NCBI GenBank assembly: GCA_030039865.1
Contig: JASHUS010000131.1
Location: 1-33,616 of the forward strand
Direction of reading: 5' to 3'
DNA from: Thermoplasmata archaeon
GTDB taxonomy: Archaea; Thermoplasmatota; Thermoplasmata; Lutacidiplasmatales; UBA184
DNA length: 33,616 nucleotides
Shown here: one piece after another, positions 1 through 33,616 of the stretch
Layout of the letters: each line of letters starts with the position of its first letter
Position numbering within the stretch: the stretch's first letter is position 1
Notes under the pieces: generated by a model
Seen by the model: only the letters and a program-made list of their open reading frames with translations
The model's database searches: none
What the model was told of the DNA's origin: nothing
Program-made: the position numbers and the translations under genes

Positions 1-876
1 CGGCGGGAGCGCGGGGGAGATCACGCCGAGGAGACCCGGTCCCCAGACGTTCATGAAGGTCAGGAGAGCGAGGTAGGCGACGATCGAGACGCCCATCAGC
101 GCGAGCGCGTACCGGACATCCCGTCGGAGGAGCCCCTCGCGTAACGCCGTCCACCAACCGGCGAAGGCGCCGCGGGGGCCGGGGGAAGCGGGGGTCGCGG
201 GATCCGTACGTCGCCAGGGCCGGCGGAGCCCCAGCCCAACGAGGGGCAAGAGGAAGAAGGCTCCGATCAGGAAGGTGAAGATCGGCGCGACCTCGATCGT
301 GAGGAACGAAAGGAGCGCGACGAAGAGGCCCAGCCGGTACCGACCCGCGACCCAGAGCGCCGCGAGCGTGAACATCTCGAGCGGGAGGAGCGTCTCGAGA
401 TGGAGCGAGAATGCGTCCCCGAGGTAGCTGGGGGCCCAGACGAGGAAGATCCCCGCCGCGAGGAGGGCCTTCCAGCCCGAACCGGTGACCTGCCGGGTGA
501 GCCAGTAGAGCGGGACCGCCGAGACCGCGACGAGGGCGGATCGCAGCACGAACAAGGTGATCGTCGAGGGGGCGAGCGCGTAGAACGGAGTCGCGGCATA
601 GAGGACGACCCCCGGGTGCACGAGCAGGAACGAGCAGCGCGTCTTCACCATGCAGTCGTACGACTCGAAGAACGGAGCGTAGCGGTGGTACGTCGTCGAC
701 GAGACGGCCTGTGTGATGATGCCCGCGTCCGTGTTGTTGGCGAACTGGAAGTTCGAGTAGCAGGCGATGCCGGCCCAGGTCGAGACCGCAAAGAACGCGA
801 CCACGAAGACGAGGAGCCAGAACCGCGGCGTGCGCCACCGGGGCGGGCGCGGCGTCTCGCTCGATGGCGCGCTCAC
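1..876 (-). CDS. DUF2079-like polytopic membrane protein (possible GT-C-type glycosyltransferase). The C-terminal part runs off the window.
   Basis: The minus-strand frame is open from 897 down to 1 (I checked every triplet for tta/cta/tca). The first start is GTG at 876. The translation VSAPSSETPRPPRWRTPRFWLLVFVVAFFAVSTWAGIACYSNFQFANNTDAGIITQAV...VHPGVVLYAATPFYALAPS...FSLHLETLLPLEMF... is multi-TM and resembles the DUF2079 family from memory. It is absent from the ORF track because it is edge-truncated. Confidence 0.55.
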   Translation of the reverse strand, partial: MSAPSSETPRPPRWRTPRFWLLVFVVAFFAVSTWAGIACYSNFQFANNTDAGIITQAVSSTTYHRYAPFFESYDCMVKTRCSFLLVHPGVVLYAATPFYALAPSTITLFVLRSALVAVSAVPLYWLTRQVTGSGWKALLAAGIFLVWAPSYLGDAFSLHLETLLPLEMFTLAALWVAGRYRLGLFVALLSFLTIEVAPIFTFLIGAFFLLPLVGLGLRRPWRRTDPATPASPGPRGAFAGWWTALREGLLRRDVRYALALMGVSIVAYLALLTFMNVWGPGLLGVISPALPP

Positions 877-899
877 GGGCCGGCGTGGCGAGCGCTCCT

Positions 900-909
900 A
901 GATTAAGGC
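900..909 (-). promoter_or_regulatory. TATA-like box (minus strand CCTTAATC) about 28 nt upstream of the GTG at 876
   Basis: An AT-rich hexamer in otherwise GC-rich DNA. Its spacing to the start codon matches other genes in this window (leaderless pattern). Confidence 0.4.
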
Positions 910-950
910 TGGCGTCGGGCCGGCACCGATCGGAGCGCGCGACGGGGCGG

Positions 951-1955
951 TCAGTGCGCCGGCAGCGCTCCGGTCGTCCCGCCCTCGATCCGCTGGCCCT
1001 TCGCGTCGAACCGCAGCGATTGGCGCAGTCCGAAGTGGATCGTCTCGCCGATCGTCGGCATCTGGAGGGTCGTGAGGAAGACCCGCTGGCCGCCGGGCGC
1101 CCGGCACAGGAGCGAGACGAGATCGCCCTGGCGCTCGGCGACCTCGACGACCGCGGAGTACGGGCCCGAACCGATATCGATCCACTCCGTCCGAAACCCG
1201 ATTTCGTTGGGTCCGCTTGGCTCCGGGAGGAAGTTCATCGGGAAGTCGCCGACGAAGTCGCCGACCCAGTGGGACGTGGGGGTCTCGTAGATGTCGTGGA
1301 ACGGGCCGATCTGCTCGAAGCGGCCGAGGTGGAGGACCCCCGTCCGGTCGGAGAGGCTCTCGGCCTCCTTCTGGTCGTGCGTGACGTAGATGAACGTCTG
1401 CCCGAGGTCGCGCTGGATCTTCTTCAGCTCCGCGCGGGCGCTGAACCGGACGCGGGCGTCGAGATTGGAGAGCGGCTCGTCGAGCAGGAAGAGCGACGGC
1501 GAGCGGACGATCGCGCGGGCGAGCGCGACCCGCTGCTGCTGGCCCCCGCTGATCTGGTTGGGGCGCCGATCCAGGATCTCGGTGATCCCGAGCGTGCGCG
1601 CGGCGTCGCGCACCTTCGGCTCGATCTCGTCCCGGCTGAAGAACTGCATCTTCAGCGGGAACGCGATGTTCTTGTACACACTCATGTTCGGATAGAGCGC
1701 GTAGTTCTGGAACACCATCGCGATCCGTCGCTTGTTGGGCGGCAGCTCGGTCACGTCCGTCCCCGCGATGCGGATCTCGCCGGAGTCGACCGTCTCGATG
1801 CCCGCGATCATCCGCAGGAAGGTCGACTTGCCCTCGCCGGACGGACCGAGGATCACGAAGAACTCGCCCGGATCGACCGCGAGCGAGACGTCCTCCGCGA
1901 TGACCCGGTCGCCGAAGTGCTTCGATACGTGATCCAGTTCCAACTGTGCCGTCAT
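951..1955 (-). CDS. Sugar ABC transporter ATP-binding protein (MalK/UgpC family)
   Basis: Walker A GPSGEGKST, signature ISGGQQQRVALARA, Walker B LFLLDEPLSNLD and a C-terminal MalK-type regulatory/TOBE-like domain. The start overlaps the stop of the upstream permease by 4 nt. Confidence 0.92.
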   Translation of the reverse strand: MTAQLELDHVSKHFGDRVIAEDVSLAVDPGEFFVILGPSGEGKSTFLRMIAGIETVDSGEIRIAGTDVTELPPNKRRIAMVFQNYALYPNMSVYKNIAFPLKMQFFSRDEIEPKVRDAARTLGITEILDRRPNQISGGQQQRVALARAIVRSPSLFLLDEPLSNLDARVRFSARAELKKIQRDLGQTFIYVTHDQKEAESLSDRTGVLHLGRFEQIGPFHDIYETPTSHWVGDFVGDFPMNFLPEPSGPNEIGFRTEWIDIGSGPYSAVVEVAERQGDLVSLLCRAPGGQRVFLTTLQMPTIGETIHFGLRQSLRFDAKGQRIEGGTTGALPAH

Positions 1956-2788
1956 CCTCGAATCCCCGACGCGAGGTCTTCCCCGCGCAGATACTTCTGC
2001 AGAAGGACCGTGAGGATCACGACGGGGATCGTCGCGATCAGCGAGAAGGCGACCGCCAGGGTCGGGTTGCCCCGGCCCGTGACGGAGAGGAAGATCAGGA
2101 CGGGGAGCGTCGGCGGATTGAGGTTCCCGAGGATGAGCGCGAAGGTCGATTCGTCCCAGCTGAGCATCCAGGCGAGCAGGAAGCTCGCGACGATCGCGGG
2201 CGCGATGAGCGGCACGAGGATGCGGTAGATCGCGGTCGCCCGGTTGGCCCCGTCGACGCGTGCCTGCTGCTCGATCTCCCGGGGCAACGATTGGAAGGCG
2301 CCCACGAGCAGGAACGTCGTGATCGGCAGGGCGAGGAGCTCCTGCGCGAGCGCGATCGAGATCGGCGAGCCGTAGAGGCCGTACTTGATGAACGGCACCG
2401 TGAGCGGGATCGCGATCGTGATCGACGGCATCATGTTCACGACGAACAGCACGGTCGTGAGTCCGTAGGCGAGGCGCGACCCGAGCCGGCTGAGCCCGTA
2501 CGCGGTCGGGATGCCGATCGCGAGGGCGAGCCCGCCGACCATGAAGGCGACCTCGAGCGAGAGGCTGACCGCGCCGGCAAATCCCGGCGAGCTGATCGCC
2601 GCCTGGAGCTCCACGAACGAGATCGTCGGCGGGATCAGGGGCGGCCGGGCGGAGTAGATCGTGTACTTCGTCGGGACGAGCGCGAGCAGGAAGATGATGT
2701 AGATCGGGAACGCGACGAAGACCGACGTGACGATCACGGCGAGGTAGAGGCCGACGCGCGACGCGGTGATCTTGCGCCGTTTGGTCAT
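1952..2788 (-). CDS. Sugar ABC transporter permease (MalG-like)
   Basis: 278 aa and six hydrophobic segments. It carries an EAA-type loop (REIEQQARVDGANRATAIYRILVPL). It is coupled by ATGA overlaps to both neighbours. Confidence 0.9.
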   Translation of the reverse strand: MTKRRKITASRVGLYLAVIVTSVFVAFPIYIIFLLALVPTKYTIYSARPPLIPPTISFVELQAAISSPGFAGAVSLSLEVAFMVGGLALAIGIPTAYGLSRLGSRLAYGLTTVLFVVNMMPSITIAIPLTVPFIKYGLYGSPISIALAQELLALPITTFLLVGAFQSLPREIEQQARVDGANRATAIYRILVPLIAPAIVASFLLAWMLSWDESTFALILGNLNPPTLPVLIFLSVTGRGNPTLAVAFSLIATIPVVILTVLLQKYLRGEDLASGIRG

Positions 2789-3672
2789 CGACGTCGCCCT
2801 CCGATCAGGATCACCGCGACGATGAAGATCGAAATGATGCCGAGGAGGATCGCGGCCGCGGCGGTCGCCTGGTAGAACGTGCTGACGTCCTCCCAGTTCG
2901 AGTAGACCGCGACGGTGAGGAGCGTCGGCCCGCCGGGGATCATCACGTAGGCGACCTGGAAGATGTTGAACTCCTGGGCGCCGCGGATGAGCAGCGCGAT
3001 GACGATGTAGCCACGCAGGTTCGGCAGCGTGACGTAGAGGAACCGTCGGATCGGGCCGGCGCCGTCGATCGCCGCCGCGAGATAGAGCGTCCGTGGAATG
3101 GAGGCGTACCCGGCGACGAGGATGATGACGACGAGCGCGAAGTTCTTCCAGCTATCCGCGAGGATGACGGAGAGGATCGCCATCGAGTTCGGCGACGTCC
3201 AGTCGACGGGCGCGGCGCCGAAGAGCGCGAGGATCGAGTTCGCGTACCCGCCCTGCGGGGGGAGGATCTGCGAGAACGTGTACGCGCCGACGACGGTCGC
3301 GATGCCGATCGGCAGGATCATCAGGGCCCCGTAGACGGCCTTCCCCCGGAACGTCTGCGTCAGGAGGGTCGCGATCCCGAGGCCGAGGCCGAACTGCAGC
3401 GCGAGCGCGCCAGCCGTGACGATGAGCGTCGCCTCGACCCACGAGTAGAGGCCTTCGCCGACGAGCGACTGATAGTTGTACGTCGTGAACGAGAGGATCG
3501 GCGTCCGGAAGCTGAGCGCGATCGCGTCGTACGCCGGGTAGAAGGCGAAGGCGCCGACGTAGATGAGCGCCGGGACCACGAAGAGGAACGGGACGATCGT
3601 CTCCCGGTGACGCGACCAAAAGCTCCGCGGGGCCCCGGCGCGCGCGGCGAGCGTGCCCGGAGGCCCCGTCAT
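2785..3672 (-). CDS. Sugar ABC transporter permease (MalF-like)
   Basis: 295 aa and polytopic, with an EAA-like loop (RTLYLAAAIDGAGPIRRFLYVTLP). There is a 4-nt overlap with the downstream permease. Confidence 0.9.
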   Translation of the reverse strand: MTGPPGTLAARAGAPRSFWSRHRETIVPFLFVVPALIYVGAFAFYPAYDAIALSFRTPILSFTTYNYQSLVGEGLYSWVEATLIVTAGALALQFGLGLGIATLLTQTFRGKAVYGALMILPIGIATVVGAYTFSQILPPQGGYANSILALFGAAPVDWTSPNSMAILSVILADSWKNFALVVIILVAGYASIPRTLYLAAAIDGAGPIRRFLYVTLPNLRGYIVIALLIRGAQEFNIFQVAYVMIPGGPTLLTVAVYSNWEDVSTFYQATAAAAILLGIISIFIVAVILIGGRRR

Positions 3673-3755
3673 GAAGGAAGGGGTTCCTCGGAGATCTGCG
3701 AGCGGCGTCCCTCGCCGTGTCCTTCGATCTCTTCGCTCCTCGCTCGGCCCACCGC

Positions 3756-5231
3756 TCAGGCGTAGAGGGGTCCGAAGTCACCCGCGGTGTACTGTCCCGC
3801 GACTCCCGAACCGTAGTTCGCCGTGAGGTAAGCGACCATCGCCGAGTTGGCCGTGTTCGCCGACGACTGGACCGAGCCGAGTCCGCCGCCGTTGAGGAAG
3901 ACCGGGGTCCAGATGTCGTTGTAGAACAGGTCGTTCCACTCCCCGATCCAGGGCACGGGCGGCCGGAAGACGGGGTGGTCGAGGGCCGCCAGGATCGCGG
4001 TGTCGATGGTCGACAGGTTCGACGGGAGCCCGACGTAGGCCTGCGCGTTAACGGCCGGGTTGCTCGTGTCGATCATCATCAGCTGCTGCGCCTTCGTGGA
4101 GAGCAGGAACTGCGCGAACAGCTGGATCGCCCACATGTTCGTCGCGCCCTTCGGGATGGCGAGCACATCACCGCCGATCACGTGGTCCGCACCGTACTGC
4201 GCGCTGGTACCGTTCGGGCCCGGGTAGACGCCGAGCTCCGACGGCGACATCGCGCGGAGGGTGGCGTTGCCCGCGGTCAGGAGCGGGTAGATGTACGGCC
4301 ACTGGTAGTCGAGGATCGAGTACTCCCCGTTGGCGAGCCCTGCGTACGTCGCCCAGTACGCCGAGGTGTAACTCGGGTTCATGTATTTGCTCAGGTTGTA
4401 CAGGTACGATAGCGCCGCCACGTCCCCGGCGTCGTTGAAGACCATCGGGTTGCCGCCGAACTGCACCTGCCACTGGAACGTCTCGGTCGAGGTGCTCGCG
4501 CTCGCCGGCTCGCCGCCCTGGAACATCACCTGGCCACTGCCCGTGGTGTGGTAGAGGGCCGCGGCATCCGCGAGCAGCTGTCCGGTCGTGGACGGCAGGC
4601 TCGTGATCCCGGCCGAGTTCAGCGTCGTCCAGTTGACGAAGGTGAGCGGGGTGTTCGCGCGGAACGGAATGAAGTACGTCGCGCCGCCGTAAGAGGTCGG
4701 CTCGTAGTTCGTGAGCGCGGTCATGCTCGGGATCATCGACGGCGGCTCGATGTATGGCGCGATCGCCGAGATGTTCTGGAGGTAGGTCATGTTGCCCGTA
4801 CCGCCGGCGGTCGGCGGACCGTAGATGAGCTCTCCGATGTCGAGATTATCTTCCGCGATCAGGGTCGTGCCGACACTGCCCGCCTGCACGAGCGCGGTGA
4901 TCTTCGTCACCATGTCGGAGGCGTCGATGTTGACGTAGTTGATGTGGATGTTCGGATACTGCGCCTCGAACATCGGGATCAATGTACCGGTCATGAACGA
5001 CGCTTCCGAACTCGCGAGGTCGTCGTAGTACGTCACGGTCACGTTCGTCGATCCGGTCGCCTGACCCTTTCCGTAGTAGAATCCGCCCAGGCCAGCCGCG
5101 ACCGCCACAATGACGACGATGATGGCCCATACAGCCGACATGCGCCGCATCCGGCGGGTGTACTCCTGACCCGCCGTTGGAGGCGGCGGGGCCGGAGGGG
5201 AAGTGGTTGCTTCCGTGGGCTGTGCTACCAT
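3756..5231 (-). CDS. Extracellular sugar-binding protein of the ABC system, N-terminally membrane-anchored
   Basis: 491 aa. An N-terminal basic stretch plus TM helix (MSAVWAIIVVIVAVAAGLGGFYY) is followed by a family-1 SBP-like body. Its position at the head of the permease/ATPase genes fits this role. Confidence 0.8.
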   Translation of the reverse strand: MVAQPTEATTSPPAPPPPTAGQEYTRRMRRMSAVWAIIVVIVAVAAGLGGFYYGKGQATGSTNVTVTYYDDLASSEASFMTGTLIPMFEAQYPNIHINYVNIDASDMVTKITALVQAGSVGTTLIAEDNLDIGELIYGPPTAGGTGNMTYLQNISAIAPYIEPPSMIPSMTALTNYEPTSYGGATYFIPFRANTPLTFVNWTTLNSAGITSLPSTTGQLLADAAALYHTTGSGQVMFQGGEPASASTSTETFQWQVQFGGNPMVFNDAGDVAALSYLYNLSKYMNPSYTSAYWATYAGLANGEYSILDYQWPYIYPLLTAGNATLRAMSPSELGVYPGPNGTSAQYGADHVIGGDVLAIPKGATNMWAIQLFAQFLLSTKAQQLMMIDTSNPAVNAQAYVGLPSNLSTIDTAILAALDHPVFRPPVPWIGEWNDLFYNDIWTPVFLNGGGLGSVQSSANTANSAMVAYLTANYGSGVAGQYTAGDFGPLYA

Positions 5232-5254
5232 GCGACGCGCGAGGTCGCGATGCC

Positions 5255-5261
5255 GTATAAG
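5255..5261 (-). promoter_or_regulatory. TATA box (minus strand CTTATAC) centred about 27 nt upstream of the SBP ATG at 5231
   Basis: An AT-rich element at the spacing expected for a leaderless or near-leaderless archaeal transcript. Confidence 0.5.
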
Positions 5262-5265
5262 TTGT

Positions 5266-5281
5266 ACGAAATGACGAAATA
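5266..5281. promoter_or_regulatory. Tandem direct 8-mer (ACGAAATG ACGAAATA) abutting the upstream side of the SBP TATA box. Candidate regulator binding site.
   Basis: Read directly: 5266-5273 acgaaatg and 5274-5281 acgaaata. This is the only AT-rich tandem repeat in this intergenic region. Confidence 0.35.
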
Positions 5282-5344
5282 CTCAGCGTGCCGGCGCGGG
5301 TCACTTTGCGTTAGGTGGAGGACGCCTAGCCCACGGCGGATTGT

Positions 5345-7210
5345 TCACTCGTCCTCGATCGCGCCCTCGACTTCGGACTCGGCATACTTGTGGACGACGT
5401 CGACGAACGTCGAGTGGGACCACGTCAGCGGCGTCGCGCTCTTGGGCTCTCCCGAGGCTCGGTCGATCTGCTCGGGGAGAAGTCGGGTCGGCGTCGCGTG
5501 CGCCGCCGACCACTCGATCAGTTCTCGACAGCGCTCCCGGTTCCCCAGCCGGAGCCGAGCCTCGGCCAGCCACAGGGTGCAGATGATCCATGGGTTCTCG
5601 CGCCCGTAGTACTGATCGCCCTCATACCGGCCGAGACCCCCCTGCTCCGCGCACCACAGCCGCCGCTCGATCCCGTCGACCGCCGTCCGCGCGCGTGGAT
5701 CGTCCCAAGGCAACAGCCCGAGCTTGAGCGCGAGCAGGACCGATGAGTCGAGGCGGTCATCGCGTGGAGCGAGGGATCGCACGAACCGGTCGTGCTCGCC
5801 GTCCCAGAACAGCTCGACCGCGCGCTGCGAGATCTCGCCGGCGGCGCGTCGCCAATGCGACGGCTCCTTGCCGATCTCCGCCGCAATGCGGGCGGCGCGC
5901 TCGAGCGCGTGCGCGACCGCGGCGGTCGAGTAGATGTGAATCCCCATCCGCTCCTCCCACAGATCGAAGCTCGGCGCGGGGAGGCCGGTCGCCGCGTCGC
6001 GGAATCGCGCCAGGAAGCTCGCGGCGGCCTTGACGACGGGCCAGAAGTCGAGCAGGATGTCGGGATCTCCGCCCCGTTTGAAGTGGTGCCAGATCGCCGC
6101 GATCACCGTCGCGGTCTGGTCGATCTGGAGGAACGGGGGCGGGTGCCACGTGCTGCCGATGGCCCCATCGGGGAAGTGACGATGGAAGTAGGATCCGTCC
6201 GCGCTCTGACACTGCCGAGCGAACTCGAGGAACCGACCCGCGTTCTCGTAGAGCCCGGCCTCGTCCATCGCCTTCGCGATGAACCCGCCGTCCCGCCACC
6301 AGCAGTAGTTGTACGTGTCCCCGGCCGCGACGAGCGAGCGGGTGTCCGGGGACGCAATGATCGCTCCGTTGGAGCCCGTGCAGTGTCGCAACTGGAGCAC
6401 GCTCGACCGGTACACCGCGCTGCCGAGCTCGCTCAGCCCGCGGGGAGGGTTCGGAAGCCGGCGCTGGACCCACGTCTCCCAGAACGCCTCGGACTCTCGG
6501 ATGAACCGCTCCGATCCGCCCCGCTGCACGTATTCCCGGATCTGGTGGACCCCGGGCAGGGTGCGCCCGGCGGCGAGGAACAGGCGGATCTCCACGTCCT
6601 GATCCGGGACGGCTTCGAGGTCCCACTCCATCACACTGTCGGCCGCGCCGTGGGCCACGGGACGGCCCTCGAGCCGTCCGTCCTCGGCGTCGACGTACGT
6701 CCCCCGCAAACCCTTCAGTGTGTGCTCGCCGCACACCGCCCGGGAGAACGGCGGGTCGGCGAAGAACTGGAAGAAGAACCCGCGCTTGTAGTGGACGAGC
6801 GAGGTCGATCTCGGGTCGACGTACGCGGTGTCCTGGTACATCGATTCCGCGATCTGGAACGCGTGGTAGGCGAACAGGCGCATCGTCCGGCCGGGATTCG
6901 CGCGCACCCGGTACACGCGGGCGATCAAGTCGTGGTTGGGGTGCACGTGATCGCGCACCGACATCTGCACTCCCGAGCTCGTCCAGACGGTCTCGGGGAG
7001 GTGACCGGGGCCGAAGGGCTCTTGCCGGGCGGTGTAGCCGTTGCCGCGCCGCAGCCACGCGAACTTCGAGCTCGAGACGTCGTAGAGTCCGACGCGCGCC
7101 TCCCGTAACTGCTGGAACTGCCCCGGGAAGGGGTAGAAGAGCTCGTTCCAGTCCCCGTTTTCGTTGACGGTGAGCAGGATACGGCCGTTGCCCGCGACCT
7201 CCGTGATCAT
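5345..7210 (-). CDS. Glycoside hydrolase family 15 (glucoamylase / glucodextranase / trehalase-type)
   Basis: 621 aa. An N-terminal beta-sandwich-like region is followed by an (alpha/alpha)6-type catalytic part with YNYCWWRDGGF, FDLWEER and TWSHS motifs typical of archaeal GH15 enzymes. Confidence 0.9.
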   Translation of the reverse strand: MITEVAGNGRILLTVNENGDWNELFYPFPGQFQQLREARVGLYDVSSSKFAWLRRGNGYTARQEPFGPGHLPETVWTSSGVQMSVRDHVHPNHDLIARVYRVRANPGRTMRLFAYHAFQIAESMYQDTAYVDPRSTSLVHYKRGFFFQFFADPPFSRAVCGEHTLKGLRGTYVDAEDGRLEGRPVAHGAADSVMEWDLEAVPDQDVEIRLFLAAGRTLPGVHQIREYVQRGGSERFIRESEAFWETWVQRRLPNPPRGLSELGSAVYRSSVLQLRHCTGSNGAIIASPDTRSLVAAGDTYNYCWWRDGGFIAKAMDEAGLYENAGRFLEFARQCQSADGSYFHRHFPDGAIGSTWHPPPFLQIDQTATVIAAIWHHFKRGGDPDILLDFWPVVKAAASFLARFRDAATGLPAPSFDLWEERMGIHIYSTAAVAHALERAARIAAEIGKEPSHWRRAAGEISQRAVELFWDGEHDRFVRSLAPRDDRLDSSVLLALKLGLLPWDDPRARTAVDGIERRLWCAEQGGLGRYEGDQYYGRENPWIICTLWLAEARLRLGNRERCRELIEWSAAHATPTRLLPEQIDRASGEPKSATPLTWSHSTFVDVVHKYAESEVEGAIEDE

Positions 7211-7260
7211 CGCGCCACCGTGACGGACGTCGGCGTAACGGACGCCGGGGACGACGTCAT
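7207..7260 (-). CDS. Candidate 17-codon leaderless upstream ORF (MTSSPASVTPTSVTVAR) whose TGA overlaps the GH15 ATG (ATGA)
   Basis: The ATG at 7260 lies 28 nt from the centre of the TATA-like GTTTAAC (7285-7291). Third positions are mostly G/C. The stop at 7209-7207 overlaps the GH15 start at 7210-7208. It could equally be just a 50-nt 5' UTR. Confidence 0.3.
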   Translation of the reverse strand: MTSSPASVTPTSVTVAR

Positions 7261-7284
7261 CGACGATTCACGAGGGAAGGGCTC

Positions 7285-7291
7285 GTTTAAC
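7285..7291 (-). promoter_or_regulatory. TATA-like box (GTTTAAC) upstream of the GH15 transcription unit
   Basis: An AT-rich heptamer centred 28 nt upstream of the ATG at 7260. Confidence 0.4.
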
Positions 7292-7414
7292 TGTTCGGTT
7301 CGTGGATATTCGGCGGGTCCGTGTCAGAGGATTGCTTTCGGCGAACCGGCATTGCGTCGCGAGCACGCCCCCTGGGCCCCGAAACCTTGACAAGCCGGGG
7401 CGATTCGACCCAAC

Positions 7415-8068
7415 ATGCCCAGCGTCCGGGATCTCGATCGCTTGGTCGACCGCCGTCACCTTCTGAAGCATCCGTTCTATACCGCGTGGTCGAACGGCAC
7501 CCTCCCGTTCGAGACCTTGCGCGACTATGCGGGTCAGTACTACCACTTCGAGGTCAACTTTCCGCGCTACGTCGCGGGGGCCTATGCTCGGATCGAGCGC
7601 CCGGACGATCGACGGGTGCTCCTCGAAAACCTCGTGGACGAGGAGGGTCGCCGACCGACGCATCCCGAGCTGTGGATGGACTTCGCCCGATCGATCGGCG
7701 CCTCGGTGTCGGCGCGCCGACCCCGGCCCGCGACGCGAGGTCTGCTCGACGTCTACGAGCGCCACGCGATCTCCGGTTCGGCGCCGTCGGCGCTGGGCGC
7801 GATCTACGCTTACGAATCCCAGTTTCCGAAGGTCGCGGCGGAGAAGTCCCGAGGGCTCCGGGCGAACTACGGGGTCACCTCGAAGGCCGCTCACGAGTTC
7901 TTCCGGGTCCACACGAGCGCGGATGTGGAACACTCGGCGGCGGAGCGCAAGCTCCTCGCCCACTACCTTCGGGCTGACCCGGCCGCCGCGGCGGCCGCCC
8001 TGCGCGGGTGCCGGGAGTCACTCGGGGCCTGGTGGTCGTTCCTCGATTCGTTCGGCGTTCAGGCCTGA
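7415..8068 (+). CDS. CADD / PqqC-like haem-oxygenase-fold di-iron oxidase (TenA_C-type)
   Basis: 217 aa with HPFYTAWSNGTLPFETLRDYAGQYYHFEVNFPRY, LVDEEG..THPELW, IYAYESQFPKVAAEKSRGL and HTSADVEHS. By my recall this is collinear with the Chlamydia CADD (CT610)-type family, including the putative metal-ligand Glu/His positions. Confidence 0.8.
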   Translation: MPSVRDLDRLVDRRHLLKHPFYTAWSNGTLPFETLRDYAGQYYHFEVNFPRYVAGAYARIERPDDRRVLLENLVDEEGRRPTHPELWMDFARSIGASVSARRPRPATRGLLDVYERHAISGSAPSALGAIYAYESQFPKVAAEKSRGLRANYGVTSKAAHEFFRVHTSADVEHSAAERKLLAHYLRADPAAAAAALRGCRESLGAWWSFLDSFGVQA

Positions 8069-8157
8069 ACGAACAGTTCATTCGGGCGCTCACACCGGCC
8101 GCGACGAGCCCGAACCGTTCGCCCCGGCGCTCGCGGCCGGCTGCCGGTGGGGATGGG

Positions 8158-9477
8158 TCAGCTGAAGGCGTTCGACGGCACGTCTCCGGTGAGGCTATGC
8201 TCCCCGACGGCCACGAGTTCGTCACCGAGCAGACCGCTGGGAGAGTAGAGCACGACCGTGTCTCCCCCTTCGAGTCCACCGCTGAACGTCGAGTTGTCGA
8301 TCCAGCTTTCGCTCGAGGTCGAGTAGGTCGCCACCGTGTCCGGGCTCGTCGGAGCGACGAGGGAGACCAGGATTCCGGAGGGCCATGCCACGGTCGCGCC
8401 CGCGGAGTTGCGAAGAGCGAGGGAGATATCCGACGTGGTGACGGAGCTCGAAGCGCCCGCAACCTCGACCGTGTAGCAGTATTCTCCTTGGGTCTCCGGA
8501 CACTGCGCGAACGCCTGCCCGGTCGCATTGGTCGGTACGCCCCAGGCGAATTCGGTCCCGAGCGGCGCGGTGCTCGACGGCGCGGAGTAGGGGCAATCGA
8601 ACATGGAGGTGTTGTACACGCCGCCCTCGAGCGCCCCCGATGTCGCGTTCACGAAGCCCTCGACGGTCGTACCGATGGAGGGACCGGTGCCCGGGGTCGC
8701 ACTGCAGGTCGAGTAGTCCAGCACCCAAAGCGGAGTGTAGACGAGACCTCCTCCCGACGAACTCGGGCTAGCGACCAACACGTAGGTCGCGTTCGCGGAT
8801 TGGTGAGTCGCGACGAACGCCGCCACCGCCGGTGAACTGAGGAACGTCGTCGACACCGTGCTGGAGTCTTGGATACCGGCCGCCGGAAGAGGCGGCAGGA
8901 GCCCGAGCGGGCACGCGGTAGAGTTTGCACCGGAACCGATCTCCGTGACTCCGCCGTTCGCGTACTCGAGCAGAAGCACCGAGGTTCGCGCGGTGTTCAC
9001 GTAGGCGAAGCCCCACGCCGATACCGATCCGTCCGAGTAGTTGCCGGAGTGGGCGGGGATCGAGATCCCGCCGCTCCCGCCGGTGAGGTCGCATCCGCTG
9101 TATGAGCTCGCGTTGGAGTACGGGAGCTCGATGTTCCATCCCAATGCCTCCACGAGATTCCAAGGTCCGCCCGGTAGACCGGCTGCGTAGTTGTCTGCCG
9201 GGCTCGCGGCGGAGAGGTAGGTGGCGCTCGCACCGCTCGACGAGCTCGAGCGACCGATCGAAATGACACCGCTCGCGAAGAGTGCGACGACGAGCACCAC
9301 GACCACGACCACCGCTGCGACCACGATGAGCATCGGTCGAACGTTCCGCGGTCGCGAGGACCCCGAAGGCGGACGAGCCGCGGGCGCGGCAGCCGGCGGC
9401 GGGCTCGCGGGCGGCACGCTCTCGGCGGGGAGGTTCGTGGGGGGGTTCGACGTTCCGGCGTTACCGCTCGCGATCAT
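8158..9477 (-). CDS. Membrane-anchored, Ser/Thr-rich extracellular protein of unknown function (probable glycoprotein)
   Basis: 439 aa. A Pro-rich N-terminus is followed by the TM helix MLIVVAAVVVVVVLVVALFASG. At least eight N-x-S/T sequons are present. No recognisable catalytic motif. Confidence 0.65.
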   Translation of the reverse strand: MIASGNAGTSNPPTNLPAESVPPASPPPAAAPAARPPSGSSRPRNVRPMLIVVAAVVVVVVLVVALFASGVISIGRSSSSSGASATYLSAASPADNYAAGLPGGPWNLVEALGWNIELPYSNASSYSGCDLTGGSGGISIPAHSGNYSDGSVSAWGFAYVNTARTSVLLLEYANGGVTEIGSGANSTACPLGLLPPLPAAGIQDSSTVSTTFLSSPAVAAFVATHQSANATYVLVASPSSSGGGLVYTPLWVLDYSTCSATPGTGPSIGTTVEGFVNATSGALEGGVYNTSMFDCPYSAPSSTAPLGTEFAWGVPTNATGQAFAQCPETQGEYCYTVEVAGASSSVTTSDISLALRNSAGATVAWPSGILVSLVAPTSPDTVATYSTSSESWIDNSTFSGGLEGGDTVVLYSPSGLLGDELVAVGEHSLTGDVPSNAFS

Positions 9478-9663
9478 TTCGATCTCACGTCACCGGGGGA
9501 CTCAACCGCGCGTGCCGAACCCGGGTCGGGTCGGCCGGAGCGGGGGACTTCTCTCCAGCGAATCACGCCGCGCGACACCCAGAGACCGACGTAGTCCGTC
9601 CCGGCGCATATACTCGCGCAATCCGCGGGCGTCCGCGGGACGCGAACCGGCGCGGGACGCGGG

Positions 9664-10857
9664 TCACTTCAGCATCGGCACGCCCAGTCGCTCGAGCGCG
9701 CGTCGCCGAAGATCCGTGAGCGCGTTCATGTAATTCGCGTAGGCGTCGTACGGGCTGTCGTAGCTCGAAAAGTACTGATGGACGCCCTGGTCCGCGCCGT
9801 GCCCGCTGACGTACATGTAGTAGAAGTGGTCGGACGTGAGCAGCTTCCGCCAGTCGTCGAGGATGGCCGGGTCCTTCGACTGGCGTGCGACGAGACCGAC
9901 CTTCTTGACGGCCTCGAACGCCGATCGCTGGAGGTCATTGCCGAGCCAGGCCCCGAGGTCCCGATTCTGGTCAGCCCAGCTCATCGTGTAGGGAACGCTG
10001 ATGGGCGCGCGGGGCGGAAGCTCGGCGGCTTCCTCGACGGTCGCCCAGCCGAGGTTCGGGTGGCGCGCGACTTCCCCCGGGAGCGCGGAGAGGAACTCGA
10101 GGATCCCGGTCTTCGCCGAGTGGTGTTCTCCGAACGTCTCGAAGTCCATGAAGAGGCCGAGGATCTCCCCGGGCGTGGCCGCCAGCCAACGCGCGTACTT
10201 GTCGGCCGTCAGCGGATACTCATTCCAGCCGGTCGACGAGAACCGGAAGCCGACGTCGTCGCTGAGGTGATAGTGACGGAGGAGCAGCGTCACGGTCGGA
10301 GCGTTGGCCGCGCAGTACGGATACGTCGGGGGCTCGCCGCGGAGAGCGCCCTCCCAACCTTCCGCGAGCATCCCGCGGAACCGCTCGCCTTCCGCGAACC
10401 GGGCGAGGTCGTCCGAGTACGCGAGCTCGGTCATTCGGAGCATCTTCGCGTGCGCTCCGAACTCGGTACGCAGGAGGGCCCGGTGTTGCGCGACCTCTTC
10501 CGCGAGCTCGGGCGGTGGCACGAGGAACGCGAGCGAGTGGTAGTACGTCTCGGCCAGGAAGGCCACGTGGCCGGTCCGCTGCAGGGCGCGCAGACGGTCC
10601 AGTACATCGGGGGCCGCGAGACGGGCCTGCTCGACGAACGTTCCCGTCACGGATAGACTGAGGCGAAACTCCGGTCGCGACTCGAGGAGCCGAAGCAGGC
10701 GGTCGAGCGCGGGACGATAGCAGCGGTCCGCGATCCCGCGGAAGATCGCGAGGTTGCGTTCGAGGTCGAAGTACGAACGTCCCGATCCGAGGTCGAGGTA
10801 CCGGAACCGGGCGAGCCGCCACGGTTGGTGCAGGTGAAGATAGAAGACGATCTTCAT
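9664..10857 (-). CDS. Glycoside hydrolase family 57 alpha-amylase-like protein
   Basis: I trimmed the 713-aa track ORF to the ATG at 10857 (MKIVFYLHLHQPWRL...). The HQP motif, FMDFETFGEH and the length (397 aa) fit archaeal GH57 amylases. The upstream part of the track ORF is Arg/Pro/Gly shadow sequence overlapping the next gene. Confidence 0.85.
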   Translation of the reverse strand: MKIVFYLHLHQPWRLARFRYLDLGSGRSYFDLERNLAIFRGIADRCYRPALDRLLRLLESRPEFRLSLSVTGTFVEQARLAAPDVLDRLRALQRTGHVAFLAETYYHSLAFLVPPPELAEEVAQHRALLRTEFGAHAKMLRMTELAYSDDLARFAEGERFRGMLAEGWEGALRGEPPTYPYCAANAPTVTLLLRHYHLSDDVGFRFSSTGWNEYPLTADKYARWLAATPGEILGLFMDFETFGEHHSAKTGILEFLSALPGEVARHPNLGWATVEEAAELPPRAPISVPYTMSWADQNRDLGAWLGNDLQRSAFEAVKKVGLVARQSKDPAILDDWRKLLTSDHFYYMYVSGHGADQGVHQYFSSYDSPYDAYANYMNALTDLRRRALERLGVPMLK

Positions 10858-10922
10858 CGCGGAATCCGCGGACGGACCCGGGCTCCTTAACGAGAGCGGG
10901 CGCGGCGCCGGTCGCGCTCGGA

Positions 10923-12293
10923 TCAGATCGAAAGACCGACCGCGCGCATCGCCTCGAGGTAGACGCCCACCGTCTCCCGCGCGCGCTCGGGCCATCCTTC
11001 GCGCAGCGCTTCCCAGCGGCCCTGGGCGCCCATCGTCGCGCGCAGGGTCGGGTACTCGAGCAGCTCCGCCATCCGGCTCGCGAACTCGTCGACGTCCCAG
11101 AAGTCGACGCGGAACGACGACGAGCTCACCTCGGCCACGCCGCTCGTCTTCGAGATGATCGTGGGGGTGCCGGCGGCCATCGCCTCGAGCGCGGCGATCC
11201 CGAACGGTTCCACGACGCTCGGAAGTACGAAGACCGAGGCGCCCGAAAGGAGGAGCTCCCGCTCCTCGTCGGAGACCTTCCCGAGGAACATCACGCGCTC
11301 GCCGATCCCGAGGCGCGTCGCGAGGTAGATGAGCCGGCCGTACTCCGGCCCCTCGCCGGCGACGACGAAGAGCACGTCGGGGAACGTCTCGGCGATCCGG
11401 GCGCCGGCTCGCAGGAACGTGTCGACGCCCTTCATCGCCGCGAGCCGCCCGACGTAGAGGATGAAGCGCTTCGTCGGGTCGATGCGCTCGAGCCGCTCGG
11501 TCGGGCGCACGGCGTTGTAGATGACGCGCACGCGCGCGGGATCCGCGTGGTACCGATCGATCAGCTGCTGGCGCAAATGGCGGCTGACCGCGATGATCCG
11601 GGTCGCCGCCGAGATGCCGATCTGCTCGCGCTCGAGGATGTGATCCCACGGATGACCGAGCGAGCGATCGTACTCGGTCGAGTGGACCGTCATGACGAGC
11701 GGGCAGTGCAGCCGCCGGGCGAGCTCGCGCGCGCCGACCGTCCCGAACCAGTCGTGTACGTGCACGACGTCGACGGACCCGAGATCGTCCCGCTCGGCCA
11801 CCCACGCGTTGTACCCGTCGGTGGCATCGATGAACGGGCTGTCCGGCGTTCCACCCGTCCAGTAGGCGGGGGGGTACTCGACCCGCGTGGAGCCGCTCGG
11901 TTGCCCCGGATAGCGGAACTCGACCCCCGGTACGGGCGTGAACGGCCCGGTGAAGGGAGTGAGGAACGTGACGCGATGACCGAGCCGCGTCAGCTCGCGG
12001 GTCATCTCATACGAGTGAACGCCGAGCCCACCGGAATGGTGCGGTGGAAACTCCCAGCCCACCATGACGACGTGCAGCGGCCGAGGCGCGGCCTCGGGTC
12101 CCGTCGGGATGGCGGCCGGTCCGCCGGGCGTCCGGACGCCGGCTTCCGGGAGCTCGTCGAGCTGCGAGGTCCGATCGACCCGAGGCACGGAACTCCGCCG
12201 GACCCGGGGCTTGCCCCGCCCTCGACCGGTCGTGCGGCTCCGGCCGGACTTCGTGCGAGGACGGCGGGCCGGCTTGCGCTCCTTCTCGCTCAT
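10923..12293 (-). CDS. glgA: Glycogen-synthase-like GT-B glycosyltransferase with a basic N-terminal extension
   Basis: The core starts at VMVGWEFPPHHSGGLGVH and has the C-terminal E-x7-E region (LPSVVEPFGIAALEAMAAGTP). A 76-aa Lys/Arg-rich extension precedes an internal ATG at 12065, so the start is uncertain. Confidence 0.8.
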   Translation of the reverse strand: MSEKERKPARRPRTKSGRSRTTGRGRGKPRVRRSSVPRVDRTSQLDELPEAGVRTPGGPAAIPTGPEAAPRPLHVVMVGWEFPPHHSGGLGVHSYEMTRELTRLGHRVTFLTPFTGPFTPVPGVEFRYPGQPSGSTRVEYPPAYWTGGTPDSPFIDATDGYNAWVAERDDLGSVDVVHVHDWFGTVGARELARRLHCPLVMTVHSTEYDRSLGHPWDHILEREQIGISAATRIIAVSRHLRQQLIDRYHADPARVRVIYNAVRPTERLERIDPTKRFILYVGRLAAMKGVDTFLRAGARIAETFPDVLFVVAGEGPEYGRLIYLATRLGIGERVMFLGKVSDEERELLLSGASVFVLPSVVEPFGIAALEAMAAGTPTIISKTSGVAEVSSSSFRVDFWDVDEFASRMAELLEYPTLRATMGAQGRWEALREGWPERARETVGVYLEAMRAVGLSI

Positions 12294-12387
12294 CGCGCAC
12301 GATCCCGACGTCGCTCGGCCTCCCGGGGAACCCGGCGGGGTTGATGAAGGGTGCCGCTCCCCGAATCCTGCCCGATAGCGGCCCGGC

Positions 12388-13212
12388 CTAGAATCCGGTG
12401 AGCAGTTCTTCGATCGCGGCGCGCGGGTCCGCCGCCCGGGTCACGGCGCTCGCGACGAGGACGCCCGAACTTCCGAGCTCGAGCGCTTTGGAGACGTCCC
12501 GACGGTCGTGGACACCCGCGCCGCAGAGGACTCGGGTGCCCGGCGCGACCGATCGGACGGCTTCGACCGAGCCCGAGACCACCTCGGGTCGGGCGGTCGA
12601 GACGGCTCGGTCGCCCCCGATCAGTTCCGGTGGTTCGACGGCGAGGAAGGGAGGGGAAAGCCGCGCGAGCCGTCGGGCGGCCGCGACGTCGCGCGCGCAC
12701 ACGACCGCGACCAATCCGAGGGCGCGCAGGCCCTCGACCGCGCGTGCCGAGGTGGCGAAGGGCAGAGGATGTTCCGAGTGATTGACGATGCTCCCCCAGC
12801 CCCCGGCCGCGCGAACGGCTTCCGGCGGGACGAATCCGGTACGCGCTCCGGCGTCCACGGGGTCGACGTGCTGAGCGATCACCGGGATCGACACCGAGGC
12901 CGCGACGCGGCCGAGGTCGGGAGTCGCCGGGGCGATCGCGACCGATACCGCGTGCGCGCTCCCGAGCTCCTCGAGCAGCCGCGCCGTCCGGTCGGCGGCG
13001 GGGCCGAGGTGGCCCGGATACGTCTTCAGATTGACGAGCAGGAGGGGGCTGCCGAGCTCGCCGACCTCAGTGGGCCGGACTCGGTCGTGCCCGTTTCGGC
13101 CGGGAACAGATGGCGTACTCGTCGCCGTCGAAGAAGACCTCCCGGTCGGGGTGCTTTCGCTGGAGCTCGGAGATGCGGGTGAGGACGTCCTCGAGCGTCG
13201 TCGACTCGTCAT
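12388..13212 (-). CDS. tpiA: Triosephosphate isomerase (archaeal type). The true start is probably near 13040-13070, but no ATG/GTG/TTG exists there.
   Basis: LLLVNLKTY, NHSEH, AVEPPELIGG and CGAGV motifs, collinear with archaeal TIMs. The only canonical in-frame start is the ATG at 13212. Its first ~48 codons are low-complexity S/R/T/P and overlap a better-coding frame (see the finding). Confidence 0.85.
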   Translation of the reverse strand: MTSRRRSRTSSPASPSSSESTPTGRSSSTATSTPSVPGRNGHDRVRPTEVGELGSPLLLVNLKTYPGHLGPAADRTARLLEELGSAHAVSVAIAPATPDLGRVAASVSIPVIAQHVDPVDAGARTGFVPPEAVRAAGGWGSIVNHSEHPLPFATSARAVEGLRALGLVAVVCARDVAAARRLARLSPPFLAVEPPELIGGDRAVSTARPEVVSGSVEAVRSVAPGTRVLCGAGVHDRRDVSKALELGSSGVLVASAVTRAADPRAAIEELLTGF

Positions 13213-13276
13213 TCGGATCGATCCTCAGGTGCACCGTTTTCTCGGGTCGTTCGGGGGTATGACCCGTCCCGGGCAT
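13067..13276 (-). CDS. Small conserved-looking hypothetical protein (69 aa from the ATG at 13276; alternative ATG at 13300)
   Basis: MPGTGHTPERPEKTVHLRIDPNDESTTLEDVLTRISELQRKHPDREVFFDGDEYAI... Third-codon positions in the central part are about 90 percent G/C, clearly better than the overlapping tpiA-frame extension. Confidence 0.5.
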   Translation of the reverse strand: MPGTGHTPERPEKTVHLRIDPNDESTTLEDVLTRISELQRKHPDREVFFDGDEYAICSRPKRARPSPAH

Positions 13277-13473
13277 AAGGCACTGGGAGGAACGAAACAT
13301 GGCGGGGGTTTAAGAGGCGTTCGTATCCGGCGGCGGCGCGAACCCGCTCTCGTCGGCCGACGTAAATCATCCGGGCGCGGCGCGGGCGGCCCACCCCGAT
13401 ACACCGTAGCGTGCGAAGGGGTAACAGGTATAACTCCGGGCCGCGTCGCGCCGACGACAGGGGTTTCTCCATC

Positions 13474-15591
13474 ATGGCGGAAGCTCACACGGACGCGCCG
13501 AGCAAGGACGACGAGATGCGCCTGACCGAGGCCGAGATCGCGGTCCATTGGAAGGAAGAGGAATACTTCCATCCGATCCCGAAGTTCATCGGCCAGGCGA
13601 ACCTGACCGACCCGTCGATCGTCGAGCGGTTCTCGGAGAAGAACTTCCCGGAGTGCTTCCGGGAGTACGCCGACCTCCTCTCGTGGGACAAGTACTGGAC
13701 GACGACGCTCGATAGCAGCAACGCACCGTTCTGGAAGTGGTTCGTCGGCGGGAAGCTGAACGTCTCGTACAACTGCGTCGATCGGCATCTCGAGAAGTAC
13801 GGGAACAAGGCGGCGATCCTCTGGGTCTCCGAGGACGAGAGCGAGCCGGTCGTCGCGATCACGTTCCAGGAGCTCTACGCCCGCGTCAACGAGATGGCGG
13901 CGGTCCTTCGCGACTTCTGCGGTCTCAAGACCGGCGACCGGGTCACGATCCACATGCCGATGGTGCCCGAGCTTCCGGTCACCATGCTCGCCTGCGCCCG
14001 CCTCGGCGTGATCCACTCCGTGGTGTTCGGGGGGTTCAGCGGCGAGGCGTGCGGCGCCCGGATCGTCGATTCGGGAAGCCGCGTGCTGATTTCCATGGAT
14101 GGGTACTACCGCTCCGGCAAGGTCATCGACCACAAAGTGGCGGCCGACATCGCCGTCAAGAAGGCCGAGGCGGAGGGGACCAAGGTCGAGAAGGTCCTGA
14201 TCTGGCGGCGCTTCCGGGAGAAGAGCGCGAGCTCGACGCCCCTGGTCGAGGGGCGCGACTTCATCGTCGACGAACTCCTGAAGAAGCACGCGGGGGCCCG
14301 AGTCGCGCCGGTCTCGATGCCCGCCGAGGCGCCGCTCTTCCTGATGTACACGAGCGGCTCGACGGGCAAGCCGAAGGGCGTCCAGCACTCGACGGGCGGC
14401 TATCTCTCGTACGTGACCGCCGCGTCGAAGTTCATCCAGGACATCCACCCCACGGACATCTACTGGTGCATGGCCGACATCGGCTGGATCACCGGCCACT
14501 CGTTCATCGTGTACGGTCCGCTCGCGCTCGCCGCGACGACCGTGATGTACGAGGGCGTTCCGACGCACCCCGACGCCGGTCGTCCCTGGCGCATCGCCGA
14601 GCGCCTGAACGTGAACATCTTCCACACGTCGCCGACGGCGATCCGGATGCTGCGGAAGCTCGGACCCGACGAGCCGAAGAAGTACAACCTCCGCTTCAAG
14701 TGCATGACCACGGTCGGCGAGCCGATCGAGCCCGAGGCGTGGCTCTGGTACTATCGGACGGTCGGGCGGAGCCAGGCGTCGATCACGGACACCTGGTGGC
14801 TCACCGAGACCGGCGGATTCCTCTGCTCGACGAAGCCGGCGATCGACCCCATGAAGCCGGGCAGCACCGGCCCGCCGATGCCGGGCATCTACCCGATCAT
14901 CTTCGACGAGAACGGGAAGGAGATCCCGCCGGGATCGAGCAAGGCCGGCAACATCTGCATCCGCAATCCCTGGCCCGGGATCATGCAGACGATCTGGGGC
15001 GACCCCGAGCGGTTCGTCCGGCAGTACTACGGGAAGTACAACAAGGACAAGAACTCGAAGGATTGGCGCGACTGGCCGTGGCTCGCCGGCGACGGCGCGC
15101 TGATCGGCAAGGACGGCTACATCCGCATCCTCGGCCGCATCGACGACGTGATCAACGTCGCGGGGCACCGCCTCGGGACCAAAGAGCTCGAGTCCGCGTG
15201 CCTCACCGTGCCCGAGGTCGCGGAGGCGGCGGTCGTCCCGATCGTCGACCCCGAGCGCGGTCGGGTTCCCGAGGTGTACATCGCCCTCAAGCCCGGCATC
15301 AAAGCCGACCAGGCGGTCGCCGACAAGGTGACGAAGGCGATCGAGACCGAGATCGGAAAGATCGCGCGACCGCGCACGGTCCGCATCGTCCCCGACATGC
15401 CGAAGACCCGGTCGGGGAAGATCATGCGCCGCGTGCTCGCGTCGATCTCGAACTCGATGGACTACGGCGACATCACGACGCTCGCGAACCCCGAGGTCGT
15501 CGAGCAGATCCGCGTTCAGGTGCAAGGCGCCGGGCCCGTCGAGAAGAAGGCCGGTCCCGAGGACATCCGTCGGTTCGGCGAGACGACCTAG
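13474..15591 (+). CDS. acs: Acetyl-CoA synthetase (AMP-forming acetate--CoA ligase)
   Basis: 705 aa from the ATG at 13474, with WKWFVGGKLNVSYNCVDRHL, YTSGSTGKPKG, WWLTETGG and PKTRSGKIMRR motifs. The GTG at 13411 in the track would place the TATA-like box (13429-13433) inside the gene, so the ATG at 13474 is preferred. Confidence 0.95.
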   Translation: MAEAHTDAPSKDDEMRLTEAEIAVHWKEEEYFHPIPKFIGQANLTDPSIVERFSEKNFPECFREYADLLSWDKYWTTTLDSSNAPFWKWFVGGKLNVSYNCVDRHLEKYGNKAAILWVSEDESEPVVAITFQELYARVNEMAAVLRDFCGLKTGDRVTIHMPMVPELPVTMLACARLGVIHSVVFGGFSGEACGARIVDSGSRVLISMDGYYRSGKVIDHKVAADIAVKKAEAEGTKVEKVLIWRRFREKSASSTPLVEGRDFIVDELLKKHAGARVAPVSMPAEAPLFLMYTSGSTGKPKGVQHSTGGYLSYVTAASKFIQDIHPTDIYWCMADIGWITGHSFIVYGPLALAATTVMYEGVPTHPDAGRPWRIAERLNVNIFHTSPTAIRMLRKLGPDEPKKYNLRFKCMTTVGEPIEPEAWLWYYRTVGRSQASITDTWWLTETGGFLCSTKPAIDPMKPGSTGPPMPGIYPIIFDENGKEIPPGSSKAGNICIRNPWPGIMQTIWGDPERFVRQYYGKYNKDKNSKDWRDWPWLAGDGALIGKDGYIRILGRIDDVINVAGHRLGTKELESACLTVPEVAEAAVVPIVDPERGRVPEVYIALKPGIKADQAVADKVTKAIETEIGKIARPRTVRIVPDMPKTRSGKIMRRVLASISNSMDYGDITTLANPEVVEQIRVQVQGAGPVEKKAGPEDIRRFGETT

Positions 15592-15624
15592 CGCGAGCGG
15601 ATCGGATCCCGTCGGACCGAGATC

Positions 15625-15768
15625 TCACGCCGGGCCGAGGCGAGGATCGTTGAGGTCGAAGCGCTCGCCGCAGCGCGTGCACGCGACGTAGCAGTGGACT
15701 TCGCCGCTGATCGGCTCGGTGAGTCGCCCCCCGCAGAGCGGGCAGGTGGACCGTTCCGGGGCGGCCAT
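15625..15768 (-). CDS. 47-aa zinc-ribbon protein (below the ORF-track size cutoff)
   Basis: MAAPERSTCPLCGGRLTEPISGEVHCYVACTRCGERFDLNDPRLGPA, with a CPxCG...CxRCG pair. Third positions are nearly all G/C. It starts 30 nt downstream of the DUF998 stop on the same strand. Confidence 0.55.
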   Translation of the reverse strand: MAAPERSTCPLCGGRLTEPISGEVHCYVACTRCGERFDLNDPRLGPA

Positions 15769-15798
15769 CGGTCCCGGGACCGCTCGAGGCCGCAGCCG

Positions 15799-16542
15799 CT
15801 AGGCCGAACCGCTCGCGTGCGTCACGCCGCGCGGAGCGTAGGCCCGGATGCGCAGAAGGTGGATCGCCGCGACGAGCGCCCACAGGAGGACGGGGGCCAC
15901 GATCGTCCGTTCGATCCCGCCGACCCCCCAGTCGCCCCAGACACCGCCCCAGGTCCACGCCTTCGCCACGAACAGGATGAGCGCGACGAAGCCGACGACC
16001 CCGCAGATCATCGTGAACGCTCGGAAACCGGACCAGCGCGTATCGCGGAACATGGACAGCGAGAGGACCACGAGGGCGAGGTTCGCGAACAGGAAGGCGA
16101 TGAGCGCCGAGATCATGTGGACGGTGAGGTTGTAGTCCTCGGGCGAGAACCCCACGCCGATCGCCCCGAAGCCCGCCAGCACGAGGAAGCCGAGACCGAT
16201 CCGTCGCGTGGCCCGAGCGGGGAACGCGGTGGTGATCAGGATGGTGCCGACGATGAGGCACAGCCCCATGATCACGATCGAGGCGTTGAAGACCAGGTGC
16301 CACGGCGAACAGACGTAGCGCCCGGCGAGCTCACCGCAGTTGATCGCGCCGAGATCGCTGATGTAGTTGTGCGCGAGGTTGTAGGACGGGTTGCCGGCGC
16401 GGAGGTCCCAGCCGACCTGCGTCAGGATCATCCCGAGGATGAACACCAGGACGCCGACGATCCAGAGGGTCGCTCCGTGGTGGACCGAGCGGTGGACGAG
16501 CGGCCCGTATCGCTCGCCCGGTACTTCCGGTTCGGCCGCCAC
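15799..16542 (-). CDS. DUF998-like integral membrane protein
   Basis: I trimmed the 479-aa track ORF to the GTG at 16542 (VAAEPEVPGERYGPLVHRSVHHGATLWIVGVLVF...), giving 247 aa. It has six hydrophobic helices. A GAGGT Shine-Dalgarno-like element lies about 10 nt upstream. Confidence 0.7.
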   Translation of the reverse strand: MAAEPEVPGERYGPLVHRSVHHGATLWIVGVLVFILGMILTQVGWDLRAGNPSYNLAHNYISDLGAINCGELAGRYVCSPWHLVFNASIVIMGLCLIVGTILITTAFPARATRRIGLGFLVLAGFGAIGVGFSPEDYNLTVHMISALIAFLFANLALVVLSLSMFRDTRWSGFRAFTMICGVVGFVALILFVAKAWTWGGVWGDWGVGGIERTIVAPVLLWALVAAIHLLRIRAYAPRGVTHASGSA

Positions 16543-16584
16543 GTGCTTTCGACCTCGTGCGCTGAATCCGGCTAGTGGGGCCCG

Positions 16585-16591
16585 ATATAAA
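16585..16591. promoter_or_regulatory. TATA box (ATATAAA) in the divergent 79-nt region between the DUF998 and methyltransferase genes
   Basis: The only AT-rich element in the spacer. It lies about 34 nt from the GTG at 16622 (+) and about 46 nt from the GTG at 16542 (-). Confidence 0.5.
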
Positions 16592-16621
16592 GGTGGGTTC
16601 TTCAATCGGCACCGGGGGATC

Positions 16622-17542
16622 GTGAACCCGAAGCGTACCCCTCGATCGCCGCCCGCCCATCGGTCGGCCGGCGCGGGCGGGCCGACGGCGCGGGACCGTT
16701 TCCTGCAGGCCGACCGGTACCGGATCGAGCGGGAGTGGCGCCGGTACGAAGGCACGCCGCAGCGCGATCTCTTCCGCATTCTTCGCGAGCGATTCATCGA
16801 GCGTAACGCGAGGAAGTCGACTTGGTCGCTCGACGTCGGATCCGGCCCGGGCCGGTTCACGGGCGCGATCACGGCGGCCGCGGGCCGTACGGTCGCGCTC
16901 GACCTGTCCCACGAAGTGCTCGAACGCTTGGCGGAGAAGTGGGCGCCGCCTCCCGAAGGTCCGCCGTTGCCGGATTGCGTCCGCGCGGACGCGGCGGTCC
17001 CTCCGTTCCGACCGGGTGCGTTCGGGACCGTCGCCGTGCTCGGCAACTCGCTCGGTTTCGCCGCCGGGCGATCGGGCGAACTGTTGGACGCTACAGCCGC
17101 CCTGGTGGGCCCGGGGGGCCATCTAATCCTCGAGATCGCGCCGGGTCCGGGTGAGTCGTCCCGGTATCTCGGTCGGCTTCCGGTCCGAAGCGTGGGCCGG
17201 CTCCTCGCGGCGCCGCCCGCGGCGCTGCTCCCTCGCATCGAGCGAGAAGGGTACCGGCGCGAGCCGCGTCGGAAGGACCGGGACGGCGAGTTCCAGCGAT
17301 GGTCGATCGACCACCTCCGGGAGCGGCTCGCGCCGGCCGGCTGGGAGTTGCTCGAATCGCTCGCCGTGGCTCCCGCGCTCGGCGCGGACGCGGAGCGCGT
17401 CGCCGCTGTGCGATCGAACGATCGCGCGTGGGGGAACCTCCTCGCGGTCGAAGAGGAGCTCGGCCGGCGGGAGTCACGCTGGTCTTCGGCGGCGGCCGTG
17501 CTCGTCGCCCTGCGCCGGGTACCGGTCCAAGCGTACGATTAA
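16622..17542 (+). CDS. Class I SAM-dependent methyltransferase with a C-terminal extension
   Basis: Trimmed to the GTG at 16622. Motif I is LDVGSGPGRF, followed by an acidic post-I residue (ALDLS) and LGNSLGF. About 150 aa after the Rossmann core are unassigned. Confidence 0.7.
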   Translation: MNPKRTPRSPPAHRSAGAGGPTARDRFLQADRYRIEREWRRYEGTPQRDLFRILRERFIERNARKSTWSLDVGSGPGRFTGAITAAAGRTVALDLSHEVLERLAEKWAPPPEGPPLPDCVRADAAVPPFRPGAFGTVAVLGNSLGFAAGRSGELLDATAALVGPGGHLILEIAPGPGESSRYLGRLPVRSVGRLLAAPPAALLPRIEREGYRREPRRKDRDGEFQRWSIDHLRERLAPAGWELLESLAVAPALGADAERVAAVRSNDRAWGNLLAVEEELGRRESRWSSAAAVLVALRRVPVQAYD

Positions 17543-17590
17543 CTAGGCGAGCCGGCGCAGTTCGCGACGGGGGACGATCGGCCGCCGGCG

Positions 17591-20293
17591 GTGACGCTCA
17601 AGACGAAGGCGGGCACCCCCGCTCCGGCGACGCGATCCGTCACGGTCCCAGCGCCCGAGGACCTCGAGCTTGCGAAGGACGACGCCCTGCTCCAGTTGCG
17701 CATCGGTCGGGGCGCCCACCTGTATGCGGTGGTCCTCGCCGCGGCGTTCGCGCTCGACGGCATCCTGCTGCTCCTGTTCTACCCCAACCTCCCCTCCCTG
17801 ACGACTGGCGCGACCGGGACCGCCGCGGTCAGCGAGTCGTTCTACCTTCTCGTACCCGCGCTCGCCGGACTGGCGGTCGCGGGGGTCGGGCTCTACACGA
17901 AGTGGGACACGTACCAGCTCTGGCCCTGGGAACTCCATTTCTCCGTCACGTTCGGCGCGGTCCTTGCGAACGCGGGCCTCGTGCTCGTCTACGGGCTGCG
18001 GATCGCGGGGGTGGGTCCGTTCGCCGCTCTCTCGCTCATGCCGTGGTTCTATCCGGTCGAGCTCGCGGCGATCAGCGCCGCCTTCATCGGAGTGATCCTC
18101 ACCTGGAGCGACTGGGCGCTCCGGCAGTGGGTGAGCGCGCTCGCGGCGGTGCTACCGGTCGCGGCCGCCCTGCTCGTTTTCTTCCCGCCGTCGACCACGA
18201 CCGGCGCCTCGTCGGCCCTGGCCGTGAGCCTCTTCCTCGCGGCGATCCTCTACCTCATCTCGGGATCGTTTCTCCACCTCATCACCTCGGGCACGCGTCC
18301 CCACGAGCGCGCGCTCATCACCTCCGGACAGAGCCGGATGTTCCGGCTCGCGGACGAGATCCGGCAGAAGGAAGAGGTCGTCCACTTCCGCGAGGCGGCG
18401 GTCGTCAAGCGAGAGTCCGACGTCGAGAACAGCCTTCTCTCGATCAAGCGGCAGAACAACGCCCTCCGCGACGGGCGTCAGCAGCTCGATGACCTGGAGG
18501 AAGGCTACCGGCTCCGCTCCGACGCGCTGGTGTCCAAAGAGCGGACCTGGGCCGGACAGATCGCGACGCTCGACGCGCGAGAGCGCCTCCTCTCGGACAA
18601 GTCGAAGGCGCTCGAGCTCCGCGAGCAGGAAGTGCAGCGACTGGTGCCTCAGATCTCCGCCCGCGAGCAGCGTCTGGTCGACCAGGAGGGCCAGCTCACG
18701 GTGCGCGACGTCGACGTGAGCCGACGGGAGCAGGAGTTGGGCCCGCGGGAGCTGTCGATCTCCGAGGCCGAGCGTCGTGCGGAGGCACGACGGCGGGAGC
18801 TCGATCAGCGGACGGAGGAATTGCTGCGCCGGGAAGGGGAGGTCGCGGCGGGCGCCGCGAGCGTGGCCGGCGCGGTCGCGACCGCGGACCTCGCCGCTCG
18901 CGAGGCCCAGCTCCGGCAGCTCGAAACGACCCTCGACGACCAGAACGCCCGATTGGGCGCCACGGCGCGCCAGATCGCCGAGCGCTCCAAGGCGGCGGAC
19001 GCATCCGTCCAGCGTGCCACCCTCCGCGAGGCCGCGGCCGCCGCGCGCGAGGCCGGGGTCGCCCAACGCGAGGCCGAGCTGGCCGATCTCCTGGTCGCGG
19101 CGGACGCGCGTCGCACCGAGTACGAAGGGGCGACGCGGGACTACCAATCTCGTCTCGCGAGCCTCGGGAGCCAAGAGGCCGAGGTCGCCCGCCGGGGCGC
19201 GGACGCCGAGCGCGCGACCCGGGGTCTCGCCCAACGGGAAGCGACCCTGGCGACGCGGGAGGAGCAGGTCCGCTCCTACACCCTCGCGCTCGATCAGCGC
19301 GAGGGGGAGCTCACCGCGCGGGAGCGAGCGATCGAGGCGACCGAGGCCGAGGTCAATCTCCGGCGGCAGGAGGCCCTCCGAGGGGCCGATCTTCCGATGG
19401 CCGGACTCGCCGCCATGGCGTATGCCGCTCGCCTGGACGCACCCATGGCCTCGGCCGCTCGTCCGGCCGTGAGGACCCCGGTGACGGAGACGATCGACGT
19501 ACCGCCCCCCGCGCTCCCCGCGGAATCGACCCATCGGAGCGAAACCCTCACGCTACCGGCGAACCGGAGATTCGCGGATCGTCTACCGACCGGCACGCCA
19601 CGCCTCGACGACCTTCTGCTCGGCGGGCTGCCCGTCGGCGCGCAGGCCGCGATCGTGGGCGACACCTTCGTCGGGAAGGAAGTGGCGATCTACGCCTTCC
19701 TCGCGGAGGGCCTCAAGCGCGGCGAACCGGCGGTCATCGTCACGGCGTCGCGCTCGCCGGCCGAGATCTCCGAGAGCCTCGGCGTGGCCCTGCCGCAGTT
19801 CCGCGAGTACGAGCAGCTCGGGATGGTGCACTGGGTCGACGCGTCGGCGAGCGGCCCCGCGTCGGGCCCGAACCGGATCGTGGTGAATGGACCGGGAGAT
19901 CGGGCGGGCATCGCCAACGCACTCGGGGCGATCGCGAAGGATGGGGCCGAGGGCGAGAACCCTCCGCCGCGCGTAGCGTTCCTGGGCCTCGCGTCGACGA
20001 TCGGTCACGGCGAGGAGCGAGAGGGACTCTCGTTCCTTCAGAGCGTCGTCGGGACCCTCAAGACCCGGCGGAGCCTGGCGATGTACTCGCTCGAGCCCGG
20101 CGCCTTGTCCGAGGCGCAGGTCGAGACTCTCCTCGGCCGCATGGACGGGGCGATCGTGTTCCGTCAGGACCGGGATCGGACGTTCCTCTCGGTCAAGGGA
20201 TTCGGCGACGTGCAGACCCACGACTGGGTCGAGTGCCGCGCGACGCAACGCGCCCTGATCATCGGCTCGTTCGCGCTGGAACGGATCCGCTAG
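17591..20293 (+). CDS. Polytopic membrane domain + ~350-aa coiled coil + C-terminal degenerate KaiC/ArlH(FlaH)-like RecA-fold domain
   Basis: 900 aa with a GTG start. Hydrophobic helices span aa ~45-245. A charged heptad-like region spans aa 250-~598. The C-terminus reads LPTGTPRLDDLLLGGLPVGAQAAIVGDTFVGKEVAIYAFLAEGLKRGEPAVIVTASRSPAEI...TFLSVKGFGDV. Confidence 0.8.
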   Translation: MTLKTKAGTPAPATRSVTVPAPEDLELAKDDALLQLRIGRGAHLYAVVLAAAFALDGILLLLFYPNLPSLTTGATGTAAVSESFYLLVPALAGLAVAGVGLYTKWDTYQLWPWELHFSVTFGAVLANAGLVLVYGLRIAGVGPFAALSLMPWFYPVELAAISAAFIGVILTWSDWALRQWVSALAAVLPVAAALLVFFPPSTTTGASSALAVSLFLAAILYLISGSFLHLITSGTRPHERALITSGQSRMFRLADEIRQKEEVVHFREAAVVKRESDVENSLLSIKRQNNALRDGRQQLDDLEEGYRLRSDALVSKERTWAGQIATLDARERLLSDKSKALELREQEVQRLVPQISAREQRLVDQEGQLTVRDVDVSRREQELGPRELSISEAERRAEARRRELDQRTEELLRREGEVAAGAASVAGAVATADLAAREAQLRQLETTLDDQNARLGATARQIAERSKAADASVQRATLREAAAAAREAGVAQREAELADLLVAADARRTEYEGATRDYQSRLASLGSQEAEVARRGADAERATRGLAQREATLATREEQVRSYTLALDQREGELTARERAIEATEAEVNLRRQEALRGADLPMAGLAAMAYAARLDAPMASAARPAVRTPVTETIDVPPPALPAESTHRSETLTLPANRRFADRLPTGTPRLDDLLLGGLPVGAQAAIVGDTFVGKEVAIYAFLAEGLKRGEPAVIVTASRSPAEISESLGVALPQFREYEQLGMVHWVDASASGPASGPNRIVVNGPGDRAGIANALGAIAKDGAEGENPPPRVAFLGLASTIGHGEEREGLSFLQSVVGTLKTRRSLAMYSLEPGALSEAQVETLLGRMDGAIVFRQDRDRTFLSVKGFGDVQTHDWVECRATQRALIIGSFALERIR

Positions 20294-21284
20294 CCCCGAC
20301 CGTCGGGAGCGGTTCGTACTCGCGCCGGTCGACGGGGTAGAGTGGGGTCTCGCCCCGGAAGAACCGCGCCACGTTATCGAGCGCCGAGCGGAGGGCGTGG
20401 TCCTGGGTCGCCGGACCGAAGCCCGCGTTGTGCGGCGTTCCGAGGAAGTTCGGAAGGTCGATCAACGGGAACTGAGTCGTGAAGGTCCCCTGCGCGAAGT
20501 CCTCCTCCCACCAGGGATCGAAGGCGGCCCGGAATTCGGGGTGGTCCCGAAGGTGGTGGTACAACGCCTCCTCGTCCGCCGTGGCGGCCCGGCCCACGTT
20601 GATGTAGATGCCCCGCGACGGCATCGCCGTCAGTTCGGCGGCCCCGATGCTCCGGTCGGTCGACCGCGTGTGCGGGCGCGCGTCGAACACGACGTCGCCC
20701 TCCGCCAGCGCCTCCTGCAGGTTCTCCGCGGCGTACATCGCGGCCACGCCCGGCGCGGCCTCGCCGGACCGGTTGAGGCCGATCACGCGCATGCCCAAAC
20801 CCTCCGCCCGGCGGGCGATCTCCCGGCCGATCGCCCCATAACCGAGGATGAGCGCGGTTCGACCGACGAGGAGTCGGATGTCCGGCGGTGGCCGGAGCCG
20901 GTGCGCGTGCATCTGGACCTGAACGGGAACGATGGATCGCGCCGAAGCGAGCGCGAGCGCGATGGCGTGCTCGGCCACGAACGGCGCATACGCGCCGACG
21001 TTCGCCGAGATCTGGATTGGGTCCGGAAACCGTTCGAACGGGAAACGGTCCGCGCCGGTATAGATTAACTGGACCCAGCGGAGGCGCGGGGCCTCCCGGG
21101 CGTCGAACGAACCCAATTCCCGGTCGACCGATCCGACGAGCATCGCCTCGACGCTTCCCCAGTCGGACGCCGAGGACTCGGAGGTGAACCCCCAGGGAAG
21201 TCCCGGGAGGACCTCCCGGATCGTGGCCAGTGTCTCGGCGGCGGGCTTGAGCGCGATCGCAAGTCGGAGCGGTGCCGAGGGCAC
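20259..21284 (-). CDS. D-isomer-specific 2-hydroxyacid dehydrogenase family protein (NAD-binding)
   Basis: GYGAIGREIARRAEGLGMRVIG dinucleotide fold, NVGRA (catalytic Arg) and GTPHNAG (catalytic His). The 3' end overlaps the convergent 900-aa gene by 35 nt. Confidence 0.85.
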   Translation of the reverse strand: MPSAPLRLAIALKPAAETLATIREVLPGLPWGFTSESSASDWGSVEAMLVGSVDRELGSFDAREAPRLRWVQLIYTGADRFPFERFPDPIQISANVGAYAPFVAEHAIALALASARSIVPVQVQMHAHRLRPPPDIRLLVGRTALILGYGAIGREIARRAEGLGMRVIGLNRSGEAAPGVAAMYAAENLQEALAEGDVVFDARPHTRSTDRSIGAAELTAMPSRGIYINVGRAATADEEALYHHLRDHPEFRAAFDPWWEEDFAQGTFTTQFPLIDLPNFLGTPHNAGFGPATQDHALRSALDNVARFFRGETPLYPVDRREYEPLPTVGASGSVPARTSR

Positions 21285-21414
21285 GGCGCGTCCAGCTCCT
21301 CGGACCTCAAGGGGTTCGCGGTCGGGTCCGGGCGGTCCCTGTCGGGCCGCGCCGGCGCGCCCCGGGTCGAAGGTATGTGCCGCGGGGCTCTGCCCGTCGG
21401 ACTCGTTGCCCGCC

Positions 21415-22191
21415 GTGACGTTCGACTTGTGGCATACGCTCTGTTACCTCGAGCCGGCGGCCGAGGAGACGTACATGGAGCGCCAGGCGGCCGCGGCGTG
21501 CGACACGATCATCGAGTCTCCTCGGAAGCCCGGTGCCGGCTATCTGGCCTCGGACGAAATCGGGCGTCTATTCGATCGGGAGCTCGCCGGCGCCGTCGCG
21601 GCGGCGGGCGAGGGCCGGACCGTGACGCCCTTGGAACAGTTCCGGGCGACCGCGGAGGCGGCCGGGCGCGAACCGATCTTCGAGGCGTATCTGGATCGCC
21701 TCGGGCGGGTCGTTCGAGAGACGCCCTTCGTTCTGGCCCCCGGCGCGCTCGAGCTTCTGCAGGGCCTGCGAGAACAGGGGTATCGACTCGCGCTCATCTC
21801 GAACACGATCGGCGAGCCGGGCGACCTCCTGCGACCGGTGCTGCGCGAGCTGAAGCTCGATCCGTACTTCGACGCCGAGCTGTTCAGCGACGAGCATCCC
21901 TGGGCGAAGCCCGCGCCCGAGATCTTTCGGGCCGCCCTCGACCGTTTGGGGGAGAGCCCCTCCGAGGCCGTGCACGTGGGGGACGGTTGGTCCGACATGG
22001 AAGGGGCTCGACGGGCCGGCTTCCGCGGATCGATCCTGTTCACCGGTCTGCGGAACTACGGGACACGATACCGGTCGCTCTTCGTCGCCGCGGGCTGGGA
22101 CCCGGCCGACGAGCCGCACCCCGCCGCGGCGATGGAGGACGTGGGCCGCAGGATCTCGGAGCTCGTTCCGGTCCGTCCGAAGTCCCACTGA
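21415..22191 (+). CDS. HAD-superfamily hydrolase, subfamily IA-like
   Basis: Trimmed to the GTG at 21415 (TTG at 21405 is also possible). Motif I is FDLWHTL, motif II LISNT, motif III WAKPAPEIF and motif IV VGDGWSDMEGA. Confidence 0.75.
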   Translation: MTFDLWHTLCYLEPAAEETYMERQAAAACDTIIESPRKPGAGYLASDEIGRLFDRELAGAVAAAGEGRTVTPLEQFRATAEAAGREPIFEAYLDRLGRVVRETPFVLAPGALELLQGLREQGYRLALISNTIGEPGDLLRPVLRELKLDPYFDAELFSDEHPWAKPAPEIFRAALDRLGESPSEAVHVGDGWSDMEGARRAGFRGSILFTGLRNYGTRYRSLFVAAGWDPADEPHPAAAMEDVGRRISELVPVRPKSH

Positions 22192-22200
22192 ACCGGCCCG

Positions 22201-22476
22201 TCACTCCTCGCCCATGTGGCGAGGCTTCGGGATGACCTTCGGCTGATCCGCGTCGGTCGGCATCCCGGTCTTGCCCGGGACGATGTCACAGTCCCGCCAG
22301 CTGACCCCGACCGTGACCCGCGGGAAGGCGACTTTCAGCGTATAGTTCGCCAGCTTGCCGACCACGAGCCCCTGCGCCCCGACGACGAGGTTCGGGTTCA
22401 TCACCGAAAGGTCCCGCGTAAGGATCACCCGGGTCTGGTTGAACGCGATCTTCTCGAGTTCGGCCCGGTCCTCCAT
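22201..22476 (-). CDS. Small hypothetical protein (91 aa from the ATG at 22476; the track start at 22539 is less likely)
   Basis: MEDRAELEKIAFNQTRVILTRDLSVMNPNLVVGAQGLVVGKLANYTLKVAFPRVTV... has good G/C third positions. The 21 codons upstream contain tta and several A/T-ending codons. Confidence 0.5.
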   Translation of the reverse strand: MEDRAELEKIAFNQTRVILTRDLSVMNPNLVVGAQGLVVGKLANYTLKVAFPRVTVGVSWRDCDIVPGKTGMPTDADQPKVIPKPRHMGEE

Positions 22477-22596
22477 CCCCGTACGGAGGGGGCGCGAGGT
22501 CCATAACGGTGCCCCCGGACCGAGCCGGGGACGTTCCAAGTCTACTTCGGACGCGCAAGGACCGCCGAGGGCGGGCGGGCGAGTCGGTATTGGTCA

Positions 22597-22604
22597 TTTA
22601 AATA
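22597..22604. promoter_or_regulatory. Palindromic TATA box (TTTAAATA) between divergent genes
   Basis: Centred about 29 nt upstream of the ATG at 22630 (+). It may also serve the minus-strand small gene. Confidence 0.55.
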
Positions 22605-22629
22605 GCAGGACTACGTGAGCCGCCGTAGC

Positions 22630-23295
22630 ATGCCAGCGTCTGGTGCGACGATGGAATCGGCGAGAGGTATGGAGGAGGCTCCTCCGAAAATGGAGGAGAA
22701 GCCGGAGTGGTGGGCGAGCCCGGCCGTGGTGGGGCTGATGGGTTTCGGGACGACGACGATGATCGCCGGCCTGAGCAACCTGCCGACCCCCTACAGCAGC
22801 GGGTTCGCGAACAACTGGGTCGTTTTTGGTATGGCCCTCGCGTTCGGAGGGACCGCGCAGTTCGTCGCGGGCCTGATCGCACTGCGTAAGGGGAACATGT
22901 TCGCCGGCTCGGCCTTCGTGGGATACGGGTCGTTCTGGTGGGCGTTCGTGCTGATGCTCTGGACGTTCTCGGCCGGTGCCGGTACCGGTACGCCGATATT
23001 GTACGGGATCGCCGGATTCGCGTTCATCTGGTTCCTGTTCACGTTGACGTTCCTGATCAACGCGCCCAAGCACGGATGGGGAGTCTTCCTGGTCTTCCTG
23101 TTCCTGACGATCGCGTTCCTGCTCCTGACCGTCAAGTTCTACAGCCTCGCGTCGGGCAGCACGACCTTCGCCGCGAACGCCTCGGCCAACTGGGCGGTCG
23201 GCGGGGAGATCATCTTCGACGGGTTCCTGGCCTGGTACGTCGCGACGGCGGACCTGACCGAGTGGAACTACGGTAAGAAGATCCTGCCCCACTAG
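22630..23295 (+). CDS. GPR1/FUN34/YaaH (SatP/AceTr) family acetate/succinate channel
   Basis: Six TM helices and the family N-terminal motif variant SPAVVGLMGFGTTTM. FGGTAQFVAGL and YGSFWW segments are present. The ATG at 22630 is preferred over the GTG at 22615 because of the TATA spacing. Confidence 0.85.
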   Translation: MPASGATMESARGMEEAPPKMEEKPEWWASPAVVGLMGFGTTTMIAGLSNLPTPYSSGFANNWVVFGMALAFGGTAQFVAGLIALRKGNMFAGSAFVGYGSFWWAFVLMLWTFSAGAGTGTPILYGIAGFAFIWFLFTLTFLINAPKHGWGVFLVFLFLTIAFLLLTVKFYSLASGSTTFAANASANWAVGGEIIFDGFLAWYVATADLTEWNYGKKILPH

Positions 23296-23318
23296 GTCGG
23301 ATCCGGGACCGGAGCCAA

Positions 23319-23342
23319 CCCCTTCTTCCCTTCCCTTTTTCC
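23319..23342 (+). terminator. Pyrimidine/oligo-T tract (CCCCTTCTTCCCTTCCCTTTTTCC) 24 nt after the SatP stop. Candidate archaeal terminator.
   Basis: The tract is read directly, with a T5 run at 23336-23340. Archaeal intrinsic termination typically uses T-runs. Confidence 0.4.
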
Positions 23343-23390
23343 GAGTTGCTCGCGCGGCCAGACGGCGCGGGCGTTCGGCCGACGGTTCGG

Positions 23391-24104
23391 CTACTCTTCG
23401 CGGGGACGCCGACGTCGGGGCCGCTCGTCGTCATCCTCGGAGCGGTCGCGTCGGTTCCGGTCGGGGTACGCACGGCGCGTGCCCCCCGGGCGGCCCCGGA
23501 ACGGAGGGCGCGAACTTCCGCCTCCCCGGTAGTCCCGGCGGCCCTGGAAGCTCGGCCGGCCACCGTAGCGGGGGCGGGCTCCGGGTCCCTCGCGGGGGGG
23601 AAGGGTGAACCGGTTGCCGCACGAGTCGCACTCCCCGACGAGGACGCCATCGTCGCCCGTCGTGAACCGCAGCGGCGCGCCGCACTTCCGGCACGGTCGG
23701 CTCCGGGGGCCCCCTTCGGCGGAGGCGGGAGCTCGATCGCGCGGCGTGAACCGGGGTCGCTCCTCCCGAGACCGCTCGGCCCCTTCCGGACGGTAGACCA
23801 CAGTGGATTCGCAGTCCGTGCAGACGGCCAGGACCGTCCCGTTCCGACCCGCGCGGAACGCGACCGGAGCGCCGCACTCCTCGCACTCGGGCGCGTCGGC
23901 CCCGGACTCGCCGGCGACGATCACGGGTGCGCCGACCGTCGTGGCACCCCCGGGCTCCACGGTAACGGGCAGGTGCCCGGCGAGCGTCGAGCCTTCCACG
24001 TAGGCGAACTCCTTCGCGCAGGAGGGACAGGTCCCCGTTCGTAGAACGACGGCCCGTTCCGTGAACTCCATCTCGGACCCGCAGGCCGGGCAGGAAGCGG
24101 TCAT
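23391..24104 (-). CDS. Triple zinc-ribbon protein with an Arg/Gly-rich (RGG-like) and acidic C-terminal tail
   Basis: From the ATG at 24104 (alternatives: ATG at 24116, TTG at 24224). It has three CxxCG...CxxC modules (CPACG..CPSC, CEECG..CTDC, CRKCG..CDSCG). The tail reads RPRYGGRPSFQGRRDYRGGGSSRPPFRGRPGGTRRAYPDRNRRDRSEDDDERPRRRRPREE. Confidence 0.7.
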   Translation of the reverse strand: MTASCPACGSEMEFTERAVVLRTGTCPSCAKEFAYVEGSTLAGHLPVTVEPGGATTVGAPVIVAGESGADAPECEECGAPVAFRAGRNGTVLAVCTDCESTVVYRPEGAERSREERPRFTPRDRAPASAEGGPRSRPCRKCGAPLRFTTGDDGVLVGECDSCGNRFTLPPREGPGARPRYGGRPSFQGRRDYRGGGSSRPPFRGRPGGTRRAYPDRNRRDRSEDDDERPRRRRPREE

Positions 24105-24352
24105 GATCGCAGGCATCAGCCCGGCGGGGCAGATTAGCTCAAGCCTTCGATTCGGGGCGGGGGATCCCGGACCCCATCCGCCCCGGTCGGCCGAGTGTGA
24201 CCGATCGCTGACGAGTCCGGTCAATATGCCGTGGCGGTGGGTTCGGCGCTCGAGGCGCTTTCGATGGACCCGGTACGCGTCGGGCCGCGGGGCGAGAATC
24301 GTCCGGAGACGCGCCGGCCGCTCGCTCCGCCCTCCGGTCCATCTCGTACGTT

Positions 24353-25396
24353 ATGGTCGAATCGGATACTGCGCGCGCGACGATGACCGACGCGATCCAC
24401 GTCGAGGGCCTGTCGAAGACGTACAACGGGACGGTCCGCGCGGTCGACAACATCTCGTTCTCGGTCACCCCCGGCGAAGCGTTCGGCTTCCTCGGGCCGA
24501 ACGGAGCCGGGAAGACCACGACGGTCTCCGTTCTCACCGCCCAGCTGGCGCCCACCGCGGGGCACGCCACGGTCGACGGGATCGACGTCTTCCGCGACCC
24601 GGCCGAGATCAAGCGCCGGATCGGGCTCGTGTTCCAGGAGTCGACCGCCGATAGCGATCTCACCGGACGCGAGAACCTCGAGCTCGCCGCGGCGCTGTTC
24701 GGGGTCCCGCGACGGGACGTCAAGACGAGGATCGACTCGTTGCTCGAGCGCATGCAGATCGGGGACGCCGCCGATCGCCTCGCGAAGACGTACTCGGGCG
24801 GCATGCGGCGCCGCCTCGAGCTCGCGGTCGGCATCATCCACTCGCCGCGGGTCCTCTTCCTGGACGAGCCGACGCTCGGCCTCGACCCGCAGGGACGGGC
24901 CGGTTTTTGGCGGTACGTCCAGGAGCTCCAGAAGGAGAACGGGATGACCGTCTTCGTCACGACCCACTATCTCGACGAAGCGGATTCGATCTGCGAGCGT
25001 CTCGCGATCATCGACCACGGCCACATCGTCGCGACAGGGAGTCCGTCCGAGCTCAAGGACCGGATCGGGGGGGACGTCGTCACGATCCGGACCTCGCGGA
25101 CGGATGCGTCGATCGAGACGGCCCTCCGGGCCCTGCCCGGCGTCACCGCCGTATCCGTGCAGGACGGGGCCTATCGGGTCAAGGCGCCGAAGGGCGACGC
25201 GCTCGTGCCGGTGCTCGTGCAGACCTGTGTGCAGCTCGGGGTCGGGCTCAGCTCGGTGTCGCTGAAGCGACCGAGCCTGGACGAGGTCTTCCTCGAGTTC
25301 ACGGGCCGGGAGTACCGGGAGGACGGGGTCACGGCCACGGACCGGGCCGTGCGGATCGGTCAGGTCAGCCAGGCGTTCGGGAGGTCCCGGCGATGA
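24353..25396 (+). CDS. ABC-2-type exporter ATP-binding protein (DrrA-like)
   Basis: Walker A GPNGAGKTT, signature YSGGMRRRLELA and Walker B VLFLDEPTLGLD. A C-terminal accessory domain is present. An alternative start is the ATG at 24383. Confidence 0.9.
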   Translation: MVESDTARATMTDAIHVEGLSKTYNGTVRAVDNISFSVTPGEAFGFLGPNGAGKTTTVSVLTAQLAPTAGHATVDGIDVFRDPAEIKRRIGLVFQESTADSDLTGRENLELAAALFGVPRRDVKTRIDSLLERMQIGDAADRLAKTYSGGMRRRLELAVGIIHSPRVLFLDEPTLGLDPQGRAGFWRYVQELQKENGMTVFVTTHYLDEADSICERLAIIDHGHIVATGSPSELKDRIGGDVVTIRTSRTDASIETALRALPGVTAVSVQDGAYRVKAPKGDALVPVLVQTCVQLGVGLSSVSLKRPSLDEVFLEFTGREYREDGVTATDRAVRIGQVSQAFGRSRR

Positions 25397-26238
25397 TGCG
25401 GGAGCTCGGGGCGCTCACGCGCCGGGAACTCCTGCGGATCGCGCGGAATCCCCAGGCGATCGCCACCTCGCTGCTGCTGCCGATCCTCTACCTCGTGCTG
25501 TTCGGTCAGGCGTTCAACCTGAACCACATCAGCTCGCTCAGTCCCGTCCCGCTCCCGCCGTCCGTCTTCCTCGAGCTCTACCGCGGCGCGCCGTCGTACT
25601 TCTCCTACTTCAGCGCGGGGATGACCGGGTTCGTCTCGGTCACCGCCACCCTGTTCGTCGGGGCGAACGTCATCTTCGACCGGCTGTTCGGCACGCTGAA
25701 GCGGACCGCGGCGAGCCCCGCGCGCCCGAGCGTGATCTTCGGCGCCCGCCTGATCGCGGGTTCCATGCAGCCGATCGGACTCGCCTTCCTCGTCCTCGGC
25801 CTCTCGCTCCTGCTCGGCCACGTCGGCCTCTCGGGCCTCGACGTGACCGCGTCGGTCGGCGTCGTCGGCGCGCTCGAGATCGTCGGCGCGATCGTGATCC
25901 TCTCCGTGATGTTCGCGTCGCTGTTCATCGCGATCGGCTTCAGCCTGCAGCAGCCCCAGACGTACTTCGCGGTCGTGAACGCGATCAACCTGCCCGTGCT
26001 GCTCACGTCCGCGGCGCTCTACCCGTGGGGGATCCTGCCCGACTGGCTGAAGAACGTCGCCTCGTACAACCCGATCACCCTCGCCGTGAACGTGCTCCGC
26101 GAGAACCTCTTCGCGGGGGCGTCGGCCTACTATCCGTACAGCGCGGGCGTCTACCTGCTGGGCCTCTTCGGCTGGGCGATCGCGATGTTCCTGGTCGCGA
26201 CGGTCCTCGCGAACCGGGCGCTCGCGCCCCAGCGGTAG
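25393..26238 (+). CDS. ABC-2-type transporter permease
   Basis: Trimmed from the track ORF to the ATG at 25393, which overlaps the ATPase stop (ATGA). 281 aa and six hydrophobic helices. The N-terminus MMRELGALTRRELLRIARNPQ is typical of the family. Confidence 0.85.
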   Translation: MMRELGALTRRELLRIARNPQAIATSLLLPILYLVLFGQAFNLNHISSLSPVPLPPSVFLELYRGAPSYFSYFSAGMTGFVSVTATLFVGANVIFDRLFGTLKRTAASPARPSVIFGARLIAGSMQPIGLAFLVLGLSLLLGHVGLSGLDVTASVGVVGALEIVGAIVILSVMFASLFIAIGFSLQQPQTYFAVVNAINLPVLLTSAALYPWGILPDWLKNVASYNPITLAVNVLRENLFAGASAYYPYSAGVYLLGLFGWAIAMFLVATVLANRALAPQR

Positions 26239-26248
26239 CGGAGACGGG

Positions 26249-26959
26249 TCACGGGGCCGGCCCGGCGCCGGATCCCCGTACCGCTCCGCGAAGGCCGACC
26301 GCGATCGCGAGCCGGACGGCCAGGAGCGCGACGAGGAAGAGCGGCAGCAGGAAGAGTTCGCCCCCCGGCCAGCTCCCGCCGAGGGCCTCCCCGCCCCAGA
26401 ACACGGCGAAGGCGAACAGCATCGACGTCGCGCCCCACTTGAGCCAGGGGACCTTGATGCGCCGGATCTGCTGGTGCACGGCGAGGGTGGCGACGGCGAG
26501 CACTGCCCCCGCCGCGATCGCGCCGAGGAGCGCCGACGGGCCGTAACCGGCCGCAGTGAGCGCGAGGAGGACGACCACCACCTCGGTCGACTCGACGGCG
26601 CCGACGGCGAATCCACCGGCGAATGGGACGATCGATCGCGATGGGCCCGCCGGGGGCCCCGAGCCGTGGACGGCCCACCGGTAGCTGCGGAGCGTGCTTG
26701 GGAAGAGGAAGATGCCGAATCCCGCGAGCGTGACGGCCGCGGCGCCGAGCAGCTCGGACTTCGGGAGCGCGGTCAGGACCGCACCGAAGGTGAACGCGAT
26801 CGCCGCGACGACGAGGATCCCGAGGAGCGCGCCGGCCGCGCCGTGGGCGATCCCGCGTTGATCGGCCGTGAGGGCGAAGACGAGGGCGACGACCTCGGTC
26901 ATCTCGACCACGGTGATCACGAAGCCGGCCGCGAGCGCCGGGCCGAAGAGGGAGATCAT
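26249..26959 (-). CDS. Integral membrane protein with an internal two-fold repeat (each half carries an E-x-T-E-V motif)
   Basis: Trimmed to the ATG at 26959 (MISLFGPALAAGFVITVVEMTEVVALVFAL... / ...FAGGFAVGAVESTEVVVVLLAL...), giving 236 aa. The start overlaps the stop of the upstream ORF (ATGA). Confidence 0.7.
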   Translation of the reverse strand: MISLFGPALAAGFVITVVEMTEVVALVFALTADQRGIAHGAAGALLGILVVAAIAFTFGAVLTALPKSELLGAAAVTLAGFGIFLFPSTLRSYRWAVHGSGPPAGPSRSIVPFAGGFAVGAVESTEVVVVLLALTAAGYGPSALLGAIAAGAVLAVATLAVHQQIRRIKVPWLKWGATSMLFAFAVFWGGEALGGSWPGGELFLLPLFLVALLAVRLAIAVGLRGAVRGSGAGPAP

Positions 26960-27588
26960 TCGAACGCGTACTCGGTCACCTGGGACCGCAGGACGGGCAG
27001 TCGGGTACGCAAGGCCGAGACCACGTCCTTCACATCGGTTGGACGGATCTTGCCCCACAGGTCGAGGCTTACCGCGTGCGTGCGCTCCCGATGCACCCGA
27101 CGCACCACGAGATCGGCCCGGAACGCGGGTCGCCCCGAGAGGCGCACGGCGAAGGATCGCGCGCCGGTCAGGTGCTTCCAGCGATCGTCGCGGAGGGCCC
27201 GGAGCATGTGGCCGACCGGCTCGACGAGGCCCGGGTGCGTCGCTTCCGGCAGCGGCAGCCATCCGCCCGGCTCGACTTCCCAGTGGTCGACCCGCGTGAA
27301 CCCCCGCGCGGAGAGCGCGTGCAGCGACTCCCCGACGAGCCGGAGCAGGTCCCCGATCTCGACGACCTGGCGCTCCCGAATGAGCGCCTCCATCTGGCGG
27401 AAGACGGGCAGGCCCACATCGCGGACGACCTCGTGATGCAGATCGACCTCGAGGTGCACGTGATGGAACGGTCGCGCGCGTCGACGGGATCGACCCGGAG
27501 CGACGCTCGTGGGCCACTCGAGGAACGACGTAGGTCCGGTCAGGTCCGGGGCGGAGATCGCGGGCTCCGGTAGAGGGGGCGGCGCCAT
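26956..27588 (-). CDS. Hypothetical soluble protein, translationally coupled to the downstream membrane protein
   Basis: I trimmed the 342-aa track ORF to the ATG at 27588, because codons upstream are rich in A/T-ending triplets and translate to R/P/G/A low complexity. A later GTG (VHLEVDLHHEVV...) is also possible. I recognise no family. Confidence 0.55.
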   Translation of the reverse strand: MAPPPLPEPAISAPDLTGPTSFLEWPTSVAPGRSRRRARPFHHVHLEVDLHHEVVRDVGLPVFRQMEALIRERQVVEIGDLLRLVGESLHALSARGFTRVDHWEVEPGGWLPLPEATHPGLVEPVGHMLRALRDDRWKHLTGARSFAVRLSGRPAFRADLVVRRVHRERTHAVSLDLWGKIRPTDVKDVVSALRTRLPVLRSQVTEYAFE

Positions 27589-27694
27589 GGCGAACGTCGC
27601 CGTCAACCCCCCGGGGGATTTGGCCTCGAGGTGCGGACTCCATCCCGACCGGACCCGCTCGGGCGAAGGATGACGCGTGAGTCCGCCGGCTGGA

Positions 27695-27701
27695 CTATAA
27701 G
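27695..27701 (+). promoter_or_regulatory. TATA-like box (CTATAAG) centred 28 nt upstream of the GTG at 27726
   Basis: An AT-rich element in GC-rich DNA at the same spacing as other leaderless starts in the window. Confidence 0.35.
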
Positions 27702-27725
27702 CCAGGAGGAAGGTTCCGAAGGATC

Positions 27726-27881
27726 GTGTGCGATCTCCCGGAAGAGGACCTCGCGGAGTATCTGCTCTGGCGCGAGCGGGCGGCAGCACGGCCCCCCGAG
27801 CGCGCGACTTCGCGAACGCCCGCGGCGGAGACGTCCCGCACCCGTGCTTCCGAGCAGCTCCTGGCCGAAGTCGAAGCCTAG
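27726..27881 (+). CDS. Candidate leaderless 51-aa ORF (MCDLPEEDLAEYLLWRERAAARPPERATSRTPAAETSRTRASEQLLAEVEA)
   Basis: GTG start at TATA-consistent spacing. About four-fifths of third positions are G/C. The TAG stop is followed 15 nt later by a perfect 9-bp hairpin. Below the track size cutoff. I recognise no family. Confidence 0.3.
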   Translation: MCDLPEEDLAEYLLWRERAAARPPERATSRTPAAETSRTRASEQLLAEVEA

Positions 27882-27895
27882 CGGGGGACTTCCCC

Positions 27896-27916
27896 GACGC
27901 GCGGGACCCGCGCGTC
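27896..27916. repeat. Perfect 9-bp GC inverted repeat with a 3-nt loop (GACGCGCGG-GAC-CCGCGCGTC)
   Basis: Read directly. The right arm is the exact reverse complement of the left arm. Confidence 0.8.
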
Positions 27917-27996
27917 GTCGGGCCCGCCGAGGGGGCGCCGCCGATCGGACCGGCCCGTGGACGGGGTATGTCGAGATATAGCATTACACTACGAAC

Positions 27997-28005
27997 TATT
28001 TATTT
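27997..28005 (+). promoter_or_regulatory. TATA box (TATTTATTT) centred 28 nt upstream of the ATG at 28029
   Basis: It lies in the most AT-rich stretch of the window (27971-28030). A second ATATA at 27976-27980 may serve the opposite strand. Confidence 0.5.
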
Positions 28006-28028
28006 CGCATCGTGGCAACATACTAGGC

Positions 28029-28265
28029 ATGAGCGAATACTCGGGCGAGGCGCCGCGGATTCCGATCGAGCGACCGGGTGCGGGCGACGAGGTCTCGCGG
28101 CGCCGGGCGGGGCCCGTGGGTGAGTTCCTGGCGCTGGAGTTCCCTCGGGAAAGTGTCGCCTGGGTGCTGGGCGATGCGGATCGTCCTCGCCGAGCCCGGA
28201 CGGCCCGATCGAACCCGCCTCGGACCCGGGTCTGGGCGCTATTCGGTCGCGGTCGTACGGACTAG
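28029..28265 (+). CDS. Candidate leaderless 78-aa ORF upstream of the thioesterase
   Basis: The ATG is at TATA-consistent spacing. G/C third positions are moderate and decline toward the 3' end. The sequence is R/P/G-rich (MSEYSGEAPRIPIERPGAGDEVSRRRAGPVGEFLALEFPRESVAWVLGDA...). It may be only a translated leader. Confidence 0.3.
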   Translation: MSEYSGEAPRIPIERPGAGDEVSRRRAGPVGEFLALEFPRESVAWVLGDADRPRRARTARSNPPRTRVWALFGRGRTD

Positions 28266-28319
28266 TTCCGGCGGCCGTGCGGCCGAAACCCCGAAAGGAC
28301 GCGAGAGCTTCCGGGGCGC

Positions 28320-28811
28320 ATGGGTGAGCTCGAGAATCCCGAGGAGAATCCGTGCTTCGGATGCGGCCCCCGACACCCTCGGGGGCTGCACCTGCGATTT
28401 GAATCCGTGCAGGCCGAGGACGGCGTTCCCGAGGTCGCGACCCGTTTCACGCCGCAGCCCGACGAGATCGGATGGCCGACGCTCTTCCACCACGGACTCC
28501 ACTTCACGGTGCTCTACGAGGCGTCGTACTGGACCGCCCTGACGTTGGGAGGAAGGCTGTGGGTGAGCACGGGTCCGATCCGCTACGACGCCCGGCGTCT
28601 CCCGCGGGTGGGCGTGGAGCACGTGGCCCGCGCGCGGGTCCTCGAGAGGTCCGCGTCGTCCCTCTCCATTCGAGCCACCAGCGCCACCCTCGCGGGCAAG
28701 CCCTGTGGAGAGCTCGAGTCGAACTGGACGCCGGCGCGGCGTGAGGCGGTCGAGCGGGCCGGCATCACGCTGCCCGCGTACCTGCTTTCGGAGATTCCGG
28801 ACGGGGAGTGA
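28320..28811 (+). CDS. PaaI/4HBT-type hotdog-fold thioesterase
   Basis: 163 aa. The N-terminal NPCFGCGPRHPRGLHLRF motif and the size are typical of PaaI-like thioesterases. Confidence 0.75.
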   Translation: MGELENPEENPCFGCGPRHPRGLHLRFESVQAEDGVPEVATRFTPQPDEIGWPTLFHHGLHFTVLYEASYWTALTLGGRLWVSTGPIRYDARRLPRVGVEHVARARVLERSASSLSIRATSATLAGKPCGELESNWTPARREAVERAGITLPAYLLSEIPDGE

Positions 28812-28825
28812 CGTGGCCGAGCGCG

Positions 28826-29416
28826 TCAGTCCTGCGGTCCGGGCTCCCGAGCGAACCATCCGCCCCGCTCGAGCTCGCGCACGACGAAGTCGACGCACTC
28901 CGTCGAGGAAAGTCGCCCTGCGTCGACCTGGATCTCGGGAGCCTCGGGGGGCTCGTACGGATCGTCGACGCCGGTCATCTCGTGGATCTCTCCGGCGAGC
29001 GCCTTCCGATAGAGACCCTTGGGGTCGCGCGCCATGCAAACTTCGAGGGGTGTCGCGACGTACACCTCGACGAACCGACCGATCGTGTCGCGGGCGGCGG
29101 CGCGCGACGCGCGGTACGGGGAGATGAGCGCCACGATCGGGATGGTTTCGTGGCGGGCCAGGAGCTTCGCCACGTAGGCGACCCGGCGCGCGTGCGCCTC
29201 GCGCGACCGGCGGTCAAAACCCAGGTCCGCGCTGAGTCCCTGCCGGACCTCGTCCCCGTCGAGCAGCTCGGCGCCCCAGCCCCGCTGCTTGAGCTTCGCG
29301 AGCAGCCCCTGCGCGATCGTCGTCTTCCCGGCCGCCGGAAGACCGGTCAGCCACAGGCAGAAGCCCTCGCGGCGGGAAACGGCCGGAGGCGAGGTCGCGT
29401 CCGGCATCTCAGGCAT
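28826..29416 (-). CDS. cysC: Adenylylsulfate (APS) kinase
   Basis: P-loop LTGLPAAGKTT, LDGDEVR, ISPY and DPKGLYRKA motifs. The start overlaps the sat stop by 8 nt. Confidence 0.9.
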   Translation of the reverse strand: MPEMPDATSPPAVSRREGFCLWLTGLPAAGKTTIAQGLLAKLKQRGWGAELLDGDEVRQGLSADLGFDRRSREAHARRVAYVAKLLARHETIPIVALISPYRASRAAARDTIGRFVEVYVATPLEVCMARDPKGLYRKALAGEIHEMTGVDDPYEPPEAPEIQVDAGRLSSTECVDFVVRELERGGWFAREPGPQD

Positions 29417-30575
29417 CGATCAGGACGTTCGGTCGGCGGAGGATCTCGGCGACCTCCGGGCGCAGGAGCTCGGCGGGGATCGGGCCGTTCTCGCGGAGGG
29501 CGCTTCGGATCCGGCTCTGGCTCGTGTCGATGCGATCGCTCGGGGGGTGGCCGCACGACCGGCTGCTCGTCGTTTGGCCGCATCGGCGACAATAGAACGA
29601 CTCGTCATACCGGAGGGGGACGATCCCGACGTCGTATTCGTCGAAGATCCGGTGCGCGGCGTACGGCTCGTAGAACGAGCCGACCCCCGCCTGGTCCCGA
29701 CCCACGATGTAGTGGGAGCAGCCGTAGTTCCTGCGGACGATCGCGAGGAAGAGGGCGGCCTTGGGCCCGGCGTAGCGCATCGCGATCGTGAGCGCCCCGA
29801 GCACGACCCGCTGCGGCGAGTAATAATTCGTGACGAGCGCCTCGTACGCCGCGAGGATGACCTCGGGTCGGTAGTCGCCCTTCTTGAGGCGGCCCACGAC
29901 CGGATGGATCAAGAGGCCGTCCACGTCCTCGCGTTCGAGCGTGACGCGCTGCAGGTACTCGTGCGCGACGTGCGGGGGGTTGCGGCACTGGTACGCTGCG
30001 ACCGACGACCAGCCTTTCTTCGCGAACAACGCGCGCAGCTCCCGGGGGGTGTACTCGAGGGGCGCCGTCGACTCCGGAAGACGCCGCAGAAGGTCGATCG
30101 AACCGGCGAGCGCCGTGTCCCCCCAGTTCGTGAGGTCCGCGACGTTCGGATGCTTCGCATCCGTCGTTCCGTAGACCGACCGTGCGAGCCGGGACCGGTC
30201 GACCGCGAACTTCTCGCTGAGGTGAAGGATCCCGATCAGGTGCCCCGAGGCGTCCTCGAGCCCGAGATCGTCGCCGGGGGCCGCGGCGTCGACCACGGAA
30301 CGGTTCGTGGGGCCGGCCGGTGCGAGGAGAATCGGGATCGACCAGGGAAGACCGCTCGGCAAGTGGGCGTCGCGCTCGACCGACTCGAGCTCGGCCGATC
30401 CCATGAACCCGATGAGCGGGCTGTAGGCCCCGATGCCAATCTTGTCGAGATCATAGAGCTCATCGATCGACGGTCGGACCCTCGGCAGATCCCGCGCCTC
30501 GTTCTCCCGACGGGCGCGTTCCACGTCGGAGATGCCGCGGTCGACGAGCGACCCACCGTACCCGGTCGGTATCAT
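29409..30575 (-). CDS. sat: Sulfate adenylyltransferase (ATP sulfurylase)
   Basis: Trimmed to the ATG at 30575 (MIPTGYGGSLVDR...). QCRNPPHVAHEYL and GRDQAGVG (HxxH / GRD) motifs are present. A C-terminal Cys cluster reads CRRCGQTTSSRSCGH. Confidence 0.9.
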   Translation of the reverse strand: MIPTGYGGSLVDRGISDVERARRENEARDLPRVRPSIDELYDLDKIGIGAYSPLIGFMGSAELESVERDAHLPSGLPWSIPILLAPAGPTNRSVVDAAAPGDDLGLEDASGHLIGILHLSEKFAVDRSRLARSVYGTTDAKHPNVADLTNWGDTALAGSIDLLRRLPESTAPLEYTPRELRALFAKKGWSSVAAYQCRNPPHVAHEYLQRVTLEREDVDGLLIHPVVGRLKKGDYRPEVILAAYEALVTNYYSPQRVVLGALTIAMRYAGPKAALFLAIVRRNYGCSHYIVGRDQAGVGSFYEPYAAHRIFDEYDVGIVPLRYDESFYCRRCGQTTSSRSCGHPPSDRIDTSQSRIRSALRENGPIPAELLRPEVAEILRRPNVLIDA

Positions 30576-30721
30576 GCGCCCGAGGCCCGAGCCTCGGCGT
30601 CGATCGTCAGAACCGGTTCGGAATCGGGGCAGAGGGCGGGGAATTCGCCGCGCGCGGGCCGGAGAAGGGAGACGACTCCCAGGGCGTTCTCGGACATCGC
30701 CCCGGGAGCAGGTCGGCGGTT

Positions 30722-31483
30722 TTAGGCGTTCGGGACCGGTCGGGCCACGGGTCGCTCGGCCGCCGCGGGGAGTCGGACGTCCTGGGCCCGAGCGAACTCC
30801 TCGAGCCACGGGCACTCGCGTAGCATCGTCTGGATCGCGGCGGGGCGGTTTCCGTATCGGCGCCAGCGCTGGGGCGAGAGGAGCTCAAAGCCCGAGACCG
30901 AGTTCTCCCGGCCAACGCCCGTGCCGAGGATCGTCACCCCTCCGCTGAGGAGTACGAGGGCTGGCAGGACAAGGATCAGCGCGAGGTAGGTCGGCCAGGT
31001 CGTAGCGGTCGCAAAGCCGAGCCCCCAGAAGACGGCGGAGGCCAACGCCGCCAGAGCGCCCCACACCAAGGGGCCGGCCGCGTACGTGTGGCATCGTGCC
31101 GAGCGGCGGAACTCGACGGAGGCGCGCACGTACTCCTTCAGCACCACCCCGACGACCGAGTTCGGCGTCGGCAGGTCCTCCGGATTATCGTGGGCGCTGA
31201 TCGCGCCGGCCATCTCGAGCTCGAGCAGCCGCAGTTGGCCGTACTCGGTCGCGAGGAGCACCCCGATCGAGAACGCGCCGATCATCCCGAGGATGAGCAG
31301 CAGGGGGACGAACGCGGCCGACTGGTTCGCGAGCGTCGTGGCCTCCGCGACCAGCAGGATCGCGTACGCGATGCCGACGATCACGCCCACCACGAGCACC
31401 CGGCCCTCCGGAGTATCCGGAGGGGGCGGGGACGGGAGGGTCCAGGACCGGGTCGGGGACGGTGGGCTGGCAGATTCGGACAC
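30722..31483 (-). CDS. Hypothetical membrane protein (four predicted TM helices, Pro-rich N-terminus)
   Basis: 253 aa, with hydrophobic segments VLVVGVIVGIAYAILLVAEA, FVPLLLILGMIGAFSIGVLLA, LVWGALAALASAVFWGLGFA and YLALILVLPALVLLSGGVTIL. G/C third positions are good. Confidence 0.6.
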   Translation of the reverse strand: MSESASPPSPTRSWTLPSPPPPDTPEGRVLVVGVIVGIAYAILLVAEATTLANQSAAFVPLLLILGMIGAFSIGVLLATEYGQLRLLELEMAGAISAHDNPEDLPTPNSVVGVVLKEYVRASVEFRRSARCHTYAAGPLVWGALAALASAVFWGLGFATATTWPTYLALILVLPALVLLSGGVTILGTGVGRENSVSGFELLSPQRWRRYGNRPAAIQTMLRECPWLEEFARAQDVRLPAAAERPVARPVPNA

Positions 31484-31507
31484 GGCGTGAAAAACGTCGG
31501 GCCTCTC

Positions 31508-31512
31508 TTAAA
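31508..31512 (-). promoter_or_regulatory. TATA-like box (minus strand CTTTAAG) centred 27 nt upstream of the ATG at 31483
   Basis: An AT-rich core read directly. The spacing matches the leaderless pattern. Confidence 0.4.
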
Positions 31513-31605
31513 GACCCTCCGATGGGCCGGCCGGGCCGTGCGGAGCGGTCTCCGTAACCGACCGGAGCCTCCGACCGGGGAAAGATAGATGAATCCCGTC
31601 CCGGC

Positions 31606-32310
31606 ATGGAGAGGGATTGGGGCAACAGCGTGCCGCCGGCGAGGACCCGGAGTTGGAATGACGTCCTCGATAATCTCGGCGAGAATCTGATCCGGCTCGG
31701 CACGTCGCTCTCGGTATTGGCCGACACTCCGGCCAACGCCGCGAGCGAGGCGACGTTCATCCAGTCGATGGAGCGGATCGCGACCGGTTTCCGGCTCGCG
31801 TTCCGTCAGGCCCGGCCCGCGCTCGTCGCCGGGGAACCCGTGTTCGTCCAGCTGACGAAGATGAGCGTCGACGAGCTCGCCACCGTCCACTCGGTCAGCG
31901 CGACGGAGAAGCTCGGCGGCGCCCACACGCTCGTCCACGAGGGCGTGCTGGTCTGCCAAGAGATGGTCGCGCTGCTCAACCTGATCGAGCAGGGAGCTCA
32001 GACCGAGCCCGAGCGCACTCGTCAGACGTTCCTCTCCTCGCTGCGGGCGCTTGCGGAGGTCACGGCGTCCTCGGGTTGGGATCTACGCAACGTGAGCCAC
32101 GAGTACGAGGCCGAGTCCCGGCTCACCGAGGGCCGTGGGGGGACGCCCCGGCCGGTTGCGACGGCCTCGATGGGCCTTCTCCACGACATGGCCGAGGCGG
32201 CCCGAGGTCTCCGCGCCGCACGGCGTGAGTGGTTCCGGATCGGACAGCGGCTCTCCTCGGTCCTTGGACCCGAGGTTGGAACCGTCGTGCTCGCCACCGA
32301 GGTCAACTGA
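31606..32310 (+). CDS. Hypothetical, predicted helical cytoplasmic protein
   Basis: 234 aa with no TM segments and coding-like composition. I recognise no family. It is divergent from the membrane protein at 30722-31483. Confidence 0.55.
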   Translation: MERDWGNSVPPARTRSWNDVLDNLGENLIRLGTSLSVLADTPANAASEATFIQSMERIATGFRLAFRQARPALVAGEPVFVQLTKMSVDELATVHSVSATEKLGGAHTLVHEGVLVCQEMVALLNLIEQGAQTEPERTRQTFLSSLRALAEVTASSGWDLRNVSHEYEAESRLTEGRGGTPRPVATASMGLLHDMAEAARGLRAARREWFRIGQRLSSVLGPEVGTVVLATEVN

Positions 32311-32411
32311 TCCGCGGGGGGTCCTCCTCACCGCAAGTGTCGCACGCATCGCGACACCACGTAAGTATCGGTAGTACGTACCGGGGCCACCGCCTCCAGT
32401 CCAAAATGCTT

Positions 32412-32419
32412 CTATAGTA
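32412..32419 (+). promoter_or_regulatory. TATA-like box (CTATAGTA) about 25 nt upstream of the ATG at 32440
   Basis: An AT-rich element at the appropriate spacing. Confidence 0.4.
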
Positions 32420-32439
32420 GGCCCCACCGTCCTTCGCCC

Positions 32440-33616
32440 ATGGACCCCGCCTGGGCCAAGCCAAGACCGGTCTGGATACTGCCGATTGCGATCGCGATTT
32501 GCGCGGTGATGGTGCTCTCCGGAGCCGGAGCGATGCTCCTGCTCGGGAGTTCGGCGTCGCACAGCGGGGGTGGATCCGCCACGCCGGCCTCATCGGCCGC
32601 GGCCAGTTCTTCTGCGGCAGCGAGCGCGCACAATGCTCCCGCGTCCTCGGGCTCGTCGTTTGGGAACGCTCTCAGCGATCTGGGCTCGATTAAGACCCTC
32701 GCCGCCGAACAGCTCACCGCGGACGAAAAACAAGTCGACGCGGATCACCTCCAACCGATTACTTCGCTGCCCGCCGCGGGCCTACTCCAGCACGGCGTGA
32801 CCGTGGGCCAGGACGGCATCGTACCGCTCTACACGACCCAACCCGCCCCGATCGGCATCGGGGACTTCGGACTCGGCGCGAGCGGACCGTACGCCTACAA
32901 CACGAGCAGCGTGCTCGGTTCGATCACCTTCAACTCGCAGCCGAACGCGACGAACCCGGGGGCGTCCGACACGGTCGACCCGGGCGCGACGCACCTCGGC
33001 GAGGTCGCGTCGACCAACGAGTTCACGATCCAACTCAACACGATCCTGACGAACGTGACCCAGCCGGGGAGCTACAACGGGACGTACTGGACCCAGAACG
33101 TCCTCGACGTCTCCTCGACGGGGATCCACTTCGTCGACGACGTCTTCAACCAGTCCGGTGACGGCGTCGACATCGCGCCCAACGCGATCCTGTCGGGCTG
33201 CCCCGGCGGGCCGAGCGTCCAGGACATCATCGACCTCTACGGCATCTACCAGTGCGTCGGGACCACGATCCCGATCACCGCCGCCAACTACCCGCTCTCG
33301 ATCTGGCTGTGGAACAACGCGTCCGTCGTCAACAACGAGGACGTGCTCACGTTCAGCTACTGGATCTCGGTCGCGGCCGGCCTCGAGATGTACGGCATCT
33401 CCGACCAGTTGACGTTCAACAGCACCGGCTACGCGCTGACCCCTGCCTACCCGACCGCGTTCGAAGTGAACGGTTGGACCGGCACACCGGGCGGGCTCTT
33501 CTACGACTCGGAGCTCATCCTCGGCGGAGCGATCGGCGGCTCCAACGCCGTGTTCTCATCGCTCAGCGCGACGGACTCGTTGAAGTACGTCACCAGCACC
33601 GGGGTATGGAAGAACG
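32440..33616 (+). CDS. Thermopsin-like (peptidase A5 family) secreted protease, N-terminally anchored. The 3' end runs off the window.
   Basis: I translated it by hand and it is open to the window end. An N-terminal TM helix (VWILPIAIAICAVMVLSGAGAMLLL) and a Ser/Ala linker come first. Then come PAPIGIGDFGLG, FTIQLNTIL, YWTQNVLDV and SELILGGAIGGSNAVF segments that match thermopsin family blocks from memory. Many N-x-S/T sequons are present. Confidence 0.7.
   Translation, partial: MDPAWAKPRPVWILPIAIAICAVMVLSGAGAMLLLGSSASHSGGGSATPASSAAASSSAAASAHNAPASSGSSFGNALSDLGSIKTLAAEQLTADEKQVDADHLQPITSLPAAGLLQHGVTVGQDGIVPLYTTQPAPIGIGDFGLGASGPYAYNTSSVLGSITFNSQPNATNPGASDTVDPGATHLGEVASTNEFTIQLNTILTNVTQPGSYNGTYWTQNVLDVSSTGIHFVDDVFNQSGDGVDIAPNAILSGCPGGPSVQDIIDLYGIYQCVGTTIPITAANYPLSIWLWNNASVVNNEDVLTFSYWISVAAGLEMYGISDQLTFNSTGYALTPAYPTAFEVNGWTGTPGGLFYDSELILGGAIGGSNAVFSSLSATDSLKYVTSTGVWKN

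Follow-up and report, generated by a model that had tools for sequence, protein, structure and literature searches.

The 900-aa protein analysed here, encoded in a 33,616-nucleotide stretch of Thermoplasmata DNA (the window), represents a conserved, unstudied archaeal family and a variation, not characterised before, on the familiar "inactivated KaiC" theme, in which a six-helix membrane domain and two long helical arms carry a KaiC-like head with a degenerate active site. In our judgement the chances are about even that this protein acts as a membrane-anchored, non-catalytic KaiC-like adaptor, engaged in docking or signal relay, and not as an enzyme. The three-part layout (membrane, coil, KaiC-like domain) put forward in the original prediction is real, with two corrections concerning the number of membrane helices and a break in the coil, and the sub-coordinates given with it are arithmetically correct (e.g., GDTFVGKE at aa 690–697 corresponds to nt 19658–19681). 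The claim that no characterised family shares such an architecture also stands, as no description of the protein or its architecture was found in the literature or in curated families (Pfam, NCBIfam, PADLOC, PDB). The ORF starts with a GTG codon, and its codon bias (GC3 0.89, GC2 0.51 in the analysis of codon-position GC) is that of a real gene. Full-length homologues with 41–67% identity to the 900-aa protein occur in 132 species-level genomes, and the family is also encoded on at least 402 metagenome contigs; the carriers are uncultured Thermoplasmata, and their habitats are soil, peat, and sediment. The features of the gene and its upstream neighbours are collected in Table 1.

Table 1. Features of the gene for the 900-aa protein and of the adjacent upstream region (positions in the window).
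Feature	Coordinates (nt)	Strand	Basis
DUF998 membrane-protein gene, divergent from the methyltransferase gene	15799..16542	-	Pfam PF06197
TATA-like element GATATAAAGG	16583..16592	+	direct reading of the sequence
Class-I SAM-dependent methyltransferase gene	16622..17542	+	Pfam Methyltransf_25/11, start-codon choice
Whole gene of the 900-aa protein, stop codon included	17591..20293	+	ORF list, translation, codon-position GC, full-length homologues
Conserved cytoplasmic N-terminal helix, aa 15–40 (...EDLELAKDDALLQLRIGR)	17633..17710	+	conservation, AlphaFold2
Six-helix membrane domain, aa 41–233, N-in/C-in	17711..18289	+	hydropathy, AlphaFold2, conservation/charge by region
Juxtamembrane helix and helical arm 1, aa 236–414	18296..18832	+	AlphaFold2 helix, RE spacing
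Hinge, aa 415–433, uncharged Gly/Ala/Ser/Val, variable length	18833..18889	+	pLDDT, composition
Helical arm 2, aa 434–596, heptad consensus of arm 1 with register shifted by 2	18890..19378	+	AlphaFold2 helix 433–596
Pro/Ala-rich disordered linker, aa 597–664	19379..19582	+	pLDDT, length variation
Inactivated KaiC-like RecA-fold domain, aa 665–900	19583..20290	+	Pfam PF06745, AlphaFold2, Foldseek
Degenerate P-loop GDTFVGKE, aa 690–697	19658..19681	+	alignment to GTSGTGKT of KaiC
TASRSP at the KaiC catalytic Glu-Glu position, aa 718–723	19742..19759	+	profile alignment
Walker B-equivalent strand RVAFLGLAS without acid, aa 794–802	19970..19996	+	strand order, PH0284 alignment
C-terminal tail GSFALERIR, aa 892–900	20264..20290	+	conservation

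The C-terminal head had been proposed to adopt a RecA fold of the KaiC/ArlH(FlaH)/RadA type, and the Pfam, PDB phmmer, AlphaFold2, and Foldseek checks agree on this assignment. The Pfam profile PF06745 (KaiC) matches aa 666–755 of the protein with 41.7 bits against a cut-off of 26.6; it was matched in all 31 aligned members (best E 4.6e-14), and the match spans around 200 residues in distant members. The phmmer search of PDB with the protein retrieved KaiC at E 1.8e-12. The AlphaFold2 model of aa 655–900 (pTM 0.82) was matched by Foldseek to PH0284 (2dr3; E 1.2e-12, TM 0.73–0.77), to the CI domain of KaiC (TMt 0.72–0.76) as well as to CII, and to FlaH (4yds; 0.65/0.70). The head is among the best conserved regions of the protein. 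Two more specific identities were considered and rejected. The circadian clock KaiC (NCBIfam NF006799 / TIGR02655) does not fit the single domain of the head, which scores 30.2 bits versus 408 and 21.5 versus 546, and ArlH/FlaH (NCBIfam NF004723) is matched with 11.7 bits versus a cut-off of 194, with no arl genes in the window or in the conserved neighbourhood. With its KaiC-like fold, disrupted catalytic motifs, and fusion to membrane and helical modules, the protein falls into the 'iKaiC' class.

The loss of catalytic residues in the head is extensive. The predicted degenerate P-loop was recovered in the alignment, where GDTFVGKE stands opposite GTSGTGKT of KaiC; its Gly and Lys are retained, Glu takes the place of Ser/Thr, and the Walker A pattern G-x-x-x-x-G-K-[ST] is thus broken. 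The survey of homologues proposed earlier found the motif G-x-x-[FY]-x-G-K-E fixed in 75 of 75 species-level orthologues, which share 41–67% identity, and present in 34 of the 35 more distant cluster representatives. In the one exception, P0123, the whole C-terminal part is scrambled. The representatives with the dead-site substitutions include ones that match the membrane domain only at E ~1e-4. The degeneracy goes beyond what was originally noted, as the catalytic Glu pair is lost too: in the profile alignment VTFEESP of KaiC lies opposite VTA(A/S)RSP, so that Glu-Glu corresponds to Ser-Arg in the window protein and to Ala/Ser/Thr followed by Arg or Lys across the family. Arg721 is invariant among the common orthologue variants listed, and this position is Arg/Lys in the majority of distant members, with Lys in many of them. 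The third change concerns the strand RVAFLGLAS, identified as the acid-free equivalent of Walker B from the order of strands in the AlphaFold2 model (strand 794–798 comes after helix 771–787) and from the HMM alignment to PH0284, which extends up to the start of the KRVVV strand; the residue correspondence rests on these two lines and not on a printed structural alignment. In PH0284 this strand presumably continues as KRVVVDS. Asp or Glu is absent from the equivalent strand of every intact family member shown, and Gly799 is invariant among close homologues and replaced by Ser/Thr/Asn in distant ones. The alignments show no misread intact Walker A/B. The fixation of the degenerate motifs across the whole family indicates a maintained pseudo-ATPase rather than a decaying copy; the pseudo-ATPase reading of the head is well supported, and the three dead-site changes are fixed by selection. 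The tail GSFALERIR is invariant in both alignments (A1 and A2), and the pattern [GA][SA]F-x-LERI[RK] recurs in nearly all distant representatives.

The source databases name the homologues 'ATPase domain-containing protein' or 'KaiC/GvpD/RAD55 family RecA-like ATPase'. These names, together with the kept P-loop Lys, would suit an active head, a KaiC-type ATPase or autokinase whose active site is unusual, but three independent catalytic elements are lost (the Ser/Thr of Walker A, the acid of Walker B, and the catalytic Glu pair), and none of them is restored in any intact member examined. We find such an enzyme hardly credible, and the label 'ATPase' is almost certainly wrong for this family. 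As an adaptor, the head would be unable to hydrolyse ATP. Glu697 and Arg721 (Lys in many distant-branch members) are predicted to sit at the Mg2+ and gamma-phosphate positions, and a putative salt bridge between them probably closes the site. The head and the tail together might then provide a docking or oligomerisation surface for a partner, such as an active KaiC-family ATPase.

The P-loop also provides an argument against the adaptor reading, since its retained Gly and Lys may reflect continued binding of a ligand that bears a phosphate. The head might accordingly be seen as a nucleotide-binding, non-hydrolysing switch whose P-loop backbone and Lys696 hold a phosphorylated ligand (ATP, ADP, or another), with Glu697 ligating a metal directly and Arg721 touching the phosphates. 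Its occupancy, reflecting the cell energy state, would alter the conformation or oligomerisation of the head, and the arms would convey this change to the membrane domain or carry a signal in the opposite direction. The invariance of Gly and Lys despite the lost catalysis is unexpected for a merely structural loop, and ArlH/FlaH, a structural neighbour of the head, binds ATP in spite of its degenerate Walker B. Nevertheless, a carboxylate at the Ser/Thr position and the loss of the Walker B Asp remove both usual Mg ligands, and the site could just as well be filled by the Arg/Lys found in place of the catalytic Glu. We consider the switch possible though unlikely.

The N-terminal part of the protein had been described as six to seven hydrophobic helices. 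Membrane helices are indeed present, but hydropathy and the AlphaFold2 model set their count at six (helices 22–63, 77–108, 115–139, 153–169, 177–197, and 206–233; pLDDT >90), and both lines of evidence confirm the predicted membrane tethering. The region of aa 15–40 is helical in the model; D31–L36 and R40 are invariant in the alignments, and the LLQLRxGR motif is retained in the distant branch too. In the membrane domain charges and conservation concentrate on the cytoplasmic side, where the motifs KW-x-x-YQLWPWE-x-HFS and GSFLHLISSGT are located, and the conserved residues either face the cytoplasm or lie within TM6. The loops on the outer face are short, carry no charge, and vary among homologues, which speaks against a classical sensor of external ligands. 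The profile of the membrane domain matched 64 clusters among 1.84 billion (1.84e9) representatives, and all named clusters of this set come from uncultured Thermoplasmata or "Euryarchaeota" MAGs. The proteins with this domain are mostly 840–970 aa long, and 9 of 10 tested have a C-terminal KaiC domain; as far as can be judged from these matches, the domain is found almost only in the membrane/arm/KaiC-like architecture. Structure and sequence searches with the membrane domain gave no relative hinting at a sensed cue.

The segment between the membrane domain and the head was initially taken for an uninterrupted heptad-like coil. Its heptad periodicity was readily detected: 13 of 16 RE spacings in the arms are multiples of 7, the RE dipeptides occupy position mod 7 = 1 in arm 1 (the sole exception being RE at 402) and mod 7 = 3 in arm 2, and RE[AQ]x[LV] was observed 8 times versus 0.3 expected from shuffles. 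Both arms follow the Glu/Gln/Arg-rich consensus L-x-x-R-E-A-E, with the register steady over ~150 residues per arm. The coil is not continuous, however, as it is broken by the hinge, where the register shifts; the hinge is non-helical in the AlphaFold2 model (pLDDT <50) and contains an uncharged run at 418–432. The Pro/Ala linker expected after the coil was found to be disordered (pLDDT 30–41) and is the least conserved of all protein regions, though it includes a semi-conserved LP-x-AGLAA. Arm 1 measures 158 aa (aa 257–414) in 75 of 75 orthologues and arm 2 163 aa in 73 of 75; the hinge ranges from 19 to 37 aa and the linker from 23 to 87 aa among orthologues. The two-arm layout with its register break is also kept in the distant branch. 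Each heptad has one hydrophobic position (85% LIVMF in arm 1, 74% in arm 2), and the positions 3 or 4 residues from it are occupied by Arg (54%) and Glu (45%). A canonical two-stranded coiled coil with two core positions (a, d) per heptad was rejected for the arms on these grounds, and the single hydrophobic position likewise makes the oligomeric state and rigidity of the coil uncertain. The ~50 nm rod suggested in the original prediction is an upper bound only: with two ~160-residue arms of ~24 nm each and a flexible hinge between them, a folded-back rod of ~24 nm is equally possible.

The strictly invariant arm lengths combined with free hinge and linker lengths, the persistence of the two-arm layout in the distant branch, and the location of the gene among housekeeping genes would agree with a purely structural spacer or membrane skeleton with no signalling role, i.e., a 'molecular ruler' or envelope stiffener in which an oligomer of RecA-fold heads is held 25–50 nm below the membrane. 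We regard this as decidedly unlikely: in the membrane domain the cytoplasmic loops, and in arm 1 specific Arg/Glu residues, are strongly conserved, which suggests specific interactions beyond those of a mere spacer, and a helix with a single hydrophobic residue per heptad is expected to associate weakly and not to form a stiff cable. In an adaptor, the arms would fix the geometry of the head relative to the membrane domain and could pass on a conformational change of the latter.

The gene upstream of the one studied here encodes a methyltransferase and ends 48 nt before it on the same strand. Of 80 related loci, 76 have it immediately upstream and the remaining 4 have no upstream DNA; it adjoins the gene even in loci of 41–45% identity in which all downstream synteny is gone. 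The element GATATAAAGG, a putative promoter element of the methyltransferase gene as read from the sequence, lies ~30 nt upstream of its start, and no comparable TATA-like element occurs in the 48-nt gap. The methyltransferase is a probable operon partner in the window's clade. Next to the distant (deepest) branch of the family it is absent and the neighbours differ, so the neighbour survey called for by the original prediction was positive for the related loci but not for the whole family. As an enzyme, the methyltransferase is of generic class-I type and shows no CheR signature; in PADLOC it gave a weak generic match only (mad2, E 2.9e-6); neither the 900-aa protein nor the DUF998 protein matched the PADLOC defence-system models. 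The DUF998 gene is present in 68 of 80 loci, and an independent gene call also finds DUF998 in locus L161; its start codon, at 16542 or 16605, is uncertain. No kaiB, arl, che, or other signalling genes lie within the 33.6-kb window, and the gene lies among housekeeping genes. This lack of signalling genes and a neighbourhood that is not conserved family-wide both speak against the adaptor reading.

The upstream gene brings to mind methyl-accepting chemotaxis proteins (MCPs) and CheR. MCPs, too, have a membrane anchor and two very long helical arms of equal length, which show heptad periodicity and are connected by a turn; their heptads are rich in Glu/Gln, and a gene for a SAM methyltransferase accompanies them. 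The protein could then be a methylation-tuned, MCP-like receptor whose arms form an antiparallel hairpin; the methyltransferase would modify Glu, Gln, or Arg of the L-x-x-R-E-A-E heptads and thereby adapt the output of the pseudo-KaiC head. The constant position of the methyltransferase gene, the gap lacking a TATA-like element, the near-equal arms (158 and 163 residues) joined by a hinge, and the abundance of Glu, Gln, and Arg in the heptads are all consistent with this idea. We nevertheless hold it to be improbable, given the generic nature of the enzyme and its absence beside the distant branch. Furthermore, the 900-aa protein has no Pfam or NCBIfam match to MCPsignal (PF00015) or HAMP, even at E up to 1, and the hairpin is putative, the automated family-wide comparison of arm lengths being too noisy for co-variation. 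In MCPs the output is the hairpin tip that binds CheA/CheW, whereas in the window protein it would be the pseudo-ATPase head that follows arm 2. The same low credence applies to the bolder proposal that the protein and the methyltransferase constitute an unrecognised archaeal receptor system resembling MCP/CheR but built from other parts, in which the six-helix module would sense a membrane-side cue, the methylated hairpin arms would adapt, and the dead KaiC head would control an active KaiC-family partner.

As to the role of 'scaffold or sensor' suggested in the original prediction, we infer that as an adaptor the 900-aa protein would relay or scaffold a membrane-proximal signal with no ATP turnover. 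KaiC-like proteins are regarded as the principal signalling hubs native to archaea; to our knowledge, almost none has been studied outside clocks, archaella, and gas vesicles. The family described here, combining a uniform catalytic replacement, a kept P-loop Lys, the tail, a private membrane domain, and length-invariant arms, is a clean example of a pseudo-ATPase under strong selection. Once its partner and cue were identified, the family would offer a first handle on how KaiC-type signalling is linked to the membrane in a large group of uncultured archaea, and a natural case of a RecA-fold active site turned into a binding module.

The closest relatives of the head in fold and size are the single-domain archaeal KaiC-like ATPases PH0284 (Pyrococcus horikoshii, PDB 2dr3), PH0186, and SSO2452, which gave the best Foldseek and HMM matches (E 5e-14, family profile) and share with it the N-terminal motif LPTG-x-x-x-LD-x-LL-GG-hP. 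They are soluble, stand-alone proteins with a canonical GKT P-loop and a Walker B Asp, whereas in the head all catalytic residues are replaced and the domain follows a membrane and helical module of 660 residues. Inactivated KaiC-like ('iKaiC') domains in archaeal signal-transduction proteins were reportedly described by Makarova, Galperin and Koonin in 2017. The fusion of inactivated KaiC domains to signalling modules is a recognised theme in archaea (PMC5847659, citing Makarova et al. 2017) and provides a precedent for the adaptor reading. The window protein shares with iKaiC proteins a KaiC fold without catalytic motifs, fused modules, and a predicted signalling function; its Pfam matches to MEDS (22 of 31 members), DUF7504, and DUF7090 are sub-threshold or marginal. 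The iKaiC families have been described mostly in Halobacteria and methanogens, with fusions to REC, PAS, HalOD1, or similar domains, and no description of a 6TM and double-arm coil, a GKE P-loop, or an LERIR tail was found in the literature covered.

Other RecA-fold proteins devoid of catalytic residues, Elp4/5/6 (PAXNEB) and the Rad51-paralogue pseudo-ATPases, serve as assembly or binding platforms. They are eukaryotic, soluble, and form hetero-hexamers, and their homology to the head is at the superfamily level only; PAXNEB matches, seen in 26 of 31 members, are weak, stay under the Pfam threshold, and are confined to the P-loop region. The arms resemble membrane-anchored charged stalks that follow an anchor and are rich in A/E/R/K/Q, such as the N-terminal region of RNase Y, the b-type stalks of ATP synthase, and FlbB. 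All 31 members matched RNase_Y_N, with a best E of 4.6e-10 and, in the case of the window protein, a score under the gathering threshold. FlbB was matched too, and both matches are driven by composition and periodicity. Compared with these stalks, the arms are several times longer, are divided into two halves of fixed length, and lead into a RecA-fold domain. The archaellum motor of crenarchaea offers a further parallel, as its KaiC-like ArlH (FlaH) is a structural neighbour of the head (4yds, TMq 0.65) and is bound by ArlX (FlaX), a membrane-anchored coiled-coil protein. Formally, the window protein can be likened to a fusion of an ArlX-like anchor and coil with an ArlH-like head, with six membrane helices in place of the one in ArlX and with a degenerate P-loop where ArlH keeps a canonical Walker A.

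The gene under study begins with a GTG codon and specifies a protein of 900 residues. Long ORFs are often spurious in the window, with its G+C content of 69%; codon-position analysis of this ORF gave a GC3 of 0.89 and a GC2 of 0.51, which is the bias of real genes. At least 225 homologues of the protein exist, and the 120 listed are full-length and share 55%–67% identity. Scanning one genome per species identified relatives in 132 genomes, from which 80 loci with 41%–67% identity to the target were kept. The titles of 78 of these loci denote Thermoplasmata archaeon MAGs, originating chiefly from soil, peat, and sediment. One locus titled 'bacterium' (L020, DAIDCO010000014.1) displays the full archaeal synteny (ACS, DUF998, methyltransferase, target, dehydrogenase, HAD, YaaH), and its MAG is probably mislabelled.

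Hydropathy analysis and the full-length AlphaFold2 model, built on an input of 120 sequences, gave a concordant layout of the protein (table below). The distribution of charge across the membrane domain is consistent with an N-in/C-in topology. Its three outside loops, all short and devoid of charge, are the least conserved segments. Conservation is among the highest in the cytoplasmic loops (KW-x-x-YQLWPWE-x-HFS), in TM6, and in the juxtamembrane segment (GSFLHLISSGTR-x-HERE). This distribution of conservation disfavours a classical extracellular ligand-binding sensor. No Pfam family corresponds to the membrane domain. A weak match to DUF2070 (E 0.006), seen in only one of 31 members, was treated as a chance hit, and the 50 best Foldseek matches of the full-length model, searched for relatives of this domain, were all of the KaiC type.

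Segments of the target protein (aa) and genes of the window (nt)
Feature	Position	Strand	Remarks
Target ORF	17591-20293	+	
Cytoplasmic N-terminal helix	aa 15-40		conserved; hydropathy and AlphaFold2
Six membrane helices	aa 41-233		pLDDT >90 (AlphaFold2); hydropathy
Arm 1, single long helix	aa 236-414		AlphaFold2 model
Hinge, uncharged Gly/Ala/Ser, non-helical	aa 415-433		AlphaFold2 model
Arm 2, second long helix	aa 433-596		AlphaFold2 model
Pro/Ala-rich linker, disordered	aa 597-665		AlphaFold2 model
Alpha/beta domain (head)	aa 666-895		AlphaFold2 model
ORF without Pfam match (E up to 1e-4), 230-440 aa	8158-9477	-	
ORF without Pfam match (E up to 1e-4), 230-440 aa	9778-10656	+	
DUF998 membrane-protein gene	15799-16542	-	divergent; present in 68/80 loci
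Antisense ORF, 479 aa	15799-17238	-	crosses the methyltransferase gene (ORF 16391-17542, +)
TATA-like element GATATAAAGG	16583-16592		~30 nt upstream of methyltransferase GTG start
Class-I SAM methyltransferase gene	16622-17542	+	48 nt upstream of target, same strand
2-Hydroxyacid dehydrogenase ORF	20259-21284	-	convergent; 35-nt overlap with target 3' end (20259-20293)
ORF without Pfam match (E up to 1e-4), 230-440 aa	23346-24044	+	
APS kinase and ATP sulfurylase, adjacent (sulfate activation)	28826-30815	-	
ORF without Pfam match (E up to 1e-4), 230-440 aa	30722-31483	-	
ORF without Pfam match (E up to 1e-4), 230-440 aa	31606-32310	+	
Thermopsin-family acid protease gene	32365-33616	+	runs off window end

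By both sequence and fold, the C-terminal head belongs to the KaiC/RecA superfamily. Pfam PF06745 recognises the protein with 41.7 bits (gathering score 26.6), and among PDB sequences it is best matched by KaiC and by three single-domain proteins from archaea (PH0284, PH0186, and SSO2452). When aa 655-900 were modelled separately (pTM 0.82), the model superposed on PH0284 with a Foldseek E-value of 1.2e-12 and TM scores of 0.73/0.77, and also on KaiC CI, CII, and FlaH/ArlH (4yds). The KaiC/FlaH-like layout that the original prediction had assigned to this region is thus borne out, as are the two lesions it had pointed to, a P-loop that keeps Lys with Glu in place of Ser/Thr and a Walker B strand lacking its acid. 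The head is neither a clock KaiC, being a single domain that scores 30 bits versus 408, nor ArlH (11.7 bits versus 194).

In the alignments, the P-loop GDTFVGKE stands opposite GTSGTGKT, with Gly and Lys retained and Glu replacing the Mg-binding Thr. In the family profile alignment, KaiC VTFEESP, which contains the catalytic Glu pair, is matched by VTA(A/S)RSP, with Ala/Ser and an invariant Arg721. The RVAFLGL strand, following the helix that precedes Walker B, has no acidic residue; its counterpart in PH0284 is KRVVV, followed by DS. All 75 species-level orthologues carry a G-x-x-F-x-G-K-E P-loop, and among the common orthologue variants listed the Arg is retained and the Walker B strand reads [FY]-[LF]-G-L. 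Of 35 representatives drawn from clusters at 50% identity, 34 show the same substitutions, some of them with a membrane-domain match no better than E ~1e-4; in distant representatives Arg721 is frequently Lys and Gly799 frequently Ser. The sole exception, P0123, has its entire C-terminal part scrambled. Such constancy argues that the catalytic replacements are not random decay; judged from these alignments, the active site is dead and is kept so. The C-terminus, [GA][SA]F-x-LERI[RK], is as fixed as the degenerate motifs. In KaiC, the Mg/gamma-phosphate site houses both the Walker A Thr and the catalytic Glu. From this geometry we infer that Glu697 and Arg/Lys721 would be near enough to form a salt bridge filling the site. 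The retention of the P-loop Gly and Lys has suggested another reading, in which the head is a ligand-binding, non-hydrolysing switch. An active ATPase of an unusual kind, as database names imply, is very unlikely: all three catalytic motifs are defective, which places the head in the 'inactivated KaiC' class, outside the ATPases.

The region between the membrane domain and the linker had been described as an uninterrupted heptad-like stretch forming a rod that could span about 50 nm, and the arithmetic of all the proposed sub-coordinates proved right. The heptad periodicity was recovered, as RE dipeptides are separated by multiples of seven in 13 of 16 spacings. Arm 1 keeps a single register over residues 267-414 (except for RE at 402), and arm 2 a register over 437-577 that is offset by 2 from that of arm 1. 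Both share the consensus L-x-x-R-E-(A/Q)-(E/A), in which one position per heptad is hydrophobic (LIVMF in 85% for arm 1 and 74% for arm 2 among the 75 orthologues). The would-be second core layer is occupied by Arg (54%) and Glu (45%) in the same set, which excludes a canonical a/d coiled coil; the two helices may associate with a second chain in parallel, pack against each other by folding back, or remain single. The precomputed Pfam label PF27881 is CRWN_N, a 'faint' match to a plant coiled coil, and was dismissed as compositional. A weak BLASTP similarity between the arms (E 0.002) is compatible with either shared repeats or an old duplication.

The lengths of the arms are strikingly constant: 158 residues for arm 1 (aa 257-414, window 18359-18832) in all 75 orthologues and 163 for arm 2 (aa 434-596, window 18890-19378) in 73 of them. 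The hinge (19–37 residues) and the linker (23–87) vary. In the distant, Lys/Glu-rich branch of the family (L081-L160), the Gly/Ala hinge is absent, and a long unbroken register shifts, close to the middle, to a second register that is mostly kept. The computed span of both arms is ~48 nm when fully extended versus ~24 nm if folded at the hinge, so the 50 nm of the original prediction holds as an upper bound and not for a hinge-folded protein. The invariant arm lengths have also suggested a purely structural ruler or skeleton.

Among 1.84 billion cluster representatives, the membrane-domain profile retrieved only 64 clusters (E up to 1e-3), mostly of 840–970 residues, and nine of ten distant clusters tested carry the KaiC domain at the C-terminal end. 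The remaining one, P0179 (E 3e-5), is an ABC-transporter permease that was probably matched by chance. Partial records or split genes account for at least some of the shorter matches; split members are frameshifts or MAG assembly errors. P0125 and P0207 lie on one 80,826-nt contig as pieces of 666 and 172 aa, and the same cluster has a full-length member of 894 aa. Named members come from Thermoplasmata, 'Euryarchaeota', and Candidatus Lutacidiplasmatales MAGs and are annotated as hypothetical or 'ATPase domain-containing'; a metagenome scan added at least 402 contigs encoding distant-branch relatives. Models of defence systems did not match the protein.

The window represents an ordinary chromosome, in which the target is surrounded by housekeeping genes. 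It encodes a sugar ABC transporter, GH15, TIM, acetyl-CoA synthetase, the 2-hydroxyacid dehydrogenase, HAD, an acetate-channel family protein, sulfate-activation genes, and thermopsin, the last of which fits a Thermoplasmata origin; arl, che, and kaiB genes are absent from it. The methyltransferase gene directly precedes the target in 76 of the 80 related loci, the other four having no upstream DNA. At 41%–45% identity, the downstream synteny is entirely lost and the methyltransferase pairing persists; only this gene and DUF998 survive there. Since a TATA-like element precedes the methyltransferase gene and no comparable AT-rich element occurs in the 48-nt gap, the two genes may form a two-gene transcript. 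This linkage, together with the equal arms, has suggested an MCP-like receptor tuned by methylation. The methyltransferase bears generic class-I signatures and nothing more specific was found in it, and neither it nor DUF998 adjoins the homologue in the distant branch, so the linkage is clade-specific and not family-wide. There, the divergent upstream gene is peroxiredoxin-like (Bcp/AhpC type) by translation in 62 loci, with a small conserved gene beyond it in 54. With housekeeping neighbours and such limited linkage, the neighbourhood was rejected as a functional guide. The 479-aa antisense ORF appeared 'conserved' in tblastn, its DUF998 match being confined to aa 281-460; 'conserved' antisense ORFs are a by-product of high G+C and conserved coding on the opposite strand.

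Most likely, the target is a KaiC-like adaptor that is anchored in the membrane and has no catalytic activity. In this reading, the dead head together with the invariant tail would form a surface for docking or oligomerisation. The arms, fixed in length, would set or transmit geometry, and the membrane domain, whose cytoplasmic face is conserved, would serve as the anchor and possibly also as the input. The anatomy and the catalytic loss are shown by the data above; the docking or relay role is drawn from them and from the precedent of archaeal signalling proteins that carry inactivated KaiC domains, given in a passage of PMC5847659 citing Makarova et al. 2017. The combination of six membrane helices, double arm, and GKE head (the KaiC-like domain with P-loop GDTFVGKE) was absent from curated families, solved structures, and the literature on DUF7504, iKaiC, and Thermoplasmata KaiC. 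What makes the protein interesting is chiefly that, in a large and uncultured group of archaea, a pseudo-ATPase under strong selection is combined with ruler-like arms and a private membrane domain. As inactivated KaiC fusions are already an accepted theme, the protein is not a categorical surprise but a well-delimited new variant within it.

Follow-up and report, generated by a model that had tools for sequence, protein, structure and literature searches.

The closest described counterparts of the protein analysed here are the C-terminal arrays of type IA topoisomerases (E. coli TopoI D5-D7, the COG0551 arrays and human TOP3B), in which tandem C4 zinc ribbons are carried on linkers together with a basic or RGG-containing disordered region. 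The zinc ribbons of TopoI bind ssDNA, and the RGG box of TOP3B is required for both its RNA and its DNA topoisomerase activity (PMC10969213). These folds, and the general idea of joining zinc ribbons to a basic disordered region, are already known. What appears to be undescribed so far is the family reported below, including its triple-ribbon block-polyampholyte architecture, the fixed motif at its terminus and its place among the core genes of one uncultured archaeal family; searches for a curated family (Pfam, NCBIfam) or a paper on it found none.

The gene lies on the minus strand of the window, by which we mean the whole 33,616-nt stretch of archaeal DNA that was analysed. Its product resembles the topoisomerase arrays in having tandem C4 ribbons on linkers and a basic disordered region; however, it lacks the GCSxYPxC second knuckle of those arrays and reads G(T)CPSC, (V)CTDC and GECDSC instead. 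The knuckle is present, as GCSGYPxC, in the genuine arrays P0250 and P0253 and in the lineage's own topoisomerase. Additionally, where topoisomerase IA has a Toprim/catalytic domain, the family protein has none and stands alone, and its acidic N-terminal half and terminal acidic/poly-Arg motif are unique to the family when it is set against the topoisomerase arrays. We rejected the idea that the protein is a detached topoisomerase C-terminal domain, as the type IA topoisomerase of the lineage keeps about four ribbons and a Lys/Arg/Pro-rich basic disordered tail of its own. That enzyme is itself an example, within these organisms, of ribbons combined with a basic tail.

A second point of comparison is provided by eukaryotic RGG/GAR proteins with a zinc ribbon or an acidic tract, such as nucleolin and FUS, EWS and TAF15 with their RanBP2-type finger. 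As in these proteins, an Arg/Gly/aromatic disordered region sits beside a small zinc ribbon and an acidic tract is paired with a GAR-like tract, a pairing that is clearest in the homologues P0224 and P0231. The likeness does not extend to homology with FUS or nucleolin, as no zf-RanBP, RRM or other shared domain is among the listed Pfam matches. In contrast to di- and tri-RGG boxes, the tail of the window protein has a single RGG, while P0224 and P0231 have many.

Two groups of smaller proteins share the ribbon itself. The zf_Tbcl, zf_Tbcl_2 and TIGR04272 mini-proteins have the same x17 cysteine spacing and an associated low-complexity Gly/Arg region, and proteins of the zf_Tbcl type are the best neighbours in an ESM feature search, with weak scores of 0.76-0.83, the highest of which is below the trustworthy level. 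The treble clef of zf_Tbcl contains a helix, whereas the AlphaFold2 (AF2) models of the family protein are predicted to be all-beta, three-stranded and helix-free; zf_Tbcl (PF13451), with a cut-off of 24 bits, scores 20.4 bits over the full sequence and 13.9-16.1 bits with single modules, and TIGR04272 is absent among the listed matches at E ≤ 10. LysW, with a similar CPxCGaxL...G.lv.C..CG ribbon, is the best sequence match among solved structures to ribbon 3 (E = 0.004) and also the best for ribbon 1. The family protein, however, has neither the C-terminal EDWGE motif of LysW nor a lysine/arginine biosynthesis context, and the LysW/ArgW profiles score 14.4 versus 53.2 bits (TIGR01206) and 13-16 versus 75 bits (NF041070).

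Family scans were run with the whole protein and module by module. The sole curated family to pass its cut-off was Pfam DZR (PF12773, double zinc ribbon; 30.5 bits versus 27.3, E = 4.1e-7, three stretches), which is a generic structural label without function. DUF7351 (PF24042) fell below its cut-off (29.3 versus 31.2 bits) and was matched in the ribbon only, at profile positions 3-35 of 177; Zn_ribbon_Top1 (PF01396; cut-off 32 bits) reached 22.6 bits over the full sequence and 20.2-20.6 bits with single modules; and a weak match to the PknG rubredoxin domain was also present in the Pfam scan. The nearest profile matches from outside the family, which are among the weakest significant ones, include free-standing Zn_ribbon_Top1 arrays and a complete topoisomerase I. 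A Foldseek search of the PDB with the whole model gave no match at E ≤ 1e-3, and its weak rows (E at least 1.9e-3) feature Rpb9/TFS4 on top and E. coli TopoI (4RUL, 9GDA). A single-ribbon model compared with VIA gave Z values of 3-4.5 to Elf1/ELOF1, ZPR1, NrdR, TFIIS, residues 653-700 of TopoI and Rpb9, and Zn_ribbon_Top1 is present in every one of the ten shape neighbours from the ESM Atlas (TM 0.20-0.28). By profile, fold and predicted shape, the nearest neighbours are thus, weakly, ribbons of nucleic-acid machines, chiefly the TopoI C-terminal arrays.

Three ribbons, a polarised charge and a disordered tail

The minus-strand translation of 23391-24104 is stop-free and yields 237 aa, in exact agreement with the protein text of an earlier annotation made from the letters of the window and its open reading frames (the first-pass annotation). 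The reading frame stays open upstream as far as TTG 24224 and contains a further in-frame ATG at 24116; because the homologues start M-x3-C-P-x-C-G, ATG 24104 is favoured and is likely to be the start codon. The features of the gene are collected in Table 1.

Table 1 Features of the triple-ribbon gene and its upstream region, in window coordinates
Feature	Position	Strand	Description
Complete CDS	23391..24104	(-)	237 aa, with the stop codon at 23391-23393; ATG 24104 adopted as start
Ribbon 1, residues 1-40	23985..24104	(-)	CxxC-x17-CxxC plus third strand KEFAYVEG; AF2 pLDDT 82-88
Linker 1, residues 41-70	23895..23984	(-)	Predicted disordered, acidic; pLDDT 44-53
Ribbon 2, residues 71-106	23787..23894	(-)	CxxC-x17-CxxC; pLDDT 87-94
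Linker 2, residues 107-133	23706..23786	(-)	Predicted disordered, mixed Arg/Glu charge; pLDDT 45-46
Ribbon 3, residues 134-171	23592..23705	(-)	Near-invariant PRxRPCRxCGAPLRF...GECxSCGNRFTLPPR
Arg/Gly/Pro/Ser/aromatic disordered tail, residues 172-214	23463..23591	(-)	Net charge about +9; pLDDT 43-47
Terminal motif, residues 215-237	23394..23462	(-)	Acidic patch SEDDDE, then poly-Arg block RPRRRRPREE
Upstream box GCTAATCTG	24130..24138	(-)	(G/C)TAA(T/A)GAGG in relatives; about 32 nt before the ATG

The protein contains CxxC motifs at residues 5, 26, 74, 95, 138 and 159, and the resulting C-x2-C-x17-C-x2-C spacing is identical in all three modules (cysteines 5/8/26/29, 74/77/95/98 and 138/141/159/162), each of which is followed by a short beta-strand. 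The similarity of the modules, which the first-pass annotation had pointed out, is confirmed by this spacing and by profile-profile alignment (hhalign) with module profiles built from 48 homologues: ribbon 3 aligns to ribbon 2 at 97.2% probability (E = 3.8e-11) and to ribbon 1 at 97.7% (E = 1.7e-12). As the modules align at 97% probability, the triplication is real and not a chance coincidence of cysteines. The AlphaFold2 model, computed with the family alignment, has three separate beta-ribbons (pLDDT 82-94), with low values in both linkers and throughout the tail (43-53). In this model, the architecture is that of three ribbon beads on a string with floppy linkers. The metal held by the Cys4 sites would be zinc.

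The three ribbons differ in charge and in conservation. Ribbon 1 is acidic (net -2.5) with a mean column identity of 72%, and ribbon 2 is also acidic (mean net charge -4.3) and the least conserved of the three, at 67%. Ribbon 3 is basic (mean net charge +2.6) and the best-conserved module, with a mean column identity of 82% and 15 columns without variation, among them R139, F147, N164, R165 and F166, in the pattern P-C-R-x-C-G...G-x-C-x-x-C-G-N-x-F-x-L-P-x-R; folded alone, it gives a three-stranded ribbon at pLDDT 86.7 (AF2). Unlike the ribbons, the linkers and the tail are conserved in composition only. Linker 1 has a mean net charge of -3.2 and a length of 27 ± 3 residues among the homologues, and linker 2 a mean net charge of +0.4.

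Although the protein as a whole is mildly basic (pI 8.8, net +5.5), its charge is polarised along the chain. Ribbon 1, linker 1 and ribbon 2 together have a mean net charge of -10.2 and are negative in every one of the 86 full-length homologues (86/86), and ribbon 3 with the tail has a mean net charge of +13.8 and is positive in the same 86/86. The SCD z-score of the window protein is -3, so that its charges are more segregated than those of shuffled sequences. In the divergent members P0224, P0231 and P0236, the z-scores reach -12 to -14 and linker 1 has grown into poly-Asp/Glu; in P0224 and P0231, RGG repeats also appear in linker 2 and the tail is an extended GGGR/Y tract, and the terminal acidic/basic motif is retained in all three. 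Since the divergent members exaggerate the same charge plan, the charge pattern looks like the feature under selection.

The whole tail (residues 172-237, 66 aa) is 31% Arg. When stop-anchored C-terminal windows of 74 aa were ranked across the ~1,100 proteins of the same genome (mean Arg fraction 0.10, sd 0.053), this tail came out on top. It had been described as RGG-rich, which holds in part: the tail is indeed rich in RG, GR and aromatic residues, but canonical RGG repeats are not its hallmark, with one literal RGG in the window protein and per-tail means of 1.5 RGG, 4 RG and 3.6 GR across homologues, where 67 of 86 tails contain at least one RGG. The 86 full-length homologues have tails of 65.6 ± 4.3 aa with a net charge of +11.2 ± 1.3 and an average composition of 20 Arg, 14 Gly, 7 Pro, 5 Ser, 5 aromatic and 0.8 Lys residues. 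Essentially all members end in the terminal motif, typically DDDDxRRKRRRR(D/E)(D/E) or a close variant. Judged from these alignments, the tail is selected for bulk properties, namely length, charge, aromatics and near-absence of Lys, together with the fixed terminal motif. The disorder proposed for the tail agrees with its pLDDT, which is below 50 throughout in the AlphaFold2 model.

Third-position codon bias had been put forward as support for coding throughout; this argument fails in the tail, where GC3 (0.79) is lower than GC1 (0.84; GC1/2/3 of 0.84/0.73/0.79, versus 0.69/0.64/0.85 in the ribbons). The reading frame of the tail is instead shown to be real by its retention in more than 100 homologues, with frame, length and terminal motif kept family-wide, where an unconserved tail frame had been named as the result that would undo the earlier proposal. 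The tail has no match to a Pfam or NCBIfam family at E ≤ 10. We also considered an origin of the tail through DNA tandem repeats, and rejected it because no such repeat was detected in the DNA beneath it. A shared C-terminal signal was likewise rejected, as this protein alone in its genome has a C-terminus made up of an acidic patch with a poly-Arg block behind it.

Distribution and genomic context

A word-indexed search (90%-identity clusters) returned 289 homologues of 198-296 aa, most of them nameless and a few entered under generic names from their source ("hypothetical protein", zinc-ribbon labels). A HMMER profile search of 1.84 billion representative proteins returned 170 proteins at E ≤ 1e-3, 106 of them at E ≤ 1e-30, and nearly all of these matches run end to end over 220-260 aa. 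From these searches, the family is small and closed. No longer or fused forms of the triple-ribbon protein were found among the homologues. One apparent short form, P0122, was rejected as such, as its start is miscalled and ribbons 1 and 2 lie in frame upstream. In many database gene calls, the start is placed at a Met inside the protein, so that the first CxxC is missing. The analysis thereby corrects the annotation of a family whose database entries are unnamed or generically named and often N-terminally truncated.

In a survey of 401 genomes of the class Thermoplasmata, the gene was present in 58 of the 59 genomes of the window's own family (TMEG/Lutacidiplasmatales), the one genome without it being 89% complete, and it is single-copy per genome. 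Outside this family, the same sample gave marginal ribbon-only matches at E > 1e-4. On this sequence survey, the protein is a near-universal yet lineage-restricted core protein of a single archaeal family without cultured members.

The gene is convergent with a gene for a GPR1/FUN34/YaaH (acetate) channel at 22615-23295 (+) on one side and divergent from an ABC-2 exporter operon at 24353-26238 on the other, where the adjoining ORF is 24353-25396 (+); with this arrangement, it is monocistronic in the window. A HAD hydrolase is also among the window neighbours. These neighbours are shared with close relatives only, and de novo clustering of all ORFs from 46 loci found no family-wide conserved neighbour. 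A virus or defence origin was rejected, as the matches in PHROGs were weak and of a generic ribbon type, the best of them (E = 1.4e-5) being an HNH endonuclease family, and a PADLOC scan yielded no match.

A short box lies 28-38 nt ahead of the start codon in almost all loci and coincides with a peak of AT content at -38..-30 in an alignment of 47 upstream regions. From its position, it is probably a TATA-like promoter element, and the same position implies a very short or absent leader. The box does not define a regulon, a possibility that we rejected because STAAWGAGG shows no genome-wide enrichment and its remaining copies fall within ORFs.

Possible functions

We propose that the protein is a lineage-specific, multivalent nucleic-acid binder of low specificity, acting as a scaffold or chaperone most likely on RNA or ssDNA, and we would give this reading about an even chance of being correct. 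In the mechanism we envisage, there would be a division of labour between the two halves. The binding end would consist of ribbon 3, which is basic and highly conserved, together with the Arg/Gly/aromatic tail, and the two acidic ribbons with acidic linker 1 would form a counter-charged N-terminal half. This half may fold back on the tail, leading to autoinhibition or to competition with nucleic acid; alternatively, it may associate with the tails of further copies of the protein or with different basic partners. The outcome would be a chaperone or scaffold that bridges molecules or possibly forms condensates.

The first-pass annotation had also proposed an RNA- or DNA-binding protein, and part of that proposal stands, in that the nearest relatives are ribbons of nucleic-acid machines and no match to a known family with a non-nucleic-acid function was found. 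These matches are all weak, however, falling below cut-offs or having low structural scores (TM 0.2-0.28, Z at most 4.5), and the lack of a conserved neighbour and the mildly basic charge of the whole protein also speak against a binder.

It is also conceivable, although unlikely, that the protein is a lineage-specific nucleoid-associated protein (NAP) that coats or bridges dsDNA in archaea without histones or HU. In Diaforarchaea, histones were lost at the root and Alba was lost too, and lineage-specific NAPs were gained repeatedly, so that different chromatin proteins were acquired lineage by lineage after histone loss (PMC7613761). The absence of a histone fold and of HU/HTa from the genomes of the window's family (0/41 for each), and of MC1 and Sul7d from five near-complete genomes (0/5), fits such a role, as do the near-universal presence of the gene in the family, its single copy and the +11 charge of the tail. 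Furthermore, NAPs are usually encoded as single-gene operons (PMC7613761), and the gene is monocistronic in the window. Across the class, however, histones are found in 4 of 251 genomes, in agreement with the published loss at the root of Diaforarchaea, which leaves no family-specific complementary pattern, and Alba, present in 41 of 41 genomes of the window's family, could fill the role; a histone replacement specific to this family is weakened by both counts. The Alba of the source genome has no RG tail. The low net charge and the acidic N-terminal half are unlike classic NAPs, and mesophiles may invest little in chromatin (PMC7613761).

A bolder version of the binder proposal, which we regard as doubtful to a similar degree, would make the protein a convergent archaeal counterpart of nucleolin and FUS, a self-associating block-polyampholyte that gathers RNA or the nucleoid into a condensate-like phase, and also the missing lineage-specific chromatin or RNP organiser of the histone-less, HU-less Lutacidiplasmatales. 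Its design of zinc ribbons with acidic and Arg/Gly/aromatic tracts is the principle of eukaryotic nucleolar and stress-granule proteins. The protein is a compact, expressible candidate for charge-patterned disorder that could drive nucleic-acid binding or condensation in archaea.

Zinc ribbons also mediate protein:protein contacts, and those of Rpb9/TFS and Elf1 dock on RNA polymerase. The three ribbons might therefore dock on a machine such as RNA polymerase, with the disordered charged regions serving as tethers and no direct nucleic-acid binding. The top rows of the structural searches, Rpb9/TFS4 with Foldseek and Elf1/ELOF1 and TFIIS with VIA, are in keeping with such an adaptor, although their scores are at the level of generic ribbons (E at least 1.9e-3, Z at most 4.5). 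The ribbons of E. coli TopoI also bind RNAP, according to a reference listed in PMC10969213. A conserved tail of +11 is hard to explain without a polyanionic ligand, and we consider an adaptor role quite improbable.

Comparably improbable is an association with the ribosome, in which the protein would serve in ribosome assembly or hibernation, or be a ribosomal protein specific to the lineage, and its ribbons and Arg-rich extension would touch rRNA. Several archaeal ribosomal proteins are built from a zinc ribbon with an Arg-rich extension, NLS-like basic motifs occur in archaeal ribosomal proteins (bioRxiv 10.1101/671966), and weak matches to the ribbons of eS27 and L44e were obtained. These matches, however, are at the level of any zinc ribbon, ribosomal proteins do not typically have an acidic N-terminal half or long disordered linkers, and no ribosomal or translation genes were found linked to the gene in its neighbourhood.

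Least probable of all is a role in metal storage or redox chemistry, with polyphosphate or iron-sulfur material of the thioferrate type as an inorganic polyanion held by the tail, or with iron bound at the Cys4 sites: the sequence of a Cys4 knuckle does not by itself distinguish Zn from Fe, and the PknG rubredoxin-domain match points the same way, but the tail, unlike those of the IssA/DUF5320 tail proteins, matches neither DUF5320 nor any other family at E ≤ 10, the gene has no metal-sulfur or polyphosphate genes nearby and no conserved context, and an aerobic or facultatively anaerobic way of life has been described for the host lineage (PMC9287336).

TMEG/Lutacidiplasmatales is an acidic-soil and peat lineage without a cultured member (PMC9287336), and the carriers of the gene are likewise soil and peat Thermoplasmata MAGs, including Candidatus Lutacidiplasma silvani and one Candidatus Lutacidiplasmatales archaeon. 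Among the runs listed, none of the RNA runs contained this stretch; the public DNA runs that do are peat metagenomes, with four runs of one study holding most of the sampled words.

The triple-ribbon gene and its public calls

The gene encoding the triple-ribbon protein is preceded by an AT-rich box, (G/C)TAA(T/A)GAGG, that lies 28–38 nt 5′ of the start codon and is kept in about 45 of 47 loci. The pattern shows no enrichment elsewhere in the genomes, and the box probably serves this gene alone, as a TATA-like promoter element. Many public calls of the family take an internal Met or Val as the start (P0002, P0031, P0055, P0110, P0122 and many other database proteins), and with these misplaced starts the calls lack the first of the zinc knuckles or even complete ribbons. 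P0002 (202 aa), the call nearest the window's own protein, begins at residue 36. Comparing family members by length from such public calls would mislead.

Table. Locations of the features discussed in the text.
Feature	Location	Strand	Size or scope
Upstream box	window 24130-24138	-	equivalent position in loci L002-L053
900-aa ORF	window 17591-20293	+	900 aa
112-aa ORF	window 22201-22539	-	112 aa
Alba gene of the window's genome	G000:C104:3619-3807		
Topoisomerase IA genes of family f1	loci L088, L090-L092		genomes G140, G010, G380, G340
Lys-rich protein P0244 / P0254	ENA metagenome contig		5.4-kb contig

Other proteins with repeated ribbons

The type IA topoisomerase of the window's taxonomic family (f1) carries about four C-terminal ribbon modules, the cysteines of which are degenerate in some, followed by a Lys/Arg/Pro/Ala-rich tail of 60–80 aa; it shares with the triple-ribbon protein the plan of ribbons plus a basic tail. 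The Lys-rich metagenomic protein P0244 / P0254 contains three near-identical ribbons (CKxCGGxL...GDIFLVCExCGKKYKL) joined by acidic linkers (PAPAPVVEE), and it matches the triple-ribbon family with a profile E-value of 1.2e-14. It has a C-terminal amphipathic helix rather than an RG tail, and is either a distant relative or an analogue.

Chromatin proteins in family f1

Across 41 genomes of family f1 (G010, G105, G140, G340, G380 and 36 others), neither the histone fold (PF00808) nor HU/HTa (PF00216) was found in any genome, and Alba is present in all 41; neither MC1 nor Sul7d was found in five near-complete genomes of the family. Histones are all but missing across the whole class Thermoplasmata (4 of 251). 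These results agree with the published view of histone loss and lineage-specific NAPs in Diaforarchaea (PMC7613761).

Two further ORFs in the window

The 900-aa ORF is 55–58% identical to its counterparts in relatives. Its KaiC/RecA-type ATPase match is confined to residues 666–755, and residues 528–591 match RNase_Y_N weakly, in a coiled-coil-like manner. The long N-terminal part has no family assignment, and the ORF may be over-extended. The 112-aa ORF, which has no Pfam family, is always flanked by HAD hydrolase and GPR1/FUN34/YaaH channel genes. Its identity in relatives is 78–89%, above that of every neighbouring gene, and the ORF seems to encode a conserved small protein that annotation has missed.
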